A program made the position numbers and the translations under genes. A DNA stretch of 64,000 bases, from NCBI GenBank assembly GCA_964016885.1, contig OZ024746.1:28954001-29018000 (forward strand), written 5' to 3'. The notes beneath the pieces are model-generated. The model was given only the letters and a program-made list of their open reading frames with translations. It did not search any database and was not told the DNA's origin. Position 1 is the first letter of the stretch. Every line of letters begins with the position of its first letter. Positions 1-64,000 of the stretch are shown here, piece by piece. Origin of the DNA: Eledone cirrhosa. Taxonomy: Eukaryota.

Positions 1-326
1 AGAGTTAGTACCAGGAAAGCAATCGATTCTGAAATGTTGCCCCAAAGAAGTTGTCATAAGACTAACAGCCCTTAAAACGCTTTATGTATTTATGCGAATG
101 TACCCATCATGTGGTCCACAAAACTATCCTTTGTTTTAGCAAAGAACATGGTTTTAAAACGCTTGATGTTGTAAATTTGCTCCACATAATTATATCATTA
201 AATAATTCCCCGTTTTCTGGGTTTCATTCTGTCTTATACGATGAACCTTCTACTTTATGGTCAAGCTATTGATAATTAGTAACAAGTTTCGGATTTGATA
301 TTCTATTTAAACAGAAATCCACAAAT

Positions 327-601
327 GGGGTTCCTTCGAAGGGTCTTTGGAGTAACGTTACTCGATAGAATGCGTTACTCAGAGAGTCACTTTAGGCCGA
401 GCCGCTACTTCTCCGAATTGAGAGATGTGGTCAGAATGTCTCAAGAAAGAATCGCTGGACAGAATTTACGGGAAAAACCAAGCGACAGGAGATTCAGCCG
501 GATGAATTGGAGACGGTTGCTTCTAACAGGACCCGCTGGAAGGAGTGTTTCAGGTCTGTGCCCCAAAAACTCTCCCAGGAATAAGTGGGCGAGGAAGAAG
601 A
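327..601 (+). mobile_element. 5'-truncated RTE-clade LINE 3' fragment with target-site duplication
   Basis: Translates to MGFLRRVFGVTLLDRMR...VVRMSQERIA, resembling RTE ORF C-termini. Ends in a (GAA)n tail. Flanked by AGAAATCCA(C/T)AAAT at 313-326 and 602-615. Confidence 0.65.
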
Positions 602-1624
602 AGAAATCCATAAATTTATGTACGACTTTAAATGCCTTTATTAAAGGTATTGAAGTAGCCTAAGTGACATACCAGCAATATATAGATAGACATGCTGCTG
701 CTGTTAAGAAGTTGATAAAATGGGAGGAAAATATGATAGTTCTAAAAATCTGATCAATATTCATGTCTCTGACAGCGATTGATGTGTTGTTGTCTCGATT
801 TTAATAGTGCGCTTCTCTCTAGATAATATCTGTCTTGTTGTAAATATCACTTTTTAAGTGAATCGACTTTAACACGACCTGACATTTCGTCAATAATAAA
901 GACATCGGTGAAACATTCCAGAACCACTCACCATTTTGCCGTGACAAATTCCATTAGAGAAATATTTCGATTGCTTGTCTTCGTAAATTCTTCCTAAAAA
1001 AACAACCGTGTTAATCTTTAGAAGCTTTAGTTCTCACTATATTGTTTGACATTCCTCATTTTTATTACATATTTCTTGCATTGATCAGTTTTCAATGATG
1101 GATACCTTTCTTGAAAAAACGATTTTATCACCTTGTTAAGGGCAACAGAGATAGCGTATTCTCTTTAGTATTGTAGTTATCACTGTTGCTGTCATTGTGT
1201 TTGTTATTGTTATTGTTGTTGTTTTCTTTGTATCGTTGTGTATTTGCTTTAGGTTATTTTTTTATATAATTGAATTTACCAACATTAAGAAGAAATTTAA
1301 TCGATGATGTCATGTTTTATGGATTAAGTATCGAATATACCATGATGGGTGAATGGCTGAACTGATGGAACATTGTAGAAAATATCTTGGGGAATTTGAA
1401 GTTACAACCCTTTGGTATTTGGCAGGTCAACCTTACGAATTCTGTTCTAGTCTATTCTATAAACGGTTACGTAGACGAAACACAGTTATAGACATTAACT
1501 TATGTTTATCTGTGTACACACAGAACAATATTTATTTAAAGTTTCAAATTAAAGATATACTTACATAGACTTTACGTACGGTGTGCAAATATACGCAGTG
1601 TTGTGCTTAAATATACATTACACC

Positions 1625-4360
<2,736 letters not shown>

Positions 4361-4591
4361 ATACTGGGTTATTGGAGGTGTAGTTGGTGTTATTGTTGTG
4401 TATTTGTTTATATTTTTATTCTCAATACTATTCCTGTTTCAATGTATTCTTAAATGGAATTTTAACATGTTGTATTATGTGAAAGTTATGTTTCTTTGTT
4501 AGAATAGAAAATTTTGAAAAACCGAATCAGCTTATGAATTCAATACACTGTGGTTTGTTTAAAATTTCACAATAGCAACTAATAAAATAGG

Positions 4592-4624
<33 letters not shown>

Positions 4625-4702
4625 GATTGCCAAAATTTAAACACAGTACCTACCATCAACTGCTACATAATATATATAAATATATATATATATATATAGT
4701 AT

Positions 4703-4800
4703 TAAGGGTACTATTATGGTTATGTATGCAATAAAAGGGTACTAATTATGGTTATGTATGCAATAAAAGGGTACTATTTATGGTTATGTATGCAATAAAA
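4703..4800. repeat. ~32-bp tandem repeat x3
   Basis: AAGGGTACTA(A/T)TTATGGTTATGTATGCAATAA repeated three times. Confidence 0.85.
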
Positions 4801-4884
4801 CCTTTGATGGTGATATATTATATATACACAAACCCTAAATAGTGAGAGATAGTACTGTAATCTCTCTCTCTATATATATATATA

Positions 4885-5158
<274 letters not shown>

Positions 5159-5177
5159 ATATATATATAAAAATATA

Positions 5178-5533
5178 TGTAGAAGTTCTATTTAAATTGT
5201 TGGGATACCACAGGCAAATATTTTTATAACTGATATAAAGCACTCAGCAAATTATTGGAGTAAAAATACGATATATTAACAAATGGAAACTATATTTATA
5301 AAACCATATTTATTTCATTATACATATTGGTCGCATTCTTTAAGGGTATGGCAATATTTATTATACATATTGGTCGCATTTTTAAGGGTATGTCAATATT
5401 TATTTATAAAACTGATCTATATTATATTTTATCTGATGAAACCACACCATAATTTAACTTCGTGTCCTTGAAATATGTATAATGAAATAAATATGGTTTT
5501 ATAAATATAGTTTCCATTTGTTAATATATCGTA
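5178..5533 (+). mobile_element. Family A HHR-bearing fold-back element, copy 1
   Basis: Inverted arms 5267-5328/5472-5533. Head segment shared with the copies at 22818 and 46878. Flanked by TA-rich repeats. Confidence 0.8.
5426..5488 (+). ncRNA. Type I hammerhead ribozyme (family A)
   Basis: ATTTTAT-CTGATGA(5433-5439)-degenerate stem II-GAAA(5470)-TATGTA-TA|ATGAAAT. Confidence 0.65.
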
Positions 5534-5727
5534 TATAAATATATATATTTATATAGATATATAGAGAGAGAGGGAGAGGGAGAGGGAGGGAAGGTAAGAG
5601 AGAGAAACAAAGATTGGGATAGACCATTTTCAGCTAAGTATTCGATACTTCGGAAAGTAGAGTCTATGTATAGTGAAAATGTATTACCCGACGGCTGAGC
5701 TCGCTATATATATATATATATATATAT

Positions 5728-6051
5728 AAAGGTTAAAATACTGGAGCGTGTTGGAGTTAAACACCCTCTTCGTATTATAGAAATGACAGTAAAAGGATAT
5801 AGCTCAATGTAGTTAAACAGAGCCGAAAAATTAAGAGAGTAAAACAAAGAAGCCTTCAATACATCAAAAGTCTTTATTAGCCGACAATGTTTCGTCCTAT
5901 TAAGGACTCATCAGGGCAATTCAAACAACAAGAAGTATCTGCCGTTATTACTTCTTGTTGTTTGAATTGCCCTGATGAGTCCTTAATAGGACGAAACATT
6001 GTCGGCTAATAAAGACTTTTGATGTATTGAAGGCTTCTTTGTTTTACTCTC

Positions 6052-6056
<5 letters not shown>
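5728..6056 (+). mobile_element. Family B HHR-bearing fold-back element
   Basis: 108-bp inverted arms 5830-5937/5949-6056, an 11-nt spacer, a ~100-bp unpaired tail on the left, and (TA)n on both sides. Confidence 0.85.
5969..6006 (+). ncRNA. Canonical minimal hammerhead ribozyme (mirror copy on minus strand at 5880-5917)
   Basis: GCC-CTGATGA-GTCC ttaata GGAC-GAAAC-att-GTC|GGC. All core nucleotides are intact; predicted cleavage after GUC at 6003. Confidence 0.9.
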
Positions 6057-6089
<33 letters not shown>

Positions 6090-6584
6090 TATCGGTGTGG
6101 AGGACGTATCTTCTATCTCTCTCAAAAAACGGGTTGCCATGTTTTCTACTCTCCGCCAATAGCACCATCATCTCAACTCACACATCTGCTGTTATATATT
6201 ATATTTCTGTAAGCAATAAACAGTTATATATATACATAGATGAGATGTTGCTAATTAAGACCAATATAACTATTATTCAAATTGTATCCTATTCTTTAGA
6301 AATACAGATTCTCTGCTCTGGTTGATCTGCTATTATTTCGGTAGCAAATTGTGAAATATATTTCTTTGATTCAATTTGGTTTGAATCTATGTCCTCAGGG
6401 GTGCGGCGTGTACATTAGCAGTGGTTGATTTAGTGATAAAATTAATTTAGATCTAAGGTAAAAGAGAAGAAATTTTGATCAATATTATAATTACCAGTAA
6501 ATAGATGGGAAGAATGAAATTGTATTGAGAGCCAGAGGGTCGTTAATTAGTGTGGTTTGATCATCTAAATATTTGTTGTAGATA

Positions 6585-6835
6585 AAATACCACGAGAATC
6601 TCGCATTATATATGCGAAAAAGTTATACCTATCAAGTTGTAGTTGAGTATCCTGACCAAGGCCAAGTTAAACATCAAGGGTTGCCATCCACACAACCTCT
6701 GCTCCGAGGAGACTATAAACATATTGTTTGGTACTGAAACACTACTCAACAGAAACAATAAACTCGTTACATCGTGTAGACACAGGATACATAAAACATA
6801 CTTCAAACTGAAAACTGAGGCGCGAATCTGGAAGC
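6585..6835 (+). pseudogene. Decayed Penelope-like element ORF C-terminus (GIY-YIG endonuclease region)
   Basis: SILTKAK...HNLCSEETINIL...TLLNRNNKLVTSCRHR resembles the PLE C-terminal pattern WSIL..A....CNLCL.EK..I....LLNKRSEL.SKCRH (recalled, not searched). Confidence 0.55.
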
Positions 6836-7489
6836 ATTTCTGAATTGGTGGTGGTGGTGGTGGTGGTGGTGGTGGTGGTGGTGGTGGTGGTGGTGGTGGC
6901 GGGGGTTTTGAAAATATAATTGTAGTGATTAGTTTAGCTCTTTGCACTTCTACATTGGTCAGAAAACTTCGATATGCGATAAAGATAACATGTACATAAA
7001 ATTTAGCGCATATCGAAATAGATGTGTGTTTTGGTAAATAGGGGAGAAAATATCATTATTGGAGCGGGGGCATGCCTCCTGCCTCAGTTCCACTGCCACT
7101 GTATATATATATAATTGAACAAAAATTATGGTCTGTGCCCTTTCCTAGGGGGTTAATATATCGAGCTTCTCGCATCTGCTATTGTATCCAATTTATTCTT
7201 AAATAGAGGAGCTTTGTTACTCTAAAGTTTCACCTGCACACTCATAGGAAAACCAATCAATAATTCGCGTACTCTCAGGTCTTGAATAATCGTGCCAACA
7301 TCGGCTTATTAATTGGTCAGATTTTTTCCACACCACCACCACCCGGTTTTTATTCCACACCAGCCCCCACTCGCCTATTAAATGTTGCTACTCTATCTCC
7401 GGCGAAATTTTATAGTAAGTGATTCATATTGATACAGCAGCTGGAGAATCTAATAGTAATTATATTTTATATTACAAAAAACATTATAC

Positions 7490-7992
7490 AACACTGTCTC
7501 TCTTTCCCTCTCACTCTATTGATCACTACCATACTCTCACTTTCTCTATATCTACCAATACATATCTCTATCAAACCTCTCACTCTATTCATTACCACCA
7601 AGCTCTCCCCCTCACTACATCAACCATACATCATACTCTACTAACACCCCCTCACTATATCATTTACTACCAAACTCTCACTCTCTCTATATCTACCATA
7701 CAACATTCTCTCCCAATCCCCCTCTATATATCACCAAACTCTCACCTTCTCTATATCATACAACACTCTCTCTCATTTCCTCTCACTCTATCCATCACAA
7801 GCAAACTCTCCTCCTCTCCAAATCTATCAATACCTGTCTCTATCAGTCCTCTCCACCAAACTCTCCCCCTCACTACATCAACCATACAACATACTCTCCC
7901 AATACCCCTCTCTATATCAATTAACATCAAACTCTCCCCTCATTATATCTACTACACGGAACTCTCTTCCAGTCCCCCTCTCTATATCAATT
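7490..7992. repeat. Degenerate C/T/A-rich tandem repeat, continuing at 13661-13830 beyond the LINE
   Basis: Recurrent CAAACTCTCCCCT...CTATATC...ACCATACAACA units on both sides of the LINE. Confidence 0.7.
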
Positions 7993-8194
7993 ACCACTTG
8001 ATATAGACGTGATTTACTTTGCTCCGGATTTTTGCGGATTGTTGTAAAAAAGAACTGTGAGTTTATTGATCAATTTAATAACATTGTTTGGTTTAGCCCC
8101 TTGCCCTGGCCGTCAGACGTTAAGTCAACAAATTTTCGCCCCTTTCTGGGGCGAAATTTTCAATTTTCATCTAAAAACTGTAGACTTGGTGGCA

Positions 8195-9283
8195 ATGGAT
8201 GCCATTTCCACCTCGCACACTGTCGTGAGTGCCACGCCCACTAAGAAAAGTGGTGGAGGGAAGGTAGGAGTACAAAGCTTGCAGCCGTCCCCCCTCGCAT
8301 CATCGAAAAACGTGGAAAATATCGAAACCGCGAAACCAAATCCGGCAAATAATACCAGCACCAACAACAAGAACAATGACAACAACACCACAACCAACAA
8401 CTGCAACAATAGCAACACCAATATTACCAACAGTGATAGTAACACGAAAGACAACAACACCAAACCAACATTTGCACAGACCGTAAAAAAAAACGAACTA
8501 TACACGCCAATAGACATAACAAATGCTAAACAACTATTACAAGACGCAAAACAATTCGTGACTTTTGGCGAAAACGGTGCTTTTAGCATTAATTCTCCAC
8601 AGGAATTACGTAGAGAGGCTGTTCTGAAAACTGTGGTTTTCAGGACAATATCGAACGTAACAAGAAAACCAGCTCAATTATCATAAAATGAAATTGAGCT
8701 GGTTCTAAAAGACGCAATGAAGGACTTATCCTTCATATAAAAAGGTAAACTGTTTGGTAGCATTTCGGTGCTGATGAACAACCAGTCAACAGCTCAAAAG
8801 TACTCGATAGCACCCATTGTGTCCCCCCACTTCACCTTTTACCCCACATACAGGGAGAAAAGGACACAAAGAATAAAAATAATGAGTATCACACCAAATG
8901 TAAACATTTGGTGGATACTATGTGGAATAATAAACTTTGACGAAGACAAGATAATTTCAATAGGAAAGTCCTCCGGGGGTGTATTTGGTGGGACCACCGT
9001 AGAAGTTCTGGTGCAAATGAGCCCAGAACGAATAGCGAATATCCCACTACGCGTGCCTCTGGACGGGCTAACTTATATAAACACTTCAGTGGAGGGAAGG
9101 CGGCCGTCATGTTACCACTGCTTAAGCAGGGGTCACCTGGGGGCTGCCTGTCCTCAAATAACGAGTCAAAAAAAAAAAGGCTCTTCTGCCAACCCCGAAC
9201 ACAACAACACAACCACCACCACCACAACAACACGGAAAAATAACAACACAAAACACTGTTCCACCCAACCCATCCCCACCTAA
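8195..9283 (+). pseudogene. Tx1-like ORF1 (gag-like, CCHC zinc knuckle), interrupted by stops
   Basis: PTFAQTVK motif; VEGRRPSCYHCLSRGHLGAAC (CX2CX4HX4C at 9110-9151); in-frame TAA at 8684-8686. Start is approximate. Confidence 0.8.
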
Positions 9284-9978
9284 AACAAATACAAAAGCAA
9301 CCACAACAAAACCCCAAAATATACCCCTCCCCAACAACACGGAAGAGGACTCCGTATCAACGTCACCCAGTGACGACGAGGGAGAACCCTTTCAACAGGT
9401 GAAAAGGAAAAAAAAATGCACCACATTAACAAAAATGCCACAAACACACAACCACCAGCACAAACAGAACAAACATTACAAATAAAAAAACCCACCCCTC
9501 CCCAAAACATAACACGTACTATAAAACGCAAACACCCGCAAGAACAACAAACAAAAACAAACACAACACAACAAAAACTCTATACATACATTAACAAGAA
9601 CAATAAAACGTTGATGAAAGCGATAGAAAATAACCCTTCGGTGGAAACCGAAGGGATCACTTTCACCTACGTAGCGAACAAACCGCACCTAATGATGAAA
9701 CCTATGTAACTTTGAAAAAGAACCATCCAATGCATGTGGGGACCAACTGCACCAAACCACATAACAGCGTCCTATTGAGATGTTTCCCCACACCAGACAC
9801 CCACACCCCACCAAACACCTTAATCCCACCACACACTGATGTCCTCACCCCACCACAAACCACCACCCCACCAAACAACCCTTCCAACACCCCCATGGAA
9901 ATTGTGCAGCCTGGTCCCCAGGAGACGAAGAAGTAAGTAATTTCCTTTCCTCTTCCTTTTTACCTCTTCAGCACCAAC

Positions 9979-12900
9979 ATGACCAATATAAGAGTTGGAT
10001 GTGTGAATGCACGCGGCTTGGGGATGTCCTGGAAACAGGGCAAACTCTTAAATGACCTCAGGTCGCACAGAATGGATGTAATGGTTATTTGCGAGTCCAG
10101 GATCAGCAGCGAGCGCCAACTGGCCCCCATCTTCGACGACTTTGAGATCTAGCATTTCTCTGTCTGCCGAGGGGTGGGGGTGGGGTTGTCGTTCTGCTGC
10201 TAAAATACCTGGGTCTTGCCACACAGAAGGTACACCTGGACCCGGGGGGTCGACTGGTGGTTTTAGACGTCGGCAGTGGTGAAGGTGGAGCTTTCAGGCT
10301 GGTGGCAGCGTATGCCCCATCGGGGACACCGCGACCGGACTTCTTCCGACGCCTGGAGAATTTCCTGGGAACGTCTCGCTCCTTGCTTTTAGTGGGGGAC
10401 TGAAATGGTATCCTGGATGCACGTTGGGACTATGTAGGGGCATGTTCCGATAGAGGGGGGTGTAACAGCCTCAAACGATTAATCGGCCGATTTGATCTGG
10501 CCGATAGATATCGACTGGATTTTCCGACTGTGCCACGGTGGACGTGGAGTAATCGCAGCGGAACATCCAGGTCGTACCTAGATAGGTTCCTAGTTAGAAA
10601 TAAGGATAGGGACATATTAAGCTGTCCACAAATGTTCATGGTTGACTATTCGGATCACAAGTTGTTGACCGGAGTGGTCAACCTTGATAGAACTCATAGA
10701 CAGGGACCCGGTTACTGGAAGCTAAACTTGTCTTTACCGACAAACAAAGCTTACAGTAAGCGGATTAGCACACTAGTTAAGCGGCGTGTGACGGGGGCAA
10801 TTGTCAACAACAGGTGGTGGGGCTCTCTCAGGAGAGAAATTAGAATAGAATCGATAGGTTTTAGTCGGGAATTAGCATCAGATAGGAATAGAACTGAAAG
10901 GGAATTAACAAATAGAGTAGAAGTGGCGATTAGAGTGGCAACGTGGCCGGCGTGCTGGCGTCAAGAACGGCCCTAGACCAGTTCTTTGATGCGAAGCACG
11001 AGGGCTGCGTTGTCAGGAGTAAAATACGTGCTCTGGGTAACGAGGGAGCCAAAGCTGTTAGCTGGGCCCGAGTGACAGAGGCAAAAAGTGGAAACAAGTC
11101 CACGATTCGGTCTTTGAAGGACCAGGATGGACGCGTGATCCTTGAACCTGAGCGGATGAGCGCGGCCTTTCAACGGCGCTTTGCACGACTGTTCGGGAGG
11201 GGCGGCGGGCCGGATGGGGCCATGGATTTCGGTCCATACCTCGACGGTCTGGCGCGGCTCTCGGACGGGGAGGCGAAGTCCTGCGAGAGGCCGATTTCAG
11301 TCGCTGAAATAGGGGAAGCGCTGAGCCAATGCGGCAAACGCAAATCTCCGGGTCTCGATGGTCTACCATACGAACTTTATGTAGCGATGCCGGGCTTGTT
11401 CTCCGGTCTCCTCGAGGCGGTCTACTGAAACTGGCAACAGAACGGGAGAATTCCCAGTTCTGTGACCAAGGGCGTAGTCACGCTGGTGAGGAAGGACGAG
11501 AACAAGGGGGATGACATAGATAACTTCAGGCCCATAACTCTGCTAAACACAGAGTTAAAGATTTTGGCCAAGGTGTTAGCGAAGAGGTTGGCGCTTGTCG
11601 TCGGGAACCTGGTGGTAGAAGCGCAGACATGCGCAATCCCGTCCAGGTCCATACACGACAACCTCCACCTCATGCGAAACATCGTAGAGAGGGTAGGGAA
11701 CGAACCCGGCTTTGGTGGGGCCCTGATCAACTTGGATCAATCTAAAGCGTTCGATATGGTTGACCATCGGTACCTGGATGCGGTGCTCGCGGCGGCAGGC
11801 TTCGGACCCGTTTTCAGGGGCTGGATTGCTGCAATGCACAGCAGCAACACCAGCTCGAGGGTCAAGGTGAACGGCTACATTTCGGAGCCGTTCCAAATCA
11901 CGCGATCCATTCGACAGGGATGCCCTCTCTCCTCCCTCCTGTATGTGCTGGCTCTCGAGCCACTACTGAGGAAGCTGGAGCTGTTGCAGGGCATCCCCTT
12001 GGAACCGGGATTGCGGAAATCGGTGTCGACCTACGCCGATGACGTGACAGTGTTGGTGTCGTTCGCCTCGGAAATCGGGCAGATCGGCACCTTACTGGAG
12101 GAATATGAAAGGTTCACAGGAGCCAAGCTGAACCGGGACAAGTCCGTCGGTTTGCAACTCGGGACGTGGGGGGGGGGGGCAAAACGATGCCCTCCGACGG
12201 CGTCGTCGGACGCTGGACGGAGGGACCGGTGAAGCTGCTCGGGGTCTGGTTCGGACCGGACCTCCAGGTGGAGAAAAACTGGGACGAGGTAACGGGCAAG
12301 GTGTTTGCAGTCGCCCAGAAATGGGCCGAGTGCAAACTATCCCTGAAAGGTCGAGCGGAGGTGGAGAACGCTTATATAGCGTCCGTCATCTACTACCGCT
12401 TGACCGTCGTACCTTGCCCAGAGAAAACATCGCCAAAATGGAGCACGCGCTCTTCCGATTTCTTTGGAAGAAGTGGGCTCCTTTGGTGAGAAGATCCATC
12501 TGCTGTCAACACCCTTCGAACGGAGGGCTGGGGATGCCGTGGCTGACGATGCGTAGACACGCATTAAGGCTACGGCACCTCCAGGTATTCCTCATCGGTC
12601 AGTCGGTGTGGGCCCTGTTTGTGAGGCGAGCCTTTCCGAGACTCGTCTCACTCACCGAGCTGCAATCCTGGGTCAAGCAAAGACCGAGAAAAGTGGGCGA
12701 CTGGCACATTGAATGTGCCCAGGCGCTCACGGCCCTCTGGCATGCGGATCCGGCAATCAGTGGAGACTCAACCTCAACATTCTATAGAGGGTTGGTGCGC
12801 AGTAAGTGCGACGACGCTCTCGAAGAGGCTCTGGGCATGGAGGAAGATGAGCTGGCCAGTCTGTTCGGTAGGACGTTTGGCCCGGGACCGATGGACAAAT

Positions 12901-13417
12901 TTCAAAAGTCCCTGGCTTGGCAATGTTACCGAGGAGCTCTACCCGTTCGGGACAAGCTCTACAGACACGGCCGCCCGGGTAGGGACCCCTGGAAGAAGAT
13001 CTGTCCAAGATGCGTGCGTGACGAGGAAACCGTCGCACACGCATTCGTACACTGCCCGGGCGTTGCTGACCTGTGGGGCTATGTAGAACGACTACTGTCG
13101 CGGGTGGGACCAATCCGGTTGACCACCGAGAACATTGTCACAATCAAACCGCCTCCCCTTTCAAAAACGAAGGAGAGGCGGTTTTCCTCTGTGTAATAGC
13201 CATGGCGAAAGAAGTTGTATGGTGGACAAGGTTGAAAGGGCTGAGGTCAGACACCTATCTCTCCGGCCAACAACTGGTCTTTTTTTTCAAGTACCACTTT
13301 AGAAGAAGGATCAGAATGGAGAGAGAGGTGCTCTACCACAGCAATTTTTATGAAAGATGGGTGAAAGTAGCGAGAATGGCCCGAGTTAATGGGCCTTCTC
13401 TCTATATCAGCCTGTAG
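9979..13417 (+). pseudogene. Tx1-like ORF2 (AP endonuclease + reverse transcriptase + C-terminal Zn finger), with several stops and frameshifts
   Basis: MTNIRVGCVNARGL start; SYLDRFL and SDH; GPGYWKLN; KSPGLDGLP; NFRPITLLN; LDQSKAFD; RQGCPLS; YADD (12032-12043); CPRC..EETVAHAFVHC. Confidence 0.93.
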
Positions 13418-14335
13418 GTGAGAGAGGAGAAGAATGAGAAGAGGAAGGAAGCACCCGCTCTTTGTGCTCCTGAAGAGGAGGGTTGCACATTTTTTCGGGG
13501 GGGGGGGTGCGACCCATGTCAACGCCCCTCCCTATTGAGGACATCGATTGTTAAATTTAATTTGTTATATGTTTTTTACACGTCTTTTTAAATGTATGTA
13601 AACTCCCCCCTTTGTATTTGTCCCAATCTGTGATGCCCTGGTGGCAAATAAATAGAAATATATATCAATTGACACCAAACTGTTCCTCTCTGTATATCGA
13701 TCACCATCAATCTCTCCCTCTCTCTATATCTAATATACAACACACTCTCCCAACCTCCCTCTCTATATCAATTACCACCAAATGCTCCCCCTCTCTATAT
13801 CTATATCGATCTCTCCCATCTGTCTCTACATAACATGTACATAAATTGTAGCCCATATACAAATAGATGTGTGTTTTGGTAGTTTGGGGAGAAAATAATG
13901 ATTAGGTGTGGTGGGAACATGACCATCTGTCTACCACCACCCCTAGTTCCTCCACTCCTGAAGTATTACGCCCACCGAAACTACCATCACTCAGACTTGA
14001 AAACCAATAAGATAAAGTACAAGGCATACACTAGATGAGCATACCTAACACATATCTAATATGATAAATAACACTTGAGTGAGGACCCTCACAATCCCAC
14101 CCCAAAAATGACCCCTACAAGCTGGAAAGAAAGCAAACAAGCCTATAATTTAATTAACCCATAATTCTAAAACTATTCCATAATCAAACATACACATATT
14201 AAGGCAAATACACTGATATCATATAATGAGTAACCAACGATTACACCCCTCAGTAATGATAAGTTATACTCAAACTATCACCTATAATATAACCCAAATA
14301 ACCGTTAGTTAACAAACCCTCAAAATAACATTATT

Positions 14336-14743
14336 CCGCTATTGGCATTATCGGTAGGGCGTCAGACAGCATGCTTTGCAGCATAGAGTTACGGCCCTTT
14401 ACGTTCTGAGTTTAAATCCCGTCGAGGTTAGTTTTGCTTTTCATCCTTATTGGGTCGATAAAATAAAGTACCAGTAATGTACTAGTGTCGATTTAATCGA
14501 CTTTCCCTGTCCCCCAAAATTATTGGCTTTGTGCCTAAATCAGAAACCATTATTACAGCGGTGAATTGGCAGTATCGGTAAAGGGTCAGACATGCTTTCC
14601 AGCATAGTTACGTCCCTTAACGATCTGAGTTCAAATCCCGACGAGGTTAACTTTGCCTTTCATCCTTACGAGGTCGATAAAATAAAGTACCAGTAATGTA
14701 CTGGGTATTTGCTGGCCTTGTGCCAAAAGTAGAAACCATTATT
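14336..14743 (+). mobile_element. tRNA-derived SINE family 1, head-to-tail pair (14336-14554, 14556-14743)
   Basis: A-box-like TGGCAGTATCGG, B-box GAGTTCAAATCC, central GCCTTTCATCCTTACGGGGTCGATAAAATAAAGTACCAG (resembles the Meta/Sauria SINE core) and tail AGAAACCATTATT. Confidence 0.85.
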
Positions 14744-16938
14744 ACACATTGCCAACACCTTTCCTGTAGGATAAGACATATGTAATTGAAGGTGTATTGA
14801 TACCACCAATATATACCACACTCAGCAAAAGATAACAAAATTACTGAACTAAACAAAGGCTTACACAAGACGTTGGCGACATATTGTCTGTGTGACACTT
14901 TGTGTGTTAGGAAAATTTATTGTACGTTTATAGTTATACATGGAGGGGGGGGGGTTATTTTAAGATAAGCTGTTTTGTAACAGAAAAGGGTGGAAATTGA
15001 TTGTGTTGACCCTTCATATGAGTAATAAACTTTAAGAGTTATCGGTGACATCCTATAATGTAAATTTGATGTTGGGTATTATGTATATTTGTTTTGCACG
15101 GAGTGTTAGTGAGTTCGAATTGTGCAGATGGTTGCATCGGGGTCCCCAGAAGAACAAAATATATTATTTTCTACATTTTGCTTTCTTACATAAGTATTAT
15201 TGTTACTACACCAGGTTGGTGATTAATCGTGTATTCCGTATAAATAGAGAGTTATCCATACTTATTTGTAGCATTAAGGCACAGTGCACACATACACACA
15301 AATACGCACATACACATGTATATATATGATAACACACATGCGCAGACACACACACACACATATATATATATATGTGTGTGTGCGTGTGTGTGTGTGTGTG
15401 TGCGTGTGATTTCTCGCATCACATGCCCTCTGCCTATAATGCTACAAATAAGTATGGATAACTCTTTATTTATACGGAATACACAATTAGTTACACAATG
15501 AAGTTACCTTGGAATAGATTTATTCGTCTCTATATTTCGGATTTCACATCCATCGTCGGGGGTTCCGAAGGGAGATGTTATTGTGTATGCAACTTGGATA
15601 CAAACTGAGGTGTATGCCACTTGGATACAAACTGAGGCTTGATCATGTTTGGTTGGGCCACCTGGATGAGGGTGGCTATGTTATAAGCCCTGAAACAAAC
15701 AATAACTCCAGGATATAACACTGATAATGTGCCTAGGTTTGTACATCGCATACACATGTCATCTAGATGAAGGTATATGTTATAAGAACTGCACCTCACA
15801 GGTACTCTAGGTCACAACATAGTTAATGTTGTCCAAGATATAGAGGGTAAGCATAAGGTCTTCCCACACGGAAAATTAAAACTACTTCATGAAGAAGAGT
15901 ATTGTAAAATATGTTTTAAAAAACTTTAAACTTGAAATTTATAAATTAAAACAATGAAAAATTGAAATCTCAAATAGTATCCGAGATATGGTATTTTATA
16001 ATTAGGGAATGACTTTATGCTCACCCTGTATAATCTGTGGCTGTGTGAAAGACAAGTCTACAGCACACATGCCACGCTCATAATTATATAAAAAGACACA
16101 AAGAATAGAACGTTAGAGACTTCTGTTTATATATATAAAATATAGCCATGAATGTGTTGCTATATTTTCTTTACCAACAGCAGCGAGTTACATCAAGTAT
16201 TTTAGTGTAGATAGCGACATATATCAAGTGGACTGTTAATAGTTGTGAGAATAAGAAATAAGATGCGTTCGCATCAGTAGTGTCTTTGGTGAGTAATACT
16301 ATCATATATCAAATAGACTGGAAATGTTAGTAGCTCGCTTACATCCTCTCATATCTCAATGATATGACATTAAGATGGTTAATGTTAATGCCTGCTTGTT
16401 TATGTAGTATGGTAGCATGTGTTTATGTAGGGCTGTATAGGTGTGTGTGTGTGTGTGTGTCTATATGTGACTATGTGAGTGTAATTGTGTGTCTCTCTAT
16501 GTATATGTGTAGATGTGAATTAGTGAGTGCATGTCTCTGTCTGTGTGTATGTGTGTGTAGATGTGAGTATGTATGCACGAATTTGTATGTATATATCTGT
16601 GTAGGTGTGTTTGTGTGTGAGTGCGAGAGTCTGTCTGTGTGTAGATGTGAGAGTATGTGAGAGCGTGGGTCTGTTGGTGAATATATGTGTTAGTATATGT
16701 TCAAGCATGTTTGTATGTGAATGCACGAATATGTGTCTGTTCGCTTGTGTTGGACAGAGGGGGTGGAGAAATTGTTTGAGAGCGCAGAACAACAAGATAT
16801 ACGATAATAAAAATATATATAAATAAACTAATAAAAGTCCTGCTTTTGGAGACAATGTCAGCTGCACTGCAGTAGATATTCAACATTCAATGTGTTGAAT
16901 GATGGTTTTGTCTTAATTGCATTAGCAATAACTACTGG

Positions 16939-17017
<79 letters not shown>

Positions 17018-17119
17018 TATAGATATATAGTTAGTCAGCCATTTAGGAAGATTGCATTAGGCAGCCATTACAGTAAAACTCTCTCACCCTCTCTTTGCAT
17101 GTGTGCTATACATATATAT

Positions 17120-17208
<89 letters not shown>

Positions 17209-17419
17209 TACAATATATAGTATATATATAATATCATATCATATATATATATAATACACATATATACAATATATAGTATATATATATATAATATCATATC
17301 ATAAGTATATATATATATATACACGCACATACACTCAGCCACACACACGAGAACGAGTACTAGATTCCATGTCAGACTCCTGCTACTCTAGAGTTTCGTC
17401 TCTGTATTCACACACACAC

Positions 17420-17471
<52 letters not shown>

Positions 17472-18509
17472 GAGAAAATAACTATAAATACAGTCTATTG
17501 CTATAAATAGTAGCCTTTGAAAATCGTGTAAAATAAGCCTATACACAGGAAAAATTGGACAGCAGCCACCTCAGAGAATCGAGCTGTATACCTCCCAAAC
17601 TGAAACTGAGCACTCTGAACAATTGAAATAAACAATTCCTCTCTCTCTCTCTCTCTCTCTCTCTCGCTCTCTCGCTCTCTCATTCTCTCTCCCTCTCTTT
17701 CAACAGTTTATTTCTCCCCCTCTCTCTCTCCCTCTCTCTTTATACATTTTGTCTCTCCTCTCTCCATCTCTCTATTTTCTCTCTCTCCATCTCTCTATTT
17801 TCTCTTTCTGTCCCCTCTCTCTCTCTCTCTCTCTCGCTATCTCTCTCTCGCCCCTTCTCTCTATCTCCTCCTCTCTCTTTCTGCCTCTCTCTGACCCTCT
17901 CTCTCACCACCCCACCCCCCTCTCCCTCTTTCGACAGTTTATCTCTACTGTACCAAATGAAATATTTATTGGATTTATTATATTTAGTCAATTATTTCAG
18001 TGCAATATCAATAACATCCACGGGCGATGCTAGGACACACTCCAACGAGAGAACTCAATATAAATGAGGTTGACATCAATTTCTCTTCTCTTCCCCGACG
18101 GGGGGAATATTAAGCTGCAATGTATATTAAAGTTTTACGAAGCTAAGATATAAAACCATATAACATATGGAGCTGGGGCGTGTGGGGAATACGAACGTTG
18201 TTTGAATAGGAGATTCGGGGGTTGTTACTTCCCTTTATAACAGGAAATGCTAACTGGAGCGTGGACAATTTAATAGAATCGACGTTTTATCCGCTTTTAA
18301 ATATAGTTAATGATTGAGGCTTACATATTCACTCGGTTAGAAACACACCAACATTTATATATAGGTTTATATTTATATGTATATTTGATAAAACATATAC
18401 ATGCATATACATGCATATATATATATATATATATATATGCAAAAGGTGTGTGTCTGTGTGTGTGTATACATGCATACATATATGCATATTTATATATGTA
18501 AATACACAA

Positions 18510-18599
<90 letters not shown>

Positions 18600-18622
18600 T
18601 TGTCTATACCATACTAATTCAA

Positions 18623-18677
18623 ACTGCTTGAAGAGGTCACAGCCAAAGATGGCTGTCACTGAAATATATATAGCAGT
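18623..18677 (+). ncRNA. Type I hammerhead (family D), C3>U
   Basis: ACTGC-TTGAAGA-GGTCACAGCCA aaga TGGCTGTCACT-GAAA-TATATA-TA|GCAGT. The element (about 18598-18728) lies between (TA)n tracts. Confidence 0.75.
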
Positions 18678-18721
18678 AATAAACGAAGCTAAATTTTAAT
18701 CATTTGACTTTTATTTAACTT

Positions 18722-18763
<42 letters not shown>

Positions 18764-18766
<3 letters not shown>

Positions 18767-19975
18767 GGTGGCCCTTAGTAATAGGTAATTTTTCGAAAGT
18801 AAAAACTTTGTAGCCCTCCTCTCCAATCCTCTTTCAATCAACAAAATCAAAGGGTGTGCAAAATTTCAGCTCAATCGGACATAGTATACGCAACGATTAA
18901 TTCTGTTCAAAAGCGGTATACTGTTCCCTATCTCGACCATTTTCTTTTTTTCTTCTTATTTGGACACATCCAGACAACACTAGCAAATGCTTAAAAACAT
19001 TCTGAATCAAATTTACCAATAGTTAATTTGAAAGATTCCTGAAATAACATGAAAAACTTAAGAAATATTAGGTTTTCTATAATGTTGTAAATAATGCAAC
19101 AATAATTTCTATAGAATCAAAAACATAATGTGAACATCGAACACTGAATATTGAACATTATTTTTGCGGTGGATTGGCAGTATCGGTAGAGGTTCGGACG
19201 CCATGCTTTCCAGCATAGTTACGTCCCTTTACGATCTGAGTTCAAATCCCGCCGAGGTTGACTTTGCCTTTCATCCTTACGGGGTCGATAAAATAAAGTA
19301 CCAGTAATGCACTGGGTAATTGCTGGCCTTGTGCCTAAAGTAGAAACAATTATTTTTGCATAAGAGATGCGGTGGATTGGCAGTTTCAGTAGAGAGTCGG
19401 ACGCCATGCTTTCCAGCATAGTTACGTCCCTTTACGGTCTGAGTTCAAATCCCGTCGAGGTTAACTTTGCCTTTCATCCTTACGGGGTCGATAAAATAAA
19501 GTACCAGTAATGTACTGGGTAATTGCTGGCCTTGTGCCAAAAGTAGAAACAATTATTTGTGCATAAGAGAGGTTTTAGTGGTAGTTGGGTATGTTTTACG
19601 GTTTTCGGTAACGAAAAGTTTCATCTTCTGTGAGAATGTTATTGTATTCCTGAATGAGTTTAACACCTCTTTCTGCAATATCATTCACAACAACTGACTT
19701 CTCAAGTTTTTCAAGTCCACTTTTGTAACCAGGATCATCCGTCCATGCTGAAGGGTCTTTGTCGGGGAAATCGGGGCTGATAGAAAATCCCATGAAGAAA
19801 GTTTTTGTACCAGGAGTTACAAAAGACGAAAACTCGATGTTTGTAAAGGAAGAAAAGGCATTTTAGTGGAGAATATATCTCTTCAGTTGATTTTATCACC
19901 TTTGTCACCTTTAAGCATAACTTGAGCAATATTTGCCTTAACCGCTCCTTTCTCTCTTTGCCATTTTTTCTCATT
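18764..19975 (-). mobile_element. hAT-superfamily (hATm-like) DNA transposon relic, interrupted by SINEs
   Basis: Terminus TAGGGTGGCCC at 18764. The minus-strand peptide DPSAWTDDPGY...VVVNDIAERGVKLIQEYNNILTEDE (19596-19793) resembles a transposase C-terminus. Confidence 0.5.
19166..19556 (+). mobile_element. SINE family 1, head-to-tail pair (19166-19354, 19369-19556)
   Basis: Same A/B boxes and core as the 14336 copies. Confidence 0.88.
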
Positions 19976-20340
19976 GCTCTCCTAGCTCTCCTTTTCTTCT
20001 TCCTCTCCTCCCTCTCTTAGCTCTCCTTTTATCCTTCCTCTCATTGCTCTCCTTTTCTCATTGCTCTCCTTGCTCTCCTTTTCTCTTTGTTCTCCTTGCT
20101 CTCTTTGTTCTCCTTGCTCTCCGGTTCGCATTGCTCTCCTTGCTCTCCTTGTTCTCATTTTCTCTTTGCTCCCCTTGCTCTCCTTTTATCCTTGCTCTCC
20201 TTACTCATTTTCTCTTTCCTCTCCTTGCTCTCCCTTTCGCATAGCTCTCCTTTTTTCCTTGTTCTCCTTGCTCTCCTTTTTTCCTTCCTCTCCTTCCTCT
20301 ACTTGCTCTCCTTTTCTCCTTGCTCTCCCTTTCTCCTTGT
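19975..20340. repeat. Degenerate (TTGCTCTCC)n pyrimidine-rich repeat
   Basis: Seen directly. Confidence 0.8.
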
Positions 20341-20470
20341 ATACTTATTTATATACAAATACAATGAGAAAAGGGGTGCAACGAGAAATATGAGAGCATG
20401 GAGAGTATATATATATATATATATATATACATATCATAAATATATATGTATATTTATATATTTATATATA

Positions 20471-20614
<144 letters not shown>

Positions 20615-20667
20615 AGTATGTGTGTATACGTACATACATATATGTATACAGACGTACAGTAGCATGC

Positions 20668-20698
<31 letters not shown>

Positions 20699-20793
20699 TA
20701 CATACAGGTACACATACATATATGCACGTATCAGTTTAGCGGACGCTTATTATAACGCTGATACGTGCATATATGTATGTGTACCTGTATGTA

Positions 20794-20826
<33 letters not shown>

Positions 20827-20979
20827 GCATGCTACTGTACGTCTGTATACATATATGTATGTACGTATACACACATACTTACATTTAAGTGCCGTACTAA
20901 GAGTGAGAAATGAAATTTCGTTTTCATTTTATTTCAACTTATCGTTCTCGGTATGCCCGACCGACATAACTCACTCGAT

Positions 20980-20987
20980 ATGCAAAT
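20980..20987 (+). promoter_or_regulatory. Octamer ATGCAAAT, present in each family F monomer and in the 38.3-kb copy
   Basis: Exact POU octamer about 80 bp upstream of the HHR, followed by the palindrome GAAAGTATATACTTTC. Function is inferred. Confidence 0.45.
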
Positions 20988-21061
20988 TAGGCTGCTCAGC
21001 CGTTAATTTTCATAAGGAAAGTATATACTTTCGAACGTTCAACTATCTGGCAGATGGGTAT

Positions 21062-21104
21062 ACGGTGCTGATGATAGCTAACAAGCTTGAAACTAGTACA
21101 TCGT
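21062..21104 (+). ncRNA. Type I hammerhead, family F unit 1
   Basis: ACGGTG-CTGATGA-tAGCT aaca AGCTt-GAAA-CTAG-TA|CATCGT. 6-bp stem I, palindromic stem III (ACTAGT), GUA cleavage after 21098. Confidence 0.88.
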
Positions 21105-21261
21105 TCCTGTGTCAGTGTTGAACAAAAAGGTGACGTGGTTGCCTTAACACCGTATGGCATAACATTCAGGCTGTTCAGTTTGTTTACAAACGAACAAAGC
21201 GGCGTTATAATAAGCGTCCGCTAAACTGATACGTGCATATATGTATGTGTACCTGTATGTA

Positions 21262-21299
<38 letters not shown>

Positions 21300-21535
21300 T
21301 GCTACTGTACGTCTGTATACATATATGTATGTACGTATACACACATACTTACATTTAAGTAAGTGCTGTACTAAGAGTGAGAAATGAAATTTCGTTTTCA
21401 TTTTATTTCAACTTATCGTTCTCGGTATGCCTGACCGACATAACTCACTCGATATGCAAATTAGGCTGCTCAGCCGTTAATTTTCATAAGGAAAGTATAT
21501 ACTTTCGAACGTTCAACTATCTGGCAGATGGGTAT

Positions 21536-21578
21536 ACGGTGCTGATGATAGCTAACAAGCTTGAAACTAGTACATCGT
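21536..21578 (+). ncRNA. Type I hammerhead, family F unit 2
   Basis: Identical to 21062-21104. Confidence 0.88.
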
Positions 21579-21735
21579 TCCTGTGTCAGTGTTGAACAAA
21601 AAGGTGACGTGGTTGCCTTAACATCGTATGGCATAACATTCAGGCTGTTCAGTTTGTTTACAAACGAACAAAGCGGCGTTATAATAAGCGTCCGCTAAAC
21701 TGATACGTGCATATATGTATGTGTACCTGTATGTA

Positions 21736-21766
<31 letters not shown>

Positions 21767-22005
21767 GCATGCTACTGTACGTCTGTATACATATATGTAT
21801 GTACGTATACACACATACTTACATTTAAGTAAGTGCCGTACTAAGAGTGAGAAATGAAATTTCGTTTTCATTTTATTTCAACTTATCGTTCTCGGTATGC
21901 CTGACCGACATAACTCACTCGATATGCAAATTAGGCTGCTCAGCCGTTAATTTTCATAGGGAAAGTATATACTTTCGAACGTTCAACTATCTGGCAGATG
22001 GGTAT

Positions 22006-22048
22006 ACGGTGCTGATGATAGCTAACAAGCTTGAAACTAGTACATCGT
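22006..22048 (+). ncRNA. Type I hammerhead, family F unit 3
   Basis: Identical to 21062-21104. Confidence 0.88.
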
Positions 22049-22205
22049 TCCTGTGTCAGTGTTGAACAAAAAGGTGACGTGGTTGCCTTAACACCGTATG
22101 GCATAACATTCAGGCTGTTCAGTTTGTTTACAAACGAACAAAGCGGCGTTATTATAAGCGTCCGCTAAACTGATACGTGCATATATGTATGTGTACCTGT
22201 ATGTA

Positions 22206-22257
<52 letters not shown>

Positions 22258-22431
22258 TGCTACTGTACGTCTGTATACATATATGTATGTACGTATACAC
22301 ACATACTTACATTTAAGTAAGTGCCGTACTAAGAGTGAGAAATGAAATTTCGTTTTCATTTTATTTCAACTATATATATATATAAGTATATATAAATATA
22401 TAAATATACATATATATTTATGATATGTATG

Positions 22432-22469
<38 letters not shown>

Positions 22470-22538
22470 TGCATATCATAAATACATATGTATATTTATA
22501 TATTTATATATACTTATATATATATATTTATATATACT

Positions 22539-22574
<36 letters not shown>

Positions 22575-22600
22575 AATATATAAATATACATATATATTTA

Positions 22601-22670
<70 letters not shown>

Positions 22671-22698
22671 CATAAATATATATGTATATTTATATATT

Positions 22699-23287
<589 letters not shown>

Positions 23288-23367
23288 TATATATATACAT
23301 ATATATATTACTCAATACCGAGTACTCATTTCTCTCAGCTGTCAACCACATACTGATATATGTATAC

Positions 23368-23722
23368 TAGGGTGGCAAACGGTAATTTTCCGAAAGTTAT
23401 AATGTTGCTGCTCCCACAGCGAAAAATATGTGTTTGTCCTAAACCTGCGCTCTGTCCCCAGCTTTGCAAGTCACCTTCCTCATTATATGTATTGTCACTT
23501 ATCCTTCTAATACCAAGAATAAGTTTGAACAAGTTTTTAATTTAGGAGAAAATTATATAAGAGATAAAAATTTTCCGAGCGAAAACTTCAAAATAGATGA
23601 GATACGCCTTGCAGTTGTCCGCTTGAGCTAAAGTTTTGCATAGCTTGTTTTTTTCTCAATTGAAACAAGATAGGCGGGTGAGAGCTAAACTTTTAGAAAG
23701 TTGAAAAATAAGGAGCACCTTA
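23368..23722. mobile_element. Non-autonomous hATm-like element (MITE)
   Basis: Ends TAGGGTGGC.../...GCACCTTA. Subterminal sequence is similar to 18764-18885. Confidence 0.45.
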
Positions 23723-23735
23723 ATATACACGCATA

Positions 23736-23824
<89 letters not shown>

Positions 23825-23885
23825 GTGTGTGTGTATATTAGGGTGCCCCTTATTTTTCAACTTTATATACACGCATATATATATG

Positions 23886-23987
<102 letters not shown>

Positions 23988-24334
23988 TGCGTGTATGTTA
24001 GGGTGCCCCTTATTTTTCAACTTTCTAAAAGTTTACCTCTCACCCGCCTATCTTGTTTCAATTGAGAAAAAAACAAATGTTCACCGATTCTGTGTATATT
24101 GCTGATGTTTTATAAAATAAAATAAAGAGGATGTGTGTAGAAACAAACGATATAATGTAGGAGAAAAATTGTATGAAACAAAAGCACAATATATATCACA
24201 AAACAAAAGGAGAAACAAAAATGAAACAAAGAATCAGATAGGAACATCTAGAAATGATATAAGGAAATATAAATGTTTATATATATAAATATAAACATTT
24301 ATATATATATATATATATAAACATTTATATATAT

Positions 24335-24580
24335 TTCGTTTCTGAATTTGTTTAGCAGGATTCTTTATCTGAAATCGTGTGTTGAAACCGATATTGTTAT
24401 ACTTTGGGAGGGTCATGTTGCCAATAAGAAACACACGCACCAGTTGCTTTCACTTCAATTTATTATAATAAATTTATAAATTTAGGAATTTATAAATTTC
24501 TGGTTGGTTGGTTGGTTCCACAACCAGATAGTTGTTTATATATTGTCAAAGTTCTTTCGTCACACATTCTGTGACCTCTT
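24335..24580 (-). mobile_element. Family C Penelope-like remnant (other copies at 28562-28833, 37770-38055, 47524-47662)
   Basis: Shared GATATTGTTATACTTTGGGAGGGTCATGTTGCCAATAAG. The minus strand carries an HHR 3' part, AAGA-GGTCACA..TGTGAC-GAAA-GAAC-TT. Confidence 0.65.
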
Positions 24581-24618
24581 ATATATATATATATAAACAT
24601 TTATATATATATATAAAT

Positions 24619-24682
<64 letters not shown>

Positions 24683-24916
24683 AAACTAAAACCTTCAACA
24701 TAACAGGGGCGAAAGAGATTGGGATTCAGATTTGTATGTATAGAAAGATATAGGATTATAAAAGGAAGGAACGTTAAAATAGACAGATAAACCAACGAAG
24801 ACGTTGGTATGGAAACATATAGAAAATATAGAAGAACATATATATTTATATATATATATATATATATATATTAATTGAAAATATTAACAAAAATAGAACT
24901 TCTTGTGATCAAGTAT

Positions 24917-24981
24917 ATTTTATTATACATATTTCAGAGGTACTGAGCTAACTTCAACAGTACGTCCTCATCAGATAAAAT
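24917..24981 (-). ncRNA. Type I hammerhead (family A-like)
   Basis: Minus strand: ATTTTAT-CTGATGA-GGACGTACTG...CAGTACCTCT-GAAA-TATGTA-TA|ATAAAAT. Confidence 0.8.
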
Positions 24982-25597
24982 AAGATGATGCACATATTTG
25001 AATTAATATTAATAACTCCGGAAAACCAAAGCTGTTGAGTGCTTCCAATCTATTGTAAAACTCATTCTTTGATTTATTCATTGAACCTTGTTTAACCTTT
25101 AAATATATATATATATTTAACCTTTAAATATATATATATATTTGTGACCTGAAGAGGTCACAGCCAAAGATGGCTGTCACTGAAATATATATAGCAGTAA
25201 TAAACGAAGCTAAATTTTAATCATTTGACTTTTATTTAACTTTATTTTACACTATTCCGGGGTAACCAAACTGAGCTAACTTCAACAGTACGTCCTCATC
25301 AGATAAAATAAGATGATGCACATATTTGAATTAATATTAATAACTCCGGAAAACCAAAGCTGTTGAGTGCTTCCAATCTATTGTAAAACTCATTCTTTGA
25401 TTTATTCATTGAACCTTGTTTAACCTTTAAATATATATATATATTTAACCTTTAAATATATATATATATTTGTGACCTGAAGAGGTCACAGCCAAAGATG
25501 GCTGTCACTGAAATATATATAGCAGTAATAAACGAAGCTAAATTTTAATCATTTGACTTTTATTTAACTTTATTTTACACTATTCCGGGGTAACCAA
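24942..25597. repeat. 328-bp direct tandem duplication containing family D hammerhead cores
   Basis: 24942-25269 matches 25270-25597. CTGAAGA at 25149 and 25477 is followed by the family D stem II and GAAA-TATATA-TA|GCAGT. Confidence 0.9.
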
Positions 25598-25672
25598 ACC
25601 AACCTGCGCACTTCGTCGAGTGCTCCAGCCTGCATACTGAGGTGTTGGTATACAACCAACATAAACTCAAAA

Positions 25673-25709
<37 letters not shown>

Positions 25710-25713
<4 letters not shown>

Positions 25714-26100
25714 GTTTCTACTTTTGGCACAAGGCCAGCAATTATCCAGTACATTACTGGTACTTTATTTTATCGACCCCGTAAGGATGAAAGGCAAAGT
25801 TAACCTCGGCGGGATTTGAACTCAGACTGTAAAGGGACGTAACTATGCTAGAAAACATGGCGTCCAACCCTCTACCGATACTGCCAATCCACCGCCCTAT
25901 ATATATATATATAATTGTTTCTACTTTAGGCACAAGGCCAGCAATTATCGAGTTCATTACTGGTACTTTATTTTATCGACCCCGTAAGGATGAAAGGCAA
26001 AGTTAACCTCGGCGGGATTTGAACTCAGACTGTAAAGGGACGTAACTATGCTAGAAAGCATGGCGTCCAACCCTCTACCGATACTGCCAATCCACCGCCC
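25710..26100 (-). mobile_element. SINE family 1, head-to-tail pair (25710-25897, 25912-26100)
   Basis: Reverse complement of the 19166 SINE; the two copies are separated by (TA)n. Confidence 0.88.
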
Positions 26101-26200
26101 TATATATATGTATAATGAAATAATTAAATAAATAAATAAATAAAGAATGAATGAATGAAATAAAATAAAGAACAAAGAAAGAAGGAAAGGGAGAAAGGAA

Positions 26201-26231
<31 letters not shown>

Positions 26232-26619
26232 TGAAAGAAAGCAAGAAAGAAAGAAGCAGTGCAAGAGAGAGAGACAGAGAGAGAGAGAGAGAAAATATAT
26301 AAAGTTTTAGTAAATATAGAAGAAACATTATAACATAAAATATAAGAAGGACACAACAGAAGGGATAAATAAAAGTGTTAGGAAGACAAACAGCAGAGAA
26401 GTTTATAGGATGTTGATTAGAGAAATACATGAAACAGATGCGATCTTATGGAAGCAGGGACACACATGTGTAAAGGCTTCTTTCACCAACGTACATATAA
26501 TTAGGGAATTAAATGGATGCCATTTCAAGATAACACTAAACACTGGATGATTGATTGTTTAACGCCGTCTCATTATATAGCCAGGTCGTACTTCAATATG
26601 TCACATTTAGCTGGACTAA

Positions 26620-26628
26620 TACTACTAC

Positions 26629-26668
<40 letters not shown>

Positions 26669-26956
26669 CACTACCAGTTCTACCACTACTACTACTATGG
26701 CTAGTACCACTACTACTACTACCACTACAAATACTACCACTACTACCAACACTACCAGTACTACTACTACTACTACTACTACTATGGCTAGCACCACCAC
26801 TACTACTGCCACTACAAATACTACCACTACTACCAACACTACCAGTACTACTACTACTACTACCAGTTCTACCACTACTACTATGGCTAGCACCACCACT
26901 ACTACTACTACCACTACCACTACTACCACTACTACCACTACTACCAACACTACCAG

Positions 26957-27012
<56 letters not shown>

Positions 27013-27990
27013 TGGCTAGCACCACTGCTACTATCACTACTACCACCGCTACCAGTACTACTACTACTACTACTATGGCTAGCACCATTATTACTACCAC
27101 TACTACCACCACTGCTAATACTACCACTATAACTACGGCGAGCACCACTATTACTGCCACTAGCACCACTACTACCACCACTACCAGTACTACCACTACT
27201 ACTACGGCTAGCACCACTACTACCACCACTACCAGTACTACCACCACTACCAGTACTACCACTACTACTACCACTAGGACCACTACTACCACCACTACCA
27301 GTACTACCACCACTACCAGTACTATCACTACTACTACCACTAAGACCACTACTACCACCACTACCAGTACTACCACCACTACCAGTACTACCACTACTAC
27401 TACCACTAGGACCACTACTACCACCACTACCAGTACTACCACCACTACCAGTGCTACCACTACTACTACCACTAGGACCACTACTACCACCACTACCAGT
27501 ACTACCACCACTACCAGTACTATCACTACTACTACCACTAAGACCACTACTACCACCACTACCAGTACTACCACCACTACCAGTACTACCACTACTACTA
27601 CCACTAGGACCACTACTACCACCACTACCAGTACTACCACCACTACCAGTACTATCACTACTACTACCACTAAGACCACTACTACCACCACTACCAGTAC
27701 TACCACCACTACCAGTACTACCACTACTACTACCACTAGGACCACTACTACCACCACTACCAGTACTACCACCACTACCAGTACTACCACCACTACCAGT
27801 ACTACCACTACTACTACCACTAGGACCACTACTACCACCACTACCAGTACTACCACCACTACCAGTACTACCACTACTACTACCACTAGGACCACTACTA
27901 CCACCACTACCAGTACTACCACCACTACCAGTACTACCACCACTACCAGTACTACCACTACTACTACCACTAGGACCACTACTACCAGCG
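26620..27990. repeat. (ACT/ACC)n compound trinucleotide repeat with a 66-bp higher-order unit
   Basis: TAGGACC/TAAGACC markers spaced 66 bp apart (27275, 27341, ...). It gives the Thr-rich ORF 26517-28211. Confidence 0.9.
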
Positions 27991-28455
27991 TCAACACCAT
28001 CGTTACAACTATACAACCAATACTACTATCATCACTAGTACCAACACAAGTATCACCACCATCAGAACCACTACCACAGCAGGCCTCACCACCATCCTCA
28101 CCCCATCACCAATATCCCCACCACCACCACCACCACCATTACCATCATCATCATGACTATCGCCAACATCACCGCTACCACCACAAATACCATCATCACC
28201 GCCAATACTAGCACTATCACCACCAAACTAAACAGAGATTATCTCTTAATCTTCTGCCAGCCACACATCACTTTGGCCATGCTGGGGCACCATTATTATT
28301 GTGTTACACATTCTACAGCCTTCCTTCCTAGGTTGACCATTGATGTATGAAGGAGCTTGATATCCCTGCCCTCAAGTAGATTGTTCCCTTGGTCTGATTT
28401 GACGAGATCCACCCCCACTCGGTAAGCGATGAAGTGTGGGATTTTGTCGATCGAA

Positions 28456-28566
<111 letters not shown>

Positions 28567-29109
28567 TTGTTATACTTTGGGAAGGTCATGTTGCCAATAA
28601 GAAACACACGCACCAGTTGCTTTCACTCCAATTTATTATAAATTAAATTTATAAATTTAAGAATTTATAAATTTCCGGTTGGTTGGTTGGTTCCACAACC
28701 GGACGGTTGTTCATATATTGTCAAACAACTGGTGCGTGTGTTTCTTATTGGCAACATGACCCTCCCAAAGTGTAACAATATCGGTTTCAACACACGTTTT
28801 CAGATAAAGAATCTTGCAAATTCAGAAACGAAATATATATATATATATAATAAATGTAATCTGAGTTTTTCGAATATTAATAATAACATTCGATTCGTTT
28901 GCAATTTTGCAAACAAGCCTCAATTTTATAGCCATGTCAGTAGAATGAACACTTCATTCTTGCTCTTGTGTTGGCATTAATATTCGAAAAACTCAGATTA
29001 CATTTATTGTATTCAGCCATGTAGAGCGAAATTTTCTTTTTTATTTGATTTTGGCATAGCCGGCCATTTAAGGCTCGTATACAGGAAACTGACTGACCAG
29101 TCTGCTGAT

Positions 29110-29183
29110 ATGCAAATCTGACTGATCAGTGGATCTGCTAATATGCAGATCTGACTGATCAGCCAGTCTGCTAATATGCAAAT
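29110..29183 (+). promoter_or_regulatory. Three octamer motifs in 33-bp repeats (ATGCAAAT 29110, ATGCAGAT 29143, ATGCAAAT 29176)
   Basis: Seen directly, 80-150 bp upstream of the HHR. Function is inferred. Confidence 0.45.
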
Positions 29184-29260
29184 CAGGCCGATCAGTCACT
29201 GTGTATTTTTGAAAATAGCATATATTTTCACTAGCACTGAGAGTTTGGCAGGTGAACAGT

Positions 29261-29310
29261 GAGCTGTACTGATGAAGGGTGAAACCCAGAAATATTAGTG
29301 TCTGCAGTTC
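29261..29310 (+). ncRNA. Type I hammerhead (family G)
   Basis: GAGCTGTA-CTGATGA-aGGGT gaa ACCCa-GAAA-TATTAGTG-TC|TGCAGTTC. 8-bp stem I with G-U pairs; GUC cleavage after 29302. Confidence 0.85.
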
Positions 29311-29503
29311 TGTTCGCATGCCAACATAAGAGCAAGAAAGAAGTGCTGGCTATGAAGTGACATGGCTATAAAATTGAGGCTTGTTTGCAGAATTGCAAAC
29401 GAATCCAATGTTATTATTAATATTCGAAAAACTCAGATTACATTTATTGTATTCAGCCATGTAGAGCGAAATTTTCTTTTATATATATGAAAACAAGGAA
29501 AAG

Positions 29504-30332
29504 AATGACTTCACTTGTAGTTCTAAACACATTGATTTAATTTTGTAATATTATAACATTATGAGTTGGTAGATCTATTAAGTTCTTTGTTAATTTCGGT
29601 GGGAGGATTTTTAAAGATTCCTGGTTAACTTTCCTGGAGAACTTTCCCACATTCGTCGATCGCGAGAAAGTTCTCCAGGAAAGTTCACCAGGAATCTTTA
29701 AAAATCCCACCGAAGTTAACAAAGAACTTACTAGATCTACCAACCCATAATGTTATCTATATATATAAAGCTGTGGTTGTCTGTCTGTCTATCGATTTTT
29801 GGCACGCATCTCCTCTTAGAATCTCTGACGAAATTGCACCGAAATTGCTATACTTGTACATTGAGCCCTAGCGAAGACATCGGAAAAAAAATATTTCAAA
29901 TTGACCCACCCTATGTGACGAAATCGAATCTAATGTATCGATTTTTGAGCGTAAGTGACGAGTTATTTCCCTTTGTTCTGTTTACATTGAGCGTCTTACG
30001 TTGTTTTTCTCTGCGTTGCAGTGTTTACATTTTCGATCTTTGTTAATAAATAACCAGTGCAGTTTTTATCCCCAGCATCCACTTTTGTTATAACATTCGG
30101 GTTATCGTTATGTTTTCTTAACTTCATAAGGCATATTGTTGGTTGAGGGAATATTAATCAAAAACACCACATCCAAGTCTGCACAGTAGACACTACAGTT
30201 TTTAAGCCAAAAAAGAAACTTAACATTGTAACTTTAATACAGCTACTGAGCGACCCCGAGCAACGCCGGGCTTTACTGCTAGTAATATTATAAAATTAAA
30301 TCAATTTGTTTAGAACTACAAGTGAAGTCATT
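29504..30332. repeat. Diverged long inverted repeat split by a Helitron
   Basis: Left arm 29504-29646; right arm 29666-29755 plus 30283-30332. Confidence 0.85.
29756..30282 (+). mobile_element. Non-autonomous Helitron (527 bp)
   Basis: 5' TC, (CTGT)n near the 5' end, subterminal CCCG..CGGG hairpin at 30255-30270, 3' CTAG, inserted at A|T without TSD. Removing it restores the host palindrome arm. Confidence 0.85.
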
Positions 30333-30385
30333 TTTTTTTTTTTTCAAATATGCCTAACTGTTCCAAGGATCTCACACATTTTCCA

Positions 30386-30475
<90 letters not shown>

Positions 30476-30495
30476 ATATATATATATATATATAT

Positions 30496-30752
30496 CCAGG
30501 GGTGTAACTAGGAGTTACTGCAGGTTCACTCGGAAGAGCACTCGATGTTTAGGTTCACTTCTGTGATGAGGTGTAGAGCTATACAGAGTGTAATATATAG
30601 AAAGGATAAAAAGGACGATTGATTATTCCTTCATTGCATTTATTGATAGGTGACGCGCGTTTCGCCACTGATCAGCTCAAGGTTCGATCAAGCTCGGCGA
30701 AACGCGCGTCACCTATCAATAAATGTAATGAAGGAATAATCAATCGTCCTTT
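30496..30752 (+). mobile_element. Fold-back element with hammerhead 3' half (GAAAC-GCGC-GTC)
   Basis: Arms 30610-30666/30696-30752; GAAACGCGCGTC at 30699-30710; ~110-bp tail with AGCACTC; (TA)n flanks. Confidence 0.75.
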
Positions 30753-31878
30753 ATATATATATATATATATATATGAAAAGGAAATAATTGCAGAGTATAT
30801 GTTTCTTATACATGCCATGTCGTGGCCACTTAACTCTTCATGGAATCGTAGAGACGTCATCATGATAGATGTCGCGTATTGAACATAAACCTCACAGAGC
30901 CTATACCCCTCAATGGTCTGAATATAGGTGATTTCTTCCAGAAAAGAAGAGAGGGAGAGGGGGAGATAGTGAGAAAGTAAGATTATATAGAGGAATATTT
31001 AACCGCTGTATTGGACTGGTAGTTTATTTATCGACCTCGAAAAGGAGATGAAGGATAAAGTTGACTTCGGCGGGATTTGAAATCAGAGAACAGAGATCCG
31101 AAACGTACCATGCAGTAATTTAACAAATGTTAACTAATCTACCAATTGGCCGCAAATGAGGAATATAAAACATAAATAACTTTGGAACCTTTATAAGTAG
31201 GATTAAATACTGGGCACCGGTCTCTTTTGATTCACTGAGAAAATACGACTGGTACATCTCTTCGCATTTTTTTGTCTTCGTCGTCACCTGGTTAGTTTTC
31301 AATTCATTTATTTTTATCGAAGCATAGCTATTGAATATTATGGTATGTATGATTATTCAATAGCAATGTGTAATCATAGAATCTATATCAGTCTTGTAAT
31401 TAAATAACAGCGGGTATTTCTCTAAAAGACACTTTCTCAAATAGTTTTCACACATCTCTACCAATTCATTTTCCTCTTGGCCTTTCTTTCCTATCTTCGT
31501 CAACATGCTTTTAATGATTTGCACCTGGTCGTCGTGCTGTTTCACCATTTTTAGAAATATACGTGAAAGGAAATTAAAAAGGAAGAAGATAATTAAATAA
31601 GTAAAATTACGAACAATAACAATAAATAAGTTTAAGAAATTAGAAAAGATAAAAGTGAAGAGCCATGCGTTGGTTTGTTTTGGTTAATCCGTTGTTATTT
31701 CACTGGTGAAATACGTATACCGCAATCAATAGGTCATTGTGTGGAGATTTCGGAAAGATAAATAAGACTTGAGAGACGTTTATTGAATTAAGAATATTAT
31801 TGGACTTATGTATGTATGTATATGTGAGTGTGTGTGCGCGCGCGTGTGTGTGTGTATGCATACAAATATATATGTATG

Positions 31879-31910
<32 letters not shown>

Positions 31911-31952
31911 CATACATACATATATATATATACGTATATATTTATATATGTA

Positions 31953-31996
<44 letters not shown>

Positions 31997-32011
31997 GATA
32001 TATATACATAC

Positions 32012-32170
<159 letters not shown>

Positions 32171-32175
32171 CATAC

Positions 32176-32290
<115 letters not shown>

Positions 32291-32307
32291 CATACATATA
32301 TATATAT

Positions 32308-32406
<99 letters not shown>

Positions 32407-32549
32407 TGTGTGGGGGCGCGTGTGTTAGATAAAACAGTGGTCGAAGTATGTTTGCAAAAGGAAATTTCTCTGTTGTATGGCAATGTGTGGTTACCTACAT
32501 AGATACATACACGCATATACACACACACACACACATCGATTACATTTAT

Positions 32550-32670
<121 letters not shown>

Positions 32671-33801
32671 GGGCCAGCTCTGTGTGTGTGTATGAATATA
32701 TGGACACTGAACCTCTGATGGCGTCGCTAAGATAACATAAGTTGTGTTTTCTTCATTTTATATAGGGAGAGCTAATCTCTTTCCGCGCCTGAACACAAAC
32801 GATTTCTGTGTGAGAAAAAGAAAGAATCGACCCCTTCATTTATCGATTCCTGACATTTTAAATTCTCAGAGTACAGAGAGTCAAAATGTCTACAATAAAA
32901 TCTATCCGATTATTTTTTTTATTCTGTGTGCGTTGGTCATCAGTCGGTTCCGACAATATGTGTCGAAGTTGTTCAAACTGCCCATCCTTAAACTTTATGG
33001 GCAAGTGACTGAGTATTCCAGAGACACGTGCTCCTTTAATTTAATTTTGAAATAAATTCAATGTGACTGGATTGAATCACATGTAACTGGAGCATCTTCC
33101 AAGAAAATGATTTGTCTTGCCCAGGAATCGAACTCGCGATATTAAGATCATGTGCGGAACGCCTTAACTACTAAGCCATTTAGACATCTCACATAAAATA
33201 CGAATTCAGATTATAAGAGACACATCACCAGTGAGAGCTGTCACATATATCATATTTAACTTTGGTAAACATAAAGTTTTAAAATAAACTTTAGACAAAT
33301 CGATTTTTTCTTTTTCTAATTTCTTGTCTTAAAATACGAATCTATACAAAATATATTTAATTATTCATTAAGAAAGTGATTAAACATGACTAGATGCACC
33401 TTTAATCATCTTCACAGATTACAAGTAACCATCAGAATTTCATAGTCATTGTATTTTCATCGATAGTAAGAGAGCAGACTTAAATAATAGATGTGTCTTC
33501 AAGTGATCATATAGGATGGCGGTTGTTTCCTCTATATTTACTGTCATCCAAATAGTATCATGTATTCATGTATTGCTGAAATGTGAAGTGTGGACAGGTG
33601 TGTGTATTTACTTCGAAAAATGTGTGCGTAAGTGTGTCTGTTAGTGTGTAGACCTGCTTGCATGCATATGTGTCTCAGTATGTGTATGTGTGCTAATGCG
33701 CAAGCTTACATGTTGAAGAATGAAATGTTTATGTCAAAGACATACATATATGCACAAGCTCTTTTTCGTTTGTCTCTCACACAGACATTCGTTTAAACAC
33801 A

Positions 33802-33880
<79 letters not shown>

Positions 33881-33925
33881 GTACATATATATATATATAT
33901 ATATATGACTGTGTGTGTGTGTGTG

Positions 33926-34316
33926 TGGTTGGCAGCTAAGAGAAAAGACTACTCAATAACGAAATAGAGTTTCAATACTTATTTTAAGGCTAAATACTGA
34001 GTCTTGTTACTTTAGAGTTTGTCCTGTCTATCCTCAGACGGGCTGCTGTCATTCGGACTCTACGGAGGAGGTCCAAGGCCCGAGAACTGGTGAGGTCTCG
34101 ACAGCGAACGGTGCAAAGAGGAAGTAAATTGACAAGCCCCGGTATTTGTTTATCTTCCTGTCCTCTGCATTGTGGGCCGCGGTACTGGGGTTTGTGGTTG
34201 AAACGACTAGGTTGGGGAGTGGATAACGTCTCGGAACATGTCATGTCCCAAAGTGTTGTTTATATTCTTTTCAATAGACTGCCAAGGAGCACCAGAAAAC
34301 TAGCAAAATCGTCAAC
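33926..34316. mobile_element. Possible solo LTR or other GC-richer repeat
   Basis: ~390-bp complex segment starting TG and ending TCAACA. No clear TSD. Confidence 0.2.
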
Positions 34317-35390
34317 ACCGAGTCTAGTTACTGCTACTAAATTTTATAGTTAATCTAACGTTAAATACTCAATGAATGTAAGGGCCGTAATTACCTATGT
34401 ATGCAAATAATTATTGTGTGTGTACATATAGGCTTATATTCATATATAGGCCTATACTATTATAAATACGTACATGTATGTATATATAGATATATACAAA
34501 CGCATAATCGCCCAGTTTAAACATACATTAATTAATAATAATTTTATTTATGTTTTTATAGAGAAAAAATATTTGCAACCATAATGAATAGTGTCATTTT
34601 CACTACCTCCATCCCCACCAACACTGTTTTCTTTACTATCATCCCCACTATCACTATTTCCATTACCAACATGCTCACCCTCGGCACCAACAGAATGTTC
34701 ACCATCACCACCATCCCAACCACCATTTCACCACCACCACCATCTCACCACCACCATCATCTCACCAAAACCACCATCCCACCACCACCATCCCAACCCC
34801 ACCGGCATCTCACCACCACCACCATCTCACCAAAACCACCATCCCACCATCACCGCCATTCTCATCCCCCACCGCCATTATCACCAACATCCCCACTATC
34901 ACCGTTAATATCACCATCATCATCACCACTGTCGACATTATCATCATCACCATCATCAATATTATCATCAACATCATCACCATCATTCCAAACATCACCT
35001 CCATCACTATCAGCAACCCACTCCACCCCACCCCACCAGCATCCTCCACCATTACCCCATCAACACCGCCACCACCACCATCACCAACATTACCAACATT
35101 ACCCGCCTCACTAACATCATTATCATAACTATGCTCCCCCCCCCCACACACACAGCGACACGCATTATCAAGCCTCATTATCATCATCATCATCATGAAC
35201 ACCACCAACACTATTTCATATTAGCCTCATTAATACCAATATCCTAATCAGCCATTCAAATAACGCCATTAACGAATTAATATAGAAATAGTTTAACGTT
35301 ATTTTGTCAATAGAGTGAAACCGCCTTTTTAAGAAATTGATAGAAATAAACAATAAAAATAAATTAAAACACCCACACATCCACACACAC

Positions 35391-35538
<148 letters not shown>

Positions 35539-35543
35539 TCACC

Positions 35544-35587
<44 letters not shown>

Positions 35588-36470
35588 TGTGTGTGTGTGT
35601 GTATATATATACATATATACATACACACACACACACCATATATATATATATATATATATATTAATGAAGACTAATTTGATATGTTATTTTGTTATTTTAT
35701 AATTTCATTTTTTATTTTCATTTATCACTTTAGTTTTTTTTTTAGTTTTGCTTTTGTTTTATATAATGAACATTTTTTCACGAAACATTAATTATCTGTG
35801 ATTCCTCTTAGACTACGATAGCGCTTTTAGTGTTCACCTCGTATTAAGATTTTTACCAGTAGCTGTTATATATTTCTAAAGAAAAATTCTTGAGATTACT
35901 TTATTTCATTCTTCTCTCCTTAAGCCTCCATCTCCTCTTCCGCCTCCACCTCCAACTCCTCATTCTCCTACGTCTTCTACTCCCCCTATAATATAATTCT
36001 TAATAATGCATAGCTGGCACATTTTAATGGATGACTTTCTGACAACACTGCATTTGAAAACACCGCTACATATATCAGAACAATGAAGTTCTAATAGGAT
36101 TTTGATGTATGTTAAGATTGATGATTTTAAATTGCATTCTAACAAAAAGGAAACCACAAAAAATAGAAATAAATAATAATAATAATAATAATAAATAAAT
36201 AAATAATTTGACTTATAAATATGCATATAAAAATTCAAAAAATAGGAAGTACGCGCAGATACAAACACTGACGTATACACTTACACATATATAAAACAAC
36301 ATACACATATATTGACATACATACACTCACACACATCTCGACGGGGTATAAAGATCTGTTTAAATGTTTCTATGTATACACACAGACACACAGACACACA
36401 CACACACATATTATTATATGTATGTATATTATGTATATATATTATATATACACATATATATATATATGCG

Positions 36471-36529
<59 letters not shown>

Positions 36530-36931
36530 ATGTGTGTGCATGTATGTATATATATATATATATGTGTGTGTATGTATATATGTATGTATATGGTCTCATA
36601 TGAATAACAAAATATGTCTTTACATAATACTCCGAGCTAAGATAAGATTAGAGAATCTAAGCGAAAAACAAAAACAAATACTACATAGAACCAAAATAGA
36701 TTAAAATAAAATAAATATAAATAATACAGTGAGAAAAAACTAGTAAAATTTTCTGAAAGATTACAAGTAAAACGTTGAAAAACAAGAGAATACGTTAAAT
36801 ATCATTTTGAATCTAACAAAAGATCGAGCTCGAAAATTATTAACATTTATCTGCTCTTTGTTGCCTTGTTTATTTTACTAGCAACAGATGGTAAATATGT
36901 CATCTTTTCTCTTACTTTCTTTCTCTCCCCA

Positions 36932-36972
<41 letters not shown>

Positions 36973-37142
36973 CGTATGTCTGTCTATCTACTTACCTACC
37001 TACCTATCTATCTACATCCCAACTTCCCTATCTATCTACCTATCCGTCATTCTTTCTCTCTATCTATATACCTGTATCTATCTATCTATCTATCTATATA
37101 TATAAAATAAAGTTAAATGAAAAGTCAAATGTTTAAAATTTA

Positions 37143-37194
37143 GCTATATATATTTCAGTGACAGCCATCTTTGGCTGTGACCGCTTCAGGCAGT
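37143..37194 (-). ncRNA. Degenerate family D hammerhead
   Basis: Minus strand: ACTGC-CTGAAGC-GGTCACAGCCA..TGGCTGTCACT-GAAA-TATATA-TA|GC. Confidence 0.6.
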
Positions 37195-37292
37195 TTGAAT
37201 TAGTGTGGTATAGACAAGTACATATGTTGTTGAGGTGTATAATTTTGTCAATACCCAGTTCCTGGTTGAGTTGTTATATATATATATATATG

Positions 37293-37703
37293 TAGGAGGT
37301 GAGTTTTATTGTAGTACAATAAAGCAATGCAGATATCGGATAAGAAGCACTCTACAGTTTGTAGCACTGGAGTATACATAATATATAAGATCAAAAGATG
37401 GTTAAATGAGTTCCATGTATTTTATTATGCGCATTTCAAAAACAAATATCATCATGCAATAACATTTGTGTTTTCATCAGATAAAATAGGAGGATATGAT
37501 ATGAAGGTTAAAAAACACTTGTCGATAGTGCAGTTTTAAATCAACATATGTTGATTTAAAACTGCACTATCGACAAGTGTTTTTTAACCTTCATATCATA
37601 TCCTCCTATTTTATCTGATGAAAACACAAATGTTATTGCATGATGATATTTGTTTTTGAAATGCGCATAATAAAATACATGGAACTCATTTAACCATCTT
37701 TTG

Positions 37704-37708
<5 letters not shown>
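37293..37708 (+). mobile_element. Family E fold-back element: loopless 322-bp palindrome + tail
   Basis: Palindrome 37387-37708 centred on CATATG (37547/37548); tail with AGCACTC; (TA)n flanks. A partial copy lies at 46350-46487. Confidence 0.88.
37607..37677 (+). ncRNA. Type I hammerhead (family E); mirror copy on minus strand at 37418-37488
   Basis: TATTTTAT-CTGATGA-AAACACAAAT...ATTTGTTTTT-GAAA-TGCGCA-TA|ATAAAATA. 8-bp stem I, palindromic stem III. Confidence 0.82.
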
Positions 37709-37771
<63 letters not shown>

Positions 37772-38010
37772 TTTTGCGAGGTTTTTTATATGAAATCGTG
37801 TGTCGAAACAAATATTGTTATACTTGGAGAGGGTCATATTTGTGTAATATTGCCAGAATTAATAACAGAACACACTCACTGTTTGGTTGGTTTTCGCTTC
37901 TGTGTCTTTTATATCGGTTAATTTAATTTATTCGGTCCTCAATATTGCCATTGACTGACCAAGGGTCAAAAATACAGATACAATATAGACACAAACACAT
38001 ATATATACTC

Positions 38011-38054
38011 TATCAAAGTTCTTTCGTTGCACATCTGCAACATCGTCAGTGGTG
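38011..38054 (-). ncRNA. Degenerate family C hammerhead
   Basis: Minus strand: CACCA-CTGACGA-tGTTGCA gatg TGCAAC-GAAA-GAAC-TT|TGATA. Stem I is weak. Confidence 0.5.
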
Positions 38055-38108
38055 CTATTGTTTCCTCCCGTTGCATTGTATTTTCTACACCATCTTTATT
38101 TAGTCTAA

Positions 38109-38620
38109 ATATGTATACAGACGTACAGTAGTATGTATATATATACATACGTGCACACACATATATATATATGTACGTTTGGATTTACCGAACATTTATT
38201 ATAATGCTCAGTTTGTTTGTAAACAAACATCCCGAATTTTTCCGTTTATCGTTTTCGGTGCGCCCGGGCGATTAACTCACTCGATATGCAAATTAGGCTG
38301 CTCAGCCGTTAATATGCATAAAGAAAGTATATACTTTCAGACGTTCAATCATCTGGCAGGGAGGAATACGGTGCTGACGATAGCTAATAAGCTTGAAACT
38401 AGTACATCGTTCCTTTGTCAGTGTTGATCAAAAGGGCAACGATGGTTGCTAAACACTGTACGGCTTAATTCGAGATGTTTGTTTACAAACAAACCGAGCA
38501 TTATAATAAATGTTCCGTAAATCCATACGTACATATATATATATATGTGTGCATGTATGTATTTATATACATACTGCTGTACGTCTGTATACATATATGT
38601 ATGTACGTATACATACTTAT
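38109..38620 (+). mobile_element. Diverged single copy of the family F retrozyme-like monomer with an inverted 5' arm
   Basis: Octamer block and HHR are conserved with the 21-kb array. Arms about 38109-38237/38468-38597. Confidence 0.82.
38368..38410 (+). ncRNA. Type I hammerhead (family F variant)
   Basis: ACGGTG-CTGACGA-tAGCT aata AGCTt-GAAA-CTAG-TA|CATCGT. It differs from the array only at N7 and loop II. Confidence 0.88.
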
Positions 38621-38784
38621 ATATATATATATATATAAAGATTTACATATACATAAAGTCATAAATTTCTTCATAGGAGCTTTTATTCTTATAGCCTGGT
38701 CTAATTGATTTTTTATATTGTTAATTATGCTAATTGGGAGAGGAAATGGTATATATTTTATCTAATAATTCTAAGGACATGATT

Positions 38785-38842
<58 letters not shown>

Positions 38843-38907
38843 CTTAGAGTTTAGACTCAGAGAGGTCATTTACAATCATTTCAGCTCTAGGAATCGCTTC
38901 TGAGCAG

Positions 38908-39355
38908 TATAAATTAATATTTGATGAACATTTACATGTTATAGTTGCAATTGACTAATAAGATCGCTAGAGTGAAAAATCTTAATTCAACAACATAAGG
39001 TCTGCCTGTACGATCTAGAAAATAATAAATCAATACTCACAGACTCATATGGGCAAAAAGCCTTGGTACCTAGACACGTTTAAAATTCAAAATACAAACT
39101 TTTTCCGCAGATCGGTCAGAACTTCAAACTTCAAACATGTTTCACAAAGGATGGTATAATAGTAAAATAATTAACTAATTAGCAGTGAGTTAATCAACTT
39201 TTTCTGTGTTTATCAATAGGTACCCAGATAAAAATAAAATAACTCAACCTCAGAAAAATATCTAAGGTCTGGTTAGCGTAGATTTTTCACTCTAGCGATC
39301 TTATTAGTCAATTGCAACTATAACATGTAAATGTTCATCAAATATTAATTTATAT
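38908..39355. repeat. Inverted repeat (~76-bp arms, ~300-bp spacer) between (TA)n tracts
   Basis: 38908-38983 is the reverse complement of 39280-39355, with an unpaired tail on the left. Confidence 0.8.
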
Positions 39356-39609
39356 ATATATATATATTTCTTTAAGTCGTTTGAAAGTCTCGACAATGCA
39401 AATGGGTAAATCTCCAGGTAAGATCCGGTGGTGGAGAGAGAGATGTAAGTGGGTGTACGTTGAGATGTGTGGCGTGTATAAGACTTGTAGAGGAATGAAG
39501 GATCTTGTTACCCGGAGATTTACCCATTTGCATTGTCGAGGCTTCCAAACGACTTTAAAAAATTTACCTTATTATTCCACAATGCTTCAAGCAAACTTCA
39601 ATACTCTCT

Positions 39610-39735
<126 letters not shown>

Positions 39736-39764
39736 AAAGAATAGAGGTGTAACACACAAGTTAT

Positions 39765-40023
39765 TATATATTGGTAAACGGAATAGAAAATGCTGACAAA
39801 TTGTTCACAGTTAAAAAATGGTTTAATTAGGAATAAAAGAGTATTAGTGATTGTATGGGTTAGTATTCAGTTGTGGTTTTAAGTTTTTAAGTTTTTACCG
39901 GTTGCGCATTTCTAAATGCTTTTCAAAAATAATACTAACCCATACAATCACTAATATTCTTTTATTCCTAATTAAACCATTTTTCAACTGTGAACAATTT
40001 GTCAGCATTTTCTATTCCGTTTA

Positions 40024-40033
<10 letters not shown>
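39765..40033. repeat. Inverted repeat (~103-bp arms) between (TA)n tracts
   Basis: 39765-39867/39931-40033, with a ~35-bp unpaired tail on the left. Confidence 0.85.
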
Positions 40034-40084
<51 letters not shown>

Positions 40085-42810
40085 TTACATATATACATAA
40101 ATACATGCATAAAATAAAGATGCATCTCCTCTACCAACATATTAACTACCTTCTTTAACTGAAGTAAGCCACCTCACGACCCCCTTCGGGAATCTACGTA
40201 TATATATATCGTGCCACCTGCACTCTCTCTCTCTCGCGCGCGCGCGCTCTCCCTCCCTCTCTCTCTCTCCCTCTATCTCTCTTCTCTCTGTGGAAATACA
40301 TACAATACATACACATACATATTAACACCAGCACATATGCGACCGATTCATTATTTTATATTTACATATATATATATATATATGTGTGTGTCTGTTTGTG
40401 TGTGTGTGTTTGTGTATGTGTGTGTTAGTCATATACACCTGTTTTTTGTAGAAATCCTTTAGTCATGACGTATGTCTTGTACATTTTTTTTAATACGGGT
40501 ATATTGTGTGTATGTCTGTATGTATATATGTATATATGTGTCTGTGTGTGTGTGAGTTTGTCTGTGTGAGTGTCTCTCTCTATATCTCTCTCTATGTATA
40601 TGTGCGTACCTCTATCTTTCTCTCTTTCTCTCTCTTTCTTTCTTTCTTTCTCTCTCACTCTCACTCTCTCTCTCTCTCTCTCAATCTCTCTCTCTGTTTG
40701 GACAAACATGCAAATTGTTGAGCTCCAAACATAGACCATAACTCCCACAGTGGCCTCGATCTAGTAAAACCACCAAGTTCAATGTTTGCTGTCATTAGCA
40801 ATTGATGTATGACTTAAAAGCTTTCACATGGCAATGTTTTTCAAGTACTACTACAGAAGCTTCCACACATTTTATGTCTTTATATGACAGGAAACTGCAT
40901 CAAAATAAATGATAAATAAAATAAAATAAAAGTAAATAAACTAAAATAGATAATAAACATTCTAAGAGACTGTGGAATATGCAAACAGTTTGCTATAATT
41001 TACATTGCTAATGCAGTTACTGAGGCTTTTACAAGTGAAATCTAACAAAAAAAATACATCGAGAATATATTTTTTCTTCTTCCTCTGCTCGTAGATGGTG
41101 CTTTTCTATATGTTTTCCTTTGAATCAATCGGTTTCGCTTAATCCTTTATTTTAAGTGTTGTTATACAATATTTAAATTAGGAGAAAGGTATATAGTAGT
41201 AAAGTTGAAAGTGGAGAGAGACATAGAGCGATGAGAGAGAGATTAGTTAGGGAAAGAGTGAGATAGAGTGAGAGAGTGAGAGAGTGAGAAGGTGAGATAG
41301 TTTGTGTGTGGGAGCTAGGGGGATATGAGGTGACAATAAGAATGATGGGGAGTGAATGAGAGAGAGGGTGAGGTGAGGAGAGAGAGTGAGATGGAGAAAG
41401 AAAGATAGGAAGAGAGACGAGGAGTGAATGAGAGAAATAGAAAAAATATATATATATATAACAGGAAAGAGAGATGGAGAGAGAGAGGGGGCGAAATGAA
41501 AGAGTGGGGGATAACGAGAGAGAGATAGAGAGAGAAATAGAGAGTGAGAGAGAGAGACAATACATCCTAAAGTTATTCTTCTTATCATTTGTCAAGGCAG
41601 TAAAACTATTTTCTTTCTATTGAGAAATGTCTGCTGGATAGATGTCATATGATGTCTTTGAACTGTAGATCTAGTTTCTGGGGGTTGAATAAAGGTGGTG
41701 TTAGTGGAGGTGTTGGTGGTGTTGATGGTAGTTATGGTGGTGTAGGTAGTGGTGGTGGTGATTGTGTTAGTGTTAGTATCAGCGTTGCTGCATATGACAG
41801 CACCTATATTATATTATCTTTGATACTAATTTTTGGCTACAATTCCTAGCAAAAGAAGACGATTTATAAAACCGGACAAATTACCACAAAATATTCTGTT
41901 CGAACTTTTAATAATACTACAATTTAGTTCTCCCTCGAATGTTGCTTTAGTTGTCGACGCCGAAAGGATGAACAGCAAAGTCGACATTGCCATAGCAGAA
42001 ATCAATTGTCCAAAGTACCTCGAAGGGGGGACAGGATCCGAAACCACGTGGCTGCAAAACGAATTTCTTCACCTCACAGCCTGTATTTGTCTCACTTGTT
42101 TTTGTGGGGTCCTTTTTTTCCATTATTGCTTCTTACAAGACAACAAGCATCGAAGCAGAAATATTTGTTTCAACGAAATAATTTTCTCGGAATTTGTCAC
42201 TGTTCCAAGTAAGGTTATGGATTTTTCCTCGTTACCGATACTTCAATTTCACCTATATTTACCTGTCTGATATTGCCGTGGCAAACACGTTCGCCTGCCA
42301 AAAGCAACTAAAATTAACTACTTACATTACTTTCCCTTTTTTTTCTATCATTGATCAATGGTAGTAAATCTTTGTCATTTTCTTCCTCATTCATTCACCT
42401 ATCTCTATCATCAAAGCTAGAGAAACACAGATACTATAAAACAATAAAATACAATCAAATAAAACGAAGATTGTTCTTCGCAGCAGAATACAATTGGAGC
42501 CAAATTTCTATATACTCTATGAGGGAAATTCTATGTAGTTGATCGACCTGCTGAAAAATGCAGCTAAATCTCCCTCAATTTACACTTAACAATCAGTCAA
42601 AAGAATGTAAAGAACACATGTGCAAACATTGTTCTCAATGCATATTTTCTCTACAATATAACATAAGAACCAAAAACGCACATGAAGACAACTTTTCAAT
42701 AAAATAAGAGTTAACACAAACATAGTCGTGCCTTTAATATAACATGTTTGAAGGAAAATCTTTTCTGTCCACATCTTCCTGCTTAGTTTTTTCCTGATAC
42801 CATATTTATA

Positions 42811-42881
<71 letters not shown>

Positions 42882-43043
42882 CAGAAGTTAGAAAATTGTC
42901 TTGATGTTTTGGACACTAATTCTTCATCATGGGAAAGTAGTCAGAGAGAAATATGAGGGAATGTGTTGGAAAAAGAGAAGGAGACAAACACACATGGGAA
43001 GAAAAATAAAGGACAATGAAGAAAAATAGATATTAAACATACA

Positions 43044-43823
43044 TATGAGATGTATCAGAAAAGTAACAGGATTTATTGTGTTGTGTGATCTATAACTACG
43101 ATTTCAGCTCTCTGCAGCCAGTGTATGCTTTTCCGTGTGCTTTTATTAACAGTTCCTCAATTTAAAGCCGTCAAGTGTAGGGTACAGAGCAACAAACCAA
43201 TATGAAGATTCTGGTCCAGCTGGGAAAAAACTCCGTCAGAAGAACTCGGAATACGACAGCAGGTGTACAGAGATGAGACGATTTCGAGTGGCACAAAAAG
43301 GGAAAGAGACCCCAGGAGCAGAAGGCCTTCAATGAGCACGACAGAGTTGAGCGCGTGAGGCATGTGGTGTGTGGTGATCGTCGGCTAACTGCAAGTGAGC
43401 TGGGCATGAACCACGACAGCGCTTGGAAATTACCACCGAAGATCTGCACGTAGATGGTGTCGAAGCTGCTGAACAATAGCCAGAAGGAGCGGTGAATGTA
43501 GGTGTTTCAAGACATCCTTGAGTGTCTTGAAACCAAACCAGACTTGCTAGAGAGAGTCATCACAGGTGATTAGTCATGGTTCTTCGAGTACGACCCGTTT
43601 TCCGGACGTGGAAAACATCAAGAGGGCCGTAACAACGGATTTGCGGATAATCCCGGGAGAATCCTTCTAGGAGTGCGTGGAGCCGTGACGGAGAAGGATG
43701 GGAAAGTGCGTTAAACTTGAGTGGAATAATTTCGAAGAGTAAAACTTGTAGTTTGTAGTTTTGATTTGAAATAGGTTTTTTTTTTACGACGCAAGTCCTC
43801 TTTCTTTTGTGACAGACCTCGAA
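43044..43823 (+). mobile_element. Internally deleted mariner-family transposon relic
   Basis: EQQTNMKILVQLGK, RHVVCGDRRLT, DLLERVITGD*SWFFEY, DVENIKRAVT; degenerate ~28-bp TIRs. Confidence 0.8.
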
Positions 43824-44207
43824 TATATAATTATTTGGCAGCCATTTTGAAGGTGGGTTTGTTAGCAAAGATATAATAGTCTAATCACATCGGCCACAAA
43901 GTGGGGCCCTGCAGTCCGTAATGCAGATGAACAGAAAATAACCAAATACAGGGATTTCACCGAACGCTTCCTTTTCGTATTAGTTATGCAAAAACCTCCA
44001 GAAGTGCATCCCGCTTGAGGAAAAAACCTCGTGTGATGAAATGCTTTCGCCATCTTTTTCGCGGTGTACAGTTGAAATATACTACCACACAAAGGTATAG
44101 AATTTTCCCCCTCCTTTCCCCTCCTCCATTTTCATTATTTAATTTTTTTTTTTTTTTGCCTCTCTCATTTTTCTTTTTTCTTTTACTGTTTATTATTTTA
44201 TTCCACA

Positions 44208-44402
44208 AGGCGGTGAATTAGCAGTATCGGTAGAGGGTCGAACGCGATGCTTCCCAGCATAGAGTTACGCCCTTTTATGGTCTAAGTTCAAATTCCACCG
44301 AGGTTAACTTTGCCTTTCATCCTTACGGAGTCGATAAAATAAAGTACCAGTAATGCACTGGGATAATTGCTGGTCTTGAGCCAATAGTAGAAACAATTAT
44401 TT
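44208..44402 (+). mobile_element. SINE family 1 single copy (older or partial copies near 31010-31100 on minus, 54215-54366, 58249-58440, 60268-60345, 60870-60920)
   Basis: A/B boxes and conserved core. Confidence 0.8.
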
Positions 44403-45217
44403 TAATCCTTTTTTATATTATGTCATTATTGTATACTTCTGTGTAAAAATGTGATTTCTTGCCAATGATAGTGTTGAGAGCTGTATGTTGTAACAAACGA
44501 GATACGGATTAAAATTTCATATTTTTTTATTTTTTTTTACATTTGTGCGGCATCGTTAGTTGAAATGAGTATTGGTGGTGGCGATTGTATGGATATTTGA
44601 GTTACGTCAAAAGTGAGGTAATGCTAGTAAAAGTACATTTCAAATTCTAAAAAGCGTAAATTGCATTATAATTCCAATTATACTTCATAAACTGCATGTC
44701 TTCCCTCTCTCTCCCACCTTCTCTCCTTCACTTTCTCTCCCTCATTCTCTCTCTCTCTTTCTCTCTCTCTCTCTTTCTCTCTCATTCTTTCTCTCTTTCT
44801 CCCTCATTATCTCTCTCCCTCTCTCATTCCTTCTCTTACTTCATTTCTCCCCTTCTCACTGTCTCTGTCTCTACCTGTCTCTCATTCTATGCTAGTATCG
44901 ACCATTCGAACTCTCTCTCGCTCTCTTTCCTTCTCTCTCTCTCCTTCTCTCTCTTTCTTTTCTTCTCTCTCTCTCTCTCTGTTATTTTCTCTCCTTATCT
45001 CACTTTCTCTCCTATATATATATATATGCGGTACATAATTTTCTTACTTTTTGCTTTCTTCTTCATTAAACCATACCTGTGTATATCTATCTAAATAAAC
45101 AGGCATATGTCTGTCTATTTATCTATATATCCATTTATATATTAATTTACCTTTCTAACTGCGTTTATCTATGTCTATCTATCTGTCTATTTGTTTACCA
45201 GCCTACCTGCCTATCTA

Positions 45218-45249
<32 letters not shown>

Positions 45250-45252
<3 letters not shown>

Positions 45253-45365
45253 AGTTCTGTGAACTTCGTTTGTATATTTATTTAACGTTTCACCTTTAAA
45301 AAAATGTTCTTTCGTATTGTATTGTTTCCGTTCGTTGTCTTGTTCTTTCTTTGTTAATTTTCTTA

Positions 45366-45406
<41 letters not shown>

Positions 45407-45525
45407 AGTTCTGTGAACTTCGTTTGTATATTTATTTAACGTTTCCCCTTTAAAAAAATGTTCTTTCGTATTGTATTGTTTCCGTTCGTTGTCTTGTTCT
45501 TTCTTTGTTAAGTTTCTTAAGTTTA
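45250..45525. repeat. ~120-bp direct duplication separated by (TA)n
   Basis: GGAGTTCTGTGAACTTCG...CTTAAGTTT occurs twice. Confidence 0.85.
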
Positions 45526-45589
45526 TATATATATATATATAATATAGTTTATATTTAAGTTATATTTAAGTTTATATGATATATAATAG

Positions 45590-45784
45590 AAACGCGGGTG
45601 TTCCAGCTGACACAATCGACGGAACAGCTTGCTTGTGAAGTTAATGTGCAAATAGCTGAGCGTTCCACAGACAGATATAACACATTTTTGTCAATTGAGT
45701 GGATTGAAGCTGCATAATGTGTTTTATTCTCGAGGAAACGATGTGCCGCCGGGAATCGAACATATGACCTTACGATCGTGAGCC

Positions 45785-45790
<6 letters not shown>
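45590..45790 (-). mobile_element. tRNA-derived SINE family 2, degenerate (also about 32965-33190, 52255-52600, 54705-55015)
   Basis: Minus-strand B-box GTTCGATTCC; shared CTGAGC(A/G)TTCCACAGA(C/T)AC block. Confidence 0.55.
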
Positions 45791-45826
<36 letters not shown>

Positions 45827-45874
45827 GTGTGTGCATGTGTGTGTATGTGTATATGTGTATACACACACACACAA

Positions 45875-45925
45875 GGCTTCCTGATGATTTCTCCCGAGTG
45901 AGACAGTTCTAGTCCTGTAGAAACC
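45875..45925 (+). ncRNA. Degenerate hammerhead (GAAA>GAGA)
   Basis: GGCTTC-CTGATGA-...-GAGA-CAG ttctagtc CTG-TA|GAAACC. Confidence 0.55.
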
Positions 45926-45928
45926 ATT

Positions 45929-45960
<32 letters not shown>

Positions 45961-46310
45961 TAGCGTATCGGGTGAACAACAGGGATGTGGGAATCCCATT
46001 ATGGTCAATCGGTTGTGAAGCAGACAAAAACAAAGCGGTCGACGACCTGCATAAATGGTAAAGGAGCGGAAATCATATTCTGTTGATTCAGGTTTATTTA
46101 AAACTCCGTTATACATATTTCATATTTCATATCAATAAAGATAGCCTGAGCTCTTCAGATGGCAAAACCTAAAATAAACTTTGAAAGTTCCTAACCGACC
46201 TTTAAATTTGGATAAAACCAATAATCTCCCCGAAAAAGATAGTCCTCGGTGAAATATGTATAATGGGGTTTTAAATAAACCTAAATCAACAGAATATGGT
46301 CTCCGATCTC
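45961..46310 (+). mobile_element. Fold-back element with HHR 3' half
   Basis: Arms about 46067-46122/46250-46305 containing GAAA-TATGTA-TA; ~105-bp tail on the left. Confidence 0.6.
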
Positions 46311-46778
46311 TATATCTATCTATCTATCTATATATATATATATATATGTATAAGATCAAAAGATGGTTAAAAGAGTTCCATGTATTTTATTATGCGCATT
46401 ACAAAAACAAATATCATCATGCAATAATACTTGTGCTTTCATCAGATAAAATAGGAAGACATGATATGAAGGTTAAAAAACACTTGTGAAAAAAAAAATA
46501 TATATATATAAGTGTTTCCGTAGGAAAGGTAAAGGAAAGGTGAGACCTCTATGTAGGCTACATATTATATATATACACACATATGTGTGTGCATTTGTGT
46601 AATAGAAATTTCCTTCTGTCACATGTACGTATGTCTTAAATAATATTTCCTCACGTATATATATATATATATATGAATCAAACGATGGACGGCTGTAAAT
46701 ATATGCATGCTTGTATATATGTAAATGTGTGCATACACATACACACACACAAATATATATATATATATATATAAATAA

Positions 46779-47234
<456 letters not shown>

Positions 47235-47282
47235 ATAAAATAACAGGAGGCTGGACTTGTGTAAATCCTTGAAAGGTTTATT

Positions 47283-47340
47283 ATACTATGATCATTTCAA
47301 TGACTGGGTTCCGTATTAATCCGGTGATATCATCAGGTAT
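47283..47340 (-). ncRNA. Type I hammerhead, additional family
   Basis: Minus strand: ATAC-CTGATGA-imperfect stem II-GAAA-TGATCA-TA|GTAT. Palindromic stem III. Confidence 0.65.
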
Positions 47341-47949
47341 TCGAAATATAATAAATGAATGTAATAGATAAAATCCATGGGGCTGAAAATCATAGTCCCG
47401 AGGACGACCGACCATCTAGCATCCTCCACTTTAGCCGGTCGCCCTCAAGTGCTGGCTATTCGGTCTACTTGAGGCTATCTGGTGAGGGGGCTAAACCTGA
47501 ATATATATATATAAATATATATATTTCGTTTCTGAATTTGTTTAGCAAGATTCTTTATATATATATATATATTTTTTTTTTTTCATTTAAAATAAATTGG
47601 AGTGAAAGCAGTGGTGCGTGTGTCTCTTATTGGCAACATGACCCTCCAAAAGTATAACAATATATATATATATACATACACTCATTGTGTTTCTACAAAT
47701 GTTGTGTCTTTGTTTTTTCGCCATTAGATTCTCATTCCCAACTGCTATAATAGGTTTTCCGTTTGCTGATGTTTTGGATGATCAAATTTAATAAACTCCA
47801 ATTCTGTGAGCGTTAATGTTTATATTAGTGTTGTTGTCTCTCTTGTTATTGTCGTTGTGTTATTCCTGTGGCCGCTCTTGATAGTGTTGTCAGCGTTGTT
47901 ATCGTTGTTGTCGCTCGTGTTATTGTTTTTGTTGCTGTTATACTTATTG

Positions 47950-48008
47950 TTTTTTTGTTGTTGTTGTTGCTGTTGTTGTTACTGTTGCTTTTCTTGTTAT
48001 TGCTTCTC

Positions 48009-48067
<59 letters not shown>

Positions 48068-48388
48068 GCGCAACCAATATATCATGTCAATGCAATCCCT
48101 GAAAACCTGATGAAAATCTAATCGCCATTTTGTTCTGCTAATGAGTATTGTGTTTATGCTCTTTGGGAGTAGTAGAAAAGTCTCATGATGCTCAACGCTT
48201 CTTCTTCTTCTTCTTCTTCTTCTTCTTCTTCTTCTTCTTCTTCTTCTTCTTCTTCTTCTTCTTCTTCTTCTTCTTCTTCTTCTTCTTCTTCTTCTTCTCC
48301 TCATTATAATTGTTATTGTTGTTGTTATTATTATTATCAGTATTATTATCATTACTACTATTATTATCAGTATTATTATCATTACTAC

Positions 48389-48420
<32 letters not shown>
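47950..48420. repeat. (TTG)n, (TTC)n and (ATT)n trinucleotide microsatellites
   Basis: Seen directly. Confidence 0.9.
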
Positions 48421-48421
<1 letters not shown>

Positions 48422-48518
48422 GTAACTGACAGTGGGCATGCCTATTCTAAGTTATGTTAATTATAAGTGACTAACAAATTACATAATTTCTCTCTCTTTC
48501 TCTCTCTCTCTCTCTCCC

Positions 48519-48563
<45 letters not shown>

Positions 48564-49232
48564 ATGTGTGGCGGGGGGGGGGGGGGGGGGTATATCTTAA
48601 GACAGGGCAAGGGAGAGGGTGATATGAGAGACAGGGTGGTGTTTAGAGAGATCGAGAAAATAACTTTAAAATACATTTTAAAACAAAACAAACAACACGA
48701 AACAAAGCTGTGTGCGAAAAGAAATTAATAAATGTTGTCTTAAAATATTGCATCAGAAAATGATTGTATGAAATATGTGGGGAAATGATGTTGTAAGCGA
48801 CATGCTGAGAATTAAATATTGTTGAAATATCTTAGTAACAGGGGAGAAGGTATTTGGTTGAAAATATTAGAAATAGCATTGTTTTCTAGAAATATTTAAC
48901 TGGAAGTAATGATTATAAATGGAGTTTTAAAATGGAGGAAATAATTTCATAGATACACATACACACACACAACACATAGACACACACATACACACACACA
49001 CACATACACACATATATATATATAATATATATACGGGTGTGGGGTGCGTGTGTGTGTAGAATGTAACATTGTCTTCCCAAAATACATTTATTTTGCTGAG
49101 TGAAGTGAAAATTTATTTTACGTTGATGCTAAGATAGCTGATATCAGCTTTTCACTTTTGTTGTATGATAGTTTACTGCTTCCATAGTTTACCATTCTTA
49201 CAGTGTGTGTATATATATCTGTGTGTATGTAT

Positions 49233-49351
<119 letters not shown>

Positions 49352-49354
49352 TGT

Positions 49355-49409
<55 letters not shown>

Positions 49410-49489
49410 CGTGTACTGCTTCGTTAGATTATCATTCTAGCAGTGTGTGTATATATGTATATATATATATACATATATATATATGTATG

Positions 49490-49609
<120 letters not shown>

Positions 49610-51074
49610 TATATATATGTACATATATATGTATATATATACGTATATATATATATATATATATACATATATATGTGTGTGTGTGTGTTTGTATGTATGT
49701 GTGTGTGTGTCTGTGTCTGTCTGTCTGCGTGTGTATGTGTGTATGTGTGTGTGTTTCTACGTTCTTTTACTGATTCGATATCTTAACATTCGATATTTTA
49801 ACATTCTTACCGTGTGTACGTATGTTTGTGCATGTGTGTGTGAATACATGTTTGTTTTATGATAATGTATGCCTACACATATACCTGTCTGTGACTTTTT
49901 GTGGTGGGTTTATATCTGTGTACCTGTGCATGTGTTTATATGTGTGTATTGGTGAATGTGTTGTGTGTCTATATGTATGCATGTCTGTATATCTGTGTTT
50001 TTTGTGAATGTATCACCAGCATATAACTCTACGTATGTCTTTGTGATAAGTATTTATATGTTTGTATGTGCTTATATGTTTTTATGAGTGTATATGTGTG
50101 CGTAACTTTAATTTTATGTGTATGTTTTTGTGTTTTCTAGATATATGTACATAGACGTGTGTGTGTCTTCATGATAAAGATCTACGTCTGTGTATGTCTG
50201 TATATGCATATGTGTCTTTATATGCATATGTGTGTGTATATTTATGTGATTACGTTTTCATTTATGTATGTATATATATATGTATGTTTGCATGTATATA
50301 TATATATGCATGGATGTTTGCATGTATATATATATATGTATGCATGTATGTATGTACGTATGTATGCATGTATGTATGCGCGTATGTTTTGTATGTATGT
50401 ATGAGTTTAGCAGTATGTATCTGTATACGTGTGCAAATGTTTATAAGTGTATTTATTATTAACAAAATTAACAAAAGACAAAATGAGAAATGAGAAAAGA
50501 GAAAAGAATAAAAGCAAAAATTATATATAAAAATAATAGAAAAGAAAAAAAAATATTTTTATGAAAACAGAAGAAATTGATAAAATATTTCGTGGTAAAC
50601 CGAAATGTCATTAATTGTGAAAGTTGGTTTAGTTTGTAAATCATCAGGAAATGAAGTAATTTAAGAGATATTTCGTTTAAAAGGCGATAGAAAATGTTCT
50701 AATTATCGATATATGTAGGGAGTGACGTGACTGTAGCAGGAAGTAGGCTTACCTATTGAAAAGAATGTGAGAGATTCTGATAAAATACAATGAAAGAGAG
50801 GTGGTATGTGAGAGAAAGTAGGAGAGGGGAGGGGAGAAAAGGAAGGAAAAGAAAGAGGTGGAAGAAGAGGAGGATAAAAACAACAATAAAAATATATTTT
50901 TGATAATAATACTAAAACTTTCTTCGTTGGTCACAAGAACACACGCATACAATACGTACAAAAGGTGTTTCAATAAACGAGTAGCTATTCATTAACACAT
51001 AACATACATACTTACATATTATATATATATATATATACACATACATATATATATTGTTTCGTAAGTCCGGCGTG

Positions 51075-51130
<56 letters not shown>

Positions 51131-51136
<6 letters not shown>

Positions 51137-51595
51137 CACGCCGGACTTCTGTCTGATGACTTCGCTCCTGATGTGCTCTCTCTCAACGAGATTCCTAGCA
51201 TTGATCTCTCCATGGCTCTTTGAGCCGTTACTAGCCTCTGCTCTTCTCTCTTCGTTGGAGTCCAAGTTTCACTGCCATATAACATTGCAGGTAAAATTGT
51301 GCTATTGAAGAAGTTGGCGTCATCACGGAATATATGCGCAACAAGTTCAGATGGGCTGGACACGTCGCCCGGTTCACCGATAATCGGTGGACTCGCGCAG
51401 TTGCCGAGTGGTACCCGCGCGAGCGGAAACGACCACTCGGAAGGCCTCCACGAAGGTGGAGTTACGATTTTAGAAATATGATTGGGACTACATGGATGAG
51501 GAAAGCACGATCCAGAGAGCAATGGACGGCGTGCTGTGACCAGCGGCGCTGAATGAACGCCTGACAGACTGGTCGGTCAAGGTGATCAAGGTGAT
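51131..51595 (+). mobile_element. RTE-clade LINE 3' end with an inverted 5' segment
   Basis: Minus strand: FNSTILPAMLYGSETW..AQRAMERSMLGISL..SGVRD. Plus strand: VITEYMRNKFRWAGHVAR..KRPLGRPPRRW. Tail (CAAGGTGAT)2. Confidence 0.88.
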
Positions 51596-51871
51596 ATATA
51601 TACATGTTCCAGCTGATTGTCTGATGCCATGCTGGAGCACCACAATTGAATAAAATGGAGTTTGATACGCGAGGGAATCAAACTAAGTGTGCTAGACCGA
51701 TTATTTCAACAATCCTACCTTATATATACGTGTGTGTGTGTGTGTGTGTACATATTATGTATATATATATATAATATGTAAGTATGTATGTATTAATGAA
51801 TAGCTACTCGTTTATTGTAACACCTTTTGTACGTATTGTATATGTATATATATATATTATGTATATATTAT

Positions 51872-51949
<78 letters not shown>

Positions 51950-53053
51950 GAGAGAGAGGGGGGGGATATTACTAGTTACGTCAAGTAAAACCAATTTTCA
52001 ACTTAAGAAAATATTATAGGATAGCAAATCCTACCATCAAGCTTATATCTCCAAATTGTCCGACTATTTAAGTGCTAAACCTGCGTTGAAGTGCCTTACA
52101 TACTTTCAATATTCAAAAAGGTTTTCCTTTTATTAATGTCAAGATAGTAGAAATAAAATAGAATTCAACAAGATAATTAAATAAATTTTGAGGAAACTAA
52201 TCTAAACTATAATAAAGGTCTAAATAAAATTGCATTGAAGCTATTGAAAATGGACGGTGGAATGGACCTCTGTCAATTCGACGATGAGTGTTTCAGGTGT
52301 TCAATCAATGGAAAAACCTGTTCATGAAATTAAGTTAAAGCGACTGAGCATTCCACAGATACATGCACCCTTAACGTAATCCTAGATGAGATTTAGTGTG
52401 TTTTAGTGTGTGACAAAACTGATTCTATGTACAATCCATCTAACGGGCTTCGAAACAGTTTCCATCAACAATTCCATTCACAGTGCCTGAGTAGATCCGA
52501 GGCTATGTTAAATGACAATTATCCAAGAATCCAGGCAATGGAATCGAACCCGTGGCGTTATAATAGCAAACTGGCCTCTTACCCAATCAACAACAATGCG
52601 TCTACAGATATGGAAGAAGCGATTTGAAGAATGCCAAGTAATAACCAAATTATATTAAAGATATAAAGTCGAAGCATACATAATTTCTAATTTTCTAAAT
52701 TAGTTATATGAAATTAGTATATAAATAATTGAAAGGATGATACCATATATTCGTATTAGTAACTTCATTTAAAGAGAAAAATTGATTAGAAAACAAAGAC
52801 TACAGAATTCGATGATGGCTGAACATGTTAAGATGTTCTTACATTAATGAAGATGTATATATTATGAAATGAATAAAATGATTAACAAACAGAATTGATA
52901 CACTGGTATTGAAATTACTAATACATTTCTATTAAGTGTCTCAAGAATCTAGAGGTTTCTCAGATTACAGTAATCTGGTATCTGATTCTCAGAAGCCATA
53001 TATGTATATATATATATATATGTATGTATATATATATATATATATATATATAG

Positions 53054-53225
53054 GAAAAAGTTAGACCCCGACGGCAGAGCTCAAGCCGTTTTGACGGGTA
53101 TTTCTGGACCAGAAATAGCCGTCGAAACGGCTTGAGCACTGCCGTCGGGGTCTAACATTTTACTATTACCCATTCTACTACCCTAAATATTGAGTACTCT
53201 GGTTCCTTACCACACCTGCTTCGTT
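53054..53225. mobile_element. Short fold-back element (palindrome 53060-53156 + right tail with GAGTACT)
   Basis: 48-bp arms with a few mismatches, centred on 53108; TA flanks. Confidence 0.7.
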
Positions 53226-53517
53226 ATATATATATATATGTGTGTGTATATATATATATATATATACATTCATTTAAATTATTGACGTATTGTTTTATTG
53301 ATATTTTTTATCTGTTTGGCCCGAATCTTCCTTTATCGATTTTAAATCGTATGGTTGATTGTAGACTTGTTCTATATGTGACGGTATTTTAACGATAGTT
53401 ATAGCTCTGATTCATCTGAATTATTGAGCCCTCTGCCGCTCATATCGAATTTCGTTTTTCGTTAACTCGTGCGCCGATTTTTCGATACTCGATCTTTCTA
53501 ATATATATATATATATA

Positions 53518-53874
53518 TATAAAGAAAAAGAGATGAAATCGAAAATGCAACTGGAGTCTTATTTTTTTCAAAAATATATATATTTATTTGGTTCCTTTAC
53601 CGGTTTCGCAGTTCTTCTGCTTTTCAAAAGGTGAGTTGAGATGGAGGGTCTGTGGTTTTTCTCACAGATGTGAGAAAAACCACAGACCCTCCATCTCAAC
53701 TCACCTTTTGAAAAGCAGAACTGCGAAACCGGTAAAGGAACCAAATAAATATATATATTTTTGAAAAAATAAGACTCCAGTTGCATTTTCGATTTCATCT
53801 CTTTTTCTTTATACTTTCACTCGTGTAGGACACCTCGGTTATTTTTCATTTTGTAAAGAAAACCTCACTTTCTA

Positions 53875-53880
<6 letters not shown>
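53518..53880. mobile_element. Fold-back element with a variant-core hammerhead
   Basis: ~145-bp arms around 53667-53668, a ~68-bp tail on the right, and (TA)n flanks. Confidence 0.85.
53594..53631 (-). ncRNA. Hammerhead with U3:A8 core variant (mirror on plus strand at 53704-53738)
   Basis: CCTT-TTGAAAA-GCAG aagaa CTGC-GAAA-CCGG-TA|AAGG. Confidence 0.7.
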
Positions 53881-53924
<44 letters not shown>

Positions 53925-55026
53925 CAACCGACACCGGTGTAATTTGTTACTAGAACTTGGCAAACATAGAAGCGTGTGCCAGCTCAGTGGTGATGTTGTT
54001 CAGTTTGCATTAGAACATCTGAAACACTTGGCTTCGGAACCAGCAGAGGTCAATAACATATACATAATATGACTCTTCTACAATTTTCATCATTAGAATG
54101 ACTATATCTTCCATACAAAACCTCTGCTTTAACCAAAGTTCAAATTTAACATTTACATTGTTGTTGTTTTTTTTATTATCAGTATTGCCATTGCATTCTT
54201 TATTTAGCCTCGTTTTATTTTGAATTCAAATCACGCCCAGTTCAACTTTGCCTTTCATCATTCTGGGTTAGATAATATAAAGTACCAGTAATGTAGTCGC
54301 ATTGATTTAATCGACTTTCCTCTCCCCAAAACTTATCGGCCTTGTGCCTAAATCAGAAACCATTATTTTCCAGCTCACATCAACCTGCATTGCCTCTTTT
54401 CTGATGAGCAGATCAATTTTTATAATCCTTGTCTGATATGCTCAGTTTTATTGCCATTTTCCCATTCTGATTCTAGATTTCTTTACGGCCAGTTCCAAAA
54501 TTGTTATTCTTACATAATCTTCTTTCAAATAAAATCTATTTCTTGGTTTTATTGCGATTCCAGTCAATATAAAAAGCATTGTCAGTATCAAGAAATTTTA
54601 GAGGCAAATAACTATAAAATGTTGGCTGTGTTTAGATATTTTCGAAATAAACATAATTTAGGAGACAGGTTTACGAAAATCTCTAAGCTTTTTAAAAGTT
54701 ATAGTAAAGAACTCTGTTGGATTCGGCCGGTTCCGATGATAAGTGTCACAGTTGATTTGACCAACGGAACATCCTGCTCGTAAATTTAATATGGAAAGTG
54801 GTTAAACATTCCACAAACACAGGTATCTACAACCTAATTCACAGTGTGTAAAAAATCTGCGTAAAATTTACAGCTCATTTTTTACCAGCTGAGCGGAGTA
54901 AAGCAACTTGAAATAAAGTGCCTTGCTCAAGAACACAGCAGACTGCCAAAGATTGAACTCATGATCTTATGATCGTAAGCCAAAAACAATAAACAATAAT
55001 CCAGGTGCTTTCACATAGAAAGTAAG

Positions 55027-55057
<31 letters not shown>

Positions 55058-56471
55058 AAACTGATCATCAGATCGAACTTCAGTAAGCGGAAATTGAACG
55101 CCACACAACAGAGTTTGAACTGGCAACTGCAAAGCTTTAATTTAATTTAGCAATACCACCAGGTGGTACTTTATTTATCGACACCTAATTGATGAACAGT
55201 GTGGTTGAACATGGAAGTATTTCCTCTCAGAGATGCTGAAAAATTATTGAAATAGTTAATCCAACTCTACTTAACAAGAAATAATTAATAGTGGCTAAGA
55301 GGGACAAACAATAACCTCTTTCTCTCCTTATCTCCCACCCCCATCTCTCTCGCTCTCTCTTCCTGTCTTACTTTTTCTGTCCTGGCTGTTTCTCTACCTA
55401 TCTCTCTCTCTTTCCCTATCTCTGTCTTGGTTATTTGTCTATATATTTCCCTTTCTCCAGGTTTATCACTCTACCTATATCACTCTGTTCTGGTTCTCTC
55501 TCTCTCCCGGTTATCTTTCTATCTACCTATCTTCCTCTAGTTTATCTCTAAACTGCAGTCTGCCAAATATTTATCGGTTTTAATATATTTAGACTTAGTA
55601 AAATTACTTTACCACGATATTAAATGAAGAGTAAGGTCACCACAAGATTTGATCGCAGAACACAGTGATCCGGATCAAATACCCAAGTGTTTTATCCAAC
55701 ACTATAGCGACTCTACGAATTTTCCACCTGAAAAATAAGACACCAATAACAAGCAAAGCATTTATAGTAAAAAGTAAAACTTAAATAAAACCTAAAATAA
55801 AAGGAAAGAGAAAAAATGGCAGGAATATTTGGATGAAAAAAGAAATCTTTCCTTAAGGCAAATTTCCAAAATTGGTAAACCTAATCTGTGCTATTAAGGA
55901 ATATTTGACAAAATGTTTGACTTTTTAACCTAAAAGGTCAAACAGATCATTCTGAATTGGTCTGAAAATATCTCTGGAAACGTTCTATAAAAAAAGTTTT
56001 TATTCTATGCTATGCTGTTGTTTTTCTTGTTTAACTTGTTTTGTTTGCATTTTGTTCTTTTTCCCTCAAATTAAATTACCCATTTCATTACCATATTTCT
56101 AAAGCGATGCCTAGGATTTTTGATTAATTAATTATTATTGATTTGTTGTCTGGAAGATAACTTAACAAAGGTTCTTACATAAAATTATTATGAACGTTTT
56201 CTCGATAAACATAAACGTGTTAATATATTTGTTGCAGTCTTTCTATTGAAATACATTACATAATCTTCAAATAATTTAGAAATATCATGGAGGATTTGGA
56301 GGTTTTTAGTAATATGACTAACTTTATCATCATTAGGTTGATGTCTGGGACAAACCTTAATAAAGGCTCATACATAAAATTATGTTGGAAGATTCTGAGA
56401 TAAATGCAAACCCTTTTGTAGTATGGTTGATGCAGTGGGTGTTGCTGGCCCTTCCCTATGCTTTCATCATT

Positions 56472-57312
56472 ATGTGTGCTCAATCACGGCAGTAATATCA
56501 TATGTGCTAAGTCACGGCAGTAATATTAAGTGTGCTAAGTCACGGCAGTGATATGTGTGCTCAATCACAGCAGGAATATCATGTGTGCTCAGTCACGGCA
56601 GTGATATGTGTGCTCTGTCATGACAGTAATATCATATGTGCTAAGTCACGGCAGTAATATTAAGTGTGCTAAGTCACGGCAGTAATATTATGTGTTCTAA
56701 GTCACGGCAGTAATATTATGTGTTCTAAGTCACGGCAGTAATATTATGTGTGCTAAGTCACGGCAGTGATATGTGTGCTCAATCACAGCAGGAATATCAT
56801 GTGTGCTCAGTCACGGCAGTGATATGTGTGCTCTGTCATGACAGTAATATCATATGTGCTAAGTCACGGCAGTAATATCATATGTGCTAAGTCACGGCAG
56901 TAATATTATGTGTGTTAAGTCACGGCAGTAATATTATGTGTGCTAAGTCACGGCAGTAATATTAAGTGTGCTAAGTCACAGCAGTAATATTATGTGTGCT
57001 AAGTCACGGCAGTAATATCATATGTGCTAAGTCACAGCAGTAATATTAAGTGTGCTAAGTCACGGCAGTAATATTATGTGTGCTAAGTCACGGCAGTAAT
57101 ATCATATGTGCTAAGTCACGGCAGTAATATTAAGTGTGCTAAGTCACGGCAGTAATATTATGTGTGCTCAGTCACGGCAGTGATATTATGTGTGCTCAGT
57201 CACGACAGTAACATTGTGTGTGCTCAGTCACTGCAAAATCATTGTGTGCTTAGTCACGGCAGTAACTGTATGTGTGCACTGTCACATAAGTAATATGTGC
57301 TCGGTCACGGCT
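56472..57312. repeat. 25-28-bp minisatellite, ~30 copies
   Basis: Consensus AGTCACGGCAGTAATATTATGTGTGCTA; a block of variant units is duplicated internally. Confidence 0.93.
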
Positions 57313-60300
57313 GAGGTGAGACTATACAACACTAATACTTACATTTGTTCTATATTGTATGTAAATACATATTTATGTATGTACATGTATCTGAACACAC
57401 ACACACACAGGGGAATCAGTGTTGCATATGTTACCGTGCATTCAGTCATATATGTGGTATGAGAGTCACGCATAGTAAAGGAGGAGAAGGAAGCGGGGAA
57501 AAAATCATACAATTTTAAGCAATGGAATCTGACATTTTCTATAGACATTAAAGCAAATACGATCACATAGCCAGAAATTGGTGTGAGTAATGTTTATAAA
57601 TAATATTGCAGTTACAGCGAATATAATCTCATCAGATATTTTATGTGAAACAACACGAAGGTTTGGGAGGAAAACCTTATTATGCACATGAGAAATTTTC
57701 AGGAATATAAGAGTGAAATGATTCTAACTCTGAATTCAGATATAGTCTTTGTTTATTCGATTTAGATTTCGTGGCGAAATAATTATATTGAGCACCTTCT
57801 TTCTCATTCAAAATTGTTTCTTTGTAGATAAAAAGATGGCGGCTACTGTTTATTATCAAAGTCCTTATAGATATATTCAAATTATGAAGCATTCTGATTG
57901 ATTTAAAAATCAACCGAATAAGCAGACAAGCGCTGTAATTTGATGCAACGGTGCCTCTAAGTTCTTTATTAAATAATTGCTTCTGTATCGTGACGTGAAA
58001 TAAAATATAATGTTTCTAAATAACCGTTTTGAAGCTCGTGTCATGTACAAAGTTGGAAAACAAAACATTTACTGCTCAGAAAAATTCAGAATAGACAAAA
58101 ATAACCCTTCACTTATAGATATTTTCCACAAAAGAAATTTATCATATATCTAAATTGCAACAAGAGTTATGGCCTTCAAAATTTCTAAACTTCGGAAACA
58201 TTACAGAAGAAAGACAAAGAATATTATTTGACCGTATTTGATTGTAATAAGCGGTGAATTGGCAGAGTCGTTAGCACGTCAGACAATATATTTTGCAGCG
58301 TTTACTGAATTCTGAATTCAAATCCCACCGAAGTTAGCTATGCTTTTCACACTTCCTGTGTCAATAAAAGAAGGTACCAGTTAACAAAAGTTGATATAAT
58401 CGACCCCCACTTACCAAAACATGTACCGAAATTCAAAACACTTATTTTTCTGTGAAAATAGGCGGCGAACTGGCTGTCATTAGATCGTCACATAGAATTC
58501 GGTTCAACAGAGTGATATATACGTATATCTCTATTAACTTTGGGACATCCTTCTTTCCTTCACTTCTTTCCACACTATTTCTGCAAGCTGTAGTCCGACG
58601 GAAAAAGGAAGAAAACCTACACATTTGCTGCTTGATATAAATCCAACTCAACACTTCATACACTTGGTACTTATTTCTTTGTCGAGATGTGAAATAAAAT
58701 ACTATATCCCAAAACACATGTTTTTAAGCTTGTACTTCATCCATTAAAATTTTACAGAAAAGAGATCGATAAAATAAATTGCCAAACTTGAACAAAATAA
58801 GTACTGGGATCGATATGATCGATTCAACCCCTGCAAGGTGGTGAACCTGTGATCGGAAAGCCATAACCAGCGACATGGTTGCAAAATAATATAAATTCTA
58901 AATCAATAGATTTAGCTGGAATGAAAGTAAAAGTAGAAAAGGTGGTGAAGATTATATAAACGAGGGTATCTAAATCATGTGAATACGGGAAAATGAAGTG
59001 TGGTTTACGAAGGAAGATTCTGGAAGTAAATTATTTACAGTTTGTAGTTACATTCCCTTACATGTGGAATTCCAACGTGAGTGTGATCGATTTCACCTTC
59101 CACCTTTATTAAGCCGATAAAACAAGTACAGGTAATATTGTGTTATAGATTTGATTGAATCTTTCCCAATGAAACTTAGCCCGAGGCATGGTCAGATGAA
59201 GTTGTACAGAAATCGCAAATCGGAAAATGAAGATATTAGTTTGTGAGATTTTTATGTCTGCGCCATTTTGAAGATTCTTGTCTATTCCTTATTGTAAAAG
59301 GTTTTAAATGTAACGCTAATGCGTTTCGGTTGAAACAAATACAGTTTCATCGCAGCGTAAGTAAAAGTCGTGTTAGCGCTAATGTAATATAGATTTTAGC
59401 ACAACCATGGTCTGGTTATGTACTAAGATTAGATATCATATTCCTAATGGATTTCCAATAGAATTACCTGGCCAAATATAAACGACTGGCATTCACTACT
59501 CACATAGTTGCCAAATTGAAAGAAAAATGTTCGTAGATTTACAGCACTGCTGTAGACAATTTATTGTATATAATGTAACATAAAAGCTCTTACTAAATAT
59601 AAAATTGATTTCTCAGTCATGGAGGCAATATCAGATCCAAAGTTTCACTATAAAAAAATAAAGAAGAGCTTTCCATCATTTTAAATTTACTGCATTTGAG
59701 AATGTTTCATACTGAATCTATAATACTGTAATTGCGTCACACCTGTGGTCAAATTGGTTTAAAATGATTAACATAATTATAAGTTCGTGCTATATATCCT
59801 CATGATCTTATGTTGCAACAAATAATGAAGTTTCAGTAAAATGTCTTTATTAATACTTGTTCCGCTAATCTACAATATATTAAATACAGGCTATTTCAAA
59901 CGTCTGGCTTTATAGAAAATCTATTTAACACTATAACATCCGCTTAAATTTCATGTATTAATTGTTATTTGCTAGCCTTTACATCTCAACATTTTGAATA
60001 TTTATTATAACAGCGAAAACACGGAAAGGGGTGTTCCAGGGGTGACATTCTAGAGAGGAAGGATTGGGCGACGTGATTAATCGAATCCTGAGTGTGGGGA
60101 AAATATGGGTGACAAGTGGATAAGAGATGGGGTAGTAGGTTTGACAGGAGACTAGCCAGCTCAGAGGAGTTAGTAGGATAGTGATATGAGACTAGCCAGC
60201 TTAGAGGAGTAGGGTAGAGTTAGCTGTATATTTGATGGCAAATAGGGATTTTAAAATACCTCGCTTTTAGTTCAAATGCCACCGAGGTTGCCTTTGCCTT

Positions 60301-61792
60301 TCATCCTTTCGAGCTCAATAAATAAAATACCAGTTACGTACTTCGGTTTATTCCGCCCCCCCCCCCCTCCTCTCTTCCCTCTCTCCCTCTCTTCTCTCTC
60401 TCTCTCTCCCTCCCTCTTCCTTTGGGAGAAATCGGCTGATTTTAGACTTGAAAAGTCAGGTTTTAAATGCTCAATCACTATGTGTGTTCTGACGGCTCCT
60501 CAACAACTCCTTCAAGATTTATGGGTACTTTACCTTACCTAAATGAATGTGTAAGCTACGTGAGGCTAAATGATAGATTAAGACATCGCTTGGTGTATGA
60601 TGTACTTGAGATGGATCGTTGTGGCTAATGTTACCTGAAAGACAGTCAAAACATATTAGATATAAGGGAATCAGAATCTAGAGAGGAGTAGCGTGAACAG
60701 GTGTAAAGAAAGATCCATTTACAGAGAAATGTTTATGGCTGTATACACAAACCAATTAGTTCTTCAGTGAAAATATCAATACATTGAAGGTATCGAGCTT
60801 CCAATGGGGTTAGAATGTTGAATGGAATATTTTATGGAATTCGTCCTGATTTTCTTCAAATCATGTTGATATAATTTTTACCTTTCATCATCAAGAGGTG
60901 GAAAAATAAAGTACCAGTTCAGTATAGAGGTTCATTCTTCATTTCTCTCTTTCTCTCTCCTTCTACCATTTGTTTCTCTCTCACTCACTCCCTCTCGATA
61001 TATCTTTCTTTCTCCCTCTCTCTTTCTCTATCTAAAAGAAATCGGCTGTATTCTGACCTGGAGAGGGATAGGCTTTACCAAGTTTAAATGTCCAAGTCTC
61101 ACACCGTATGTCACGGTAACGTCTCTACGACTCCATCACAAGCACAGATCCCTTGGATGAACGAACTAACGGATAACAAATACTACAACTTCTGATAATG
61201 ATGATTATGGTGATTATTTACAACAAAATTCGTAGAAAATGTTTTTCACATTATATAAATTGGACGGTAAAAAAAAATTATTTTGAAAAATATCGCATAT
61301 TTTGGTGGTTGTGAAGGATGTTTATGTAAACAGTTTAGTTATTGTTATTTGTATGTTGACGTATTTCAGTCTATTATTCACTCTGTAATTAAATAACGCT
61401 GCTTTGTAGTTAACTCTAAATATCTTCGACTACAGAGATAATGAATTATATTTTCTATTAGAAAGTACATATAAAAAATGAATAAGTTTCATAAATCACA
61501 CCTACTTAATTTCATCTCAGTAATTCATATCAACTATAAATTATATCACGTATCGTAATCAGTATATTAAATTTATATACATATATTTATATATTTACAA
61601 ATTTATATTATACATATATTTTTGTTTATACATACTTATATACTGAATATTGAATATATATATATATATATATATATAGATAGATAGATAGATATATATA
61701 TACGTATATATATTAAATATATATATATAAAAATATATATATGCATGTATATATATGTGTGTGTGTATTTATATATAATATATATGTATATA

Positions 61793-61852
<60 letters not shown>

Positions 61853-61874
61853 TATATATATATATATGTGTGTG

Positions 61875-61932
<58 letters not shown>

Positions 61933-61986
61933 CATGTTTATATTTATACACTTATTTTTGTTTATATACATCCATACGTATAAATG

Positions 61987-62067
<81 letters not shown>

Positions 62068-62144
62068 GTATATATATATATGTATATATATATATACATG
62101 TTTATATTTATACACTTATTTTTGTTTATATACATACACACACA

Positions 62145-62270
<126 letters not shown>

Positions 62271-63214
62271 GGGAGGGAGAGAGAGAGATATTAAATTTAA
62301 TTTACAAAACCAATGCACTAGATGATCTAAATGATATTTAATTATATTGTTTATTCAAACTCTTCCTTTATATCAATTCGTCCTAGATTTATTTTTAGAT
62401 CGATATTGATAAGTTCAAAGACATTTGTATTGATATATTTACCATGTACACCCATATATCTGAGCAATGACCTTTCCGTCTCCGTTCGATATTCGATCTT
62501 TCATCCTACTCTTAAAGTCAGCTATATCTTACTCCCTGGGGTGTGTCCGGGATTGTCACCCATGTGTGAGCCTCTTCAGCCACGGTGGGGTCGGAAACCG
62601 AAGCACCCCTCTCCAGGCTGTACACATAAACTCGCCACACTAACGAATACCAAGAAAACAAATCCTTTTTCGAACCACACCCAGCACATGAAGAATAATA
62701 GCAGAAAACACATTAGATAATGTAGTCTTAGATATTCTATGACTGAATAAATGATGTAATGAGATGATCCTGGCCGGGATTCTTTGGATTAAAGAGGCTT
62801 CGCTTAAAGGTTAATGGGCTGACTATGAAGGAGTGATGCTAAGGCTGTGAAATCTTGCATGCATTAATTTTAAATTTGTTTGTTAATAAGCTTCATTTTT
62901 TCTTTCCATGTTGAAAAATAAATCTCATTTGGTCATTCCATGAGAGTATCTTGGTTAGCATATGAACTTTTCAACCGAGCCTGGTATATCTGTTCAATGA
63001 CGGCTGTATTGAGGCAAAATAAAGAACAACTTCAGTTTGAGAGAAATGAAACATCTTGTTATCTACACTGGAGTCAGTTGTAATTAAACACATTGCATAC
63101 AAGCAGTTTCTATCAATGAGAACTTTGAATTTTCAATGAATCTATGCCATAAGCAGGAGCTCATACTGTGAAGGTATGTGGGTCACTGGATAACAAATTG
63201 GCGATTTTCTGTTT

Positions 63215-63237
63215 ATCACAGTGGTATAATCAATAAT

Positions 63238-63290
<53 letters not shown>

Positions 63291-63630
63291 TTTATTCAAT
63301 ATATATCTATGTATATCACAATGGTTTAGACAATATTTATATATATCAAAATGCTTTATACAATATCTATATATATATATATATATATATTAAAGTGGTT
63401 TATGCAATATCTATATATATATCACAGTGTTTTATTCAATAAGTATCTATGTATATCACAGTGGTATATACAATATCTATATATATATATCTCAGAGATG
63501 TATACAATATCTCTATGTTACAGTGTTTTATACAATATCTATATATATTACAATAAATATCTATGTTTATCACAGTGGTTTATTTTAATAACTATCTATA
63601 AATATCACATACGTTTATTTCAATAAATAT
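63215..63630. repeat. Degenerate ~35-40-bp tandem repeat
   Basis: TATCACAGTG(G/T)TTTATACAATATCTAT units. Confidence 0.75.
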
Positions 63631-63747
63631 CCAACATATTTGAATTCTAATGATTGTTTACTTCATTCTGCTACTTCTTTGGGGAACATTATTTCATTCT
63701 ATTCTGTTGTTAGTTTATCTCCTTCACTGACATATTTTTAATTAGTC

Positions 63748-63901
63748 TCCTCTAATTCTGAAATTATTTAGTTGGTCCCCTTTCACTAACATATTTCTAA
63801 TAAAAGATACTGTCCCCTCTAATTCTGAAATTATTTAGTTGGTCCCCTTTCACTAACATATTTCTAATAAAAGATACTGTCCCCTCTAATTCTGAAATTA
63901 T
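63748..63901. repeat. ~67-bp tandem repeat x2.3
   Basis: CTCTAATTCTGAAATTATTTAGTTGGTCCCCTTTCACTAACATATTTC... repeated. Confidence 0.85.
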
Positions 63902-64000
63902 GTTGAAAATGTTCAACAATCTGGAGGTATTTAGCAAAATAACTAACTTTTTAAATGAAAAAACAATGTCGTCTCTAATTGAGACGAAGCGAGAGTGTAT

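Follow-up and report, generated by a model that had tools for sequence, protein, structure and literature searches.

An octamer-bearing module upstream of hammerhead ribozymes in Penelope-like retrozymes of Eledone cirrhosa: a candidate internal snRNA-type promoter

The stretch of DNA analysed here (the window, 64 kb in length) is part of contig C6 of a 3.0-Gb, AT-rich animal genome with SINE motifs of octopus-like appearance. It contains two families of repeats with hammerhead ribozymes: family F, present as a head-to-tail array and as a solo copy of an older subfamily, and family G, present as a solo insertion. Their features are collected in Table 1. Upstream of the ribozyme both families carry the octamer ATGCAAAT, which we take, like its NAG extension, to be an Oct-1 site. 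In F the octamer starts at 20980, 21454, 21924 and 38286, and the CTGA of the hammerhead is located at 21068, 21542, 22012 and 38374. The distance from octamer start to ribozyme core is hence 88 nt in 4/4 window copies, or 80 nt from the octamer end, in agreement with an earlier note on this DNA, which had placed the motif about 80 bp upstream of every F ribozyme and whose coordinates all proved correct on re-check.

Table 1. Features of families F and G in the window (positions are those of the window)
Feature	Position	Strand	Remarks
Head-to-tail array of family F (3.4 units, period 470), inserted in (TA)n	20758..22371	+	3' end is the +345 site common to F insertions
Inverted 5' piece of F insertion, Penelope-type, approximate limits	20610..20757	-	
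Extended octamer TATGCAAATTAG, F unit 1	20979..20990	+	Same sequence as the -77 element of host U6 gene L143
TCAG core, putative PSE core, F unit 1	20996..20999	+	Resembles host U1/U2/U5 YCART at -55 to -58
F palindrome GAAAGTATATACTTTC (TATA hairpin)	21017..21032	+	TATATA at 21022-21027, 42 nt from octamer start
F predicted transcription start	21052	+	From host spacing: 30 nt from TATA, 56 nt from TCAG
F type I hammerhead	21047..21115	+	Core at 21068 (CTGATGA); helix III a 2-bp palindrome; cut predicted after 21098 (GUA)
Extended octamer, F unit 2	21453..21464	+	Ribozyme core at 21542
Extended octamer, F unit 3	21923..21934	+	Ribozyme core at 22012
Solo copy, older F subfamily	38285..38421	+	Octamer 38286, TCAG 38302, TATA 38328, ribozyme core 38374
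Family G solo insertion, approximate limits	28977..29479	+	Inverted 5' piece at about 28850-28976
G 33-bp triplication of the octamer and TCAG module, 3.0 units	29101..29198	+	NAG extension only in the proximal unit (29175-29186)
G hairpin with TATAT (29221-29225)	29211..29229	+	45 nt from proximal octamer; predicted start 29250
G type I hammerhead	29254..29315	+	Core 29269; predicted cut after 29302 (GUC)

Family G holds ATGCAAAT at 29110, ATGCAGAT at 29143 and ATGCAAAT again at 29176 (-159, -126 and -93), exactly where three octamers or near-octamers had been noticed before. These do not represent three gains, a reading that was rejected, but one duplicated module, because all of them lie in a single unit of 33 bp that occurs 3.0 times in a row. 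In a set of 36 G copies, ATGCAGAT is the usual sequence of the middle unit and the NAG extension is confined to the proximal unit, while ATGCAAATCAG is present in 28 of the 36. No head-to-tail G array appeared among the 30 G loci examined. A G-core pattern derived from the window copy matched that copy alone, because it differs from the family at two places.

Within the window, ATGCAAAT occurs 11 times, against 5.65 expected and with at least 11 occurrences in 2/100 shuffles, which represents a mild excess when the window is considered by itself. Six of the 11 are inside family F or G; the remaining five (3770, 34401, 39396, 39526 and 40708) bear no relation to ribozymes. The exact octamer was found at -70 to -110 in 0/14 of the other CTGANGA..GAAA motifs examined in the window. 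Further hammerhead-like motifs, none of them with an upstream octamer, are located at 5433, 5890/5972, 22967/23186, 24932, 25149/25477, 37615, 45881, 47067 and 47295, and several form inverted pairs that are probably ends of Penelope-like elements. The segment 8001-14000, with a GC content of 43-54% versus about 32% elsewhere, is possibly a retroelement coding region. In an Rfam scan of the window the hammerheads of F and G stayed below the gathering score and gave no match.

At the scale of the genome, a 35-nt ribozyme pattern that takes no account of the octamer yielded 15,567 exact F matches (control, 0), which sets the copy number of F at 15,567 at least. For the study of conservation, 100 distinct copies were taken from C1, within its first 43 Mb. 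The 75 aligned as far as -105 were kept and the 25 shorter ones dropped; the exact octamer is conserved in 70 of these 75. Columns that vary at the level of F lineages number 0/30 between -90 and -61 versus 69/305 elsewhere (Fisher p=0.0014, a post hoc value, as the block edges were set after data inspection; p=0.048 in a longest-run permutation). Private divergence of the 12-mer (the extended octamer) compared with the rest of the copy is 4.2% vs 5.2% in the older subfamily (p=0.49) and 0.2% vs 0.8% in the younger one (p=0.26). The earlier description of the block as almost invariant is therefore correct for lineages within F, but individual copies decay no more slowly there; likewise, the conservation profile across copies reveals lineage-level invariance, but not a scarcity of private mutations in the motif. 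Contigs from four public runs offered no variant, among those listed, at 21452-21481 or 29160-29189; this is by itself weak evidence of constraint, because gaps of similar length occur elsewhere in F.

Families F and G had been treated as two families with the same motif. Their comparison with other repeats of the genome indicates that they are not independent, but are members of a single superfamily of Penelope-like retrozymes, whose lineages number at least six and share 41-66% identity over natural stretches of 450 nt, and two independent octamer gains were rejected in favour of shared ancestry, with lineage H bridging F and G by sequence. F, G and K present a type I hammerhead with core and helices I-III, as is typical of non-LTR retrozymes, and F (period 470) and K (period 467 bp) form short, non-coding head-to-tail repeats, the monomers of the superfamily measuring about 440-470 nt. 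The 450-nt stretches of F, G and K are 46-60% identical to one another, and TATGCAAAT is the sole 9-mer common to these three lineages and to all six stretches tested, in which ATATA at the TATA position is also invariant. No other part of the compact module upstream of each hammerhead is as well conserved as the octamer.

Lineage K was recovered by a ribozyme scan of 841 kb of flanks in which the octamer was not used. It includes an array of 30 listed units, 99% homogeneous (G000:C1:5738446-5751958), which is likely the kind of source locus from which monomer RNA is produced. The same scan, whose cluster counts are incomplete as it missed G and most H copies, revealed an octamer at -70 to -110 in 0/51 motifs of 14 unrelated hammerhead-like clusters. 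Two patterns, one built to exclude F and G (225 matches; control, 1) and the other TATGCAAATRAGGC (1,186 matches genome-wide; control, 9), led to H, I and J, older lineages whose ribozymes lie about 85-99 nt downstream and are either intact or decayed. Families M and N (L399 and L408), in which an extended octamer lies about 90-105 nt upstream of a hammerhead, show little other likeness to F and G. In H, I, J, M and N, all found via the octamer, its invariance is built in, and it is F, K and G (the latter through the earlier note) that test it; recovery of H, I and J independently of the octamer provided only 2, 1 and 1 usable copies, mostly truncated.

The module was next compared with the snRNA genes of the host. 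Of 48 matches to U6, 28 were examined. Eight of them exhibit TATGC(A/T)AAT(T/G)AG at -76 to -78, a TATA at -30 and a distal element shared with U1 and U2; six are cluster copies with a SINE inserted in the promoter, and 14 are dispersed matches without the promoter elements. Three types of host U6 promoter thus carry the octamer element (L142, L143 and the C19 cluster). In some units of the C19 tandem cluster (L148, L149, L151-L153 and L183) the SINE sits just upstream of the TATA and displaces the octamer by about 200 nt. For U6atac, only the top match of 15 holds the element, as TATGGAAATTAG; the other 14, like the 14 dispersed U6 matches, were judged to be retrocopies. Pooled over the three U6 types and the top U6atac gene, the Pol III element reads TATG(C/G)(A/T)AAT(T/G)AG at -76 to -78, with TATA at -30.

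Among the Pol II genes, 14 non-redundant promoters were chosen from U1, U2 and U5 loci. Each of the 14 carries YCART at -55 to -58 together with a TATA-like, AT-rich box near -30, and a proximal octamer is present in none. Six further loci of this class comprise three with the same core, one U1 with TCAGG and two dispersed U5 matches that look like retrocopies, one of them with a chance-like match at -54. The octamer 12-mer is therefore present in 4/4 host Pol III promoters, a set of four picked as top matches, and in 0/14 Pol II promoters. The TATA-like box at -30 is common to both classes, and TATA was consequently rejected as proof of Pol III transcription. Other host elements are a distal one near -255 to -290, observed in U6, U1 and U2 but not in U5 or U6atac, the sequence AATTAAAT near -88 in Pol II genes, and a 3' box resembling AAAATCAGAC.

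The comparison of the block with host U1, U2 and U6 that had been suggested for this locus gave a composite answer. The 12-mer of F, K and H is identical to that of host U6 genes L142 and L143, with TATA present, and the TCAG core resembles the YCART of U1, U2 and U5. Most retrozyme lineages combine the U6 octamer with a YCA core 16 nt later and a TATA at +42 to +45, which is a U1-like spacing. In 30 loci chosen by TATGCAAATRAGGC alone, YCA(G/C/A) begins exactly 16 nt after the octamer start in 25, and 20 have both YCA at this offset and TATA at +40 to +47, compared with a background at random positions of 1.9% for the former and 0.2% for the combination. A matrix trained on host U1/U2/U5 scored best at offset 16 in 14/18 representatives, with p<0.035 in 10/18, and gave background scores for K (p=0.20), H4, H5, H6, I3, J1, M and N. 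In K, a lineage both young and abundant, CCAC takes the place of TCAG. A core of the host PSE type at -55 to -58, at host spacing from the -30 box, is thus found in F, G and most of H, I and J, but not in K, M or N. The distance from core to TATA is 26-29 nt in the repeats, 25-28 in most U1/U2/U5 genes and 30-32 for the matching place in U6. From octamer to TATA there are 42-45 nt versus 46-48 in U6 (3-4 nt fewer), and from octamer to predicted start about 72-74 versus 76-78. The TATA keeps its 42-45 nt from the octamer whether it occupies the apex of a hairpin (F), its 3' arm (G, H and I) or its 5' arm (K).

Several host features are missing from the repeats. Neither the U6-type spacing of 46-48 nt nor the CCT core was found in them (42-45 nt and a YCA core instead), the host distal element has no match with fewer than 2 mismatches, the best scores for the 3' box (2.4-7.0) are within background, and AATTAAAT is absent. 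Conversely, no host gene among U1, U2, U5, U6 and U6atac exhibits the hybrid layout of octamer plus U1-type core. The proposal that each monomer carries its own snRNA-type promoter in both families thus gains a motif equal to the host U6/U6atac element and a U1/U2/U5-like core with TATA at host-like spacing, but loses the weight of two separate cases, as F and G share one origin.

Taken together, these data indicate that the feature is real and selected. Judged from sequence, it is most likely an internal snRNA-type promoter, a statement that covers both polymerases and can be made with good confidence. The more specific reading that we prefer, in which the octamer, usually a TCAG-like core and the TATA constitute a promoter that would be read by Pol II, is given a probability of roughly 0.55. 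Pol II is favoured because T4 (F) and T5-T6 runs (G and K) lie between the ribozyme and the next promoter, and the transcript would have to cross them to yield templates that bear the promoter.

The motif, its spacing, its match to host snRNA upstream elements, its lineage-level conservation and the Penelope-type anatomy of the insertions are directly supported, and they suggest a route in which factor binding, start site, polymerase, cleavage, circles and helper element would be as follows. The octamer would be recognised by a POU factor of the host and the TCAG core by SNAPc, and Pol II would start about 16-19 nt upstream of the ribozyme core; host spacing puts this start between TGGC and AG, 16 nt (F) or 19 nt (G) before the core and inside the outer arm of helix I. 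In a tandem array, the transcript would cross the promoter of the next unit and reach the next ribozyme. Two cuts would then discard a short leader with a cap, of 47 nt in F and 53 nt in G, and set free an RNA one unit long with a full copy of the promoter. This RNA would close into a circle, and a Penelope-like element would reverse-transcribe it into (TA)n.

The insertions of F agree with the last step, since they combine an inverted 5' piece (23/27), two alternative 3' ends, at +286 in 10/31 and at +339 to +345 in 14/31, and targets that are mostly (TA)n, a pattern described for Penelope in the available parts of two studies (PMC8557442, PMC11167929). In a set chosen for an intact core, where ends at the cut site are not visible, 23/27 F insertions reach upstream of the octamer and keep the promoter, and therefore the promoter must have preceded the ribozyme in their template, an arrangement expected of a circle or multimer. 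The idea that new insertions could be transcribed independently is favoured by this retention of the promoter, but only 10/69 F loci have a head-to-tail pair of exact cores, against 49/69 with a single one. Solo copies could fire into their flank but not make a promoter-bearing monomer, and are probably dead ends. No autonomous partner with an F/G-like terminal repeat was detected among the flanks analysed, though Penelope-like ORFs occur there.

The same internal promoter might instead be U6-like and read by Pol III, with leakage through the T runs producing the promoter-bearing monomers, and we consider this unlikely, although it is the strongest of the alternatives. The specificity of the octamer 12-mer for Pol III genes in the host speaks for it, as do the absence of TCAG in lineage K and, in the sources available to us, the use of Pol III by schistosome hammerhead repeats. 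In F, moreover, there is no T4 run from the predicted start to +323, and the 3' ends at +339 to +345 fall just behind such runs. Nevertheless, the second cluster of ends, at +286, lies ahead of all T runs, and a pair of ends separated by about 60 nt agrees with the 'tail' of Penelope as described in the portions of the literature at hand. The T6 runs of G and K before the next promoter and the octamer-to-TATA distance, shorter than in U6, are also at odds with Pol III, and TATA does not mark this polymerase in a host whose Pol II genes have a similar box. A different possibility, which we regard as improbable, is that the block is kept as RNA, in the form of two hairpins or a protein site in a circular RNA that serves stability or recognition by a helper RT, its likeness to U6 being incidental. 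The octamer is indeed the 5' arm of a hairpin in most of 17 single-sequence folds, the TATA is in a second hairpin whose stems differ between lineages, 79.6% of cells pair on the fixed structure versus 17-46% when it is slid, and the F monomer folds with z=-8.4, due in part to TA-rich palindromes. However, two-sided changes appear in 0/10 pairs, RNAalifold returned no consensus structure, the arm that pairs with the octamer arm changes its register from F/K to G/H to I/J, with the octamer arm itself fixed, the YCA core is partly in a loop, and a match to DNA upstream of host U6 is not something that an RNA function predicts. RNA and DNA constraints may also act on the block together.

Slightly less probable still is an octamer that acts as an enhancer-like POU site inherited from Penelope pseudo-LTRs, next to an ordinary TATA/Inr Pol II core or under read-in from outside, with no participation of SNAPc. 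This would suit the 8/18 representatives that lack a significant U1-like core, the promoters that Penelope pseudo-LTRs hold according to the accessible part of the literature, and an autonomous Penelope-like family of this genome, in which a reversed extended octamer follows the stop codon at 74 nt. A proximal, spacing-dependent complex would better suit the constant 16-nt offset to YCA and the constant orientation, and the octamer is missing from the corresponding position of all 51 unrelated hammerhead-like motifs. That the motif is merely a relic of neutral shared ancestry seems very improbable to us. The private divergence of copies, no lower in the 12-mer than elsewhere, is in line with it, but neutral decay after insertion is expected of any retroelement, and the motif is unchanged between lineages that are only 41-66% identical and better kept than the ribozyme flanks.

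The repeats have distributed the motif widely. TATGCAAATNAG occurs 45,223 times in the genome versus 1,088 for a reversed-pattern control (about 42-fold). Of 55 such sites in the first 14 Mb of C1, 40 are in the superfamily, 2 precede other hammerheads and 7 belong to the autonomous Penelope-like family. Extrapolation leads to about 30,000 superfamily octamer sites, a figure that comes from a non-random sample and counts tandem units separately. The suggestion that insertions might scatter POU sites through the genome is thus borne out in number, but not in use: the sites give no sign of being used by the host, because they decay like the rest of the copy.

The autonomous family (L386:1429-1520 and L372, on G000:C1) has RT and C-terminal GIY-YIG-like motifs, and its reversed octamer is directly followed by GGTAAGT, similar to a 5' splice site. 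Pfam and PDB returned nothing for the L386 ORF, which we presume to be Penelope-like from its motifs and from its Atlas neighbours, often molluscan. Two other repeat families (L373/L262 and L402/L409) carry the extended octamer without a nearby hammerhead. A metagenome scan gave 77 matches, most of them chance matches in coding DNA; about 22 are on eukaryote-like contigs and make up roughly seven repeat families (L289, L317, L335, L288, L291, L354, L305, L292 and relatives), in which 78-101 nt separate an extended octamer from a hammerhead-like motif of Penelope type; in one of these families, which has 8 contigs, the octamer borders an inverted arm. As the scan had no matched control, its matches were not counted as support.

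An internal promoter would account for the transcription of such repeats, and the one proposed here makes predictions on the start site, the length of the leader, the polymerase and the factors that can be tested at the nucleotide level. Most extended octamers of a 3-Gb genome appear to come from the repeats, which is raw material for POU-dependent regulation, and the snRNA promoter grammar of the host (U6 octamer at -77, U1/U2/U5 core at -57 and a TATA-like box in both) should be useful for guide-RNA cassettes. It is tempting, yet doubtful, to go further and propose that animal retrozymes and their Penelope-like relatives generally run on captured POU-octamer snRNA-type promoters, represented here by a hybrid Pol II promoter of U6 octamer and U1 core without 3' box that would have seeded the estimated Oct sites and most extended octamers of the genome. 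If true, this would give a reason why retrozyme circles are expressed constitutively and at high levels across animals; in the literature available to us, animal retrozymes are reported to be highly expressed in most tissues and a promoter is given only for newt and schistosome.

An internal snRNA promoter in a hammerhead repeat is already known in kind, from satellite 2 of the newt. Cremisi et al. (1992) reportedly described this hammerhead repeat with its snRNA-type promoter, and Coats, Zhang and Epstein (1994) are said to have located an octamer close upstream of its PSE. In the consulted parts of the literature, satellite 2 of newts and salamanders is a tandem repeat that combines a type I hammerhead, whose helix III is very short, with an internal promoter of snRNA type used by Pol II (PMC2220036, PMC6765202, PMC7229834). 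The repeats of E. cirrhosa, likened to it by description and not by sequence, are also tandem type I hammerhead repeats with an internal snRNA-type promoter, which is demonstrated to function in the newt and predicted here. They differ in their invertebrate host, in their conserved TATA box, in an octamer that copies the proximal element of host U6 genes and not the vertebrate distal element, and in their organisation into at least six dispersed lineages with Penelope-type ends. The newt design would thereby be extended to a distant phylum and to a whole superfamily.

The repeats of the superfamily share short non-coding tandem units, type I hammerheads and a low GC content with the metazoan non-LTR retrozymes, for which Penelope-like mobilisation has been proposed (PMC7229834; 10.64898/2026.07.22.740005, both as far as their available text goes). 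The main text of Cervera and de la Pena 2020 (PMC7229834) describes no endogenous promoter, both of its mentions of 'promoter' being T7 legends; the accessible text of the preprint by Li, Clavereau and Pollet 2026 (10.64898/2026.07.22.740005) has 0 mentions of promoter, octamer or snRNA, and neither of these texts names an octopus. The literature available to the search contained no earlier description of such a promoter in molluscan retrozymes and, among the papers listed, none with the 12-mers, nor were the match to host U6, the hybrid layout or the superfamily scale found in it.

The Pol III promoter of the Schistosoma Sm-alpha repeat is of the tRNA-like type, whereas the one proposed here is an upstream snRNA-type promoter, likely read by Pol II. 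In other respects the two systems are alike, at least in the portion of the Sm-alpha literature available: an internal promoter is followed by a hammerhead, and as cleavage leaves the promoter at the 3' end of the monomer, single copies cannot propagate, the same dead-end logic that applies to our repeats. Animal snRNA promoters consist of two parts, a proximal element with its centre 50-55 nt upstream and a box downstream of it, and the proximal element differs between the version for Pol II and that for Pol III (PMC1761439, in the part available). The repeats resemble them (PSE/PSEA with TATA or PSEB) in their bipartite layout of proximal element and downstream box, but, unlike them, join a U6-type octamer to a core and spacing of U1/U2/U5 type and do so without the distal element and 3' box of the host.
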